Part shown: piece after piece, positions 1-58,008 of the stretch
How the letters are laid out: the number at the start of each line of letters is the position of its first letter
How positions within the stretch are numbered: position 1 is the stretch's first letter
Assembly: GCA_007123575.1 (NCBI GenBank)
Contig: SKKV01000141.1
Location: 1-58,008 of the forward strand
Direction: 5' to 3'
Source: Wenzhouxiangella sp.
Lineage (GTDB): Bacteria > Pseudomonadota > Gammaproteobacteria > Xanthomonadales > Wenzhouxiangellaceae
Length of the DNA stretch: 58,008 bases
Notes under the pieces: generated by a model
Database searches by the model: none
Told to the model about the DNA's origin: nothing
What the model saw: only the letters and a program-made list of their open reading frames with translations
Made by a program: the position numbers and the translations under genes

Positions 1-506
1 CCCAGCGCATCGCCGAACGCTGCTCGGCTGGTGTGCGATCTTCCGACGGTTGCGGCCTCTTCGGCTTGCCGCATTGCCCTCGGCGGGCCGGTGTGATCCG
101 CGCCCTGTAGGGGCTGTTCGGCGCAAACACACGCGCGACGGCTTCGCTCCCTTACTGCTTGCGCTCCGCGCAAGACGTGCGGTCGCTCTCGCCTGCACGC
201 GCGACGAACTGGTAGAGCAGTGTTTGTTCGGGTCGGTGGCGCTGGTACCCAACACTGTGCATGTCCAGACGGCCTGCCCCTCATCGGCTTGCGTCATGCC
301 AAACGGCAGGATCGCAAGCAGCGGGCACACTGTCAGTCGGTCAATGGCTCGTTATCGAGTAGGAAATCGAACCGCCATGGGTCTCGTCAAGGAGGGCGGG
401 CAAGGCACCCGGCGTCCGCGCCGAGGCGGGTGACGGTGTCCCTGCCGGCCGGTGGATGACGCGATGGGCCGCCGGCTGGATTGCTGCGGAGACGAATCAT
501 GAGTGT

Positions 507-538
507 GGGTAGTAATTTTTACCACCCTATGCTACTTT
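507..538 (+). promoter_or_regulatory. Putative parDE promoter with inverted-repeat operator
   Basis: GGGTAGTAA-TTT-TTACCACCC (8/9 inverted repeat, 507-527) directly followed by TATGCT / TGcTACTTT -10-like sequence, about 30 nt before the antitoxin ATG; TA operons are typically autorepressed via such palindromes. Confidence 0.55.
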
Positions 539-569
539 GCTGAAATCACAGCTTAAAGAGGTCAAGACC

Positions 570-854
570 ATGTCTGCCCGAAACGCCAAGAGCATCGCGC
601 TGACGCCGCAATGGGCTCGCTGGGTCGACGATCTGGTGGCCAGCGGGGAGTACCAGAGCGCCAGCGAGGTGGTCAGGGATGGCCTGCGCGCCCTGCATGA
701 TGATCGCGAGCGGCGCGAGGCCGAACTGGCCGAGATTCGCGCACGCCTTAAGCTTGCGCTGAAGGAGGCGGATGCCGGCACCTTGGCCGAGGGCTCGGGC
801 GAGGCTGCGGTCAAGCGCGCCTTTGACCGCGCGCGCGCAGCCATGTCCGCGTGA
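570..854 (+). CDS. parD: Type II antitoxin, ParD/CC2985 ribbon-helix-helix family
   Basis: SIALTPQWARWVDDLVASGEYQSASEVVRDGLRAL is the ParD-like RHH signature; AGAGG RBS before ATG 570; GTGA overlap with toxin. Confidence 0.9.
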   Translation: MSARNAKSIALTPQWARWVDDLVASGEYQSASEVVRDGLRALHDDRERREAELAEIRARLKLALKEADAGTLAEGSGEAAVKRAFDRARAAMSA

Positions 855-1174
855 AGCCCTGGCGACTGACCCGGCGCGCCGAGGACAGCCTGGTGGAAAT
901 CTTTGCCTGGACCCTGGACCGGTTTGGCGAGCGCCAGGCCATCGCCTACCGCGATACGCTGATCGAGCGCATCGATGCCATTGCCTCAGGCCAGCCGCCA
1001 CATCCCCGACCGTGCGGCCTGTTGATGGGCGGGCATCCCGGCGCCAATGACCTCGTGTATTACCGGGAAGGCGGTCACTACATCATCATGCGCAACTCGG
1101 AAGAGGCGTTGATTGTGCTTGAATTCTTTCACCAGGCCACTGACCTGCCCCGGCACCTCGAGGCCTTGAAGTGA
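851..1174 (+). CDS. parE: Type II toxin, RelE/ParE family
   Basis: WRLTRRAEDSLVEIFAWTLDRFGERQAIAY N-terminus and HYII..LEFFHQATD C-terminus typical of ParE; coupled to ParD. Confidence 0.88.
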   Translation: MKPWRLTRRAEDSLVEIFAWTLDRFGERQAIAYRDTLIERIDAIASGQPPHPRPCGLLMGGHPGANDLVYYREGGHYIIMRNSEEALIVLEFFHQATDLPRHLEALK

Positions 1175-1227
1175 CCCACGCGGCAAATCGATATTGTTCC
1201 CCGTTTCGCGCATAAGGACTAACCAAC

Positions 1228-1704
1228 ATGGATCTGGAACTGAATGGCAAGGTCGCGCTGGTTACCGGCGCCAGCCGCGGTATCGGGCGAGCGATCGCCG
1301 AAGGACTGGCTGCCGAAGGCGCACGACTGGTGATCGCGGCGCGCGGCTCGTCCGCGCTGGAGGAGGCCAAACGCGCGCTGGAGGAAATGGGGGCCGAGGT
1401 GCTAGCCGTGCCGACGGATGTCGAAAGCCTGGATCCGCCGCAGTTCGACATGCCATTGCTGCACGGACGCATGTCCGGCCAGTATTTGTTTGACGGCATC
1501 CCGTCGACCGGTTTGCAGCTGATCGTGGGCGAGTTGGCTGACGATACCAACTTCATCTTCGCCCGCAAAAACACGAACCACCGAAGTCACCGAAAACACC
1601 GAAAGATACGATCAAGTATTTCGGTGTCTTCGGTGTTTTCGGTGGTTCCTGAAGGTTTTTTTAGCGCAGCTTTGCTGGCGAGTGCCATTGCAATAAATCG
1701 GTAA
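1228..1704 (+). pseudogene. Truncated/chimeric short-chain dehydrogenase (SDR) remnant
   Basis: First ~65 aa are a clear SDR Rossmann start (VALVTGASRGIGRAIA...VPTDV); no NAG or YxxxK follows; the frame runs into unrelated sequence and an inverted-repeat element. Confidence 0.7.
1575..1648. repeat. Inverted repeat built from 3+3 tandem 9-mers (CACCGAAnn)
   Basis: gaacCACCGAAgtCACCGAAaaCACCGAAa...tTTCGGTGtcTTCGGTGttTTCGGTGgttc. Confidence 0.9.
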
Positions 1705-1760
1705 CATTCGGCTGATACGGTTGGAAATTGGCTCGCATCGGGTTCGCAAGCCCAGTCTTC

Positions 1761-3323
1761 ATGTTCTCTGCCTCCTCAATTTCGGCGCTCGCCTTGCGAC
1801 TTCTGGTCGCCTTGTTGCTTGGCGTCGGGCTAAGCGCCGCCGTGCTGGCCGAAGACCGGGACCCGCCGCCGTTGCCGGAGGTTGATGGCTTTCCCAGCCA
1901 GCCAATTCGTCTGATTGTCTATACCAGCCCGGGCGGCCTGATTGATGTGACCGCGCGGCGTTTTGCCCGCATTGCCCAGGAAGTGGCCGACCACCCGTTT
2001 GCGGTAATCAATCGGCCTGGTGGCGGCGGCATTGTTGCTTTCGAGGAAGCCTTGCGCGAGCCGGCCGACGGGCATCGCTTCCTGGCCGTGACTCGGTCGA
2101 ATATCTCGAAGATGGTGGCCACTGGGCGCGAGGATCTAATCGATCGCATCCACTGGCACTCCTACATCATGGATAACGCCCATGTGCTGATCACCAACAA
2201 GGACGCAGGTCCAAGCAACTGGGATGAGTTGCTGGCGGTAAACGGCCAGCGCGATCAGCGCTGGCTGGGAGTGGATATTGGCGGCGTCAAGCATATATCT
2301 GGGGTCAAGATGGCCGAGCAGGCCGGGATCGACATGCGCTGGATTCCCTACGGGAGCGGTGGCGAGGCCGTCGCCGCGCTGCTCGGCGGGCTGGGCACGG
2401 CTTATCTGGGCAACCCGCGCGATGCGCTGACTTCCGACCGGCTGCGGGTGGTCGTGGTCGCTGCCGAAGAGCGACTGCGCGCGTTTCCCGATGCACCGAC
2501 GTTTGCCGAACTGGGCATCGAAGGTCTGGAGGACGAACTGATCTGGCGGGGGTTTGCTTTCCGCAAGGGCGTATCCGACGAGATTCATGCCTGGTACAGC
2601 GCGCTGATCCGCCAGGTGCTGCACGATCCGCGCTGGGTCAGCTCTTGGCAGCACGAGGCGGTCAATCTGCGCTACCGCTCCAGCGCCGAGTTCGAGCGCT
2701 TGGTCCAGCGCGACCGGGAAGAGTTTCGCCGCTACCTGGCCGACCTGGAACTGCTGCCAGGCAACGAAGACTCGGCCAGTGGCATCCGCCGCTTGAGCCA
2801 GGGCACCGGGCTGTTTGGCGCCATCGGCACCGCCGCGGCGCTGATTGTCGGTCTCGCCCTGGTGCTACCGCGCCATACCGGCAAGGTCAGGGCCGGTGAG
2901 CTGGCGTTGCTCAGCGCGCTATCGGCAGCCGGCGTGATACTTTTGCTGATGAGCCTGGCCCTGCCACTGGCCAACCCGGTTGACCCGATCGGCGCCGGCG
3001 GCGTGCCAAGGCTTTGGATTGCCGTGCTGCTACCGCTGGCCGCCTGGCAGGTCTGGCGCTGCCTGCAAAGCCCGCGGGAGCCGGAGCCTGCGCTGCAGAC
3101 CGGCCGCATGCTCGGCGCTGTTGGACTGTTCCTGGCCTACCTGCTGCTGATTCCCGTGCTCGGCTACCTGCTGACTTCGCTGATCTACATGCCCACCCTG
3201 ATCTGGTACCTGGGCTATCGCCGCCTGGTCGTGATCGCGGCGCTGACCGTTTCCTGGCTGTTATTCTCGGAGTTCGTGTTCCAGCGCCTGCTCCACGTCG
3301 ACCTGCCGCGCGGGTTCTGGTAA
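1761..3323 (+). CDS. Tripartite tricarboxylate transporter TctC (substrate-binding)-TctB fusion
   Basis: Signal peptide; FPSQPIRLIV..SPGG..D..AR, NRPGGGG, IPY.SGGEA..ALLGG, PDAPTFAELG TctC motifs; then an extra TM helix and a TctB-like domain ending FVFQRLLHVDLPRGFW; start uncertain (1728 or 1761). Confidence 0.85.
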   Translation: MFSASSISALALRLLVALLLGVGLSAAVLAEDRDPPPLPEVDGFPSQPIRLIVYTSPGGLIDVTARRFARIAQEVADHPFAVINRPGGGGIVAFEEALREPADGHRFLAVTRSNISKMVATGREDLIDRIHWHSYIMDNAHVLITNKDAGPSNWDELLAVNGQRDQRWLGVDIGGVKHISGVKMAEQAGIDMRWIPYGSGGEAVAALLGGLGTAYLGNPRDALTSDRLRVVVVAAEERLRAFPDAPTFAELGIEGLEDELIWRGFAFRKGVSDEIHAWYSALIRQVLHDPRWVSSWQHEAVNLRYRSSAEFERLVQRDREEFRRYLADLELLPGNEDSASGIRRLSQGTGLFGAIGTAAALIVGLALVLPRHTGKVRAGELALLSALSAAGVILLLMSLALPLANPVDPIGAGGVPRLWIAVLLPLAAWQVWRCLQSPREPEPALQTGRMLGAVGLFLAYLLLIPVLGYLLTSLIYMPTLIWYLGYRRLVVIAALTVSWLLFSEFVFQRLLHVDLPRGFW

Positions 3324-3327
3324 ATCG

Positions 3328-4806
3328 ATGATTGAATCCTTGTTCGGGGGGCTGGGAACGGTCGTCGCGCTGGTCCCGCTGCTGACCATTGTCGCCGGCA
3401 TCGTCCTTGGCATTCTGATCGGCGCCATGCCCGGTTTGTCGCCGTCGATGGGCGTGGCTTTGATGGTGCCGTTCACCTACGGCATGTCGCCGACCCTGGC
3501 CCTGATCCTGCTGGTGGGGATTTACATCGGATCCAGCTACGGCGGCTCGATCACCGGCATCATGGTCAACGCGCCGGGCACGCCGTCGGCCGTGGTCACC
3601 GCCATTGACGGCTTCGCCTTGACCCGCCAGGGCAAACCGGCCACGGCCCTGGGTACCTCCATCGTCGCCTCGTCGGTCGGCGGCATGTTCGGCACCCTGA
3701 TCCTGATCCTTTTCTCGGTGCCGCTGGCTGCCGCCGCGGTGCGCTTCCACCCGTCTGAATATTTCGCCTTTGCCCTGTTCGGCATGGCCACGATTGCCAC
3801 CCTGGCCGGCGACAATTGGGGCAAGGCCTTTATCGCGATGATGGTCGGCCTGCTGATTGCCACCGTTGGCACCGATCCGATTTCGGGTGCCGAGCGCTTT
3901 ACCTTTGACAAGACCGCCTTGTCCGACGGCTTCATGCTGATCCCGGCGCTGATCGGCATTTTTGCCTTGAGCGAGGTGTTTCGGGGTATTGAAAAGGGCG
4001 AGATGCGGCTGGAAAAACTGGGCAAGGTGACCGATCGCTGGCCACGATTTGCCCACTATTGGAAGCTCAAATGGGTCACCCTGCGCTCGGGTGCCATCGG
4101 CACCCTGGTTGGCGTTTTTCCCGGTGCGGGCGCCACCATTGGCTCGTTTATCAGCTACGGCCTGGCCAAGCGCTTCAGCCGCCATCCCGAGCAGTTTGGG
4201 CAGGGCAGTCCGGAGGGTGTGACCGCTTCCGAGGCGGCCGATTCCGGCTCGGTCGGTGGCGCTATGGTGCCGCTGCTGGCCCTGGGCATTCCAGGCAGCG
4301 CAACCACGGCAGTGCTGATCGGGGCAATGATGATTCACGACCTGACACCCGGCCCGCAGCTGTTTATTCGCAGCCCGGAGATGATCTATGCGATCTTTGC
4401 GGCCATGCTGGTTGCCCAGTTCGTGCTGCTGATTGTAGGCATGGCCGGGGGCAGGCTGTGGGTGATGGTGGCCCATATTCCGAAAGAACTGTTGTATGTG
4501 CTGATCACGATGATGGCGTTGATCGGCTCATACGCGGTTCGAAACTCACTGTTCGATGTCTTCGCCTGCTTGGGCTTCGGCCTGCTCGGCTGGATTCTGC
4601 GCCGCTACGGATACCCGCTGGCGCCGGTCATTCTGGGTCTGGTCCTGGGCAGTATTGCCGAGACCAACTTCCGTCGGGCCATCATGATGGATGGCTTCAG
4701 CGTGTTTTTCACCCGCCCCCTGACCTTGATTCTGATTCTTCTGGCCGTGGCGTCTTTCCTGATTCCGCTATCCGGGCGTTTGCGAAGCAATCGGCATCGG
4801 GCTTGA
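3328..4806 (+). CDS. tctA: Tripartite tricarboxylate transporter large permease TctA
   Basis: GAMPGLS, YGGSITGIMVNAPGTP, GVFPGAGAT, LALGIPGS motifs; polytopic; follows TctCB. Confidence 0.93.
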   Translation: MIESLFGGLGTVVALVPLLTIVAGIVLGILIGAMPGLSPSMGVALMVPFTYGMSPTLALILLVGIYIGSSYGGSITGIMVNAPGTPSAVVTAIDGFALTRQGKPATALGTSIVASSVGGMFGTLILILFSVPLAAAAVRFHPSEYFAFALFGMATIATLAGDNWGKAFIAMMVGLLIATVGTDPISGAERFTFDKTALSDGFMLIPALIGIFALSEVFRGIEKGEMRLEKLGKVTDRWPRFAHYWKLKWVTLRSGAIGTLVGVFPGAGATIGSFISYGLAKRFSRHPEQFGQGSPEGVTASEAADSGSVGGAMVPLLALGIPGSATTAVLIGAMMIHDLTPGPQLFIRSPEMIYAIFAAMLVAQFVLLIVGMAGGRLWVMVAHIPKELLYVLITMMALIGSYAVRNSLFDVFACLGFGLLGWILRRYGYPLAPVILGLVLGSIAETNFRRAIMMDGFSVFFTRPLTLILILLAVASFLIPLSGRLRSNRHRA

Positions 4807-4829
4807 TGACTTGCTGGTACCGGGATGGG

Positions 4830-6140
4830 TTAAAGGCCGGTAGCGATGGGTTCGAACAAGCGGGGAATCTGATCACAGCAGCGCGACTCTCCCAGCTCGA
4901 TCACCTGGCCTTCCTGTAGGACAGCACCGGTATCCAACCCATTGAGCTTCTTGAGCGCACGGACCGGAACGCCCTGGTCGCGAGCAATGCCCCAGATCGT
5001 GTCCCCCGGCTGCACGCGGTACTGGTCTGGCAGCAGGGCGGGTTCGCCCGGCGGAATCTGGATCAGCTCTCCCGTTCTGACTTCGGTGCGGCTGTCCATG
5101 CCGTTGCTGCGGCGTATTGCGGCAACGCCGACTGAATAGCGCTGCGATAGCGACCATAAGGTTTCACCCTGAACAACCTGATGCCAGTTACGACTTTCCG
5201 GCCGACGACTTGCCTTTTCCGCCAGCAATAACTGGCGAGAATGGTGATACTGAGCGCCTTTTCCATTGCCGCCCGCGCTCGGCCTGGCCAGGTCAAGCGC
5301 GGCCAGCACGCGCTTATGATCCGATGCATGAACGTGCAGTTTCCGACCAGGCTCTACGGGGGCATCGATCTGACCCAGGCCTGCATTCAGCGCGACCAGC
5401 GAGGCCGGGTCGAGGTCGGCATGCACCACCAGCCGGGCCAGATCCACCGCCGCAGGCAACTGGATGCTGACCGCGCGACGTGCCGGCACCGGGGCCGGCC
5501 AGCGGTATTCAAAACGATCAGGCGCTGCAAGCAGGCAGGCCAGGCCCATCAGTCTGGCCAGGTAAACCCGGGTTTCTCCGGGCAGGGCCTCGCTATGCCA
5601 TGGCTGTGGACCAATCTGTCCATTCAGGTGCAAACGGCCAACGCGACCGGGGCCCGCATTGTAGGCGGCCAGAGCCAGGTCCCAGCGGCGCCCCAATCGC
5701 CAGTACAGGGTCTCCAGGTAGTTCAGGCCACCGGCAATGGAGATCGGCAGATCGCGGCGCGCGTCGAAGCTTTCGTCAATGGTCAAGCCCAACTCCAGCG
5801 CGGTCTGCTCCATCAACTGCCAGGCGCCGGCCGCGCCGCGCCGGGAGAACGCATAGGCGTCAAACCCGCTTTCCAGAATGGGTACCAGGGCGATTTCACC
5901 GGGCAGCCGTCGAACCTCGATCTCGGTGGCAAGCAGTTCCACCCATGGCTCAGCCCGATTCAGCACCTGATCCAGAAAATCGGGATGAGCGGCGTAGTGG
6001 CGTGTCCACTCCAGTACCGAATCGTCAGCCGCGCAGGCATCCAGGGAGAACTGGTCAACCAGTCGCTGCCAGTGCTCTGCTGTCGCGGTCGCAGACAGCA
6101 ACCATGCCGGCAGCAGCAACGTCCAGGCCAGCTTGTTCAT
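4830..6140 (-). CDS. Lytic murein transglycosylase with LysM domains (MltD-like)
   Basis: GGAGG RBS, signal peptide, SLT motifs ILESGF, AAGAWQLM, LAAYNAGPG; two C-terminal LysM repeats (HQVVQGETLWSLS, YRVQPGDTIWGIA). Confidence 0.88.
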   Translation of the reverse strand: MNKLAWTLLLPAWLLSATATAEHWQRLVDQFSLDACAADDSVLEWTRHYAAHPDFLDQVLNRAEPWVELLATEIEVRRLPGEIALVPILESGFDAYAFSRRGAAGAWQLMEQTALELGLTIDESFDARRDLPISIAGGLNYLETLYWRLGRRWDLALAAYNAGPGRVGRLHLNGQIGPQPWHSEALPGETRVYLARLMGLACLLAAPDRFEYRWPAPVPARRAVSIQLPAAVDLARLVVHADLDPASLVALNAGLGQIDAPVEPGRKLHVHASDHKRVLAALDLARPSAGGNGKGAQYHHSRQLLLAEKASRRPESRNWHQVVQGETLWSLSQRYSVGVAAIRRSNGMDSRTEVRTGELIQIPPGEPALLPDQYRVQPGDTIWGIARDQGVPVRALKKLNGLDTGAVLQEGQVIELGESRCCDQIPRLFEPIATGL

Positions 6141-6275
6141 GATCGTTCCTCCATTGCAAGCATGTCGCCCCCTGCCGCGGGCGAGCATTGTGCCGCATTC
6201 GGAGCGCCATCGCCAGCCGAGCGACCTGAACGGCAATTGGCTATCATGCTCGGCTTTCAGGCCTAGTTGTTACGC

Positions 6276-7478
6276 GTGACCACTACTGAAAGTCTGTTGC
6301 TGGCCCTGGCCATTGTGCTGGCCGTGCCCTACCTGATCTGGCGCCTCGGTCAAACCGAGCGCTGGGCGCCGCTGGTCGTGATTCAGATCCTGACCGGGAT
6401 CGCGCTGGGACCTGGGCTGCTGGGCGCGCTCTTTCCGCAGGCCTACCAGGCCATTTTCACCACCGAGGTTATCCTGATGCTCGGCGGCATTGCCACCTGG
6501 GGGGTGATCCTGTTCGTCTGGCTGGCCGGCCTGGAGCTGGACCTGCCCCAGGCCTGGGTCAATCGGCGCGACAGCCTGGTCACGGCCGGCTTCGCCCTGC
6601 TTGTGCCCATCATTTGTGGTGGCCTGGTCGGCATTTTGCTGCTCATGCACAACGCCGACTGGATGGGCCCGGCCGCCCAGCCCTGGCAGTTCGTAGCCGG
6701 CATTGGCATGGCCTGCTCGGTCACGGCCCTGCCGATCCTGATCCTGCTGATGGAAAAACTCGATATCCTGCGCCGCCCCCTGGGCCAGCGCGTACTGCGC
6801 TATGCCAGCCTGGACGATATCGCGATCTGGGGCGTGCTGGCCTTGATCCTGGTCGACTATGAGCGCATGGGCAAGCAGGCCACGTTCATCATCGGTTTCG
6901 TGGTTGCCACCTGGGTGATGCGCCGCAGCCTGCCGCGCCTGCCGACGGCCGATCGCTGGTTTGTCGCCCTGGTCTGGCTGGCCCTGTGCGCGCTGGCGGC
7001 CGACTGGGCCGGCCTGCACTACATGGTTGGCGCCTTCTTAGCCGGCGCGGTGATGGAGAGCAAGTGGCTGGGACAGGAGCAGCTTGACCGACTGCGCCAC
7101 ATCCTGCTGCTGATCATGATGCCGGTGTTTTTCCTCTCTACCGGTCTTCGCACGGAGTGGGAAATGGGCGGTATCGCGGTGCTGGTGATCGCCGCCGCCC
7201 TGCTGGCTGCGGCCGTGATCGGCAAGCTCGGCGGTGTCGCCATCGCCGGCAAGCTGCTGGACTGGCCGCCGGGCCAGGCGCGCGTGGTCGGCTGGCTGCT
7301 GCAGACCAAGGCCCTGATCATGATCATCTTCGCCAACATCCTGCTTGACCGCCAGGTGATCAGCGCCGAGATATTTACCTCCCTGCTGCTGATGGCGGCG
7401 GCCAGCACGATGCTGACGATACCGATGGTGGTGAAGAGCGGGAAAAGGGAAAAGGGAAAAGGGGAAGGGGTGGCTTGA
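6276..7478 (+). CDS. Cation:proton antiporter (CPA2/Na+/H+ exchanger family)
   Basis: Polytopic; GIALGPGLLG, AGLELD, SVTALPIL, ASLDD, GAFLAG, PVFF..TGL motifs. Confidence 0.88.
   Translation: MTTTESLLLALAIVLAVPYLIWRLGQTERWAPLVVIQILTGIALGPGLLGALFPQAYQAIFTTEVILMLGGIATWGVILFVWLAGLELDLPQAWVNRRDSLVTAGFALLVPIICGGLVGILLLMHNADWMGPAAQPWQFVAGIGMACSVTALPILILLMEKLDILRRPLGQRVLRYASLDDIAIWGVLALILVDYERMGKQATFIIGFVVATWVMRRSLPRLPTADRWFVALVWLALCALAADWAGLHYMVGAFLAGAVMESKWLGQEQLDRLRHILLLIMMPVFFLSTGLRTEWEMGGIAVLVIAAALLAAAVIGKLGGVAIAGKLLDWPPGQARVVGWLLQTKALIMIIFANILLDRQVISAEIFTSLLLMAAASTMLTIPMVVKSGKREKGKGEGVA
7440..7470 (+). repeat. Short purine heptamer tandem repeat (GGGAAAA)n at gene end
   Basis: GGGAAAA GGGAAAA GGGAAAA GGGGAAGGGG encoding the antiporter's last residues. 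Confidence 0.75.
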
Positions 7479-7532
7479 GTTGGCTTCAGGTCGTGGGGCC
7501 AAGGCAGGCACTGTGGCCTCCTGAAGGCTTCA

Positions 7533-8432
7533 CTATTTGCTGGCCAGGAAGCTGCGGATCCAGGGGACGATACGGTCGGCGGCATCTTCGAGGACATAAT
7601 GGCCGGCATCTTCCAGGTACTCGATGCGGGCTTCGGGCAGGCGTTCGCGCCAGATGGCCAAAACCTTGTCGTTGAAAACGAAATCTTTGGCGCCCCAGGC
7701 AATCAGCACCGGCTTGGCGGCCAGCTGGTCCAGGCGCTGCTCGGTTTCGGCCAGCACTGACCAGGCCGGATCGCTTTCGCTTAAAGGAATGTCCTGGACA
7801 AAGCGCAGGGTTGCCAGGCGCTGATCCGGGCTGCCCTGATACGGTGCGACCAAGCCCCTGGCAACCGCTTTCGGCAAACGGCGTTCAGTAGCCATACGCA
7901 CGGCCAGTCCGGAGAAGGCGTTGAAGCGGTTGATCAGAAATCCGCCCAATCCGGTGCGGGCGAAACGCAATGAGGCCGGCAGGCTTTCATCAGCCGGGAT
8001 ATTGAACGCCCAGGTATTGAGCAGAACAAGGCGGCGTACGCGCTCGGGATTGCGCACGGCCCAGGACAGGCCGATGGCCCCACCCCAGTCATGCACCACC
8101 AGATCCACCGGCCGGGTCGGCTCAACCGCATCCAGCCAGTGCCCGAGATCGGCTACCCGGCTGTCCAGGGTATAGCGGTAATCGCTATCACCGGGCCGAT
8201 CGGACAAGCCCATGCCGATATGGTCCGGCACCAGGCAGCGATGATTGTCGGCCAGCCCCTTGACCACCTCACGGTAGTAAAACGACCAGGTCGGATTGCC
8301 ATGAACCATGACCACGGGCTGGGCCGAGGCATCCCCCTCGTCCAGGTAATGCAGCCGATGACCGTCAGCCTGCTCGTGGAAGTGACTGGCGAAGGGATAA
8401 AGTTCGGAAGAAAACACGGGAAGAAGGCTCAA
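7533..8432 (-). CDS. oleB: Alpha/beta hydrolase, OleB-like (beta-lactone decarboxylase / haloalkane dehalogenase-like fold)
   Basis: HGNPTWSFYYR, PDHIGMGLS, HDWGG nucleophile, AGHYVLED; immediately downstream of oleA; TTG start uncertain. Confidence 0.8.
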   Translation of the reverse strand: MSLLPVFSSELYPFASHFHEQADGHRLHYLDEGDASAQPVVMVHGNPTWSFYYREVVKGLADNHRCLVPDHIGMGLSDRPGDSDYRYTLDSRVADLGHWLDAVEPTRPVDLVVHDWGGAIGLSWAVRNPERVRRLVLLNTWAFNIPADESLPASLRFARTGLGGFLINRFNAFSGLAVRMATERRLPKAVARGLVAPYQGSPDQRLATLRFVQDIPLSESDPAWSVLAETEQRLDQLAAKPVLIAWGAKDFVFNDKVLAIWRERLPEARIEYLEDAGHYVLEDAADRIVPWIRSFLASK

Positions 8433-8514
8433 GGTTCAAGGAACAAGGTTCAAGCAGCTCAGGTTCAGGGGTCGGGAAACCGCCCTGAACCCTGAAACCT
8501 GAACCCTGAAACCT
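8424..8514. repeat. Inverted element made of tandem heptamers
   Basis: AAGGCTC AAGGTTC AAGGAAC AAGGTTC...CAGGTTC AGGGGTC / CCCTGAA CCCTGAA ACCTGAA CCCTGAA ACCT; the arms are mutual reverse complements (imperfect). Confidence 0.85.
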
Positions 8515-8522
8515 TTATTTAC

Positions 8523-9539
8523 TTACCAAACCACCTCAGCCATGGCACAGTTCAGGCCCGATCCAATGCCCATCAGGGCCATGCGGTCGCCGCGCTTTGC
8601 CTTTCCATCCTCTCTGATGCGCGACATCACGGTCGGGATGGAGGCCGGGCCGATATTGCCCAGGAACGGGAAAATGCGGTAAACCTTGGCCGGGTCGGCG
8701 CCGAAGGCGCGCACGAATGAATCAGTGTGCGCTTTGGAAACCTGGTGGATAACGACATGATCCAGCTCCTGGACCACCCAGCCCATCACCGTGCGCGCGG
8801 CGATGAAAGTCATGCTGGCCAGCTTCATGCCCTCGCGCAGCAGGCTCTTGGTATCGGTCCACATCTGGTGGTTCCAGCCGCGGCACAGGTTGTTGAACTG
8901 GGTGGCAGCGCGGGCAACGCCGCCCTTGTACTGGTGGCCGTCGGGCTCGAGATCCGCCCGCGACATCACCATGGCCGCCGAGCCTGACCCCAAGGTGAGG
9001 CTGGCGAACTCGGCCTTGAACTGCTTGCGATTCACCCCCGGCTCCAGCAGCCGCCGAATCGTGGTGTCGTTGATTTCGCGACTGTTTTCGCCGTTGACGA
9101 TCAGGGCATAGTCGATCTGGCCGCGCTCAAGCATCTGGGCGGCAATGTTCATGCCGTTGATGAAAGCCAGGCAGGCGTTGCCAACATCGAAGCTTTCGCA
9201 GGTATTGGCCAGTTTCAGATTGCCGTGCACCATGCAGGCGGTGGAGGGCTCAAGAAAGTCGCGGGAAACCGAGGTGTTGATCAGAATGCCGACCTGCTGC
9301 GGGTCGATATCGGCCTCGGCCAGCGCCTTGCGCGCGGCCAGAGTGGCCCCATCCGAGGGCTGCATGCCTTCGTCCCAGAAGCGCCGCTCCATGATGCCGG
9401 CGAGGTCAACAAGCGGATTCCCGGGCACGCCCAGCCGCTTCAAGGTCGGCGACAACCGCTCGGCGACTTCTTCGCTGGTGATGCGATGGGGCGGCTCGAT
9501 ATGAGCGACTGATTTGATGACGACGTTGTTAAACAGCAT
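8523..9539 (-). CDS. oleA: OleA-type thiolase-fold acyl-CoA condensing enzyme (3-oxoacyl-ACP synthase III family)
   Basis: INTSVSRDFLEPSTA (Glu), NACLAF (Cys), IHQVS (His), GNIGPAS (Asn), GIGSGLNCAMAEVVW, closely resembling Xanthomonas OleA. Confidence 0.9.
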   Translation of the reverse strand: MLFNNVVIKSVAHIEPPHRITSEEVAERLSPTLKRLGVPGNPLVDLAGIMERRFWDEGMQPSDGATLAARKALAEADIDPQQVGILINTSVSRDFLEPSTACMVHGNLKLANTCESFDVGNACLAFINGMNIAAQMLERGQIDYALIVNGENSREINDTTIRRLLEPGVNRKQFKAEFASLTLGSGSAAMVMSRADLEPDGHQYKGGVARAATQFNNLCRGWNHQMWTDTKSLLREGMKLASMTFIAARTVMGWVVQELDHVVIHQVSKAHTDSFVRAFGADPAKVYRIFPFLGNIGPASIPTVMSRIREDGKAKRGDRMALMGIGSGLNCAMAEVVW

Positions 9540-9622
9540 GAATTAGCGGGTCCGTGCGGAGGTGGTTCGGGAAAAATAACGCTCTATTATACCTCTTTTC
9601 GCTGATAGCCCGTTTCTGCCTC

Positions 9623-10933
9623 ATGAACAACATCGAAACCCCCATCCGCCAGGCTGCCGCGGCCCTGCGCGAAGCCGAGCGGCCGCTGAGAATTCTGGGG
9701 CTCCTGGCCTGGCCGCTGGCGGTGCGGGAACGTTTCCTGGCCAGCAATGGCGAGCAAATGCCTGACGTCACCTACGAGCGCGCCGACACTCGAATCGTTG
9801 AAGACGCGCTAACCCGGGCAAGACCCATCATTCGGCAAACCGGCCCGGCACAAGAGTGGTTCGAGCGCATTGCCGAGCGAATCGCCACAGCCAACCAGAT
9901 GCTGAATCACGTCGGCCAGCACTCTTTCTACCAGTGTTCAAGCCAGCTTTACGGGGCGCCGGATCTCGCTCCCGCCGACTCGGGACGCACCCCGCTGGAA
10001 CTGGCCCGCCGCCTGCGGCGCATTATCGACCGGCTCAGTCATGTCGACCTGGGAGCGCCGGCCGACCCGTCGGCAACCGCCGACGAGGTCGCCAAGCGCA
10101 TGCAAAAGGCCGTCAAGCAGTTCTTCGCCGACGAAGCACCAGCCATCGAAGTGGTCGACAACCTCTCGGCCAATGCTACTGCCGGACCGGAGCGCATTCG
10201 CATTCGCGCCACCGCCCGGTTTACAGACCGCGACGTAGAACAGCTGATTCACCACGAAGCCGGCATTCATGTCACGACCAGCCTGAACGGCCGGCACCAG
10301 GACGACCTGCCGATCCTGGCCGCCAGCCATCCCGGCACGACCCGGACCCAGGAAGGCCTGGCCGTGTTTGCCGAATTCATCACCGGTTGCATGGACCTGG
10401 ACCGCTTGAGCCGGCTGGCCGACCGCGTGCTGGGCATCCAGATGGCCGCTGCCGGCGCCGACTTTATCGAAGTATATCGCCATTTCCTCGAACAGCTCCA
10501 GGCCCGCGACGGCACTGACGATGCCAATACCGAGCTGACCCAGCGCAAGGCGGCGTTCGAGCAAACCCGGCGCGTGTTTCGCGGCGGCGTACTCGACGGC
10601 GGAGCGCCGTTCACCAAGGATGTGGTCTACCTGGATGGGCTGTTGCGCGTGCATGATTTCCTGCGCTCGGTGGTGGCAGCCGGGCGAGCCGACGTGCTGA
10701 TGCTGCTGTTTTGCGGCAAGCTGGATCTGGACGACATTCCAGTGCTCGGCAAGCTGGCGGATAGGGGGCTGTTGAAGCCGCCGCGCTTTTTGCCCAGCTG
10801 GGCGGCCGACCGTCGTTTCCTGGTCAGCTACCTGGCCTATTCCGGCTTCCTGGGCCGGGTCAGCATGGGCAAGGTGCACGAGCGTTACACCGATTTGCTG
10901 CAGCATGTGCCGGAGGTGCGGTTTTCAGCCTGA
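9623..10933 (+). CDS. QEGLA-motif metallopeptidase (DUF1704 / MATCAP-like Tyr/Phe carboxypeptidase family)
   Basis: HEAGIH (HExxxH), TRTQEGLA, FTKDVVYLDG motifs. Confidence 0.85.
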   Translation: MNNIETPIRQAAAALREAERPLRILGLLAWPLAVRERFLASNGEQMPDVTYERADTRIVEDALTRARPIIRQTGPAQEWFERIAERIATANQMLNHVGQHSFYQCSSQLYGAPDLAPADSGRTPLELARRLRRIIDRLSHVDLGAPADPSATADEVAKRMQKAVKQFFADEAPAIEVVDNLSANATAGPERIRIRATARFTDRDVEQLIHHEAGIHVTTSLNGRHQDDLPILAASHPGTTRTQEGLAVFAEFITGCMDLDRLSRLADRVLGIQMAAAGADFIEVYRHFLEQLQARDGTDDANTELTQRKAAFEQTRRVFRGGVLDGGAPFTKDVVYLDGLLRVHDFLRSVVAAGRADVLMLLFCGKLDLDDIPVLGKLADRGLLKPPRFLPSWAADRRFLVSYLAYSGFLGRVSMGKVHERYTDLLQHVPEVRFSA

Positions 10934-13807
10934 TCAGGTGTTGGCTTCGGTACGGTTGCGTCCTGACTGCTTGGCCTTGTAGAGCGCCTTGTCTGCTTTC
11001 TCAATCAGCGACCGCGACTGCGACGCGGTACTCGGCACCTGGCTGGACACGCCCAGCGACACGGTCAGGTCCAGCTCAGACTGGTTAACCCGCTTGCGAA
11101 TTTGCTCGGCCACCTCCAGCGCCGTTTCAAGACTGGCGCCGGGCAGAATGCAGATGAACTCTTCGCCGCCATAGCGCGCCACCAGGTCTTCGCTGCGGCG
11201 CAGCGAGCCGGAGAGGATGTCGGCCACTTCACGCAGGGCATCGTCGCCCGCCTGATGACCATGATTGTCGTTGTAGGCCTTGAAGTGGTCGACGTCGAGA
11301 ATGATGACGGCAAGTTCGCGCTTGCGCTCGGCACAGTTATGCCAGACCTCTTCCAGATACTCTTCCAGTCGCCGGCGATTGGCAATGGCGGTCAAACCAT
11401 CGATATGCGCCAGGCTGCGAAGCTTGCGATTGGCGGCGGCCAGTTCGGCCGTGCGCTGATCAACCATGGTGGCCAGCCGCGACTGCTCGGCCCAGGCGCG
11501 GCGCAGCCTGAGCCGGATAAACAGGCCGACCAGCAGCACCATTAAAGCAATCGATGCGGTGATCCAGATGATCCAGGCAGATCGAGTCTGGTACCAGGGC
11601 GCCTGAATCACGAACTCAAACGGCGTAATCCGGCTGACAATGCCCTCGGAATCACGGGCCTCGGCTTCAAACCGATAAGCCCCGGGCCGCAGACGCGAAA
11701 AGGTCACGCGAGAAGACCGCCCCCACTCACCGAAGCGCTCCTCCCAGCCCAATAATCGGTAGCGAATCTGGACCATATCCGGGCGGCGATACTCGGGTAC
11801 GGCAAACTCGAATACGAAGTAATCGTCGATCCGGGGGAAGACCAACTCACGGCCATCCAGCGCCAGTCGTTCTTCCTCGGTCTCGTCGCGGCTGCGTCTG
11901 ACTACCCCGGTCAGGCGAATGCCGGGCGCCTGGTCGCTGGGGGGCGGCACCGTTTCATCAAAGGTCAGAATCGCGCCGGTCCCGCCAAGCAGAACCTTGT
12001 CGTCGACAAAGTTGATCGACGTCACCGGGCCAGGCGTCAATCGGCTGACTTCCTCGGCTCGCCAACGCTCGCCCGCTTTCCGACGCCAAACCTGGCGCGA
12101 ATTGAACGCCCACTGCGTCCCATCCGGCGCTTCCTGCAGGCCCACCGGGCCATCTACGGCCGTCAACTCCATCAGGTTTCCTAAGGTCGTTGGCTGGAAC
12201 TCACCGTCTTGCCAGGCGAAAAACCCCGCCGAAGTCGACGCGACGATCTGGCCATCGAACGGCTGAAACCAGACCAGGCGATCTTTTCCAGACGCCAGGC
12301 CATGATCTTCCCCCAGCCTTTCCCACCCAGACAGGCGGGAATGGTCTGCGCTGAACCGGGCCCTAAATGCACCCTCACCAACGGCACTCAACAACAGTTC
12401 TCCGGGCCCGATTTCCACCATGGAAACGATCACGCCGGTCAGCTCATCTTGCCGAAACGTCCAGCGCCAGCCGCCATCGACGCGATCAAGCACCCCCAAA
12501 CCATAGTCGCTGCCGACATAGATTCGATCTGGATCAAACGCGCTTCTCAGCAGCTTTTTTGGATAGATGTCCTGATCCAGCAGCGAGGAAACTGAATCAG
12601 CGCTGACTTCCAGCACCTGGTATGAATTGGCAAACAAGGCCCGATCACCCAGATCCAGCCAATCCCAACCCTCGAAGGCGCTCCACTCGGTCGGCCGGAA
12701 TTCCACTCGGCCAAACCAGTCGACATCGCCAGGTCTGGAACTCGCCAATGCCCCGCTGCTGCCAATCGTCAGCCAGCGATCATTCCAGACATGAATCTCC
12801 TGCAGGCTGCCGGTCAGTCCCGTCTCCGAGCCCACGCGCAGCCAGGGCGAGGGCCAGGCTACATGCGCGGTGGTTGACATGCTTTGCACAAAAAGACCGC
12901 CGTGATGCGAGCGATTTACCGACAGGATGAAGTTATCGGAAACCTGAAAGCTTCGTAATGCGCCGGTGGTGGGATGGTAGAGATGCAGCCGACCATCGCT
13001 GCTGCCTAGCGCAACGCTGCCATCCTCCAGCACTTCGGCAGCACCAATGTCAGCCGAGCTGGGCATACCTGGCGGAACTGGCCACTCCTCCACTCGCCCG
13101 TTATCGAGGTGCAGCCAGCGACCATCGCGACGGGTCAGCAACAGTCCACCGGTAGCCAGCGGCAGCATCGCGTAGATTTGCTCGGTTAGCGCCTCATCGT
13201 CGGCCACCAGCTCAAAGCGATCGCCTAGCAATCGCTTGATGCCAAGACCGCGAAACTGGACCAGGGCCTCACCCTCATGCATCACCTGGGTACCAAAACG
13301 CCCCGAATGGCGCCACAGTTGACGACGATCGCCATCCAGGTCCACCAGGAACAGATGCTGGTCGGAATTAAACAATGCCCCGAACGGGGTCACAAGAATT
13401 TCCCAGACCTCGTCGAACCGTTCGCCATCAAGCTGATCGTCAAACTCGGCGGAAAGATCGGTAAAGTGCCATCGTCCTGCCTCATCAGCGCGCAAGTAGC
13501 CGAACAGGTCCTGGCTGCCAATCAGCAGCCGGCCCTGATTATCCATGGCGAGACTACGAACGGACTGGTGGCGCGGCGTGTGCCACATCGTCCATCGTCG
13601 ACCATCAAACGTTGCCACACCGGTGCCGGTGCCGATGTGAATCACGCCGGCTTTGCCCTGAACCAGGCTTAAGCGATTTGAGTCATGCTCGACGGGTAGC
13701 TCGATTTCCTGGATTGGCGGCAACCCGGACGGAAACGGCGGCAGTTCGGCCGCGGCAGCGACCCACGCCAGACAAAGGCAAATCGATCCTCCCGGCCAAA
13801 ATCTCAT
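10934..13807 (-). CDS. Diguanylate cyclase with periplasmic beta-propeller and Y_Y_Y sensor domain
   Basis: Signal-like N-terminus, propeller repeats, YRLLGWE..W...VTFSRLRPGAYRFE (Y_Y_Y), PWYQT+TM, DGLTAIANRR, DHFK..ND, RSEDLVARYGGEEF. Confidence 0.9.
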   Translation of the reverse strand: MRFWPGGSICLCLAWVAAAAELPPFPSGLPPIQEIELPVEHDSNRLSLVQGKAGVIHIGTGTGVATFDGRRWTMWHTPRHQSVRSLAMDNQGRLLIGSQDLFGYLRADEAGRWHFTDLSAEFDDQLDGERFDEVWEILVTPFGALFNSDQHLFLVDLDGDRRQLWRHSGRFGTQVMHEGEALVQFRGLGIKRLLGDRFELVADDEALTEQIYAMLPLATGGLLLTRRDGRWLHLDNGRVEEWPVPPGMPSSADIGAAEVLEDGSVALGSSDGRLHLYHPTTGALRSFQVSDNFILSVNRSHHGGLFVQSMSTTAHVAWPSPWLRVGSETGLTGSLQEIHVWNDRWLTIGSSGALASSRPGDVDWFGRVEFRPTEWSAFEGWDWLDLGDRALFANSYQVLEVSADSVSSLLDQDIYPKKLLRSAFDPDRIYVGSDYGLGVLDRVDGGWRWTFRQDELTGVIVSMVEIGPGELLLSAVGEGAFRARFSADHSRLSGWERLGEDHGLASGKDRLVWFQPFDGQIVASTSAGFFAWQDGEFQPTTLGNLMELTAVDGPVGLQEAPDGTQWAFNSRQVWRRKAGERWRAEEVSRLTPGPVTSINFVDDKVLLGGTGAILTFDETVPPPSDQAPGIRLTGVVRRSRDETEEERLALDGRELVFPRIDDYFVFEFAVPEYRRPDMVQIRYRLLGWEERFGEWGRSSRVTFSRLRPGAYRFEAEARDSEGIVSRITPFEFVIQAPWYQTRSAWIIWITASIALMVLLVGLFIRLRLRRAWAEQSRLATMVDQRTAELAAANRKLRSLAHIDGLTAIANRRRLEEYLEEVWHNCAERKRELAVIILDVDHFKAYNDNHGHQAGDDALREVADILSGSLRRSEDLVARYGGEEFICILPGASLETALEVAEQIRKRVNQSELDLTVSLGVSSQVPSTASQSRSLIEKADKALYKAKQSGRNRTEANT

Positions 13808-13940
13808 CAAACTCAGCTCCCACGCCAAGGCCCCTGTGGCTGCCAGAGCAGAACCGTGGCTGCTTGTTTTGCAACCCTGCAATCGCAGCCTGCGGCCGCA
13901 CTGCCCGCAAATTATCATAGCATCAGTGGAATCCCCCGTT

Positions 13941-16900
13941 TCAGCGCAGCAAACGGTTGATCAGTGATTTCAGGGCCAGCGGTCGAATCGGCTTGTGCAG
14001 GAACTCACAGCCGGCCTCGCGCGCGGCCTGACGAACGGCAGCGGCATGGTCGGCGCTGATCATGATGGTTGGACAGCGATGCCCGCGCTGACCGAGGCTG
14101 TCGAAAAGGTCAAGACCGGTAAGTCCATGGTCGAGGTGATAGTCGAGGATCACCAGGCTGGGGGTCTGAATCGACCACTCATGCAAGGCCTGATCAGCAT
14201 CCGCGGCCACCGCCACGGCCAGCCCCCAGCCCGACACCAGCGATTCCAGCGAGGCGCGCATCGCCGCGTCGTTGTCAACGATCAGGATACGGCCCGAACG
14301 CGCGCTGCGCTCGCTGACCGTCGAGCCGAGAGCAATCGTTTTTGGTCTGGCACGATCAACCAGCACACCAAAAAACGTGCCCTGACCCGGCTCGCTGATC
14401 AACTCCAGGGGGTGGCCAAGCAGGCGGGCCATGCGCTGGGCAATTGCCAGACCCAAGCCCAGACCGGGCGCATGGCGGTCCTTGTCGAGACGGCGGAACT
14501 CTTCAAAAATTACCGCTTGCGCAGCAGCTGGAATGCCCGGGCCAGTATCCCAGACACCGGCCAGCACCTGGTCGCCGCAGCGGCGACAACCAATCAGGAT
14601 GAGGCCATGGTCGGTGTAGCGAACGGCGTTGGAAAGAAAATTCTGCAGAATGCGCCTGAGCAGCTGTGGGTCGCTCTTGACCCACACCGAGGTTCTCGCC
14701 CGGCGCAAGGCCAGCCCGTGTTCCTCGGCCATCAGCCTGAACTCGCCGTGAAGCTGATCGAACAGCTCGCCGAGATGGAAGCTGGTGACGCGCGGCTCCA
14801 GGCCGCCGGCGTCCAGGCGCGAGATATCGAGCAAGCCCTCCAGCAGGTTCTCGGTGGCCGACAGGGCACCGGAAATCTGGCGCAGGGAATCCGATTCCGA
14901 CGGGCCATCGATGCGGCTGCTGAGCGAATGGGTCAGCAACTGGGCAGCGTTGAGCGGCTGGACCAGGTCATGGCTGACGGTGGCGAGAAACCGCGTCTTG
15001 GCCTCGGAAGCACGCTCGGCGTGGAGCTTGGCCTGCTCCAGCTCGGCCGTGCGCGCGGTTACCCGCTGCTCCAGGGTCTCGTTGATCTGGCGCAGCTCCT
15101 CGGCGGTGCGCCGAAAGGCGGTGACATCGGTGAAGGTGGCAACAAAGCCCCCGCCCGGCATGGGGTTGCCGCGAATTTCGATGATTCGACCATCAGGCCA
15201 GGGCCGCTCGACCAAATGACGGGAGCCGGCGCGCTTGAAGGTCAGGCGGCGTTGAATCTGCTCATCGATGTCGCCCGGCCCCAGCAGGCCACGTTCGGCA
15301 TTGCTGCGCAGCAGGTCGGCCACTGGACGCCCAACCCGAATCAGGTCGGCGGGATAATCGAACAGGTCAAGATAAGCGCTGTTCCAGGCCACCAGGCGCA
15401 TATCGCTATCGACCACGCAGATACCTTGACTCATGTTCTCTAGCGCACCGGATAGCACTTCCTGCGAAAAGCGGGCCTGCTCGGCCGCCTGGCCGACCAG
15501 GTCGGCCACGGTATCCAGCGGCGCGGGCGTGCGCTTGCGCGCAGCGTCAAGCAGCAGTCGTGCTGACGCTGCGCCTACCACAGCTGCCAGCTCCAGCTCC
15601 AGCCTGGATTCCAGTGAGCCAGCCTCACAGGGTTCGTCAAAAAGCATGGCCACGCGCTGATCAGGCAGAAAGCGTTCGGCCAGCTGACGCAGTACGGTCG
15701 GCTCTATCTGGGTCGCCGGACCCTCAGGATGAACACTCGGCAGGTGACGCGCCAGGACCAGGGTAACCGCGACGTTGGCCAGCAGGCTGACCAGCACGGC
15801 GCGGCTGAGTTGATCGAGGCCACCTAGCCCTAGCAGCTGCGCCGGTGCCAGCCAGCCCCAGCCCAGCGGGCCATCGCTGACCCAGGCCGCGCCGGTCAGC
15901 AAGGGCAAAAACAGCACGTAGCCCCAAACAAGCACACCCACCAGCAAGCCAGACAGCACGGCCTTGGCCGGCAGACCGGGACGGTAAACCGCCAGCATGA
16001 CAGCCGGACCGAGCTGGGCAAGCCCGGAAAAGCTCAACGCGCCAATATCGGCCAGCGCTTCGGTGGTGCCAACCAGTCGACCGTATATGTAGGCCAGCAG
16101 CATGATCACAGCAATGCCGATCCGACGCTGCAGTCGCACCGGAATGCCGTGCTCACTGATTTGCGACCAGCCGCGATTGACCAGGGCCGGGGTCAGCCAG
16201 TGGTTGCCGATCATGATCGACAGGGTCAGCGAGGCCAGGATGACCATGCCGGTTGCTGCACTCAAGCCCCCGAGGAAAGCGAACAGCGCCAGGGTGTCGC
16301 GACCGTCGGCCAGCGGCAGCATCAGCACGTACAGGTCAGGAGCCGTGCCTTGATCGGCCAGCAGGGCGTTGCCGGCCAGGGCCAGTGGCACAATCGGCAG
16401 GCTGATCAGGACGAGAAACAGCGGAAACAGCCAGCGCGCGGCGCGCAGGTGTGATTCAGCGCGGCACTCGACCACGCCAATATGGAATTGGTGCGGCAGG
16501 GTAAACATGGCCAGGGCGCCGAGCAGGCCTAAGGTAATGAAGCTGTCCAGGTTGCTGAAAGCTGGCCGCTGCGTCACTTGGGCAAGCTCGATCGGACTGC
16601 TGAACAAGCCGAAAACCACGAATGCACCCAGGGCCAGCATGGCGGTGAGCTTGAGCAACGATTCAAAGCCCATCGCGACCACCAGGCCCCGGTTGTGCTC
16701 GCGGGCCGAGGCCCGCCGGGTGCCGAACAGCATCGCAAACACAGCCATGAACACGGCCACGTAAAAAGCCAGGTCCAGCCAAGTGGTTAGCTCGGTCTCG
16801 GCCCTATCGCCCAATGTCAGGGCGCTGAAGCTCATCGCCACGGCTTTCAGCTGCAAGGCGATATACGGCACGATGCCGAGCATGGCCACGGCGGTGACGG

Positions 16901-17255
16901 TGGCCGCCAGCGTGGATGACTTGCCAAAACGGGTGGCAATGAAATCGGCGATGCTGGTGGAGTTTTCTGCCTTGCTGAGCCGAACCAGTTTCAACAGAAA
17001 CGGAAACCCCAGCACAAACAGGGCAATGGTGCCAATGAAAGTGGGCGGTATCGGCCATCCAAAACGGGCAGCCTGGGTGGTGGTGCCGTAGAAGGTCCAG
17101 GCCGTGCAGTAAACCGCCAGTGACAAGGAATAAATCACCGGCCAAAGGCGTCGGGTCAGGTGCTGACCGCGCTCGCCGTAGACGGCCACCGCAAACAGCA
17201 ATCCCAACCAGGCCAGCCCGGCAAGCAATACGGTGGCGGTAGACAAGGTCAGCAC
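13941..17255 (-). CDS. Hybrid sensor kinase with Na+:solute symporter-like N-terminus, PAS, HisKA/HATPase and receiver (CrbS/MxtR-like)
   Basis: YSLSLAVYCTAWTFYG, PYIALQLKA, LPHQFH SLC5-like motifs; PAS (LENMSQGI..VD); SHDLVQPL H-box; DTGPGI, GLGLGL; receiver ILIVDND..DYHLD..KP. Confidence 0.9.
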   Translation of the reverse strand: MLTLSTATVLLAGLAWLGLLFAVAVYGERGQHLTRRLWPVIYSLSLAVYCTAWTFYGTTTQAARFGWPIPPTFIGTIALFVLGFPFLLKLVRLSKAENSTSIADFIATRFGKSSTLAATVTAVAMLGIVPYIALQLKAVAMSFSALTLGDRAETELTTWLDLAFYVAVFMAVFAMLFGTRRASAREHNRGLVVAMGFESLLKLTAMLALGAFVVFGLFSSPIELAQVTQRPAFSNLDSFITLGLLGALAMFTLPHQFHIGVVECRAESHLRAARWLFPLFLVLISLPIVPLALAGNALLADQGTAPDLYVLMLPLADGRDTLALFAFLGGLSAATGMVILASLTLSIMIGNHWLTPALVNRGWSQISEHGIPVRLQRRIGIAVIMLLAYIYGRLVGTTEALADIGALSFSGLAQLGPAVMLAVYRPGLPAKAVLSGLLVGVLVWGYVLFLPLLTGAAWVSDGPLGWGWLAPAQLLGLGGLDQLSRAVLVSLLANVAVTLVLARHLPSVHPEGPATQIEPTVLRQLAERFLPDQRVAMLFDEPCEAGSLESRLELELAAVVGAASARLLLDAARKRTPAPLDTVADLVGQAAEQARFSQEVLSGALENMSQGICVVDSDMRLVAWNSAYLDLFDYPADLIRVGRPVADLLRSNAERGLLGPGDIDEQIQRRLTFKRAGSRHLVERPWPDGRIIEIRGNPMPGGGFVATFTDVTAFRRTAEELRQINETLEQRVTARTAELEQAKLHAERASEAKTRFLATVSHDLVQPLNAAQLLTHSLSSRIDGPSESDSLRQISGALSATENLLEGLLDISRLDAGGLEPRVTSFHLGELFDQLHGEFRLMAEEHGLALRRARTSVWVKSDPQLLRRILQNFLSNAVRYTDHGLILIGCRRCGDQVLAGVWDTGPGIPAAAQAVIFEEFRRLDKDRHAPGLGLGLAIAQRMARLLGHPLELISEPGQGTFFGVLVDRARPKTIALGSTVSERSARSGRILIVDNDAAMRASLESLVSGWGLAVAVAADADQALHEWSIQTPSLVILDYHLDHGLTGLDLFDSLGQRGHRCPTIMISADHAAAVRQAAREAGCEFLHKPIRPLALKSLINRLLR

Positions 17256-17288
17256 CGCAACATGTTAGCCATTGGACTGCTTTTGTAC

Positions 17289-17326
17289 AAAAGAAAACCG
17301 GGTTCGAGCGCAAGACTCGAGCCCGG
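17289..17326 (-). terminator. Intrinsic terminator after the TonB-dependent receptor
   Basis: CCGGGTTCGAG/CTCGAGCCCGG stem followed on the minus strand by TTTTCTTTT. Confidence 0.7.
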
Positions 17327-17354
17327 AAAGGGAGAGCAGATGCTTTCCTGCCGA

Positions 17355-19730
17355 TCAGAAATTGATCTGACCGGTCAGCGTGATGGTGCGCGGCGGACCG
17401 TAGAAGGCATTCATCACACCCTCCAAGCCAAGCGTAGAAGCTGAGCCATCGGGCGTTGCAAAGACATAACCCGAGACCTTGTACTCCTCATTGGCCAGGT
17501 TGCGGCCGTGCAAACCGATTTCATAGCGGTTGTCGGCACGTCGCCAGATCAGGCTCAGGTCATACAAGGAATAGGAGGGCTGGTCCAGGAATGCCGAGGG
17601 AATCTCGAACTGGTTGGTCTTGGAGCGGTATGACCAGGCGCCGATGATGGAAATATCCCCATCCTCGCCGAACCACTGCACCGGAAAGTCGTAACGCAGG
17701 TTGGCATGGGCGGTCCATTTCGGCGTGTTCTGAATGACACGCTGATCCGAAACATCCTCCAAGGCGGTCTCACCAGTCGCCGGATTGGCAACAGCGGTGA
17801 TGAACTCATCGTAGCCGGCATCAATGTAACCAATTGCGGTAGCCAGAGTGAGTCTATCGCCATCGGCCGCCATACTCTGCCCAAGGATCGCGTTCATCTC
17901 GAACTCAAAACCCTTGACCGTCGCCGCGCCAGCGTTGGTGGTTACCCCGGCAAAAGTATCGGCGATGCCGTCGCCGGTGGTGTCAGCACCGATCGAACCC
18001 GGCACCTGGATATCGGTGTAGTCGCTGTAGAAAAAGGCCAGGCTGGTGTTGACTCGACCATCCATCCAGCGCGACTTCAGGCCAATCTCATAGGAATCCA
18101 CCGTTTCCGGTCCGAAACGCATGAATTCAAAGACATCGTCTTCGGTCGGCGGATTGCCGCCCTGGCCGGGCGCCAGGGTGGTCAGACCACGCGGATCGAA
18201 ACCGCCGCCTTTGAAACCCTGCGAGTAGGAAACATACAGGTTCTGGTCCGGCGTCGGTTTCCAGGCCAGGCTGGCCCGCGGCGTGAACTGGGTATAGGTT
18301 TCCGAACCTTCGAAATCGGAAGTGGTTGCCAGAATAATCGGATCGCCGCCGAAGAACTCGGAAGCGCCCAGCATGGTCTGGCGAAGCACCTTGGAAGAGC
18401 GCTTGTCGCTGGTGTAGCGCCCGCCCAGTGAAAGCTCCAGATCAGTGTCGAGACCGAACCAGCCGGCCAGATCAAAACTGACATCGGCAAACAGTGACCA
18501 CGTATCGGTGTCCACGTCACCTTTGGTAAAGGCATTAAGCCCGGGCAAACCGATCAAATCACCGGTCTCGAACAGACGCACGTCGAATGGCCCGAAAGCA
18601 TTGGCATCCAGGTAGTAAAACCCAGCCACCCCGGCCACCCGGTCATAGGTGAAGTTGAACTGGAATTCCTGGCTGAACTGGTCGCTGTCATAAATCGTCG
18701 CCACGTCCACATCAACCGCCGGCAGGGCGTCGAAATCGATTTGCTGGATGTTCTCGTTTTCGCGATAGGCGGTAATGCTCTTGAACTGCCAATTCGGGTT
18801 GATATCCCATTCGACCAGCAGGCTGGCACCCCAGGCTTCGGTGTAGTTTTTTCCTTCCAGTCCGCCGCGCGAGTCGTAGACGTTGTCAAGAATGGGGGCG
18901 CCGGAGAACAGCCCCGGGATCAGACGATGACCGCCGACCGGGCTCGAATCATCCTTGAAGTAATCACCGGCCAGGCGAATGAAGAATTCATCAGCCGGTG
19001 ACCATTCGACGCTGGCCCTGGCGGCGAGCACGTCCTTGTCGTAGTTGTCCTTGCCTGTAGTCAGGTTGCTGCCGAAGCCGTCACGGTTCAAGGTTGCAAT
19101 GGCCGCGCCGATGGCCGCCGTATCCCCCATCGGCGTTTCACCGGAAACGATCAGATCGCGCTGTGAGAAGCTGCCCAGATTGCCGCGGATCCTTGCCGTC
19201 GGCTCCTGGCCCAGGCGCCGGGTGACGTATTTCACCGCACCCCCGATGGTATTGCGGCCGTATAGCGTGCCCTGGGGGCCGCGCAGCACCTCGATGCGCT
19301 CGACATCGTATATGTCCAGCACCGCACCCTGCGGACGGTTGAGGTAGACATCGTCAATATAAATGCCGACCCCGGCCTCGAAGCCGGCCACCGGATCCTG
19401 CTGGCCAACGCCGCGAATGAAAGCGGTCAACGTGTTGGTCGTACCGCGCGATACTTCCAGCGTGGTGTTCGGCACAACCTGCTTTAAGTAGGTGATGTCC
19501 TGTGCGCCGACATCGCCCAACGCCTGACCAGACAAAGTGGTTAGAGAAATGGGTACATCCAGCGCCGACTCCTCGCGCCGGCGGGCGGTCACGGTGATGA
19601 CATCAACCGGCACATTGTCCAGGTCAGCATCGACACCGGCGTCTTCAGCCTCGCCGGTCTGGGCGGCCAGCGTGCCTGATAACCCCAGGGCGATAGCCAG
19701 GCTCAAGGCAGAAAATCGTGCAGTCTTCAT
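17355..19730 (-). CDS. TonB-dependent receptor
   Basis: GGAG RBS, signal peptide, DVITVTARRREES TonB box, IEVLRGPQGTLYGRNTIGGA plug, C-terminal aromatic PRTITLTGQINF. Confidence 0.93.
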   Translation of the reverse strand: MKTARFSALSLAIALGLSGTLAAQTGEAEDAGVDADLDNVPVDVITVTARRREESALDVPISLTTLSGQALGDVGAQDITYLKQVVPNTTLEVSRGTTNTLTAFIRGVGQQDPVAGFEAGVGIYIDDVYLNRPQGAVLDIYDVERIEVLRGPQGTLYGRNTIGGAVKYVTRRLGQEPTARIRGNLGSFSQRDLIVSGETPMGDTAAIGAAIATLNRDGFGSNLTTGKDNYDKDVLAARASVEWSPADEFFIRLAGDYFKDDSSPVGGHRLIPGLFSGAPILDNVYDSRGGLEGKNYTEAWGASLLVEWDINPNWQFKSITAYRENENIQQIDFDALPAVDVDVATIYDSDQFSQEFQFNFTYDRVAGVAGFYYLDANAFGPFDVRLFETGDLIGLPGLNAFTKGDVDTDTWSLFADVSFDLAGWFGLDTDLELSLGGRYTSDKRSSKVLRQTMLGASEFFGGDPIILATTSDFEGSETYTQFTPRASLAWKPTPDQNLYVSYSQGFKGGGFDPRGLTTLAPGQGGNPPTEDDVFEFMRFGPETVDSYEIGLKSRWMDGRVNTSLAFFYSDYTDIQVPGSIGADTTGDGIADTFAGVTTNAGAATVKGFEFEMNAILGQSMAADGDRLTLATAIGYIDAGYDEFITAVANPATGETALEDVSDQRVIQNTPKWTAHANLRYDFPVQWFGEDGDISIIGAWSYRSKTNQFEIPSAFLDQPSYSLYDLSLIWRRADNRYEIGLHGRNLANEEYKVSGYVFATPDGSASTLGLEGVMNAFYGPPRTITLTGQINF

Positions 19731-19815
19731 ATGCGCTCCGTTTTTGAATGCTTTGCTTTTTAAGTGGGAGAGCCTCCCTCGTGACAACAAGAGTGAATCA
19801 GGCATCAGCCGATGT

Positions 19816-19836
19816 AACTTGTACCTTGGTACAGTT
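19816..19836. promoter_or_regulatory. Palindromic putative regulator binding site between divergent TBDR and permease
   Basis: aacTTGTACC-TT-GGTACAgtt; perfect 6-bp arms in the middle of the divergent intergenic region. Confidence 0.5.
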
Positions 19837-19900
19837 CCGCGCGAACGGGCGCGGCGGCGACCATGGGCTTCAGTTATCGACTCAATCCTGGTCACCACAG

Positions 19901-21214
19901 ATGCTCAGTCTTATCGGCTTGCTTGGCGCCCTGGCGCTGTTGATCTATCTCACCATGCGCGGGATGAGCCTGTTCGTGGCCACTCCCTTGTGTGCATTGA
20001 TCGTTGCACTGACTGCGGGGGTACCCCTTCTACCGCCCCTGGCCGGCGATGACGGGGTCAATCTGGTCACCCAGTACATGAATGGCTTTACCGGGTTTAT
20101 CGCTTCCTGGTTCTTCGTCTTCTTATTCGGTTCTTTGTTCGGCAAGCTGATGGAATCCTCCGGCGGCGCCGACAGTGTCTCGCGCTGGATCATCACCAGG
20201 CTGGGCACCGACCGGGCCGCCCTGGCCGTGGTCCTGGCCTGTGCGGTGCTGACCTACGGGGGCGTCAGCCTGTTCGTGGTGGCCTTCTCGGTCTACCCCA
20301 TGGCGCTAGCTTTGTTCCGCGGCGCCAATCTGCCGCGCCGCTTTATTCCGGCCACCCTGGCGTTTGGCTCGGTCACCTTCACCATGACCTCGGCCGGCTC
20401 ACCTGAAATACAAAACTGGATTCCGGTTGAACATCTGGGCACCAGCCCGTTGGCCGCCTGGGAAGCCAGCCTGGTCGTTGCGATTTTCATGGCTGTCAGC
20501 GGCTATATCTGGCTGCGCTGGATGCTGCGGCGGGCTGTGGCACGCGGCGAGTTTTTCGAAGCCCGTGCCGATGACCCCGAAGGTACTCGCGAAGACCTGC
20601 CCCACCCTGCCCTGTCCTTGATCCCGCTGGGCCTGGTGCTCGGCATTTCCTTTACCACCCACGACCAGCTCGGCACCTCGGCTTTGATCCTGGCACTGCT
20701 GGCCGGCTGCATTGGTGCGGCACTCATCAACGTGCGTCACCTGCATCAGCCGGGCGAGGCGCTGACCGAGGGTGGCACCGGCGCGCTGATTGCCATTGGC
20801 AATACTGCAGCGGTGGTTGGTTTCGGTACTGTGGCCCGCGTATCGCCAGCTTTTGACGCGGCCGTTATTTGGGTGACCGGCCTACCCGGCTCCGGCCTGG
20901 TATCGGCTGCGGTTGCCGTTTCAGCCATTGCCGCCATGACCGGGTCTGCCTCCGGTGGCCAGGCCATCGCCCTGCCCATTCTTGGCCCTCACTACATGGA
21001 TCAGGGTGTCGATCCGGACCAGCTTCACCGCGTGGTCGCCATTTCCTCCGGGGCGCTGGATTCACTGCCGCACAACGGCTACGTGGTAACCACCATTCGG
21101 GCGATCTGCAAGGAAACCCATGCCGCGGCCTACGCGCCGATGGGGGCGCTGACCGTCATCGTGCCACTGGCCGGCCTGATTCTATGCCTGGGATTGTTCG
21201 CCATTGGCCTGTAA
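19901..21214 (+). CDS. GntP-family H+/organic acid permease (3-hydroxybutyrate permease-like)
   Basis: Polytopic; FGKLMESSGGA, LTYGGVSLFVVAF, GSPEIQN, TGSASGG, LDSLPHNG motifs. Confidence 0.85.
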   Translation: MLSLIGLLGALALLIYLTMRGMSLFVATPLCALIVALTAGVPLLPPLAGDDGVNLVTQYMNGFTGFIASWFFVFLFGSLFGKLMESSGGADSVSRWIITRLGTDRAALAVVLACAVLTYGGVSLFVVAFSVYPMALALFRGANLPRRFIPATLAFGSVTFTMTSAGSPEIQNWIPVEHLGTSPLAAWEASLVVAIFMAVSGYIWLRWMLRRAVARGEFFEARADDPEGTREDLPHPALSLIPLGLVLGISFTTHDQLGTSALILALLAGCIGAALINVRHLHQPGEALTEGGTGALIAIGNTAAVVGFGTVARVSPAFDAAVIWVTGLPGSGLVSAAVAVSAIAAMTGSASGGQAIALPILGPHYMDQGVDPDQLHRVVAISSGALDSLPHNGYVVTTIRAICKETHAAAYAPMGALTVIVPLAGLILCLGLFAIGL

Positions 21215-21238
21215 TGTCCAAAGGGCCGGTCGTTTCGA

Positions 21239-22189
21239 TCAGTCTTCGATCTCAACGCTGCTCTGGCGGCGCCGGTTAACCTGCAGGCGCAGTACGTCCG
21301 GGCGGCTATAGTGCCCCGACGGATCGAAATTCTGACGAGCCCGGCGCACCTCGCGCGGGTCCAGATCGGCCATGAACAGACCTTCCTGATCAATCACGGG
21401 TTCGACCAACCAGCGGCCATCGGGCGCGGCGATGCAGGAACCGCCGTTGGCCCAGGGCATGTCGTCGGTGACCTGCAGCAAGCGCTCGGCATGGGGCAGA
21501 TCCTGCGGCCAGTCATCCCTGCGCATCAGGCCGCCCGCTGACAGAACGAAGCTGCGCCCTTCCAGGGCCATGAAGCGCGTGATGTCGCGGGTCAGGCGAT
21601 CGCTGCCGGGCCAGATTGCAATATGCAGATCCTCACCTTGCCCCTGCAAGCTGGCCCGGGCCAGCGGCATCCAGTTTTCCCAGCAGTTCAGTGCACCAAC
21701 GGTAAACGCGCCGACGGCGTGGGTGCGAAGGCCGTGGCCGTCGCCAGCGGCCCAGACCAGGCGCTCTTCATAGGTAGGCATGAGTTTGCGCTGGCAGGCG
21801 GCGATGGAACCGTCGGCAGCTATGCTGACCGCGCTGGCATACACGCTTTCACCGCGCTCGGCCGGGCGTTCCAGCAGGCCGAGCACCACGGTCATGGCGT
21901 TGCGCCGGGCCGCGCTGCAGACCTCGTCGAGGTCACCGCGCTCGACGCAAACCGCCTGGTCGACATAGTGGGCGAACAAGTCCTTTTGCAAGGCCGAATC
22001 AAAACGCGCGCCGTCTGTTCGATCAATCCAGAACGGGTATCCCGGCACCAGGCATTCGCCAAAGGCCAGCAGCTCCACCCCGGCCACGGCCGCCCGGTCG
22101 ATCTGTTCGATGACCCGGGCCAGGGTCAGGTCACGATTCAGCCAGACCGGCGCTATCTGGGCAGCGGCCACGCGCAGGCTGCCGGTCAC
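21239..22189 (-). CDS. Nitrilase (carbon-nitrogen hydrolase family)
   Basis: AAAQIAPVWL, FGE..VPGYP, RKLMPTYEER, NCWEN (Glu-Lys-Cys triad), DPSGHYSRPD; GTG start overlaps rimI stop. Confidence 0.9.
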   Translation of the reverse strand: MTGSLRVAAAQIAPVWLNRDLTLARVIEQIDRAAVAGVELLAFGECLVPGYPFWIDRTDGARFDSALQKDLFAHYVDQAVCVERGDLDEVCSAARRNAMTVVLGLLERPAERGESVYASAVSIAADGSIAACQRKLMPTYEERLVWAAGDGHGLRTHAVGAFTVGALNCWENWMPLARASLQGQGEDLHIAIWPGSDRLTRDITRFMALEGRSFVLSAGGLMRRDDWPQDLPHAERLLQVTDDMPWANGGSCIAAPDGRWLVEPVIDQEGLFMADLDPREVRRARQNFDPSGHYSRPDVLRLQVNRRRQSSVEIED

Positions 22190-22662
22190 GTCTCTTCCTC
22201 GTCGAGATGGCGCACCATGATGACCGCGTCCTCGCGGCCGTTTTCGTCCGGGTAGTAGCCAGGGCGACGGCCGATGACGCGAAAGCGGTTTGCCTTGTAG
22301 AGCTTGATCGCGCCTCGGTTGGAAGGGCGCACCTCCAGAAAAAGCCGGACCATGCCGGCGATCTTGGCCTCGCGAACAACATGATCCAGCAGGATTCTGG
22401 CCAGCCCCTGACGGCGATGAGCGGGGGCAACACAAAGGTTGAGCAGGTGACCCTCGTCGAGGGCAATCGAGGCCACGCTGTAGCCAGTGACCTGGTCACC
22501 GACCGAAAGCACCTGGCAGCGGTAGCCGACCCGCAGGCAGTCGGAGAAAATGCCGCGCGTCCAGGGAAAGGGGTAACTGGCCTTTTCAATCGCTTCAACC
22601 TGGTCAAGGTCGTGTCGAACCATCGTTCTAAGGACCAGTTCCGGGCGCAAGACCGCAGCCAT
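22186..22662 (-). CDS. rimI: Ribosomal protein S18 alanine N-acetyltransferase
   Basis: FPWTRGIFSDCL, EGHLLNLCV...RRQG, FLEVRPSN..AI.LY, RPGYY...REDAVIM. Confidence 0.93.
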   Translation of the reverse strand: MAAVLRPELVLRTMVRHDLDQVEAIEKASYPFPWTRGIFSDCLRVGYRCQVLSVGDQVTGYSVASIALDEGHLLNLCVAPAHRRQGLARILLDHVVREAKIAGMVRLFLEVRPSNRGAIKLYKANRFRVIGRRPGYYPDENGREDAVIMVRHLDEEET

Positions 22663-22664
22663 GT

Positions 22665-23114
22665 TCAGCGCTCGCCCAGCAGCGGTCGGATCTTGCGCCA
22701 AAGCGCCCGCTTCGCCTGCCAATCGGTAGTCAGCTCAACCAGACTGGGCGCTTCGATCAGACCCGGCCATTGCCCGTCCAGGGCCGGGCCGAATGACAAC
22801 ACGTGCGAAATCCCGCGTTCGGCCAGCTCAGCCGGGTCCTCGCCGGCGGGCGAAGCCACGGCCCACTGTCCAAAGCGACAGCGCGCCGGGCCGATGCAGG
22901 CGCGGATATCGTCGACAATGCTATTGGTCTCGCCGCCCCACGGCTGGCGCTGCACCAGCAGGCAGTCACCCTCGCCAGAGCTTAGACGTATCCGTCCTGT
23001 CGCTGAGTCGGCAGCCGCCGCGGCAACATCGGCGTCGGCTTGGCGACGCTCCCAGACCGAAATACCCATGACATCAAGCCGGGCCAGTGCGGCCGGATCA
23101 AGCCTGGTCATCAT
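22665..23114 (-). CDS. Hypothetical protein, possible divergent DNA polymerase III psi subunit
   Basis: N-terminal LDVMGISVWERR and C-terminal KRALWRKI resemble HolD termini; sits immediately upstream of rimI as holD does. Confidence 0.55.
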   Translation of the reverse strand: MMTRLDPAALARLDVMGISVWERRQADADVAAAAADSATGRIRLSSGEGDCLLVQRQPWGGETNSIVDDIRACIGPARCRFGQWAVASPAGEDPAELAERGISHVLSFGPALDGQWPGLIEAPSLVELTTDWQAKRALWRKIRPLLGER

Positions 23115-23883
23115 GCGCCTCGCGCCGACGCCGGCGACGCTGCAGATAGCGGCCACGAGCGGTCAGCACAATGCCCGAGGACACGTAAAGCAGGCCAATC
23201 GTGAACAGGACCGCAGGCGGGTCGACGGCCAACAGTACCAGCACTACCAGCAGCAGGAAAATCCAGGCAAACGGCACCCGGTCGCTGACCGGCCAGGCCT
23301 TGAAGCTGAAGTAGCGGACCCTGGAGACCATCAGCGTGCCGAGAATGACGGTCAAGACCAGGAGCGGCCAGGCCACCTGTTCGGGCGCGATATCACGGCT
23401 GACACAAAACCAGACGGTAGCGAGAATGGTGCCCGCCGCCGCCGGGCTGGCCAGGCCCTGGAAGTAGGCCTTGTCGGCTACTCCGGCCTGGGTATTGAAT
23501 CTGGCCAGGCGCAGGGCCGCGCAGGCGGAAAAGAAGAACGCCGCCAGCCAGCTCAAGGCCTCGGCCACGTTTTCCTGGCTGCCCAGGGTTTGCAAGGACC
23601 AGGTATAAACCAGTACGGCCGGGGCAATCCCGAACGAGACCATGTCCGACAGGCTGTCGTACTCGACGCCGAAATCTGACTGGGTGTTGGTCAAGCGGGC
23701 AACGCGACCGTCCACGCCATCAAGCAGGCCGGCGACGAGGATCGCGATGCAGGCCGCTACCGGCTGCTCACCAATCGCTGCCACGATAGCGTAGAAGCCA
23801 GCCATCAGGGCCAGCGTGGTCAATGCATTCGGCAGCAGGAAGGCCCCCCTGACCGGTCGCCGCTGGTTGGAATCATCTGCCAT
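23098..23883 (-). CDS. pssA: CDP-diacylglycerol--serine O-phosphatidyltransferase
   Basis: LLPNALT, DGVDGRVARLTNTQSDFGVEYDSLSDMVSFG CDP-alcohol phosphotransferase motif, LRLARFN. Confidence 0.92.
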   Translation of the reverse strand: MADDSNQRRPVRGAFLLPNALTTLALMAGFYAIVAAIGEQPVAACIAILVAGLLDGVDGRVARLTNTQSDFGVEYDSLSDMVSFGIAPAVLVYTWSLQTLGSQENVAEALSWLAAFFFSACAALRLARFNTQAGVADKAYFQGLASPAAAGTILATVWFCVSRDIAPEQVAWPLLVLTVILGTLMVSRVRYFSFKAWPVSDRVPFAWIFLLLVVLVLLAVDPPAVLFTIGLLYVSSGIVLTARGRYLQRRRRRREAHDDQA

Positions 23884-23988
23884 TGTTGTGACTGGCAACT
23901 CTGCTGGAATCGACCGCAAAGGATAGCACTTGCTCCAGGCTGCCGTTTGAGGCACAGTCATGCCTGGAGAACGCGCCAGGAATAGAGC

Positions 23989-24426
23989 ATGAACGGCTTA
24001 TCCAAAAAGATTGCTTTCATCGTGATTGCCTTGTCGGCGGCTGTGACCATGAGCGCTGCTGCCGAGGAAATCTACAAGTGGGTAGACGAGGAGGGGGTCA
24101 CCCATTTCGCCGCCCAGCCACCTGAAGGTGTGACCTACGAACGCATTAGCGGCACCAGCGCGCCGCCGGCCAGCCGCGCCCAGGAATCAGCACATGCCGA
24201 AGCGGAAGCGCCTCGCGGCGTGCCTAGGATGGAGGTCCGCGAAACCGGACCCGACGCCGAAGCCCTGGCCGAACAATGCGAACAGGCCCGCAACAACCTG
24301 GCCCTGCTGGCCGAGCGAGGACCGGTGATGCTGCGTGATGAAGACGGCAGCGAAACCGTGCTCGACATCGAGGCTCGGGATGCCTTTGCCGCAGAAAACC
24401 AGGCCTTTATCGACACGTGGTGCTGA
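23989..24426 (+). CDS. Exported DUF4124-like protein
   Basis: Signal peptide then IYKWVDEEGVTHF..QPP; C-terminal Cys pair. Confidence 0.8.
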   Translation: MNGLSKKIAFIVIALSAAVTMSAAAEEIYKWVDEEGVTHFAAQPPEGVTYERISGTSAPPASRAQESAHAEAEAPRGVPRMEVRETGPDAEALAEQCEQARNNLALLAERGPVMLRDEDGSETVLDIEARDAFAAENQAFIDTWC

Positions 24427-24505
24427 ACCTGTGCATGGGCAGCTAACCAGCGGGCATAGCTTGCTAAAATACCTGGCTACCTGAATCCACTCGCCCCAGG
24501 CTTCC

Positions 24506-26224
24506 ATGAAAACCTCTCAATTCCACCTCGTCACCCAGCGCGAGGTTCCTTCTGATGCGGAAATCGTTTCCCATCAGCTGATGTTGCGCGCCGGCATGAT
24601 CCGCAAGCTCACCTCCGGAATCTACACCTGGACGCCACTGGGCCTGCGCGTGCTGCGCAAGGTCGAGCAGGTGGTGCGCGAAGAAATGAATGCCGCCGGC
24701 TGCCTGGAAATGCTGATGCCGTCGGTTCAGCCGGCCGAGCTGTGGCAGGAAACCGGGCGCTGGGACGATTTCGGTCCGCTGCTATTGAAAATGGCCGACC
24801 GCGCCGGGCGCGAGTTTGCCTTCGGCCCGACCCACGAGGAAGTGATTACCGAGTTTGCCCGCGGCGAGGTGCGCTCTTACAAGCAGCTGCCGATCTGCTT
24901 CTACCAGATTCAGACCAAGTTCCGCGATGAAATCCGGCCGCGCTTCGGCGTGATGCGGGCCCGCGAGTTCCTGATGAAAGACGGCTACTCCTTCCATATC
25001 GACGACGACTGCCTGGGCCGTTTCTACCAGGTCATGTATACAACCTACAGCCGAATCTTTGAACGTCTGGAACTCAAGTTCAAGGCCGTGACCGCCGACT
25101 CTGGCGCCATTGGCGGCGCCGTCAGCCACGAGTTTCACGTCCTGGCCGACTCCGGCGAAGACCAGATTGCACACGTGCCCGACAGCAGCTACGCGGCCAA
25201 TGTCGAACAGGCCGAAGCGCTGGCCCGAGGGGAGCGCGCCGAGCCGACCGAGGAACTGCGCCTGGTCGATACCCCGAACGCGCGCACCATTGCCGACCTG
25301 GTCGAACAATTTGGCCAGCCGATCGAGAAAACCGTCAAGACCCTGGTCGTGGCCGCCAGCGAGGAAGTCGATGCCGACTTTATCGCCCTGCTGGTGCGCG
25401 GCGACCACGAACTCAACGCCGTCAAGGCCGAGAAACTGGCCCAGGTCGCCGCTCCGCTGCGCATGGCCAGCGAAGAAGAAATCCGCAAAGCCATCGGCGC
25501 CGGTCCTGGCAGCCTCGGCCCAATCAACTTACCCATTCCCTGCATCATCGACCGCCAGGTCGCGCTGATGAGCGACTTCTCGGCCGGCGCCAATACCGAC
25601 GGCAAGCACCATTTTGGAATCAACTGGGAACGCGACCTGGCCGAGCCCGAAATTGCCGATCTTCGTAACGTGGTCACAGGCGACCCGGCCGCCGACGGCT
25701 CCGGCCAGCTTGAGCTGATTCGCGGCATCGAGGTTGGGCACATTTTCCAGCTCGGGCGCAAGTACTCCGAGGCCATGAATGCCGTGGTCATGGATGAAAA
25801 CGGCCGCGGCATTCATCCGGCCATGGGCTGCTACGGCATCGGCGTGTCGCGCATCGTCGCCGCCGCGATCGAACAGAATCACGATGACAACGGCATCATC
25901 TGGCCCGAGCCGATGGCGCCTTTCGATGTCGTACTGCTGCCGCTCAATGCCAAGAAATCTCACCGGGTGCGCGAGCTTGCCGACAAGCTTTATGCCGAAC
26001 TGAATGCGGCCGGGCTGGAGGTGCTGATGGATGACCGTCCGCTGCGACCGGGCGTGATGTTCGCCGATGCCGAGCTGATCGGTATCCCACACCATCTGGT
26101 CATCGGCGATCGCGGCCTGGACAACGGCGTGGTCGAGTACCGGCGCCGTGGCGGCGAGAGCCAGGAAATCCCGATCGACCAGGTCAACACCTGGATGGTT
26201 CGAGTAAGACAGCCGACAAATTGA
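24506..26224 (+). CDS. proS: Proline--tRNA ligase
   Basis: [35 protein letters not shown], editing insert, [18 protein letters not shown]. Confidence 0.98.
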
Positions 26225-26241
26225 GGCGTTGTAGTCTGGCG

Positions 26242-26814
26242 GTGGAATCCAACGAGCAACATCAAGTCACCCAATTGCTGGCGCATCTGGGCAAAACGCC
26301 CGATGCGCTGGACCGCCTGGCACGGCTGGTCTACGACGACATCCATCGTCTCGCCCGGCACCAGCGCCAGGGGTTCAAGGGCGGCGAGACACTGCGCACC
26401 ACCGCCCTTGTTCACGAAGCCTTTCTCAAGGTTTTTCGCACTGATGACGCCACCATCCACGACCGCTCGCACCTGATGCGGGTAATGGCGCTGGCCATGC
26501 GCCAGATCATCGTCGACCATGCCCGCCGCCAACTTGCCGAAAAGCGCGGCGGCGATGCCGTTCATGTGGCCCTGGACGAGCAGCAGGTCAGCGATTCCCA
26601 GGTTGACGCCGAGCGTATCCTCGATATCGAGCAGGCCATCAAGCGCCTTGGCGAAACTGACAGCACCCTGGCCGACCTGGTTGCCGCCCGTTTCTACACG
26701 GGCCTAAGCACCGACGAGATTGCCGACATGCAAGGCGTATCACGCCGCACCATCCAGCGCCAGCTAAAGCGCGCCAACGTCTGGCTGCGCTTTGAGCTGC
26801 AGGGCGCGGTCTGA
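26242..26814 (+). CDS. ECF-type RNA polymerase sigma factor, Ser/Thr-kinase-associated type (ECF43/TIGR02999-like)
   Basis: VTQLL, L..LVY..I..LA, TLRTTALVHEAFLK, AMRQIIVDHAR...EKRGG, C-terminal HTH (GLSTDEIA..GVSRRTIQR); GTG start assumed. Confidence 0.9.
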   Translation: MESNEQHQVTQLLAHLGKTPDALDRLARLVYDDIHRLARHQRQGFKGGETLRTTALVHEAFLKVFRTDDATIHDRSHLMRVMALAMRQIIVDHARRQLAEKRGGDAVHVALDEQQVSDSQVDAERILDIEQAIKRLGETDSTLADLVAARFYTGLSTDEIADMQGVSRRTIQRQLKRANVWLRFELQGAV

Positions 26815-26817
26815 CGC

Positions 26818-28800
26818 CTAGGGAGCCTCGGCCAGCTGCGCATCCTCGCCGACCAACAGCGACTCCAGCCGGGCCAGGCGCTCCTCGAGCTCCGCATTGT
26901 GCGCAGCGATCTGACGCAACTCGGCATTTTCTCGCTTAAGCGTATCAACCCGCCGAGCCAACTCGGCATCGCGTTCGGCCCGTTCGGACAACATGGCCTG
27001 GAGCCACTGCTCGCGCTCCTGCATGGCACTGATCAGGAGGACGGACAAACGGGCATACCGAATGCTGTCAGGGCGCCCCTCGGCATCGAACACCACCAGG
27101 GAAGGATCGATTTCTGCAAGCTCTTCGGCGATCAGCCCAAGATCCTCTTTACCATCGGCCGTGAATCGATACCTGACCGGACGCATCGACATCACCTGCG
27201 CCCAGCCCAGTTCGATCTCTTCAATCTCTGTCTTATAGCGCAGGCTGCTGCTCGAGCACGGCGCCAATCGGCCGGTACTGGGCACCCGGCAAACCTCCTC
27301 GGAACCCACCGTGGTGCCCAATGAGCCCACAAACACAGTGCTTCCGAAATTACCTTGTCCGGTCGTCAGAATGTTTTCGCTTCTGATCGTACCGTCCACA
27401 TCGAGCGGGTGGGCAGGCGCTGCCGTACCAATTCCAACGGAGGCATCTACCAGGAGCTGGCCGGCAATTTCAGTGTCACCGCCCAGCCGGGTATCGCCAG
27501 CCACGTCCAGCAAGGCCTGAGGGCTATTGGTGTTGATGCCGACGCCACCGTCGGCGGCAATCAGGAACTGATCTTCCGCTGTCGATTCGAATTCATCCTG
27601 TAGCCCGCCCCGGCTGTCTGACCAAACGAAGCTGCCATCATGCAGGGCCCAGGCAGCCTTGCCGGCTGCCATCGAATAGTCACCCATGGCCCGGTTGCGA
27701 TAACCGCCGGGAACATGGGCATATTCGCCGTTGGCCCAGTTCAGTTCACCACCAGCCACGGTAGCACCCTCACCATGAGCACGGTTAAAGCGCCCGCCGC
27801 CGATGAAGCTGTTGTCGCCGAACGCCTCATGGTCACGACCGGCAGCGACACCGCTATTGGCGCCATGCACCTCGTTATTCCAACCGCCGCCAATAAACCC
27901 CCAGGTTGCGTTTTCTTCAATGACATTATTTTGACCACCAGCTACGACGCTTCTCAGCCCATGGGCCTCATTGAATCGACCACCACCGACGAAAGAATAA
28001 TTTCTCGTCACCAGATTCCCGCCGCCGCCGGCAATCGAGGCGTGCTGGGCTGAAGATTCAATCTCGTTGTCATGACCGGTAAGGATGGCGCTATCAATTC
28101 CGTGAAGCCGGTGGTCTCTTCCGCCGCCGATAAACCCTCTCGCGGCGGTGACCTCGTTATTCCCGCCGGCAACGAAACTTCCCGCCCCTGATGCCACGTT
28201 GGAGCCACCGAAAGCACCACCAACCGCGATCGCATTCGTGCCTGACACCGTATGATCGGGTGAACCAAGCGCGACCGAACCCGCGGCATGGAATGTGGCC
28301 GCTGGCTGGTCAGTGCCAACGCCAACCCTCCCGTCCAGATAAAACGCCGTGGTCCCGACCAGTTCAAACGGCGAAGCGCCTTCCGGGCCTTCCGGGCCTT
28401 CCGGGCCTTCCGGGCCTTCCGGGCCTTCTGGACCCTCTGGACCCTCTGGACCCGCTGGCGTCATCGCGAACTGGGCCATGGGTGCTGCCGTGATCGGCTG
28501 ACGCGGGGCCATGGTGGTTCCTTCAACGCTGACCTGCAGATAAAGACTGCTGCCGTCGAATACATCACCGAAATCCAGCTCCACCTGAAACAGGCCATCG
28601 GTCACCGTCACATCGGATTTACTGACGAGACCGCCGACCGCACTGCCTGCGTTTAGGCTGTCGTATAGCCGAAACGTCATGTCGGCCGTTCCGGTGTAGG
28701 GACCGGATTGGTCATGGAGCTGGCCCTGGTAGGTAATGGGCGCGGCCAGGGCGGCCGTAGCCAGCCAAAGCAATAGCATCAGGATCAATAGTTTTCTCAT
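26818..28800 (-). CDS. Secreted fibre/adhesin-like protein: collagen-like segment, Gly-rich head repeats, Peptidase_S74 autocleaving chaperone, coiled coil
   Basis: Signal peptide MRKLLIL..ALA; ITYQGQL N-domain; (GPE)8; ~14-aa S(F)IGGG.xN repeats; GVGINTNSPQALLDVAG repeats; SSSLRYKTEI..L..V..MRPVRY...GLIAEEL (S74). Confidence 0.85.
   Translation of the reverse strand: MRKLLILMLLLWLATAALAAPITYQGQLHDQSGPYTGTADMTFRLYDSLNAGSAVGGLVSKSDVTVTDGLFQVELDFGDVFDGSSLYLQVSVEGTTMAPRQPITAAPMAQFAMTPAGPEGPEGPEGPEGPEGPEGPEGPEGASPFELVGTTAFYLDGRVGVGTDQPAATFHAAGSVALGSPDHTVSGTNAIAVGGAFGGSNVASGAGSFVAGGNNEVTAARGFIGGGRDHRLHGIDSAILTGHDNEIESSAQHASIAGGGGNLVTRNYSFVGGGRFNEAHGLRSVVAGGQNNVIEENATWGFIGGGWNNEVHGANSGVAAGRDHEAFGDNSFIGGGRFNRAHGEGATVAGGELNWANGEYAHVPGGYRNRAMGDYSMAAGKAAWALHDGSFVWSDSRGGLQDEFESTAEDQFLIAADGGVGINTNSPQALLDVAGDTRLGGDTEIAGQLLVDASVGIGTAAPAHPLDVDGTIRSENILTTGQGNFGSTVFVGSLGTTVGSEEVCRVPSTGRLAPCSSSSLRYKTEIEEIELGWAQVMSMRPVRYRFTADGKEDLGLIAEELAEIDPSLVVFDAEGRPDSIRYARLSVLLISAMQEREQWLQAMLSERAERDAELARRVDTLKRENAELRQIAAHNAELEERLARLESLLVGEDAQLAEAP
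28381..28452 (-). repeat. 9-bp tandem repeat x8 encoding (Gly-Pro-Glu)8
   Basis: Plus strand TTCCGGGCC x5 then (T/C)TCTGGACC x3. Confidence 0.95.
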
Positions 28801-28884
28801 CGCAGTCTGCTCCCGGAATCTTGGTGTATCAGTCGAATCATCGGCCCGAGGCAGAATTAGCCTCAAGACCGGTGTTACCCTCAA

Positions 28885-28913
28885 CAAACGCGGTCTGCAG
28901 AGATTCGCGACAG
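28885..28913 (-). promoter_or_regulatory. Putative ECF promoter of the fibre gene
   Basis: Minus strand CTGTCGCG-aatctctgcagacc(14)-GCGTTTG, 84 nt upstream of ATG; same motif found before the protease gene. Confidence 0.65.
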
Positions 28914-29070
28914 ACAGCCAAACGGTCACCCTGGTTGATGAGTTAATACGCCGACTGGCTGGCGAATCGGTCGAGCACATGGTAGCCAACGCACGACCGT
29001 TCCAGTCCGTCTTCAGACGCGGTCACATGATCCGGCACTGCCCTGGAATAACGGCGCTGCGTCGGCTTGT

Positions 29071-32028
29071 TCAATCGCCCTCAAAACGATCATGGAACAA
29101 GACCGGCCCGGTCACCTCCACGCTCACGGGAACCTCGATGAGCGGATTGTCCGGGTCGTTGCTCTGCAGGCATAGCAGCGCTTCGTGCATGCCCTGATCC
29201 AAATCGCCGGCATCGACGGTTACCGTGACGTCGGACTGCTGGCCGCCGGCGGTGCTGCCACTGTCCGGAGTAACGCTAAGCCAGTCGATATCGGACGGCG
29301 AGTCGCAGCCGCTGACGAGTTGGGCTCGGACCATCAGGGCCCGGTGCGTGGGCTCAATATCGGTTATCGGCTGCCAACCCCCGCCGTCAAGCGCGAAGTA
29401 ACTGCCTTCACCGCCCGGACCGGTGCTGTCGAGCATGACGCTGACTCGTTCCGGAACCGATTGATAACTGACTCCGATATAAACCGTGCCGCTGTCGATG
29501 ATGGCACCGCCGGTGCCGGTATTGACCGTGAACCACAGTGGATTGGTGGCCACGTTCGGGTAGGTGACGGCACCGGCAAGCAGCAGGCTGCCCGGCCGAC
29601 CACCGGGCCCATCGCTGTCGAAAACCAGGACATTGAAAGTAAACGGTTCGTCACGCGCCTGATCGGCGGCCCTGAATGCCACGCATATCCGATTCAGCAA
29701 CCCTGGCTGGCCGACGGCAAAGCCCTCGACAAAGGTAGCTGTCGCAACTTCGCCAGGGACGAATCCCCAGGAGAAATTCGGTAGACCATCGTCGTTGATA
29801 AGCATGCCGGGTGAGTCTGGATCGGCGCAGGAGAAACCGCTTCGCGCGGAGCCAACACTAATGTCGGCCATTGGGGACACGCCGCCAGCCTCGAGCCGGG
29901 CCGCACCTGGTAGCGTGGTTGCTGTTGGCTGGCTGCTAAGCAAGGCCGTTTCGATTCCCCACGTCAATGTACCTCCGCCCATGTTGCTGATCTGGAGGCT
30001 GAGCTGATCGGTCTCGCCAACGTCCAGGGTAGTGGCCAGGCTGGCCGGGGAAACGCTGATCTCCGCTGCTTCGGGCGGCGGCTGATAAGTGACCGTAACG
30101 GTGCGATTGGAACTGATCGACGAGACAGTGCAGCTGGCACCGGACACCGAATCGCAGCCAGACCAGCCGTCGAACTGCTGGCCACTGGCCGTGCCGGGGG
30201 CTGTCAGGGTCACGGTCGTTCCCTGGGTCACGCTGAGACTGTAGTTAGTGGTGCCGCCAAAGCCGCTGGGCGAGGAGGAAATTGCGACATTGCTGACACC
30301 GCTGGAATTCACCTGGAGGGTGCGCTGCGGTGCCACGTAATTGACCGTTACGCTCCTGTCTGCGCTAATCGAATTGATGGTGCACTGGCTGCCCGAGGTA
30401 CTGTCACAGCCGGTCCAGCGATCAAAATCATTGCCGCCCACGCTGGGCGGCGCGGATAGCTGGATGCTGGAACCCGCCGTTACCACTCGACTGTAGTTGG
30501 TGGTGCCACCATGGCCAGTCGAGCTGGTAATCGCAACATTGCTGGCACCATCCGAGTTCACTTCGAGAGAGAAAACGGGCTCCGGGTCCAGCAACTCCGG
30601 ACAGCGCGGGTTGGCCGGATGAAGCTGGCCCTGCGCAACCACATGATCACGCATGATGTTGGGCACCTGCTCCGGGTCGTTGCCAAAGGGGTGGCCACGG
30701 CCGAGCGTGGGCGCGACGTTGGACAAACCAGGCTGTAGCGTATGGCAATAACTCATCAGCGTACCAGACCCCTGTCCCGGCGGGCCGGGCAGAGAAGTCG
30801 GCCCACTGAAGCAGCCCGGCTCCTGACCAAAACACTGATCGATGCCATAGCAGTGAGTATGCTGGGAATCGAAGTTGTGGCCGATTTCGTGGGCGACGAC
30901 CGAGTAGTCCCAGGTACCGGGCGCGTTGCCGGCCTGGTAGTCGCGAGAGATGCCGCGACTGACGGCAAAATCGCCGACGATGTCATCGCGCTCGCCGGAA
31001 AAACCGGTGCAGTTGTCGCCGATATCAAAAGGTAGGAATTGGCTGGCCGACCTGCACAAAACCCCTCGCCAGGCTACACCGTCGCGCGAGCCCGGGCCAG
31101 CGCTGTTGGCGGTTAAGAAGTGGGCAATGGTGCGGTCCTGGTCAACATTGTTTGCGCTGTCATTCCAGAAAATGCCGAACTCGGCCAGCAGGCACAAGGG
31201 GCTGGGGTTGCCGGTGTTCTGCCAGGGCTGCGCTGCCGCCGAGTTCCAAAGGCTGATACTGGAAATCACCAATTCGGTATCCAGTTCATCCTCGTAAATG
31301 CCGGAAATGAAATTGATCAGGTCACCCAGGTAGTCCTGGGCCTCACTGGTGGACCCGAACAGATCGAAAAAGGAAAAGTCACTTTCGAAGGCCACGCGCA
31401 CCCGGTATCGGCCAGACTCACGCAGCCATCGCTCGCCCTCCGGCATGAGACGCTCGGACAGGTCAGGCGCGACAGCGCGAAAATCCAGCGGCTGTTCCAA
31501 CTCATGATTGCCACACTGAAATTCGTCGTGGACATGGTCGATGGACGGCTCGCGGTCTTGATCACGACGAAGCCGCATGCGGCCGGGTGAACCGGCTGGA
31601 TCGGAAGCAGGTCGATTGGAAATGGCCCACTGCCCGCCACGCCCGGCCAAGCTGCCCCGCACATCGCCCTCTGGTCCGACTGACAAGGCCACGTTCGAAT
31701 CCGGTTGACCGGCGATACGTCCCCGATACCAGACACGCTCGGAACGGATGGTGCCAAGCTCCCGACCATTGACCCGGGTGCGGGCGCCAGGGGCAAAGGG
31801 ATCGACTCGCTCCAGCCTGAGCTTCAGGGGCTGGTCGTCGGCCAGGAGATTGTGCACATCAATGCGCGCGGCCGGGCTGTCAGCGATAGACCGCCACTGG
31901 ACGGCATCGTCCGGATCCAGTATCTCGACCTCGGCAAGCGCCGGTGCTGCCAGCACCAGCAGCATGGCAAGCGCCAGGCTTGCCGCCGAAACCCAAGCTG
32001 TAGCCCAGGGTTGAAAACGCTCCATCAT
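29071..32028 (-). CDS. Secreted modular zinc metalloprotease (M12/reprolysin-like) with InlB-B-like repeats and BACON/Ig-like domain
   Basis: GGAGG RBS, signal peptide, prodomain with FQCG switch-like Cys, HEIGHNFDSQH zinc motif, TLMSYC Met-turn, two ~85-aa F..W.GC repeats, WLSVTP.SG..SNDPDNP domain, ends LFHDRFEGD. Confidence 0.88.
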   Translation of the reverse strand: MMERFQPWATAWVSAASLALAMLLVLAAPALAEVEILDPDDAVQWRSIADSPAARIDVHNLLADDQPLKLRLERVDPFAPGARTRVNGRELGTIRSERVWYRGRIAGQPDSNVALSVGPEGDVRGSLAGRGGQWAISNRPASDPAGSPGRMRLRRDQDREPSIDHVHDEFQCGNHELEQPLDFRAVAPDLSERLMPEGERWLRESGRYRVRVAFESDFSFFDLFGSTSEAQDYLGDLINFISGIYEDELDTELVISSISLWNSAAAQPWQNTGNPSPLCLLAEFGIFWNDSANNVDQDRTIAHFLTANSAGPGSRDGVAWRGVLCRSASQFLPFDIGDNCTGFSGERDDIVGDFAVSRGISRDYQAGNAPGTWDYSVVAHEIGHNFDSQHTHCYGIDQCFGQEPGCFSGPTSLPGPPGQGSGTLMSYCHTLQPGLSNVAPTLGRGHPFGNDPEQVPNIMRDHVVAQGQLHPANPRCPELLDPEPVFSLEVNSDGASNVAITSSTGHGGTTNYSRVVTAGSSIQLSAPPSVGGNDFDRWTGCDSTSGSQCTINSISADRSVTVNYVAPQRTLQVNSSGVSNVAISSSPSGFGGTTNYSLSVTQGTTVTLTAPGTASGQQFDGWSGCDSVSGASCTVSSISSNRTVTVTYQPPPEAAEISVSPASLATTLDVGETDQLSLQISNMGGGTLTWGIETALLSSQPTATTLPGAARLEAGGVSPMADISVGSARSGFSCADPDSPGMLINDDGLPNFSWGFVPGEVATATFVEGFAVGQPGLLNRICVAFRAADQARDEPFTFNVLVFDSDGPGGRPGSLLLAGAVTYPNVATNPLWFTVNTGTGGAIIDSGTVYIGVSYQSVPERVSVMLDSTGPGGEGSYFALDGGGWQPITDIEPTHRALMVRAQLVSGCDSPSDIDWLSVTPDSGSTAGGQQSDVTVTVDAGDLDQGMHEALLCLQSNDPDNPLIEVPVSVEVTGPVLFHDRFEGD

Positions 32029-32072
32029 GACCTCCGTAGCCTCTGTGACAATTTTTTGCTGGCTACCAACAT

Positions 32073-32102
32073 CAAACGCAATCGCGCTGCAACGCGCGAC
32101 AG
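32073..32102 (-). promoter_or_regulatory. Putative ECF promoter of the metalloprotease gene
   Basis: Minus strand CTGTCGCG-cgttgcagcgcgatt(15)-GCGTTTG, 44 nt upstream of ATG. Confidence 0.65.
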
Positions 32103-32138
32103 CATTCGGGATATCAGGCGGACAAGCCGCTGGTGTTT

Positions 32139-33290
32139 TTATTCCTTGCTGGCCTGGTTCAACCGAATCTCACCCCCGTCGCGCACCCAAAGGTCACGCT
32201 GCGGGAACGGAATTTCGATGCCAGTTTCGTTCAGGGCCTTGTAGATCTTCATGTAGAGCTCATGAGTGACCCGGCCTCGCTCGACGGGAAGGTCGACCCA
32301 GCACAGCAGCTCGAAGTCCAGGCTGGAGTCGCCAAAACCACGCATCCGCACTCTCGGCGTTGGATCCTTGCAGACGCTATCGTGATTGGCGGCAATACCC
32401 TCCAACAGCTCAACCACCTCATCGACATCGGAACCGTAGGCAACACCAACCTTGAGCCGGATACGGAATTTGACCCAGCGGCCGCCCGATTCGTTGTAGA
32501 TCTTGGAATTGGCCATCTCCGAATTCGGTACCGTGATTTCGACATCGTCGCGGGTCAGCAAGCGGGTCGAGCGAATGCCGACCTTGGTGACTTCACCGCG
32601 ATCTCCGGAGTCCAGAACGATGTAATCGCCGAGTTTGTAAGGCGAATCGGCAATGATGAAAAACCCGGCAAACAGGTTGGCCAGGGTGTCGCGGGCGGCG
32701 AAGCCAACGGCAATACCGATCACACCGGCCGAGGCCAGCCAGGCAGTGGGGTTGATGTCCCAGACCATCAGCAGCGCGTAGGCCGCCGCGCCGATGATCA
32801 GGATGGTCATGATCAGATCGAACAGCGGCAGGGTGCGCTCTTCGACAATCTCGTAGCGATCACGAATTCGACTCAGGATCTCCAGGCCAAGATGACTGGC
32901 CCGCATGGCCGACTTGATCAGGCGCAGGATCAGCAGGCTCAACAGGATGCGGATCAGGACCTGTTCGACGCGCTCGGCCAGGCCCAACACCTGGATCGCG
33001 AGTACCAGGGCGATATAGCCGACCATCAGGGCGGCAACATTGGCAACGATGCGAATCAGCCGGGGCCCCAGATCCGGGCTGGTGCGCCTGATCAGCTTGT
33101 TGCCCCAGTTCAGAACCATGGCTCGACCGATCACGGCCACGCCGATCCCCACCACCATCACGATCAGGGACAGCACGATGGGGTAGGTGGCCAGGAAATC
33201 CCAGATCGGCACCATGCCGTCGGGCAGCCACAGCGGCGCTTCGGCGCGGTGACGGGCTGCTTCCGCGGCCAACTCGACGTTTTCCGTCAT
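32139..33290 (-). CDS. Small-conductance mechanosensitive channel (MscS family)
   Basis: LASAGVIGIAVGFAARDTLANLFAG, PYKLGDYI, GEVTKVGIRST, VPNS, GIEIPFPQRD. Confidence 0.92.
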   Translation of the reverse strand: MTENVELAAEAARHRAEAPLWLPDGMVPIWDFLATYPIVLSLIVMVVGIGVAVIGRAMVLNWGNKLIRRTSPDLGPRLIRIVANVAALMVGYIALVLAIQVLGLAERVEQVLIRILLSLLILRLIKSAMRASHLGLEILSRIRDRYEIVEERTLPLFDLIMTILIIGAAAYALLMVWDINPTAWLASAGVIGIAVGFAARDTLANLFAGFFIIADSPYKLGDYIVLDSGDRGEVTKVGIRSTRLLTRDDVEITVPNSEMANSKIYNESGGRWVKFRIRLKVGVAYGSDVDEVVELLEGIAANHDSVCKDPTPRVRMRGFGDSSLDFELLCWVDLPVERGRVTHELYMKIYKALNETGIEIPFPQRDLWVRDGGEIRLNQASKE

Positions 33291-34234
33291 AAAGATGAAT
33301 ACTCCTGCTTTCGCTGAGCCGCCTCGGGCTGGGACTTCGGGCCGAGGTGGGCCTGACCGCGCTTGCGGGCCAGGGCAATCTGGCGCACGCGCTCGCGCAA
33401 CCCGGCTAGGCGGCGAGTCTCGAACTGTTGCCCGCACAAGCCACAGTCGCGCTGAGCATTTATCGGCGGCATGCCGTCGGCACCCAGCCCTTCCACCGGC
33501 CGGCTGCAGGCCGCGCAAATCAGGCGCCCGGTGGGCTTGAGATCATGATCAACCGCGATGCGGTCATCGAAGACATAGCACTCTCCCTGCCATAGCGACT
33601 GCTCGGCCGGGATATCGCGCAGGTAGTTCAAAATGCCACCTTCGAGCTGAAACACCTGATCATAACCGTTGGCCAGCAGCCAGGCACTGGCCTTTTCGCA
33701 GCGCACCCCGCCGGTGCAAAACATGGCTACGGGCCGGTCGGTCTGCAGATGCTCAAGCGCCCAGTCGCGAAAATCGGTGAAGGTCTCTATAGCCGGGTCG
33801 ACAGCGCCCCGGAAGCTGCCGATCTCGTATTCATAGTGGTTGCGCGTGTCAACAAGTTGAACCTCCTCGCGCTGCAGCAGGGCATGCCAGTCTTCCGGCT
33901 TCAGGGCCTGCCCGGTGGGCGCCTGACCGGGCTTGAGCGCCGGGTCGAAGGTGATGATTTCAGGCCGAATCCGGACCCTCAGCCGTAGAAAAGGCACGCA
34001 ATCGACACTCACCCAATTGCTGACCAGCTGGTCGATGCCATGCGCGGCGTCAAGATATTCCAGCCAGGCATCCAGGGCTTCCCTGGACCCACCCAGGCTG
34101 AAATTGATCCCTTCTTCGGCCAGCAGCACGGTGCCGACCAGGTCGAGCTCGGCGGCCTTCACCTTCAGCCGTTCGCGCAGCAGTGGCAGCTTGGCCAGGT
34201 CGATGAAGCGGTAGGCACTAAGAAGCTGTGGCAT
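33287..34234 (-). CDS. trhO: Rhodanese-domain tRNA uridine(34) hydroxylase (TrhO/YceA, UPF0176)
   Basis: GTVLLAEEGIN, DTRNHYEYEIGSF.GA, MFCTGGVRCEKA, QLEGGILNY, WQGECYVFDDR. Confidence 0.88.
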   Translation of the reverse strand: MPQLLSAYRFIDLAKLPLLRERLKVKAAELDLVGTVLLAEEGINFSLGGSREALDAWLEYLDAAHGIDQLVSNWVSVDCVPFLRLRVRIRPEIITFDPALKPGQAPTGQALKPEDWHALLQREEVQLVDTRNHYEYEIGSFRGAVDPAIETFTDFRDWALEHLQTDRPVAMFCTGGVRCEKASAWLLANGYDQVFQLEGGILNYLRDIPAEQSLWQGECYVFDDRIAVDHDLKPTGRLICAACSRPVEGLGADGMPPINAQRDCGLCGQQFETRRLAGLRERVRQIALARKRGQAHLGPKSQPEAAQRKQEYSSL

Positions 34235-34308
34235 ATCCTGGCAAATAACGTGGTGAGGCCCCATTGTAGCGCTAGCCCGCCTGCTTTCGCCGAAATATGA
34301 AAACGTTC

Positions 34309-34338
34309 TTGCCGCCAGGCAATCTTCCACGCTATAAT
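34309..34338 (+). promoter_or_regulatory. Sigma70 promoter of rpsB-tsf
   Basis: TTGCCG-18 nt-TATAAT upstream of the S2 leader. Confidence 0.65.
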
Positions 34339-34380
34339 TGAAGGGATTTGCTTGGCAGGTTTGCCAAGAATCAAACAAAA

Positions 34381-34475
34381 AACACACGCTGATCGTCACA
34401 GGTTGCGGGGTTGCCGGATGCTTGGGTTCAAGCACCTGGTTCGCAGACCTAAGGATCGGCGGAGGCTTAAACCCC
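34381..34475 (+). ncRNA. rpsB 5' leader (t44 / S2 autoregulatory RNA)
   Basis: ACACACGC...GCGGGGTTGCC...GGAGGCTTAAACCCC matches the conserved ACACAC/GGGGT/GGAGGC..AACCCC architecture of gammaproteobacterial rpsB leaders. Confidence 0.8.
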
Positions 34476-34566
34476 GGATACAAACATGGCAGGCACCGAC
34501 CCGATACGCCAAAGGCACGGGCGGCAAGGCTTGATTCGTTGTATCCAACTGCAAAAGGTAATAGAT

Positions 34567-35619
34567 ATGCCCAACGTCACCATGCGCCAGATGCTCGAAG
34601 CTGGCGTTCATTTCGGCCACCAGACCCGCTACTGGAACCCCAAGATGGAGCCGTTCATTTTCGGCGCCCGCGGGAAGATCCACATCATCAACCTGGAAGA
34701 AACCCTGCCCCTGCTGAAGGAATCGCTGGATTTCCTGAGCCGGCTGGCCAGCCGCCGCGGCACCGTCATGTTCGTCGGCACCAAGCGCGCTGCCGGCACG
34801 GCGATTGCCGAAGAAGCCGCGCGCTGCGGCAGCCCGTACGTTTCTCATCGCTGGCTCGGCGGCATGCTGACCAACTTCCGCACCGTCCGTCAGTCGATCA
34901 ACCGTCTCAAGGAGCTTGAGCAGATGGAGGTGGACGGCAGCTTCCAGCGCCTGGTCAAGAAGGAAGTCCTGCAGCTGACCCGCGAGCGCGACAAGCTCGA
35001 GCGCAGCCTGGGCGGCATCAAGGACATGAACGCCCTGCCGGACGCCTTGTTTGTTATTGACGTCGGCCATGAGTCGATTGCCGTGGCCGAGGCCCGCAAG
35101 CTCAAAATCCCAGTCGTTGCCGTGGTCGACACCAACCACTCGCCGGCAGGCATTGATTACGTGATTCCGGGCAACGACGACGCGATTCGCTCGATTCGCC
35201 TGTATGCCCAGCTCGCTGCAGACGCCATTCTGGAAGGGCGCGCATCGACTCCTGTCGCTGGCGGCGATGACGACGAATTCGTCGAGCTCGACGCCGATGG
35301 CAACCCGATCGAGTCCAGCCCGGAAACTCGCAAGAGCGCGCCGGCCAAGAAGAAGGCTGCGGGTCGCGTTTCCAAGAAGACCGCTCGCAAGAAACCCGCT
35401 GAGGCGTCTGAACAGGCTGCCGCCGATGCGGCGGAGACTACAGAAGCTGCTGACACAACGGAAAAAGCGGAAGGCGCGGAGAAAGCAGAATCAGCCGAAG
35501 CTGCCCCGGCTGCCGAGCCCAAAGCTGAAGCCAGTGCCGAGCCGGCACCAAAGAAGGTCAGCAAGAAAAAGGCCGTCAAGAAAGCTGCCGCCAAGGACGA
35601 CGACGCCGGCGCTTCCTGA
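34567..35619 (+). CDS. rpsB: 30S ribosomal protein S2 with long C-terminal extension
   Basis: [42 protein letters not shown]. Confidence 0.98.
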
Positions 35620-35673
35620 TCGGCGCCGCCTCGGGCGAACACTTTTTCCAAGGATTGTTGAGGAATTGATTCA

Positions 35674-36543
35674 ATGAGCATTACCGCAGCACAAGTCAAG
35701 GAACTCCGCGAGCGCACCGGCGCTGGCATGATGGAGTGCAAGAAGGCGCTGGTCGAAACCGGCGGCGATCTGGATGCCGCCATCGAACACCTGCGCAAGT
35801 CGGGCCTGGCCAAGGCCGACAAGAAGGCTGGCCGGGTGGCCGCCGAAGGCACCGTGGTCCATGCCTCCGAGGGCAGCCGCGCCGTGCTGGTCGAAATCAA
35901 CTGTGAAACCGATTTCGTGGCCAAAGACGATAACTTCCGCGGCTTTGCCGAGGAAGTCGCCACCCTGGCCCTGGCCGCCGACAGCGTCGAGGCAATCAAT
36001 GCAGCTACCATGGCCAACGGCGCCAGCGTGGAAGAAACTCGCCAGCAGCTCGTTGCCAAGATCGGCGAAAACGTCCAGGTGCGTCGATTGAATCACCTGG
36101 ATGCCGGCAACGGCGTGGTTGGCAGCTACATTCATGGCGGTCGCATCGGCGTGATGGTGTCGCTGGAAGGCGGTGACGAAGATCTGGCCCGCGATATCGC
36201 CATGCACGTGGCCGCGCTGAATCCGGCCTATCGCGACGCTGAAGATGTGCCGCAGGAAGTGCTGGCCAAGGAAAAGGAAATCCTGGTCGCCCAGGCCGCC
36301 GACAGCGGCAAGCCGGCCGACATCATTGAAAAGATGGTCAGCGGCCGCCTCAACAAGCACCTGGCGGAAATCACCCTCACCGGCCAGCCTTTCGTCAAGG
36401 ACGGCGACATCACCGTCGGCAAGCTGCTCAAGAGCAAGGGTGCCAAGGTGACCGCGTTTGTCCGGATCGAAGTCGGCGAAGGCATCGAGAAAGAAGAAAC
36501 CGATTTCGCCGCCGAGGTCATGCAGCAGGCGCGCGGCGGTTAA
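35674..36543 (+). CDS. tsf: Translation elongation factor Ts
   Basis: [30 protein letters not shown]. Confidence 0.98.
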
Positions 36544-36581
36544 GTTGCTGCCTGCTTGACCAGACTAGGGAGAACGATGCC

Positions 36582-37295
36582 GTGAGCCAGCCAGCTTGTC
36601 GACGCATACTGCTTAAAGTCAGCGGGGAAGCGCTGCTTGGTGAGCTGGATTACGGTATCGACCCCAAGGTGAGCTCGCGCATTGCGCGCGAGGTGGCCGC
36701 CGTGGTCAACGCCGGTGTCCAGATTGGCATCGTGATCGGCGGCGGCAACATTTTCCGCGGCAAGGGCCTGGCGGCCTCCGGCATCGACCGCATTACCGGC
36801 GATCATATGGGCATGCTGGCCACGGTAATGAACGCGCTCGGCCTGCAAGACGCGCTCGAGCGGGCCGGGGTAACAACGCGGGTAATGTCGGCGATCTCGG
36901 TGCGCGAGGTCTGTGAAGACTACATTCGCCGCCGCGCCATTCGCCACCTGGAAAAGGAGCGGGCGGTGATTTTCGCCGCCGGCACCGGCAACCCGTTTTT
37001 CACCACCGATACCGCGGCCGCGCTGCGCGCCATCGAAATCGGTGCCGACCTGATGATCAAGGCCACCATGGTCGACGGCATCTACTCGGCCGACCCGAAG
37101 ACCAACCCGGATGCAGTGCGCTACGATCGAATCAGCTATGACGAAGTCATCGAGCGCAAGCTGGCAGTGATGGACACCAACGCCATCGTCCTGTGCCGCG
37201 ACCAGTCGATGCCGATCCGCATCGTCGACTTGAATCGCCCCGGCGAGCTGGATCGCCTGATCCAGGGCGAGAATGTCGGCACGCTGGTGAGCTGA
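36582..37295 (+). CDS. pyrH: UMP kinase
   Basis: [38 protein letters not shown]. Confidence 0.98.
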
Positions 37296-37364
37296 TGCAG
37301 CCGACGCCGCGCGGGGATACAATGCGCGGCTTGAAAACACAACAGGCCAGTGCAGGACAAGACC

Positions 37365-37922
37365 ATGCTCAACGACATCAAGAAAGACGCTGACTCGCGG
37401 ATGGCCAAAAGCGTTGCCGCGCTCAAGACCGAACTGGCCAAGATCCGCACCGGCCGCGCTCACCCCAGCCTGCTGGAACACATCACCGTGGAGTACTACG
37501 GCACCGAAGTGCCGCTGAGCCAGGCTGCCAACCTGTCGGTAGAAGATGCGCGAACGCTCAGCGTGGTGCCCTTCGACAAGTCGATGGTGCAAAAAGTCGA
37601 AAAGGCCATCATGACCTCTGACCTGGGGCTCAACCCCGCCACCGCCGGCACCAACATTCGCGTACCGCTGCCTGCCCTGACCGAAGAGCGGCGCACCGAA
37701 TTGACCAAGGTGGTTCATGCCGAAGGCGAACAGGCCAAGGTGGCAGTACGCAATATCCGCCGCGATGCCAACCACCAGCTCAAGGACTTTCTGAAGGAAA
37801 AAGAGCTGACCGAGGACGACGTCCGCAAGGGGGAAACCCTGGTCCAGCAGCTCACCGACCGCTATGTCGGGGAAATTGACCAATTGGTCGATGCCAAATG
37901 CCGGGAGCTGATGGAAATCTGA
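37365..37922 (+). CDS. frr: Ribosome recycling factor
   Basis: [33 protein letters not shown]. Confidence 0.98.
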
Positions 37923-37926
37923 GACG

Positions 37927-38655
37927 GTGATTCCGATCTCTCCGCTACCGCAGCACGTTGCCATTGTCATGGATGGCAACGGGCGCTGGGCCCAACGCCA
38001 GGGCAAACCTCGCTCTGAAGGTCATCGAGCCGGCAGCGAGGCGCTGCGACGCGCGGTTGAAGCCATTCTCGAGCGCGGCATCCCCTATCTGACCGTCTAC
38101 GCCTTCTCGTCGGAAAACTGGAGCCGGCCAACGGTCGAGGTGAAACAGCTCCTGGATCTGTTCATGAAAGCCTTGACCAAGGACATTCGTGAACTGGATG
38201 AGCACGGCGTCCAGGTCTGCTTCATTGGCGACCGCGAGGCGTTCAACCGACCGCTGCGCGACGGCATGCGCCGGGCCGAGCGACGCACGGCTGGCAACAA
38301 CAAGCTACGCCTGAACGTCGCTGTCAACTACGGTGGCCGCGCCGACCTGACTCGGGCAGCACGGCAGCTGGCGACGAAGGTCAAGCAGGGCGAACTGCAT
38401 CCGGACCAGATCGACCAGGTCCTGTTCGGCCGCGAACTGTTCATGAGCGACATTCCGGAGCCGGATCTCTTGATTCGTACCGGCGGCGAAAAGCGCCTGT
38501 CCAACTTCTTGCTCTGGCAGCTGGCCTACACCGAGCTGCACTTTTCCGACGTGCTGTGGCCGGACTTCAGCGCCGAGCATGTCACCGCGGCCCTGAAGGA
38601 TTTCGCCTCCCGCGAACGCCGTTTCGGCGGGCTTGGCCAGGTGCAGAATGCTTAA
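37927..38655 (+). CDS. uppS: Undecaprenyl diphosphate synthase
   Basis: HVAIVMDGNGRWA, FSSENWSRP, YGGR, DLLIRTGGEKRLSNFLLWQ. Confidence 0.97.
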   Translation: MIPISPLPQHVAIVMDGNGRWAQRQGKPRSEGHRAGSEALRRAVEAILERGIPYLTVYAFSSENWSRPTVEVKQLLDLFMKALTKDIRELDEHGVQVCFIGDREAFNRPLRDGMRRAERRTAGNNKLRLNVAVNYGGRADLTRAARQLATKVKQGELHPDQIDQVLFGRELFMSDIPEPDLLIRTGGEKRLSNFLLWQLAYTELHFSDVLWPDFSAEHVTAALKDFASRERRFGGLGQVQNA

Positions 38656-39460
38656 AACCCGCATCATCACGGCGCTCATCATTACCTCGATCGGACTGGC
38701 CGCCGTCTTCCTGCTGCCAGCGCAGGCCTTTGCCGCCTTTGCCGTATTGATCCTGCTGGTCCTGGGCGGCTGGGAAGGCGCTCGCCTCGGCGGCCTGGAC
38801 CAGCCCTGGCCGCGCGCCCTGTACACGGGCGCGCTGGTTTCGATCGGGGCCCTGGTTTACTGGCTGCAGGCACCGGGACAAATCGTTGTCTGGCTGCTGC
38901 CCGGCTGCCTGGCCTGGGTTGGCTTTCTGCTCTGGCTATCGCGTCCCGCACTTGGCGCTGCCCCCCGATTGCTCAATCAAGCCATCAAGTTGCTGGTCGT
39001 GGCCATGATCCTGCTGACCGGCTGGCTGGCCCTGGTCTGGCTGCAGTCGGTCTCACCCTGGCTGGTGCTGATGCTGCTGATTATCATCGCTGCCGCCGAC
39101 GTCGGCGCCTACTTCACCGGCCGCACCGTGGGCGGGCCCAAGCTGGCCCCGTCGATCAGCCCGGGCAAGACCCGTTCCGGCGCCGTCGGCGGGCTGCTGG
39201 CGGCCATGCTGGCCACCGGCGTTGCTTCCTTGTTCCTTCCGGACAGCCCCTTTGGACCGTTGATGGCCGGGCTGTTGGCCCTGGGTCTGGCGGCAATTTC
39301 GATCGGCGGTGATCTGTTTGTCAGCCTGCTCAAGCGCCAGCGCCAGCTCAAGGACACCTCGGACCTGCTGCCAGGCCACGGCGGCATCCTTGATCGCTTC
39401 GACAGCATCGGTGCTGCCGCACCCATGTTTGCGCTGGCCGTCGCCGTCCTGGGGCAGTGA
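38648..39460 (+). CDS. cdsA: Phosphatidate cytidylyltransferase
   Basis: ADVGAYFTGR, KLAPSISPGKT, KDTSDLLPGHGGILDRFDS. Confidence 0.96.
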   Translation: MLKTRIITALIITSIGLAAVFLLPAQAFAAFAVLILLVLGGWEGARLGGLDQPWPRALYTGALVSIGALVYWLQAPGQIVVWLLPGCLAWVGFLLWLSRPALGAAPRLLNQAIKLLVVAMILLTGWLALVWLQSVSPWLVLMLLIIIAAADVGAYFTGRTVGGPKLAPSISPGKTRSGAVGGLLAAMLATGVASLFLPDSPFGPLMAGLLALGLAAISIGGDLFVSLLKRQRQLKDTSDLLPGHGGILDRFDSIGAAAPMFALAVAVLGQ

Positions 39461-39468
39461 GGAACCAA

Positions 39469-39540
39469 ATGGAGCCAATACTGCCGATAACAAGGATGGC
39501 AGCGCACCCGCGCGCCGCCGGACTGCTTTTACCTGACTGA
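39469..39540 (+). CDS. Possible 23-aa small ORF in the vacated dxr slot
   Basis: GAGGA 5 nt before ATG; MEPILPITRMAAHPRAAGLLLPD*; stop 2 nt before rseP ATG; no homology recognised. Confidence 0.2.
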   Translation: MEPILPITRMAAHPRAAGLLLPD

Positions 39541-39542
39541 TC

Positions 39543-40913
39543 ATGGAAATTCTCGGTCCCATCATCTGGTTAATCGTGGCCCTCGGCCTGCTGGTGACCT
39601 TTCACGAGTTCGGGCACTACTGGGTTGCGCGGCGCTGCGGCGTGCGCGTGCTCAGGTTTTCCGTGGGTTTCGGTCGGGCGCTGTGGTCGCGCACCGCCGC
39701 CGACGGCACCGAATACCGTGTTGCTGCCATTCCACTGGGCGGCTACGTCAAGATGCTCGACGAACGCGAAACCCCGGTGCCGCCAGATCAGCGCGACCAG
39801 GCTTTCAACCGCAAGCCGGTGGGCCAGCGCATCGCGATTGTCGCCGCCGGCCCGATTTTCAACCTGATTTTCGCCGTCGCCGCCTTTTGGCTGATGTTCG
39901 TGGTCGGCATTCCCGAAACCCGACCCGTGCTGGGCCCCACCACCGGCATGGCCGCCGAAGCTGGTCTGCAGGAAAATGACCTGATCGTGCGCATCGACCA
40001 GCGTCGGGTAGAAACCTGGACCCACACCCTGCTCGGCCTGATACCGCCGGCCCTGGACCGGCGCGCAGTCAGTCTCGAGGTGGAAAGTCTTGACGGACAG
40101 CGTCGCGAAGTGCGGCTGCCGCTCGACCGGGTCAGCGCCGCCTACAGCGAAGAAAACACCCTCGACTACCTGGGTCTGACGCCGTGGCGGGCCGACCTGC
40201 CATCGCGTATTGGCAGTGTAGCTGCCAGCAGTCCGGCCGAAGCCGCCGGTCTGCGCTCAGGCGACTTGATCGTGTCGATCGATGAACAGCCGGTGTCGGG
40301 CTGGCAGGATATCGCCACCCTGATTCCGCGCCTGGCCGCCAGCGATGACGGCCAGACCCGCTCGCTTGAGGTGCAAGTCGAGCGCGACGGTCGCCTGCTG
40401 GATTTCCAGCTGCGCCCAGAAGTGCAGGATGGACGCCCCATCATTGGCATCCAGGCACCGGAGCCGGGGCCGGAACTGCAGGCGGAGTTCGATCGGACCT
40501 TCACCCTGGTCCGGCACGGCCCGATCCAGGCACTGGGAGAGGCCACCAGCGAGTCGTGGCGACTGACCACGGCCACGCTCGGCATTCTCGGTCGGATGAT
40601 TACCGGCAAGGCATCGCTGAGCAACCTGTCAGGGCCGATCACCATTGCCCAGATGGCGCACAGCTCGGCCCGCCTCGGCCTGTCGCGCTTCCTGTTCTTT
40701 CTCGGGCTGATCAGCCTGTCGCTGGCGATTATCAATCTGCTGCCTATCCCGATGCTCGACGGCGGTCATTTGATGTATTACTTCGCCGAAATCATCAAGG
40801 GTTCTCCGGTTTCCGAGCAAACCCAGGTCATTGGCCAGTATATTGGTCTGCTGATGGTATTCGGGCTGATGAGCCTGGCCATATTTAACGATATATTACG
40901 ACTGATCACATAA
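39543..40913 (+). CDS. rseP: Regulated intramembrane metalloprotease RseP
   Basis: HEFGH, FSVGFG, PLGGYVKM, two PDZ domains, NLLPIPMLDGGH. Confidence 0.97.
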   Translation: MEILGPIIWLIVALGLLVTFHEFGHYWVARRCGVRVLRFSVGFGRALWSRTAADGTEYRVAAIPLGGYVKMLDERETPVPPDQRDQAFNRKPVGQRIAIVAAGPIFNLIFAVAAFWLMFVVGIPETRPVLGPTTGMAAEAGLQENDLIVRIDQRRVETWTHTLLGLIPPALDRRAVSLEVESLDGQRREVRLPLDRVSAAYSEENTLDYLGLTPWRADLPSRIGSVAASSPAEAAGLRSGDLIVSIDEQPVSGWQDIATLIPRLAASDDGQTRSLEVQVERDGRLLDFQLRPEVQDGRPIIGIQAPEPGPELQAEFDRTFTLVRHGPIQALGEATSESWRLTTATLGILGRMITGKASLSNLSGPITIAQMAHSSARLGLSRFLFFLGLISLSLAIINLLPIPMLDGGHLMYYFAEIIKGSPVSEQTQVIGQYIGLLMVFGLMSLAIFNDILRLIT

Positions 40914-40967
40914 ACTCCGGCGGTTCGGCTCCACCCCGAGCCCGTCAGACTGAACTCAAGGTTTTTC

Positions 40968-43424
40968 ATGAAAAGATTGTGCCTGCTTCTGCTGCTGGTT
41001 CTGCCGCTTGGCCAGGTCGCCGCCGAAACGTTTCAAATTACCGATATCCGGGTTGATGGATTGCAGCGCATCTCGGAAGGAACCGTGTTCAGTTTCATTC
41101 CGGTCGAAGTCGGCGATACGCTGACTCCATCGCTGTCGCGAGGCACCATCCGCGATCTGTATCGAACCGGCTTTTTCGATGACATCAGCCTGGCCCGGGA
41201 AAACGGCGTGCTGGTGATTTCTGTCACTGAAAGACCGGCCATCTCGGCAATCAGCATTTCCGGCAACCGCCAAATCAAGACCGACGATTTGATGCCGGCG
41301 CTGGCCAGCATTGGCATCGCTGAAGGCGAGATTTTCAACCAGCTCGAACTCGATCGCGTCCACCAGGAGCTGGTTCGCCAGTACCACGCTCGCGGCTACT
41401 ACGCGGTCGACGTTGACGCCAACGTATCGCGGCTGGCTCGCAACCGCGTCAATCTGTCGATCGTGGTTTCCGAAGGCAAGCAGGCCCGCATCCGACACAT
41501 CAACATTGTTGGCAACGAGAGCTTCAGCGAACGCGAACTGCGTTCGGACTTCGAATCGCACACCACCCGCGGCCTGGCATTCTGGCGAGGCCGCAACCAG
41601 TACACGCGCGAAAAAGTATCCGGCGACCTGGAAGTGCTGCGTTCTTTCTACCTCGATCGCGGCTATATCGACTTTGCGATTGAGTCCACGCAGGTGTCGA
41701 TCAGCCCGGACAAGCAGGACATCTTCATCACCGCCAACATTCGTGAAGGCGAGGTGTTTTCGGTCAGCGACGTGCAAATCACCGGCGACCTGGTGTTGCC
41801 CGAGGAGACGCTGCGCCGTCTGATCCAGATCGAGCCGGGCGATACCTTCTCGCGCCGCCAGCTGGAGCAATCGCGTGACAACATCTCGGCCCTGCTGGCG
41901 AACATCGGCTATGCGTTTGCCAACATCAACCCGGTGCCGCGCGTTGACCGGGAAACCCAGCAGGTTGAAATCACGTTCTTTATTGAACCCGGCCAGCGCG
42001 TTTATGTGCGCCGCATCCAGTTCCGCGGCAACACCCAGACCAAGGACGAAGTGCTGCGCCGCGAAATGCGTCAGTTCGAAGGCGCCTGGTTTTCACAAAT
42101 AGCCCTGGACCGGTCCCGGCTTCGTCTGCAGCGTCTGGGCTTTTTCGACAACGTCAACATCGAAACCCAGCCGGTGGATGGTACTGACGATCAGGTCGAT
42201 ATCGTGGTCAACGTTGAAGAAGTGCCGTCCGGCAGTTTCCAGATCGGTATCGGCTACTCGCAGTTCCAAGGCATCATTGCCACGATTGCCGTGGAACAGG
42301 ACAACTTCCTGGGTACCGGTCGACGGGTCGGCTTTTCGGTCCAGCGCAGCCGCTTCATCACCCAGGCCGGGATCAATTACACCAACCCCTACTGGACCGA
42401 TGCCGGCGTGTCGCGCGGATTCTTTCTGCGCTATACCGAATTCGACACCCTGGGTCGGAGCAGCAATGTCGCACGCTTCTCAACCAGCCAAGCGGCCGGT
42501 GGGGTCAATATCGGCTTCCCGGTGACCGAGCTGAACTTCGTGCGCTTTGGTGCATCGGTTCAGCGCCAGGACATCAACCTGCCGGGCGACATCGTACCCG
42601 TCGATCCGGATGATCCTGACGCTGGCTTCAGATTCATCATACCTGCCACTCGGCCCCTGGGCATCGCTCTGGACGAGGACGGTGACGGTGAGCTGTCGCG
42701 CAGCGAGCGACGCGTGCTGAGCTATCGCCTTGACGCGACCTGGTCACGCGACAGCCGCGACAGTATCCTCAACCCCAGGCGAGGGTCATTGAACCGGCTG
42801 TCGGCCGAAGTGTCCTTGCCGGGCAGTACGCGCGAGTTCTACAAGGTCAACTATCGTCTGCGCAAGTACTGGCCCATTGGCCAGCGCATGGCCTTTGGCA
42901 TCCGCGGGGACTTGAGCTACGGTGATTCCTTCGACAGCCACGATGAGGATCTGGGGCTGGAAGAAGTGCCGCTGACCGACGTACTTTCGCCGGAACAGAT
43001 CGCTTCGCTTCGCTGTCCGCCTGATGAAGTCGTCACTTCCGATACCGGCCTGCCATTTTACGAGCACTTTCTGGGCGGTGGCGTCAATGACATCCGGGGC
43101 TTCGACGACAACTCTCTCGGACCGAAGGACTTCAGCTGCCGCTCCATTGGCGGATCTTTCAAGGTGATAGGAGGCATTGAGGTGGCTTTCCCGATCCCGT
43201 TCGTGGAGGCGCGCGGCACGCGCTTGACCTGGTTTGTCGACGCCGGCAACGTCTACCGTGATCTGGATGACTTCGACGCCAGCCGACTGCGCGCCTCCAC
43301 CGGCCTGTCGCTGACCTGGCAGGCCCCGGTTGGCCCGATCATCATCAGCCTGTCGCAGCCGCTGCGTGAGCGTGAAGGCGACCGAACCCAGACCTTGCAG
43401 TTCACCTTTGGCGGCATGTTCTGA
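40968..43424 (+). CDS. bamA: Outer membrane protein assembly factor BamA
   Basis: Signal peptide, five POTRA domains (DIRVDGLQRIS, TKDEVLRRE), IRGF loop-6 motif, C-terminal QFTFGGMF. Confidence 0.97.
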   Translation: MKRLCLLLLLVLPLGQVAAETFQITDIRVDGLQRISEGTVFSFIPVEVGDTLTPSLSRGTIRDLYRTGFFDDISLARENGVLVISVTERPAISAISISGNRQIKTDDLMPALASIGIAEGEIFNQLELDRVHQELVRQYHARGYYAVDVDANVSRLARNRVNLSIVVSEGKQARIRHINIVGNESFSERELRSDFESHTTRGLAFWRGRNQYTREKVSGDLEVLRSFYLDRGYIDFAIESTQVSISPDKQDIFITANIREGEVFSVSDVQITGDLVLPEETLRRLIQIEPGDTFSRRQLEQSRDNISALLANIGYAFANINPVPRVDRETQQVEITFFIEPGQRVYVRRIQFRGNTQTKDEVLRREMRQFEGAWFSQIALDRSRLRLQRLGFFDNVNIETQPVDGTDDQVDIVVNVEEVPSGSFQIGIGYSQFQGIIATIAVEQDNFLGTGRRVGFSVQRSRFITQAGINYTNPYWTDAGVSRGFFLRYTEFDTLGRSSNVARFSTSQAAGGVNIGFPVTELNFVRFGASVQRQDINLPGDIVPVDPDDPDAGFRFIIPATRPLGIALDEDGDGELSRSERRVLSYRLDATWSRDSRDSILNPRRGSLNRLSAEVSLPGSTREFYKVNYRLRKYWPIGQRMAFGIRGDLSYGDSFDSHDEDLGLEEVPLTDVLSPEQIASLRCPPDEVVTSDTGLPFYEHFLGGGVNDIRGFDDNSLGPKDFSCRSIGGSFKVIGGIEVAFPIPFVEARGTRLTWFVDAGNVYRDLDDFDASRLRASTGLSLTWQAPVGPIIISLSQPLREREGDRTQTLQFTFGGMF

Positions 43425-43529
43425 TTTCGCCGCCTTGGTGACGCCGCGGCTGGTAGTCTCCTGGCTTGCCCAAGCGCGGAGCGACAACTGAATGGCAACG
43501 CCGTGCTTTTTTGGTTACTGTAGTACTCG

Positions 43530-44096
43530 ATGCGACCGCAGGCCCTGATGCATGTTGACGGTTTGACCGCCTTTGTCCGCCTGGCGGCACTGGCGGTCGC
43601 CCTGATGCTGATGTCCACTGTCCAGGCCGGCGATGGCATTCGTATCGGTTATGTCGACATGAAACGCCTGTTCGACAACGCACCCCAGGTCGTCAGGGCA
43701 CGCGAAGCGCTTGACCTTGAATTCCGCCCGCGCAACGAAGCCATCCTGGCCGATGAGTCGCGCCTGGAACGCCTGCATCGCAACCTGGCCGAGCGCCAGG
43801 ACCTGGATGCCGAGTCGCGCTTCGACATGGAGCGTGAAATTCGCAACCTCAGCCGCTCCATCGACCGCCGCCGCGAGGATTTGAGCGAAGAGCTGCGCTT
43901 TCGAACCAATGCCGAGAAAAAGGCGCTGGAGGAAACGGTAGAAGTCGCCGTCAGGCAGGTGGCCGAGGAAGGCGGCTACGACCTGGTGCTGACCAGCCCG
44001 GTGGCCTACGTATCTTCCACCATCGACATCACCGAGCGCGTGCTTGACTGGCTGGAACAAGACTTCCTGGCCCAGGACAACCGCAACCGACGCTGA
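43530..44096 (+). CDS. skp: Periplasmic chaperone Skp/OmpH
   Basis: Signal peptide, IGYVDM, coiled coil, YDLVL...DIT..VL; syntenic after bamA. Confidence 0.9.
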   Translation: MRPQALMHVDGLTAFVRLAALAVALMLMSTVQAGDGIRIGYVDMKRLFDNAPQVVRAREALDLEFRPRNEAILADESRLERLHRNLAERQDLDAESRFDMEREIRNLSRSIDRRREDLSEELRFRTNAEKKALEETVEVAVRQVAEEGGYDLVLTSPVAYVSSTIDITERVLDWLEQDFLAQDNRNRR

Positions 44097-44098
44097 CC

Positions 44099-45169
44099 AT
44101 GCCGGCAAACCACGCCACTACCCTCGGCGCGCTGGCTCAAGCGCTGAATCTGGAACTGCACGGCCCGGCCGACTACCCGGTCTCGGGCCTGGCCACGCTG
44201 GCCAATGCCGGCCCTGAGGACATGGCCTTCCTGGCCAATCCGGCCTACGCCAGCCAGCTTGCCGCCACCCGCGCTGGCGCGGTCGTCCTGTCCGCGGGCG
44301 ACAAACACCATTGCCCGGCGCATTGCCTGGTCAGCCGCAACCCGTACGCCGACTGGGCCAGAATTGCCGAGCGCTTGCATCCGGCTGAAGTACCTGCTGC
44401 CGGCATTCACCCAACGGCGGCCATTGACCCCAGCACGCGGGTGGCCGCCAGCGCCAGTGTCGGCGCCCAGGTCAGCATCGGGCCCGACTGCGTGATCGGC
44501 GATCGCTCGGTCATCGGGCCGGGCTGCGTGATCGAGGCCGGGGCCAAGATTGGTGACGACACCAGACTGGTCGCCCAGGTGTTTATCGGCAGTCACTGTG
44601 TACTGGCCGATCGGGTGATCGTCCACCCAGGCGTTGTCATCGGTGCCGACGGCTTCGGCCTGGCTTTCGACCAGGGCCGGTGGCTGAAAGTCCCGCAGCT
44701 GGGCCGGGTTCGGATTGGCAATGACTGCGAGATCGGTGCCAACACAACGATTGATCGCGGCGCCATTGACGACACCGTGCTCGAAGAAGACGTGCGGCTG
44801 GATAACCAGGTCCAGATCGCGCACAATGTCCATATCGGGGCCCATACCGCTATCGCCGGCTGCGTTGGCATTGCAGGCTCGACTCGCATTGGCCGCTACT
44901 GCATGATTGCCGGCGCCTCGGGCATTGCCGGCCACCTGGAGATCTGCGACAAGGTGGTGATCACCGCCATGAGCACCGTCCTTGAGTCGATCAGCGAGCC
45001 AGGCCATTACGGTTCCGGCATCCCGGCCCGGCCCCAACGCCGCTGGCAGCGCCTGCTGGTGCGTCTTGGACAACTGGACGACTGGGCGCGCCGCCTCAAG
45101 CGCGTCGAGCAGGGGATTTCGAAACCAACCACAAGCGCGAAATCAAGCGCCACAACAAAAAAACAATGA
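44099..45169 (+). CDS. lpxD: UDP-3-O-(3-hydroxyacyl)glucosamine N-acyltransferase
   Basis: Hexapeptide repeats, [29 protein letters not shown]. Confidence 0.97.
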
Positions 45170-45633
45170 GCGAACAACCCACGATAGACATCGAAGCGAT
45201 TCTCGAGCTACTACCGCATCGCTATCCTTTTCTGCTGGTCGACCGCGTGCTCGGCTACGAGTTGGAAGCACCGCCGCGCATCCGCGCGCTGAAAAACGTG
45301 ACCATGAACGAGCCGTTTTTTCAGGGCCACTTTCCCGGCCACCCGGTCATGCCGGGCGTGCTGATCCTGGAAGCCATGGCCCAGGCCGCCGGCTGCCTGG
45401 CCCACCTCGGTCGCCAGGCCGAAGGCGCGGCCGACCAGCTTTACTATCTGGTCAAGATCGACAAGGCACGCTTTTCACGGGTGGTGACGCCGGGGGATCA
45501 GCTGATTTTCGAGGTTGAACAGAAGCGCCTGGTCCGCGGCATGGGCCTGTACGTGGCCAGCGCGTCGGTGGACGGCAAGAAGGTGGCCAGCGCTGAGCTG
45601 CTGTGCGCGGCCAGACCCAACCCGGCCGCATGA
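45166..45633 (+). CDS. fabZ: 3-hydroxyacyl-ACP dehydratase
   Basis: [37 protein letters not shown]. Confidence 0.97.
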
Positions 45634-46400
45634 TTCACCCCAGCGCCATCATCGAGGACGGCGCCCGGATTGCCGAGGATGTCAAGATCGGCGCGTTCAG
45701 CATTATCGGCCCGGCCGTCGAAATCGGCCCGGGCTGCGAGATCGGGCCGCACGTCGTCATCACCGGTCAGACCCGCCTGGGCCCTGGCAATCGCATCTTC
45801 CAGTTTGCCTCCATTGGCGAAGAGCCGCAGGACAAGAAGTATCGCGGCGAAGCCTCCGGCCTGGAGATCGGCACCAACAACACCATTCGCGAATACGTGA
45901 CGATCAACCGCGGCACCGCCGACGGTGGCGGTGTCACCCGGCTCGGCGACGACAACTGGTTGATGGCCTACTGCCATATCGCCCACGACTGCCAGGTCGG
46001 ATCGCACAACATCATGGCCAATGGCGCCACCCTGGCCGGACACGTCATTGTGGGCGACCACGTAATCTTTGCCGGCTACTCGGGCGCTCATCAATTCTGT
46101 CGCATCGGCGACCATGCCTTCCTGGGCATGTACGGTGGCGTCAGCCAGGACGTGCCAGCCTACGTAATGGTATCCGGCCAGCCGCCGCGGCCGCGTGGGG
46201 TCAACAGCGAAGGCCTGAAGCGACGCGGATTCAGCGCCGAGCAGGTGCGCAACATTCGCGAGGCCTACCGGGCCATTTACCGAAGCGGCTTGAAGCGCGA
46301 CGAAGCCCTGGCCATGCTGCGCGAGCGCCTGCCCGAGCAACCGGAGCTGGCTCCCATGGTTGATTCGGCCGCCGCCAGCGAGCGTGGGTTGCTGAGGTAA
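45630..46400 (+). CDS. lpxA: UDP-N-acetylglucosamine acyltransferase
   Basis: [42 protein letters not shown]. Confidence 0.97.
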
Positions 46401-46402
46401 TC

Positions 46403-47545
46403 ATGCGCCTGGTGTTGAGTGCCGGCGAGGCATCGGGCGACCAGATTGCCGCTGACCTGGCCCGGGCCCTGGCCAGGCGCGTGCCCAATCTGACCATGGC
46501 TGGCCTGGCCGGCCCGCGCATGCAATCAGTCGGCGTCGAACCCTGGTACGGCCTGGACACCCTCAACGTCATGGGCCTGACCGAAGTCATCGCCCACCTG
46601 CCGCGCCTGGTGCGGCTGCGACGCGAATATCGCCAGCGCATTCTTGACTGGCGACCCGATGCCTTTATCAGCATCGATGCACCGGACTTCAACCTGGGCC
46701 TGGCCCGCCAGCTGCGCCAGCGCGGTCTGACCACCATTCACTACGTCTCACCCTCGGTCTGGGCCTGGCGCGCGCATCGGATCAACAAGATCGCCCGCTC
46801 GCTGGACCTGTTGCTGACCTTGTTCCCGTTCGAACCCGAGCTGTACCAGCCACACGGGCTGGATGCGCGCTTTGTCGGACACCACCTTGCCGACGAACTC
46901 AAGCAGCTGCCAGCGCGCGAGCAAGTGCGCGACCAGCTGGGCCTGGATGCCAGCGAAGTCATGATTGCCCTTCTGCCCGGCAGCCGCGGCGGAGAGATCC
47001 GCCGCCACACCGACCTGCTCGCCGACACTGCCGCCCGCCTGCGCGCCCAAATGCCGGACGCCAGGCTGGTCATGCTGCTGGCCCAACGCGACCACAAGGC
47101 GCAGGTGCTTGAACTGTCCGGCAGCCGGCTGGCCGAGGCCGAGGTCACGCTGGTCGCCAACGAGACCCGCTTAGGCCTGGCCGCCGCCGACCTGGCGCTG
47201 ACCGCCTCGGGCACGGTCACCCTTGAGGCCTTTCTGGTCGGCTGCCCCCAGGTGGTCTACTACCGCCTGCCGCCGGCCACCTACGGGCTGGCCAGGCTGC
47301 TGCGCCTGGTCCGTACCGAACATGTTTCACTGCCCAATATTCTGACCAGGCAGGCGCTGGTCCCGGAGCGGCTACAGGACGCAGCCAGCGCCGACCAGCT
47401 TTGCCGGGACGCGATGGCCTGGTTGGAACAGCCACAGCGCATCCACGCCTACCGCGAATTGGCCGCCGACTGGCGCCGACAGCTTGGCCTGGGTGCCGGC
47501 GATCATGCGGCAACCGCCATTCTCGAAAAGCTCGGCCATGGCTGA
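46403..47545 (+). CDS. lpxB: Lipid A disaccharide synthase
   Basis: [44 protein letters not shown]. Confidence 0.97.
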
Positions 47546-48107
47546 TTTGATTGCCGGCGTTGATGAAGCCGGGCGCGGCCCGCTGGCCGGACCCGTGGTG
47601 GCGGCTGCCGTGATTCTCGACCCGAGTCATCCGATAGCGGGCCTGGCTGACTCCAAGGCCCTGAGCGAGAGGCGGCGCGAACAGCTGGCCGAGCTGATCC
47701 GACGGCACGCCCTGGCCTTTGGCTTGTGCTGCGTGGAAGCGGAGGAAATCGACCGAATCAATATTCTCCAGGCCACACTCAAGGCCATGGCAGGCGCCGT
47801 GCAGTCACTGGCAATAGCGCCGGACAAAGTACTGGTCGACGGCAATCGCCCGCCCGAATTGCCGATGCCGGTCACCGCCCTGGTCGGCGGCGATGCCCTG
47901 GAACCGTCAATCAGCGCGGCCAGCATTCTCGCCAAAACCCACCGTGATGCAATCATGAGGCAATGGCACCAGCGCTATCCGTCCTATGGCTTTGACCGCC
48001 ACAAGGGCTACGGCACCGCCGTCCACATGCAGGCGCTGGCCACCCACGGCCCCTGCCCGGCCCACCGGCAGAGCTTTCGACCCGTGGTTCAGGCCCGGCT
48101 TTTCTGA
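47538..48107 (+). CDS. rnhB: Ribonuclease HII
   Basis: [42 protein letters not shown]. Confidence 0.97.
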
Positions 48108-48134
48108 GTTTTATCGAACTTGTCAAGCAGAAAT

Positions 48135-48163
48135 TTGCACTTCATCACGTTTTGATCTAATAT
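48135..48163 (+). promoter_or_regulatory. Putative sigma70 promoter of the hydrolase-DUF4785 pair
   Basis: TTGCAC-17 nt-TAATAT in an AT-rich intergenic region; GAGAGGA RBS downstream. Confidence 0.55.
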
Positions 48164-48204
48164 TTGGCGGTGGGGCTGTAATCGCTAAATTGAGAGGAAA
48201 AGTC

Positions 48205-49065
48205 ATGTCACGAATCATCAAGGCCGCTGGCCTTTTTGTTTTACTCCTAACATTCGCACCCGTATGGGGCGCCACCGGGGTCGCCTTCGTTCACGGAACC
48301 GGCAAGCAAACCGACGCGCTGAACGACTACTGGACGACCAGCATGGTCAACTCAGTGCGCCAGGGCCTGTCCAACTCCAACAACTACGTCGTCATCAACT
48401 GCGACTTCGAGCAATACATGTGGGATTCGCAGGCGGCCGGCTGCCTGGCCACGCATCTGCACAACTTCATCAACCAGCGCGGCATTACCGACCTGGTGGT
48501 GTTGACCCATTCCAACGGCGGCAATGTGATGCGCTGGATCATGTCCAACCCGACCTGGGACAGCCGCTATCCGCTGATTATCCAGCGCCTGCGTTGGGTC
48601 AATGCCCTGGCCCCTTCCAGCCTCGGAACACCGCTGGCCGACGCAGTGATGCAAGGCAACGTGTTCGAGGCCTCGCTCGGCTGGCTGCTGGGCTACCAGA
48701 ATGACGCGGTGCGGATGCAGCAGACCAGCTGGATGCAGCATTACAACAGCACCTGGCTGCTCGGCACTGCCGGCCGGCCGAATCTGCCCAAGGGCTTCTG
48801 GAACGTGGTCGGCACCGACGTGCACGCCGCAGTCTGGAACGGTGCTTCCTACTGCGGCGGTTACCATTACCAGGTCGGTCTGGCCGTTACCCAGTGGTGG
48901 CTCAACAGCTGCTCCGATGGGTTTCTTGAGTGCTCCAGTCAGAACGGCGCTGGCAACCTGTGGTTCTATGACCACTGGCGAACCAACCGCGGCCGCAAGC
49001 TCTCGCATCACCAGAGCCGCCGCGACTGCTTCAACCTCGACGTCATTCTGCGCAACGACCTGTAA
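48205..49065 (+). CDS. Secreted alpha/beta-fold hydrolase (lipase-like)
   Basis: Signal peptide; FVHGT oxyanion loop, THSNGG nucleophile elbow, GTPLA, SDG, H near C-terminus; several Cys. Confidence 0.78.
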   Translation: MSRIIKAAGLFVLLLTFAPVWGATGVAFVHGTGKQTDALNDYWTTSMVNSVRQGLSNSNNYVVINCDFEQYMWDSQAAGCLATHLHNFINQRGITDLVVLTHSNGGNVMRWIMSNPTWDSRYPLIIQRLRWVNALAPSSLGTPLADAVMQGNVFEASLGWLLGYQNDAVRMQQTSWMQHYNSTWLLGTAGRPNLPKGFWNVVGTDVHAAVWNGASYCGGYHYQVGLAVTQWWLNSCSDGFLECSSQNGAGNLWFYDHWRTNRGRKLSHHQSRRDCFNLDVILRNDL

Positions 49066-49080
49066 TCGGGAGAGCACATC

Positions 49081-50337
49081 ATGAAAAAACTACAACTTAT
49101 CGTCGCACTCAGCCTGATCACGGGTTCTGCCTTTTCCGCACAGGCGGTTGAATGGCTGCCGCCAACCAACAATGACCTCGTCGCCAGTGGCCTGACTGCA
49201 GACCTCAATCACATACCTGCCAGCCGCCACGCCGAAAGCAGCCCGGTCAACTTTTCCTGGGCCTTGTCGGCCGACCGCGACACCACCGTCCAGCTTCAGC
49301 GCGCGGAAAGTCGCCAGTACTGGGTGGACGTCTCAGGCCAGCAGCTGGCCGGCGGCATCGACCTGCCACTGACCGCGCCCGGCGCCGTGATCCGCGTCTC
49401 GGCCCTGGAAAGTGGCACCAATCTTCAGCTCGACCCGGCGCAGATGGAGCTGTCCATCGACCGTGGCTCGCTGGAAATGGCCAGCCTGGAAGATGTCTCC
49501 ACCGGCGCCATGATGCAGCGTCAGGGCATGGCGGTACCGGAAGATACCGTGGCCTTCCGCCTGCCAGCTGATGTCGACGTGGCCCAGCTCAGTATCCGTC
49601 ACCCCGGCGCCAGCGCCGACCAGGCCCTGGTTGTTCACGTGTTCGAGCCGAATAGCCCGTGGGTTGCCGAAATGACGGCGCCGCGCACCAACTTCCTGGC
49701 TGGGCAGCCGATCGAATTCGGCCTGAGCCTGTCTGACGGCAACCATACCTTCACCATTGACCAGGTCGATGCCATGCTGGTCAGCCCGGACGCTGGCCAG
49801 GTCTGGTCACTGGCTCATTCTGCTGACCGGGGCTTGAGCGGCCAGGTACCTCCGGAAGGACTGTCCGCGGCTGCGGGGCTTTACGAGGCTCACGCTTACA
49901 TCGAGCAGCAGATCAAAGGCCTTACCATTCGCCGCGACGTCAAGCTGGCTTTCAGCATGGCACCGCAGTCGGGTCGCTTTACCGGCCAGGTCCGGCAGGC
50001 GAACGCCTCTGGGCTGGGGCTGGATCTGGGCGTCGAGGTGGTCACTGCCGGGCGCTACCAGGTCAACGGCGAAATCTTTGGCACTAACGTGTTTGGTGAG
50101 CTCAAGCCGCTAGCCCTCGCCCAGTCGGCCGCGGTGCTGGAGCCTGGCACCGGCACCATCCGCCTCGATCTGGACGAGTCCTTGCTCAACGCCAGCCGCC
50201 TGGGCGCACCGTTTGAAGTGCGCAGTTTGCAGCTGCTGGATCAGGGCCGGATGTTTCTGCTCGAAGAGCGTGCACGGGCTGTTGTTATTCAAGGCCCGGA
50301 ACAGCGTTCGCGTGGCGGGGTTGAGATCGAGCGTTAG
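49081..50337 (+). CDS. Secreted DUF4785-like Ig-domain protein
   Basis: Signal peptide; VNFSWAL, ESRQYW, L.LTAPGAVIRVS, V.EPNSP, GRYQVNG.IFGT, AQSA..L..G, PFEV..L.L.DQ pattern recalled for DUF4785. Confidence 0.7.
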   Translation: MKKLQLIVALSLITGSAFSAQAVEWLPPTNNDLVASGLTADLNHIPASRHAESSPVNFSWALSADRDTTVQLQRAESRQYWVDVSGQQLAGGIDLPLTAPGAVIRVSALESGTNLQLDPAQMELSIDRGSLEMASLEDVSTGAMMQRQGMAVPEDTVAFRLPADVDVAQLSIRHPGASADQALVVHVFEPNSPWVAEMTAPRTNFLAGQPIEFGLSLSDGNHTFTIDQVDAMLVSPDAGQVWSLAHSADRGLSGQVPPEGLSAAAGLYEAHAYIEQQIKGLTIRRDVKLAFSMAPQSGRFTGQVRQANASGLGLDLGVEVVTAGRYQVNGEIFGTNVFGELKPLALAQSAAVLEPGTGTIRLDLDESLLNASRLGAPFEVRSLQLLDQGRMFLLEERARAVVIQGPEQRSRGGVEIER

Positions 50338-50360
50338 GCGGTTTCTTTAGAACAATCGCG

Positions 50361-50392
50361 AAAGGCCAGCCTCCGGGTTGGCCTTTTTCTTT
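50361..50392 (+). terminator. Intrinsic terminator
   Basis: AAAGGCCAGCC-TCCG-GGTTGGCCTTT followed by TTCTTT. Confidence 0.85.
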
Positions 50393-50427
50393 GGGTGGAG
50401 GGGGAGAGGGAGAGAAGGAAAAGGCGA

Positions 50428-50706
50428 TTAGCGGGTGTAGAAGTGGTTGGGTTTTAGGGGGTGGCCCCGGGCGGGATCGGCTTCGGTTAGCTGGTCTACG
50501 CGGGCGGCAGGTGGGCCGGAGGTGAGCCAGTCGGCCAGGGAATCCAGGGCCGCTGGCTCGCCCTGGGCCAAAACTTCGACCCGGCCGTCGTCCAAGTTGA
50601 TCGCGTAGCCGGTCAGGCCCAGCGGCTCGGCCTGGCGGCGGGTTGACTCACGGAAGAATACGCCCTGGACCCGGCCGGAAATCAACCAACGGCGTGTTTC
50701 AGCCAT
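50428..50706 (-). CDS. acyP: Acylphosphatase
   Basis: ISGRVQGVFFR, GYAINLDDGRVEV, GPPAARV. Confidence 0.93.
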   Translation of the reverse strand: MAETRRWLISGRVQGVFFRESTRRQAEPLGLTGYAINLDDGRVEVLAQGEPAALDSLADWLTSGPPAARVDQLTEADPARGHPLKPNHFYTR

Positions 50707-51178
50707 TGTCTTGAATCCAATCGGTAATCATGGTGCTGGTGACCGGGCCAATCCAGGTGTGGACCAGGTAGCCGGCCTGGTCGACCAGGAAAGTGGTGGG
50801 CAGCGCCCGCGGCGCGCCCAGGTCGACGGGCGGATCGAAGGTATCGACCAGCAGAATTGGGTAAGTGGCCGGATATCGGGCAAGGAAACGCTCGAAGTCC
50901 TCGATCGAGGTATCTTCGAAAGCCAGGCCCAGCACAACGATGTCAGCGCGGCTGTCGTGCAGGCTGGACAAGTCAGGAATTTCCTTGCGGCAAGGCGCGC
51001 ACCAGGTCGCCCAGTAGTTCACCACCACCCAGTCTCCGCGGTATTCGGAAAGTTGGTGGCCATTGCCGTCCAGGCCCGGCAGCTCGAAATCAATCGGGGC
51101 ATCGGCCAGCGCAAGGCCAGGCAACAGCAGCAAAGCAATCAGAAACATTTTCATCAAACAAATCCTCGACAAGGCCAT
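50699..51178 (-). CDS. TlpA-family thiol:disulfide oxidoreductase
   Basis: Signal/TM, DFELP.LDG, VVNYWATWCAPCRKEIP, LPTTFLVD; start 51178 or 51154. Confidence 0.92.
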   Translation of the reverse strand: MALSRICLMKMFLIALLLLPGLALADAPIDFELPGLDGNGHQLSEYRGDWVVVNYWATWCAPCRKEIPDLSSLHDSRADIVVLGLAFEDTSIEDFERFLARYPATYPILLVDTFDPPVDLGAPRALPTTFLVDQAGYLVHTWIGPVTSTMITDWIQDNG

Positions 51179-52524
51179 CAGTCGTTCGACGGTCGGTCGA
51201 ACCTGAGCAAGGATTTTACCGAGCGCTGCATCAAGCGATCGGCATGGCCCTCGGCCTCGGCCAGACTCTCGATCAGCGCGCGATCCCAGTGGCTCTCGAT
51301 CGGCAGATCGTCGAACTCTCCTATGGGGAATATGAACGGCCCGCAGCGATAGAGTTCAGCCAGACTGACCTCGTCGAGATCAGCCGACAGCAGCCAGTCG
51401 CCATCGTCGTCGCGATGAATGTAGGCGGCATCGAAAAACCAGCCTAGAATGCGGCGAAGCTGGCCATCGTTGGCGGCCGGTTCCCGCCCCAGCAGATCAA
51501 TCACAGACAAGGCCTGCCCGCGCCGCTGGGCTTGCCAGAAATGGCCCATCAGGCGCACCGCCAGCAACAGCTCCTGGCGTGGCGACCAGCGCCAGTCGCT
51601 GAAGCGATAGTTGAACGTGGTCAGCGCGGCGGCCAGGCTGGCACCGAGCAAAATCACCACCCAGGACACGTACAGCCAGATCAAAAACAAAGGAATGGTC
51701 GCCAGCGCGCCGTACAGGCGCTCATAGGTGGGGAAATTGGTGACGTACCAAACAAATCCGAACTTGGCAAACTCGAACAACAGCGCCGACACGAAGGCGC
51801 CGACCATGGCATGGTGCCAACGCACCCGCCGATTCGGGACGATGATGAACAAAAGCGCAAACCCCATCAGGGTGACAAAAAACGGGGTGAGCTGCAGCAC
51901 CAGCCCCTGAAGAACACCGCGCACGGCCTCTGGTGCCAGCATCGGCCAGGCGGCCAGGTAGGAGGTCAACACCAGGCTGGCGCCCATCAGCAGCGGCCCC
52001 AGAGTCAACACCGCCCAGTAGATCACCAGGCGGCTGGCCGGGCGGCGCTCGGCACGCACCCGCCAGATCCGGTTCAGACTTTTTTCAATGGTGGCCATCA
52101 GCAGGATGGCCGTGGCAATCAGCAGCACGGTGCCAGCCCCGGTCAGGCCGGCGGTGTTCTCGATAAAGGTGTTCAAGTGCTCGCGCACGGCATCACCGGC
52201 TGCAGGCACGAAGTTTGCGAAAATATAAGCTTCGATGTCGTCGGCCCAGCGGTCGAATACGGGAAAGGCCGAAATCACGCCCAGCATGACGGTCAGCAGC
52301 GGCACCAGGGCCAGCAGGGTGGTATAACTCAGTGCGCCGGCCGACTCGAAGCTGCGGTCTTCCTTGAAGTGGTCGGCCAGGTGGCGGGCAAAGCTTCTTA
52401 ACCAGCGCACGTCAAGCAGCGCCTGAAGCGGCCCGGGTGGGCCCTGAAGCGATGCGATAGCCAAGTCGGATTCCGAAGGTCGGGCGACGTCATCAGACAC
52501 TTTCAAATTGACGGACTCATTCAT
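51178..52524 (-). CDS. YihY/BrkB family inner membrane protein with C-terminal winged-helix-like domain
   Basis: AGALSYTTLLALVP, IEKSLNRIW, YWAVLTLGP, YGALATIP.FL.WLY; start uncertain (52500-52533). Confidence 0.9.
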   Translation of the reverse strand: MNESVNLKVSDDVARPSESDLAIASLQGPPGPLQALLDVRWLRSFARHLADHFKEDRSFESAGALSYTTLLALVPLLTVMLGVISAFPVFDRWADDIEAYIFANFVPAAGDAVREHLNTFIENTAGLTGAGTVLLIATAILLMATIEKSLNRIWRVRAERRPASRLVIYWAVLTLGPLLMGASLVLTSYLAAWPMLAPEAVRGVLQGLVLQLTPFFVTLMGFALLFIIVPNRRVRWHHAMVGAFVSALLFEFAKFGFVWYVTNFPTYERLYGALATIPLFLIWLYVSWVVILLGASLAAALTTFNYRFSDWRWSPRQELLLAVRLMGHFWQAQRRGQALSVIDLLGREPAANDGQLRRILGWFFDAAYIHRDDDGDWLLSADLDEVSLAELYRCGPFIFPIGEFDDLPIESHWDRALIESLAEAEGHADRLMQRSVKSLLRFDRPSND

Positions 52525-52867
52525 GACGATCAAGCTCTATCACAATCCACGCTGTTCCAAGAGCCGCCAGACCCTGACCCTGCTCGAGCAGCGCGGTCAC
52601 CAACCCGAGATCATCAAGTATCTCGAGACACCGCCGGATGCGGACACGCTCAAGCGTATCATCGCAGCCCTTGGACTATCGGCGCACGATTTGATTCGCC
52701 AGGGTGAAGCGGTCTACAAGGAGCTGGGCCTAAGCCCTGACTTGCCAGAACAGCGCCTGGTCGAAGCCATGGCCAGCGAACCGCGGCTGATTCAGCGCCC
52801 GATCGTGATCAACGGCGACCAGGCCCGCATTGGCCGGCCGCCGGAGACCGTCCTGGAGATCCTCTGA
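52523..52867 (+). CDS. arsC: Arsenate reductase (glutaredoxin-dependent ArsC family)
   Basis: YHNPRCSKSR, LIQRPIV, IGRPPE. Confidence 0.92.
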   Translation: MTIKLYHNPRCSKSRQTLTLLEQRGHQPEIIKYLETPPDADTLKRIIAALGLSAHDLIRQGEAVYKELGLSPDLPEQRLVEAMASEPRLIQRPIVINGDQARIGRPPETVLEIL

Positions 52868-53466
52868 TGACCGAAATCCTGGTGGTTGTGCATTCGGTGC
52901 ACGGCAATACCCTGGCCATGGCGCGCGAAGTGGCGCGCGGCGTCGAGCAGGCTGACGGCTGCCAGGCTCGATTGCGCGCGGTAGCACCACTGACTTCCGC
53001 CATCGACCCGGAGCAGAAACCGCTACCCGATGACGGTCCCTCGCTGGTGACCAACCGGGACCTGGCCGAATGCGATGGTCTGATCCTGGGCAGTCCGACC
53101 CGCTTTGGCAACATGGCTGCCTCGGTCAAGTACTTTCTCGACGGCACCGGCAGCGAATGGGCCTCGGGCACGCTGGCCGGCAAACCGGCCGGGGTATTCA
53201 CCTCCACCTCGACCCTGCACGGCGGCCAGGAGGCAACGCTGCTGAGCATGATGATTCCGCTGCTGCACCATGGCATGGTGCTGGTGGGGCTGCCCTACAC
53301 CGAACCGCGCTTAAGCCGCACCCAAAGCGGCGGCACGCCCTACGGCCCCAGCCACCTGGCCGGCCAGGACAGTGATCGCGCCCTGGACGACGACGAACGC
53401 CATCTGTGCCGCGCCCTGGGCGCGCGCGTGGCCAACGTGGCTACCCGCCTGGCAGGCTCGGCATGA
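52867..53466 (+). CDS. wrbA: NAD(P)H:quinone oxidoreductase WrbA
   Basis: S.HGNT, LGSPTRFGNM, FTSTSTLHGGQE, GGTPYG. Confidence 0.93.
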   Translation: MTEILVVVHSVHGNTLAMAREVARGVEQADGCQARLRAVAPLTSAIDPEQKPLPDDGPSLVTNRDLAECDGLILGSPTRFGNMAASVKYFLDGTGSEWASGTLAGKPAGVFTSTSTLHGGQEATLLSMMIPLLHHGMVLVGLPYTEPRLSRTQSGGTPYGPSHLAGQDSDRALDDDERHLCRALGARVANVATRLAGSA

Positions 53467-53804
53467 TTCGTTTGAGCTGGTGCCGCTGGAGCCTGCTGGC
53501 CGTTTTTGTGCTGCAGCCGATCTGGTTTGCCTGGCTGCATCCGTCGGCGCACTTTCCCGTGCCGCTGGTGCTGGCCATCACCATGATTCCGTTGATCCTG
53601 CCTGCCATCGGTGTCTGGCGCCTGCAGACCCGCGCCCTGGTCATTGCCGGTATTGTCCTGATGTTCCACTTCTCTTACGCGGTGATGGAGGCTTACGCCA
53701 ACCCAACGGTGCGGCCAATAGCCCTGATTCAGGTGGCACTGGTGACCGTTTACTTTATCGGCCTGGCCATGGTGCGTTTTCAGCCGCGGCCAGGTCAGGA
53801 TTGA
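53463..53804 (+). CDS. DUF2069-like small membrane protein
   Basis: Four hydrophobic segments, PL.LP..G, F..AVMEAY; ATGA-coupled to wrbA, the usual DUF2069 position. Confidence 0.75.
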   Translation: MIRLSWCRWSLLAVFVLQPIWFAWLHPSAHFPVPLVLAITMIPLILPAIGVWRLQTRALVIAGIVLMFHFSYAVMEAYANPTVRPIALIQVALVTVYFIGLAMVRFQPRPGQD

Positions 53805-53819
53805 CGGCTGGGCCAAACT

Positions 53820-56495
53820 CTATCGGCCGAGCGCTTTCAGGTCGTCAAGCAGTTCACGGCCATGATCGAGCTCCGGTGCGATCTGGCCTGATTCACGCAG
53901 CTCCACTGGCAGCGCCATCCAGGCCTCCCGCAGGCGATCCAGGCGCTCGCGGCCAATCACCGGCACCTGCGACATTGGCTGGCCGGCATCCCGGAACTGG
54001 CGAATACGATCGCGGTTGACAATGCCGGCATCGCCGTTGACCAGACCGCGAATACGGTCGTCGTGACGCAGCACCCGCGGATAATGCAGCTCCAGGGTGC
54101 GGCGCAGGAGGGCCGTGTACTCAACGATGTCAGCCATTGCCATGGCCACCGGATCAGTTCCGTTTGGCAACATCGGACTGAGCAAACGGCCCGCCAGCTG
54201 GCGCTCGCGGCGGCTGGCCAGGCCGCTCAATTCCGACTCCACGGCCAGGGCCAGGGCTTCGCCGTCATGCTGCTCCAGCGTCTCTACGCGGTCTCCTCCC
54301 GTTATGAACCAGTCGCGCCATTCCGCACCCCGATCCCAGTTCGCCAGGAGCTGAGATTCAGCCGTTGTCGGCAAGTTGACAAAGTAGGTCAGACGGTTCG
54401 GCACTAGCGGCATGCGACCGGACGGCAGTTCGCTGGCGATCGGCTCACCGGCCAGCCCGCGCGGGCAGCGCAGATCCAGCAGCTCGGGATCAGCACCGGC
54501 AAACAGGTAGTGTCGTGGCTCGCTGGCAACCAGGCGCTGGCGGAAAACCACTTCCTCCTCGTCGCCGCGGACGAAGCGCCCAACCAGCTCAAACGACAAG
54601 CGACCGTGATAATTGGCAACCCGCTCATCGTCGGCCCGCGCCGAACGCTTTTCACGCTGCTCCCATCCAACATCCGCGTAGCAGAGCTGCAGACTGCCCA
54701 TGCCCAGCTGGTCAGCCAGCAGGTAGGCGTTGGGAAAGCGCCCCAGCAGGGCACGGCTAACTGGCAACTCGGCACGCGCGCCGCAGGTATCCGCTTCGGG
54801 ACAGGCCTGCACTGTCAGTCCCTCGGGTCGATACGCGGTCACCTGGCTAGCCGCAAGATCAAGATCCAGGTCAGCCCCGGGACGGGTGACATCGGCAAAA
54901 AATTGATCCTGGGCTTCCTGCACGGCCGTTGCCAGCACGCCGTGGGCACGTTCCAGAAGATCCAGCAAGCGCACAACCGGATCGCGGCGCTGCCCGCCCA
55001 TGCCCGTCATGCAATCGAGCCAGTCAGCCCTACTGACAAGGCTTTCCTCTAGTACATCAACAATGGAAGCGGTTGTCTCCCGCCAGCGCGTGGTGCCGAA
55101 AAAGATCGGTCGCTGCGGTACCCAGTGGGCCAGATACTGGGCCAGGATCGACCATTCCAGGACGTTGAGCCACTGCGTTTCCGTACAGCCGCTTTGCAGT
55201 CGCCAATCCAGGTGGCTGTCCAGATAACGGGCACGTTGCCAGCTGACCAGGCCAGTCTCTCGACGCAGGAACTCCGGCGCAAAAGGGCCGCTGCCGCCGA
55301 CCAGCTCTTCGCGGTCCAATTCGTCAACCATCACTGTAGTCAGGCGCTGCAGGCAGTCATCAAAGACTTCGCGCGGCACCGGCCCGACCAGGCCCGGGTC
55401 AATATTGCAATCACTGATTACCCGGCGAATATCGTCGCGGACCGGCTGTTCCAGGTAAAAGCCGACATCGGAGGCAAACAACACCAGTCGCGCATAGGCG
55501 TCCGAAAGCTCGCTAATCGCAGCCAAGCGATCCGGACCGGTCACCGCCAGGTAGCCGGCAGCATCCTGCATCTGGGCCAGAACGACCGGCAGATCGATAT
55601 CCAGTCCGCGCAGTTGGGTCAAGGATTCATCCGTCCAGGCCACCAGGTCGTCCTGGTAACGGGACGCCAGCGCTACATCTTCATCGGCGGCGGCCAATCG
55701 GACAAGGCCATCGAAATAGCGCCATACCGCGGCCAGGAAGGCTTCTCGATCGCGCTCCAGACGCGCGTCAGCCAGCAGCAGTTCGGCCAGACCTCGCTGG
55801 TAAGCGCCGTCATCAGGCGCATCAGCCAGGCGTCGAATCCGCTCAGCCTGTTCGCGCGCGTGATCCATCCAGAATGTCGGACCGGCCTGATCCAGGTCTT
55901 CCAGCAGCGGCTGCCAGAAATCAGCCACCGAGGGAATCGCGACCGGCGCTTCCCCTTCACGCGAATCAGCTTCGGGGGCTTCTGTCTGTGGCGCATCGAT
56001 CTGCACGACGTCTGCTTCCAGCGCTTCGATCAAGTCATCCAGTCGCCGCCAGACTTGCTCGGCCTCAATCGCGGCCAGCCAGTAGAGGCGGGCCAGCCGC
56101 CCGGCCTGCCAGTCACCGTCGAGCAGACTCGAAGCGCCCGCAAGGTCTTTTGACACCAGGGCCGGACGTTCTCCGGGAAGGTTTCGGTCGCGCACATGAA
56201 CCAGCCAACCGAACATCCCATCCGCCGGCGGCGCCCACTCCGGCGGCACGCGCACCGCCGAACGCTCCAGCAGGAGCAGTCGCGAGTCCACCGCCGAGCG
56301 CCACTGGCCAGGATCCACCTCTCCACTATCCAGCCAAAGACTCAGGGCCAAGGTGCGGCGTCGCGCCTCCACCGCCGTTGCCGGGTGCCAGTGCAAAGCC
56401 AGCACGTCGGTCTCCTCGGCCACGGCAGCGCCATGACTTTCGGCCAGCAACGGCGCCAGCAGCAACACCAGAACGGTCAAGGTGATTCGTCTCAT
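53820..56495 (-). CDS. Large exported hypothetical protein (891 aa)
   Basis: Long uninterrupted ORF filling the gap; signal peptide MRRITLTVLVLLLAPLLA; no family recognised. Confidence 0.8.
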   Translation of the reverse strand: MRRITLTVLVLLLAPLLAESHGAAVAEETDVLALHWHPATAVEARRRTLALSLWLDSGEVDPGQWRSAVDSRLLLLERSAVRVPPEWAPPADGMFGWLVHVRDRNLPGERPALVSKDLAGASSLLDGDWQAGRLARLYWLAAIEAEQVWRRLDDLIEALEADVVQIDAPQTEAPEADSREGEAPVAIPSVADFWQPLLEDLDQAGPTFWMDHAREQAERIRRLADAPDDGAYQRGLAELLLADARLERDREAFLAAVWRYFDGLVRLAAADEDVALASRYQDDLVAWTDESLTQLRGLDIDLPVVLAQMQDAAGYLAVTGPDRLAAISELSDAYARLVLFASDVGFYLEQPVRDDIRRVISDCNIDPGLVGPVPREVFDDCLQRLTTVMVDELDREELVGGSGPFAPEFLRRETGLVSWQRARYLDSHLDWRLQSGCTETQWLNVLEWSILAQYLAHWVPQRPIFFGTTRWRETTASIVDVLEESLVSRADWLDCMTGMGGQRRDPVVRLLDLLERAHGVLATAVQEAQDQFFADVTRPGADLDLDLAASQVTAYRPEGLTVQACPEADTCGARAELPVSRALLGRFPNAYLLADQLGMGSLQLCYADVGWEQREKRSARADDERVANYHGRLSFELVGRFVRGDEEEVVFRQRLVASEPRHYLFAGADPELLDLRCPRGLAGEPIASELPSGRMPLVPNRLTYFVNLPTTAESQLLANWDRGAEWRDWFITGGDRVETLEQHDGEALALAVESELSGLASRRERQLAGRLLSPMLPNGTDPVAMAMADIVEYTALLRRTLELHYPRVLRHDDRIRGLVNGDAGIVNRDRIRQFRDAGQPMSQVPVIGRERLDRLREAWMALPVELRESGQIAPELDHGRELLDDLKALGR

Positions 56496-56533
56496 GGCCG
56501 CTATACTACCCGCCAACTCCCCCGGCGCGCAGC

Positions 56534-57021
56534 ATGATGAAGAAACTGAATATCCTGACCACCGGCGGCACCATCGACAAGATTTACTACGATGACAAGT
56601 CCGACTACCAGATCGGCGAGCCGGAAATCGGGCGCATTCTGCGGGCCATGAACGTGGCCTTCGAATGGGAAATCCGCGCCTTGCTACGCAAGGACTCCCT
56701 GCACCTGAATGACAACGACCGCGCCCTGATACGGCAGGCAATATTGGCCAGCGACGACAAGCACTGCCTGATCACCCACGGCACCGACACCATGGTCGAA
56801 ACCGCCGCCGCCCTCGGCGACCTGGGCGAGCGCGTCGTCGTCATGACCGGCGCCCTCAACCCGGCCCGCTTCATCGACTCCGATGCGGTGTTCAACATCG
56901 GCTGCGCTGTCGGTGCCGTCCAGTGCCTGCCGCCGGGCATCTGGATCACCATGAACGGGCGGGTCTGGGACCCGAAAAAGTCAGAAAGAACCGAGACGCC
57001 AATCGCTTCGAGGCGTTTTAA
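56534..57021 (+). CDS. Single-domain L-asparaginase family protein with apparent -1 frameshift near the 3' end
   Basis: TTGGTIDK and HGTDTM motifs; adding one A at the A5 run 56975-56979 gives DPKKVRKNRDANRFEAF* ending at 57021 and removes the overlap with the next gene. Confidence 0.8.
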
Positions 57022-57040
57022 GCCGGGTGGTGCGGTATCT

Positions 57041-58008
57041 TCAAGCAATACGGTTGCGCCCCTGGCGCTTGGCGTCGTATACCGCCTGGTCGGCTGCTCG
57101 AAGCACATCGTCAGCAGCCGCTGCTTGTCCAGCATCGACGCAGGTCACGCCAAGGCTGACCGTCAAGGATATGCTCGCGGCGTTATAGGCCATCGGCCGG
57201 GAGCGAAACGCTTTCAGGATTTTTGATGCGAGCGCATGGCCACCCGCTTTCGCCGTGTCTGGTGCCAGCACCAGAAACTCCTCACCACCCAGCCGAAACA
57301 GCAAGTCGGTGTCGCGGACGACATCGCGCAGCAGGTCTGCCGAATGGATCAGCGCCAGGTCACCGGCCTCATGGCCGTACTCGTCATTGACCCGTTTGAA
57401 GTGGTCAATATCAAGCATGATCACAGAAAACGCTTCGCCCTCGCGATGAGCTCGTTCGAGCAGCCACAGCAGGTCGCGCCGCAGGTTGCGCCGGTTGTGC
57501 AAACCAGTCAGCGGGTCACGCTGGGCCATATCCTGAAACTGCACCTGCTTGGCCCGAAACAAAAGCTGCACCAGCATCATGGCAAGAAACAGGTAAAACG
57601 CCATCGAGGAAAAAAACAGCGGCGTCAGCAATGCGGTAGCGCCGCCGGGGAAATAACCATGACCCATCGAAAACAAAACCAGCCAGCGGGCCGTCAGCAC
57701 GCCAAGGATGGCCAAAACACCCATGGCCAGAATACGACAGTGCCTGACCAATGTTGGTGGACTGCGGTACCACAACAACCAGGCGGCGGAACCGAGAATC
57801 CATGTCTCGAACAACAGCAACATCCCGACACGAAAGACCACATTGCCGTACATGGCCGACCACTGCGTACCAGCAATCAACAGAAACAGCGCGGCGACGG
57901 TCAGGCGCTTCCACCAAAGCGCGCGGCCGAGGTAGCGTTGGAAGCCCAGCAGCAGCAGTCCATGGGAACCAACGATCCCCAGATTGGCCATGGCAATGGC
58001 CCACCGAG
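57041..58008 (-). CDS. Membrane-bound diguanylate cyclase (5' end probably outside the window)
   Basis: Multiple TM segments, RDPLTGLHNRR, DIDHFKRVND, RDTD..FRLGGEEF, AKRQGRNR. Confidence 0.9.
   Translation of the reverse strand, partial: RWAIAMANLGIVGSHGLLLLGFQRYLGRALWWKRLTVAALFLLIAGTQWSAMYGNVVFRVGMLLLFETWILGSAAWLLWYRSPPTLVRHCRILAMGVLAILGVLTARWLVLFSMGHGYFPGGATALLTPLFFSSMAFYLFLAMMLVQLLFRAKQVQFQDMAQRDPLTGLHNRRNLRRDLLWLLERAHREGEAFSVIMLDIDHFKRVNDEYGHEAGDLALIHSADLLRDVVRDTDLLFRLGGEEFLVLAPDTAKAGGHALASKILKAFRSRPMAYNAASISLTVSLGVTCVDAGQAAAADDVLRAADQAVYDAKRQGRNRIA

What the first reader, a model, noticed from the sequence alone, without database searches (positions are those of the whole stretch)
26242..32102. 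Candidate ECF-controlled secreted fibre/protease module: shared bipartite promoter before both genes
Seen in sequence: on the minus strand both secreted-protein genes are preceded by the same two boxes, CTGTCGCG-N14-GCGTTTG (28885-28913) and CTGTCGCG-N15-GCGTTTG (32073-32102). The two spacers share only TGCAG, and the boxes lie 84 and 44 nt from the start codons. This -35/-10 geometry is typical of ECF promoters, and an ECF sigma gene lies convergently next to the fibre gene. Inference: the sigma factor co-activates a trimeric fibre and a modular metalloprotease, forming an adhesion plus proteolysis module possibly used in predation or defence. The related EcfK of Xanthomonas citri controls an anti-amoeba T6SS; I know of no described regulon of this fibre/protease kind.
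Basis: partly seen in the sequence, partly recalled or inferred. Interest (0 to 1): 0.8.

Follow-up and report, generated by a model that had tools for sequence, protein, structure and literature searches.

The report
Kinase-switched sigma's fibre/protease regulon
Two neighbouring genes, for a predicted secreted fibre and a predicted secreted protease, share a two-part DNA signal that recurs before many unrelated exported-protein genes in related salt-lake bacteria and tracks one lineage of sigma factor and its kinase, so it is likely the promoter through which that kinase-activated sigma would switch on a variable set of surface proteins.

Summary
In five relatives with the close sigma orthologue, 15 of 19 matches lie before signal-peptide genes; in five without it, 0 of 5. 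The sigma is ECF43-type (TIGR02999, RTTA). Its likely cognate kinase is missing from the locus but present on contig C113. Motif A sits beside this sigma or kinase lineage, while a sister lineage carries another variant, TGTC(C/T)T-N17-CGTA (6 of 8 versus 14 of 15 kinase loci; 2 of 49 others). Fibre plus protease is not a fixed module: the cargo is interchangeable (S74 fibres, M12 proteases, beta-helix proteins) and scattered, with at least five candidate sites in this genome. Nothing was shown experimentally, there is no RNA data, the raw genome-wide count is not above control (16 versus 19), and a role in predation is untested. Verdict: a known switch type with a newly mapped, testable promoter and regulon.

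The parts
24506..26224 (+). proS (prolyl-tRNA synthetase, named from its sequence); the sigma starts 17 nt downstream and is likely co-transcribed with it
   Evidence: ORF; proS directly precedes the orthologous sigma in G008, G009, G014, G018, G020 and twice in G057
26242..26814 (+). ECF43-type sigma factor, 190 aa; RTTA motif, T54 (codon 26401-26403) aligns with T51 of an EcfK-type protein
   Evidence: TIGR02999 160.8 bits over a cut-off of 126.15; PF07638 E 1.4e-38; 34% identical to the T6SS-linked QATE sigma
26818..28800 (-). Secreted fibre, 660 aa: signal peptide, YQG N-terminal beta-sandwich (residues 21-116), (GPE)8 collagen-like run (117-140), UspA1/YadA-like head repeats, two VG(I)(N/G)TxxPxxxL loops, S74 chaperone with SSxRYK (517) and a coiled coil
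   Evidence: Pfam PF13884 and PF01391; UspA1 E 4e-13; model and Foldseek hits to UspA1, BpaC and the MyRF ICA domain; residue positions
28907..28912 (-). Predicted -35 box TGTCGC of the fibre promoter
   Evidence: invariant in a three-way alignment of fibre leaders whose spacers differ
28887..28890 (-). Predicted -10 box CGTT of the fibre promoter (16-nt spacer); start site predicted near 28880-28883
   Evidence: the start site is inferred
29071..32025 (-). Secreted M12/reprolysin-type metalloprotease, 984 aa: signal peptide, pro-region with QCGN (170), HEIGHNFDSQH (379), Met-turn LMSY (423), two InlB-B repeats, BACON domain, C-terminal FHDRFE tag
   Evidence: Pfam PF13688 E 2.6e-20, PF18998, PF19190; positions
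32096..32101 (-). Predicted -35 box TGTCGC of the protease promoter
32075..32078 (-). Predicted -10 box CGTT of the protease promoter (17-nt spacer); start site predicted near 32068-32071
   Evidence: the start site is inferred
32139..33290 (-). mscS-family channel gene, the fixed right flank of the variable slot; not part of the regulon
   Evidence: NCBIfam MscS/MscK hits below their cut-offs; same flank in G006, G008, G015, G017, G024

Best explanation
The two boxes are likely the -35 (TGTCGC) and -10 (CGTT) elements read by the adjacent ECF43-type sigma factor, which would be switched on by phosphorylation and would then transcribe the fibre, the protease and a few scattered exported-protein genes. 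Shown: the motif, its conservation before unrelated secreted genes, its association with this sigma and kinase lineage, and the sigma's RTTA motif. Inferred: (1) the sigma is made from the proS operon and is not autoregulated; (2) a membrane Ser/Thr kinase, most likely the one on contig C113, senses an outside cue and phosphorylates T54, as shown for EcfK and EcfP; (3) the phospho-sigma starts transcription a few bases past CGTT; (4) the products reach the cell surface as an interchangeable kit for adhesion and proteolysis. In G008, G009 and G017 the kinase follows the sigma directly; here that slot holds cargo genes instead, each with its own copy of the promoter.
For: Footprint: TGTCGCG and CGTT are invariant in three fibre leaders while the spacer differs. 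Enrichment: 19 matches against 3 reversed controls in five genomes with the close orthologue, 15 of 19 intergenic before a signal-peptide gene (10 of the 14 not used to define the motif); 5 against 10 in five genomes without it, 0 of 5 intergenic. Across the genus: 32 against 4 in the 12 genomes with an orthologue of 55% identity or more, 20 against 46 in the other 47 (counted by hand). Position: at all 4 clade-A sigma loci with an adjacent cargo gene whose leader is on the contig (window, G018, G020, G049), motif A precedes it, and the cargo differs each time. In G006, G015, G016 and G018 it lies between a cargo gene and the divergent orthologous kinase. Double dissociation: on the kinase tree 6 of 8 clade-A rows have motif A within 6 kb, 14 of 15 clade-B rows have motif B, and 2 of 49 other rows have either. 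Among 40 further sigma loci, 8 of 11 clade-B loci carry the B variant and 0 of 19 clade-C loci carry any variant. No motif lies within 300 nt upstream of 13 clade-A sigma genes. The C113 kinase is 74% identical over 136 aa to the kinase that follows the sigma in G009 and has GxGGMG, VAIK, HGDIKPNN, DFG, APE and one TM helix. The geometry matches ECF41 and ECF42 promoters (TGTCACA/CGTC, TGTCGAT/CGTC; PMC7826278 supplement).
Against: All evidence is comparative. In this genome the raw count of motif A is not above its reversed control (16 against 19; intergenic 7 against 6; within 30-110 nt of a same-strand start 5 against 0). G057 (two clade-A sigmas), G017 and G024 show no motif-A site before a secreted gene; G024 and G017 have only TGTCCC variants before a fibre. 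G013 has two motif-A sites but its best sigma match is 47% (80% complete). The genomes are kin, and several loci were fetched because of a fibre or a motif, so the counts overstate significance. The published prediction for ECF43 is GTC at -35 and CAG at -10, which agrees at -35 only. In six EcfK-type T6SS regions the general pattern is not enriched (12 intergenic against 15 reversed over all 18 regions fetched). The C113 kinase is cut by the contig end, and the genome is 83% complete.
Confidence: 0.75

Rival explanations
1. The boxes are an ECF43 promoter, but another paralogue reads them (the genome has 16), for example the C73 sigma or an unassembled sister of the G006/G015 'A2' type, or several paralogues share them.
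For: 16 ECF43-like genes and about 27 kinases in G000. The C73 sigma has the same RTVQRQLKRA helix as clade A and sits beside a fibre gene. G013 has motif-A sites but only an A2-type sigma among its matches. In G006 and G015 an A2 sigma lies about 8 kb from motif A.
Against: No motif at the C73-type loci examined (C73, L046-L048, L233, L283, L288). The kinases next to motif A fall in clade A with C113, not with C73 or A2.
Confidence: 0.12
2. A non-ECF43 factor reads the motif: an ECF41/42/56-type sigma, which use TGTC.../CGTC promoters, or a DNA-binding activator. The link to ECF43 would then be shared ancestry of neighbouring genes.
For: ECF41 and ECF42 promoters are very similar. The genome is incomplete: even RpoD was not found. 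In EcfK-type T6SS regions a related TGTCGG core is part of a longer element with no conserved -10 partner, so TGTCG need not be a sigma box.
Against: No ECF42 C-terminal domain in G000, G014, G018 or G020; 1 of 5 genomes had one. The three other ECFs found in G000 have no C-terminal extension. One outside factor would not explain two motif variants that each follow a different ECF43 sigma/kinase clade.
Confidence: 0.09
3. The repeat is a by-product: chance, inherited flanking DNA of mobile cargo genes, or part of the mscS terminator hairpin.
For: No raw excess in this genome. A 5-pair hairpin overlaps the protease-side spacer (10 such sites found against 8.5 in shuffles).
Against: The same boxes with unrelated spacers precede non-homologous genes, in one orientation, 22-135 nt from the start. 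17 of 70 fibre leaders carry the general pattern against 4 of 297 other leaders.
Confidence: 0.04

Closest known systems
EcfK/PknS of Xanthomonas citri (ECF43; PMC13147305, PMC6653060, passages)
   Same: TIGR02999 sigma with the phospho-acceptor Thr in region 2.2 (T54 aligns with T51); membrane Hanks kinase with a long N-terminal extension; output is envelope or secreted machinery.
   Different: Sigma and kinase are unlinked here; the targets are scattered fibres, proteases and beta-helix proteins, not one T6SS cluster; EcfK-type T6SS operons carry a different element.
EcfP/PknT of Vibrio parahaemolyticus (ECF43; review passages in PMC8999054 and PMC8103513; the primary paper was not available)
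   Same: Non-charged xTTA in place of DAED; activation by Thr phosphorylation is inferred by likeness.
   Different: EcfP controls polymyxin resistance; the passages read give no promoter for it.
ECF41 and ECF42 promoters (PMC7826278 supplement, part 13)
   Same: TGTC-led -35 box, CGT-led -10 box, similar spacing.
   Different: Those sigmas carry C-terminal extensions of about 120-200 aa and target genes next to themselves; this one is 190 aa, without extension, and shows no self-promoter.
Bdellovibrio MAT fibres (PMC10769870, passages)
   Same: Signal peptide, conserved beta-rich N-terminal domain, variable trimeric shaft, S74 terminus or a swapped tip, VG..xxPxxxL loops, many copies per genome (up to 14 matches).
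   Different: Homology of the N-terminal domain (about 96 aa here, about 130 aa in MAT) was not tested; no binding or surface display shown; the passages read link MATs to no ECF sigma.
M12B/reprolysin-like bacterial metzincins
   Same: HExxHxxxxxH zinc motif, Met-turn, pro-region with a Cys.
   Different: Asp in place of the usual Gly in the zinc motif; long InlB-B/BACON tail and an FxDxFE C-terminal tag for which three searches found no description.

Membership tests
ECF43 sigma | Sigma70_ECF (PF07638) / TIGR02999 domain | tested here: met
   above both curated cut-offs
ECF43 sigma | Non-charged S/T motif (QTTA consensus) replacing DAED, with the conserved Thr | tested here: met
   RTTA; T54 aligned to T51 of the EcfK-type protein
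ECF43 sigma | Ser/Thr kinase gene at position +1 | tested here: not met
   The fibre gene follows the sigma. The orthologous kinase is on C113; it is at +1 in G008, G009 and G017, so this looks like a secondary split
ECF43 sigma | No anti-sigma gene and no C-terminal extension | tested here: met
   190 aa; neighbours are proS and the fibre
ECF43 sigma | Activation by phosphorylation | not testable with these tools
   inferred from EcfK and EcfP
ECF promoter | Two boxes at fixed spacing, oriented towards a gene and conserved in relatives | tested here: met
ECF promoter | Transcription start just behind the -10 box, dependent on the sigma | not testable with these tools
   needs RNA or reporter data
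S74 trimeric fibre | C-terminal S74 chaperone with S-x-x-R/x-K autocleavage motif and trimer-type repeats | tested here: met
   PF13884 34 bits over 22; SSSLRYK; collagen-like run; UspA1 and MyRF ICA matches. Trimer formation follows from these domain types and was not modelled
MAT superfamily (Bdellovibrio) | The conserved MAT N-terminal domain | tested here: inconclusive
   No MAT sequence was at hand. The domain maps to Pfam 38 entry PF30789 through a homologue and folds as a generic beta-sandwich (best Z 6.7, rmsd 3.4, 76 aligned)
MAT superfamily (Bdellovibrio) | Surface display and binding to prey | not testable with these tools
   -
M12 metzincin | HExxHxxGxxH and Met-turn | tested here: met
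   HEIGHNFDSQH (three His and the Glu present; Asp for Gly, homologues have Gly or Asn) and LMSY
ECF41/ECF42 system | Sigma with SnoaL or TPR C-terminal extension in the genome | tested here: inconclusive
   none found in G000, but the genome is 83% complete

The most novel reading that the evidence does not exclude
The many ECF43/kinase pairs of Wenzhouxiangella and other Xanthomonadales form parallel, insulated channels with a simple promoter code (TGTCnn-N16/17-CGTW, where nn and W change with the sigma lineage). Each channel senses a surface cue and deploys a swappable kit of MAT-like fibres, proteases and beta-helix proteins, many with an undescribed FxDxFE sorting tag, for recognising and digesting prey cells or protein particles; a small FxDxFE protein encoded next to fibre genes would anchor the fibres.
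Probability: 0.25. Interest if true: 0.8.

Novelty: new variant of a known kind. Interest (0 to 1): 0.5.

Why it matters
ECF43 is the model group for sigma factors activated by phosphorylation, yet the papers I could read give only a weak promoter prediction (GTC/CAG). A likely reason, inferred here, is that these sigmas are not autoregulated, so a motif upstream of the sigma gene is absent. Looking upstream of the cargo gives a concrete promoter, with lineage-specific variants, that can be tested with a two-plasmid reporter and used to read regulons from genomes. It also ties an outside-in kinase signal to a polymorphic fibre and protease set in a genus with a described predatory member (PMC7691419). 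It is not a new kind of system, and notes from this scan report similar circuits in many other genomes.

Tried and rejected
TGCAG as a spacer element: not conserved. A fixed fibre-protease pair: rejected. Autoregulation: no motif before 13 clade-A sigmas. A sigma-70 promoter for the cargo: the only candidate overlaps the protease start codon. RNA evidence: no RNA holder listed. Order-wide test on all signal-peptide genes near ECF43 loci with a first, narrower pattern: weak (3 of 86 against 1). A relaxed pattern in G016, G017, G024, G049 and G057: 20 hits against 30 controls. EcfK-type T6SS loci: general pattern not enriched; my first regex for their own element had a spacing slip, corrected. 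Complex prediction of the fibre N-domain with the small FxDxFE protein: no answer, score 0.28 under the mark of 0.32. N-domain against solved structures: no clear match. No solved structure matched the sigma. The small protein matched no Pfam or NCBIfam family. Literature searches for an ECF43 promoter, the FxDxFE tag and PF30789 found no description; one search returned only unrelated papers. Iyer 2020 was not held; I did not look up Bayer-Santos 2018. Either may define a promoter. One supplementary file of PMC10769870 could not be searched, and that of PMC7826278 is cut.
Full report
Observation. The exact pattern occurs twice in the window, never in 100 shuffles, and nowhere else in the genome. 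Relatives named by the tools are Wenzhouxiangella, and the DNA holders are salt-lake, soda-lake and alkali-sediment metagenomes. Contigs from other runs span the sigma-fibre junction and, in one run, both promoters.

Genes. The order is proS(+), sigma(+), fibre(-), protease(-), mscS(-). The sigma passes TIGR02999 and PF07638 and has RTTA where ECF43 proteins have QTTA (PMC13147305, passages); its T54 aligns with T51 of a T6SS-linked EcfK-type protein. The fibre has a signal peptide, an N-terminal beta-sandwich, a collagen-like run, UspA1-like repeats and an S74 domain. The protease has an M12 catalytic domain, InlB-B and BACON domains and a C-terminal FHDRFE tag. Both have lower GC3 and dicodon scores than their flanks. 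The genome holds 16 ECF43-like genes and about 27 kinases over the cut-off. Genes were called with my own dicodon script and signal peptides were judged by N-terminal hydropathy, so both are approximate.

The true motif. Reading the loci of the closest sigma orthologues gave the core TGTCGC-N16/17-CGTT before different secreted genes in G006, G015 (twice), G018, G020 and G049. Three fibre leaders keep the boxes while the spacer diverges. With the pattern TGTCGC-N16/17-CGTTHHT, five genomes with the close orthologue gave 19 matches against 3 reversed controls, and five without gave 5 against 10. Of the 19, 15 are intergenic before a signal-peptide gene, 10 of them new; of the 5, none is intergenic. 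Across the genus the counts were 32 against 4 in 12 orthologue genomes and 20 against 46 in 47 others (hand count; this pattern does not match the two window sites). I fetched 20 of the remaining sites: in orthologue genomes 4 of 8 were intergenic before a secreted gene, and G013 and G019 gave such sites without a detected close orthologue. The G019 site lies at the same mscS-side locus.

Regulon. In this genome a matrix trained only on other genomes ranks sites before a secreted LamG-type gene (C237), a second fibre (C304), the two window genes and a DUF3592 gene (C69) among its top 17 (families from homologues). The C237 and C69 genes have motif-bearing homologues in G008 and G013. The raw count, however, is 16 against 19 reversed; only position separates them. 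Cargo elsewhere includes S74 fibres, another M12 protease (G014), beta-helix and Pmp-repeat proteins and carboxypeptidase-regulatory-domain proteins. G014 thus has both a fibre and an M12 protease under the motif, at separate loci. Homologues of the window protease itself lack the motif. The pair is one sample of a variable kit.

Which factor reads it. In G008, G009 and G017 a kinase follows the sigma. Its best match in this genome is on C113, with intact catalytic motifs and one TM helix but cut by the contig end. In G006, G015, G016 and G018 the motif lies between a cargo gene and that kinase's orthologue. Sampling 60 more ECF43 loci showed a second variant, TGTC(C/T)T-N17-CGTA, beside a sister clade: 7 of 7 cargo rows in the own family carried it or a close variant, and 5 of 15 rows in other families carried TGTCCC, TGTCAC or TGTCAG variants (four of the misses have doubtful start calls). 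The general pattern hit 29 of 592 leaders against 5 reversed. In 40 further loci it hit 13 of 235 leaders against 0: 8 of 11 clade-B loci, 0 of 19 clade-C, 0 of 6 B2, 0 of 2 C73-type, 1 of 1 A2, 0 of 1 other (five of the eight had been seen before fetching, where the raw genus-wide count was not above control). Around fibre genes, 17 of 70 fibre leaders, 2 of 26 tagged-protein leaders and 4 of 297 others matched. On a FastTree kinase tree, 6 of 8 clade-A rows have motif A within 6 kb, 14 of 15 clade-B rows motif B, and 2 of 49 others either (the 23 G000 rows were not labelled). In this genome motif B has 5 matches, all intergenic, against 6 reversed, none intergenic. Kinship and locus choice inflate these counts, but two variants each following its own sigma/kinase clade are hard to explain with one outside factor. 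No ECF42 domain was found in 4 of 5 genomes tested.

Against. No experiment, and the sigma-promoter link is inferred. G017, G024 and G057 have clade-A sigmas without a motif-A target. Clade C shows no cargo motif. In EcfK-type T6SS loci the general pattern is not enriched; instead GAGAC(G/A)-N3-TG(T/A/C)CGG occurs 17 times in 4 of 6 genomes (0 reversed), mostly before the PAAR, vgrG, tssK and tssB genes, without a conserved -10 partner (these gene names are my reading of the sequences except tssB). It shares a TGTCG core but neither confirms nor refutes the reading. The published ECF43 prediction is GTC and CAG (PMC7826278 supplement part 13).

Mechanism. Inferred chain: steady sigma synthesis with proS; a cue sensed by the kinase's periplasmic part (TPR repeats in a clade-A kinase); phosphorylation of T54; transcription from motif A; export of fibre and protease; S74-assisted trimer assembly; pro-peptide removal from the protease. 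Two promoters in tandem, with no terminator called between the genes, would give the fibre a double input. The purpose is open. One strain of the genus preys on Gram-positive cells and is thought to keep its proteases on the outer membrane (PMC7691419, section 19), and the fibres resemble Bdellovibrio MAT adhesins in plan (PMC10769870, passages). Attachment to protein particles, biofilm formation or defence against grazers fit as well.

Papers seen: PMC13147305, PMC6653060, PMC8999054, PMC8103513 (passages); PMC7826278 (passages and supplement part 13); PMC7691419 (passages and section 19); PMC10769870 (passages and a term search of one of two supplements). Iyer 2020 and Bayer-Santos 2018 are known to me only through these. 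The role of the pro-region Cys and the trimeric nature of collagen and YadA repeats are recalled knowledge. Earlier notes of this scan describe similar ECF43 circuits in other genomes; they are unchecked and are not counted as support.

Verdict. A real promoter-like motif, probably read by the adjacent ECF43 sigma (0.75), controlling a scattered and variable set of exported proteins. A new variant of a known kind; interest 0.5.

Noticed in passing
G000:C171:23468-23806 (-), start of the gene after the C73 fibre (L417:1-588), and 30 distinct hits in fetched loci: A small secreted protein family (about 70 aa mature, ending in FxDxFE) lies directly beside YQG-domain fibre genes in most hits; no Pfam or NCBIfam match. 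The window fibre has no adjacent copy. Possibly an anchor for fibres, whose own C-terminus would be cut off by S74.
   Followed up: partly
18 genes in G000 and many relatives: A C-terminal (I/L)FxD(R/G)FE tag on diverse secreted proteins looks like a sorting or anchoring signal; no description found.
   Followed up: partly
G000:C44:834, 2515, 2548; C175:3528; C177:7590: A second candidate regulon with motif B, probably read by the C25 sigma; targets include a 1764-aa secreted protein, a tagged protein and an HExxH protein.
   Followed up: partly
L439-L448 (G292, G471, G387, G377): Conserved element GAGAC(G/A)-N3-TG(T/A/C)CGG before T6SS operons in EcfK-type clusters, 17 sites; a candidate site for the sigma or for another activator.
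   Followed up: partly
L239 and L242: TGTCGT-N17-CGTT lies 198-228 nt upstream of a clade-C sigma gene itself, a possible autoregulated exception.
   Followed up: no
G006:C22:26965 and G008:C43:67597: An identical promoter and fibre start in two different genomes: recent transfer of a promoter-plus-cargo cassette, or a binning artefact.
   Followed up: no
L322 (two kinases), L326, G000:C190:6103-7680: Clade-A kinases are duplicated, each beside its own cargo gene; C190 holds the C-terminal half of a further similar kinase. Several sensors may feed one sigma.
   Followed up: partly
L328:3127-3378: Only the C-terminal 83 aa of a clade-A sigma remain, convergent with a motif-A fibre and near the kinase.
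   Followed up: no
G000:C193:369-7626: Another ECF43 gene is convergent with an S74 fibre and a large tagged protein, the same layout as the window; its promoter is off the contig.
   Followed up: no
L032:2118-3044 and L093: A motif-A target made of repeated helix-hairpin-helix units behind a signal peptide; function unclear.
   Followed up: no
window 53820-56495 (-): An 891-aa ORF with a signal peptide; no Pfam match for the frame 53823-56741.
   Followed up: no
window 9623-10933 (+): A MATCAP-family (PF08014) tyrosine carboxypeptidase-like gene.
   Followed up: no
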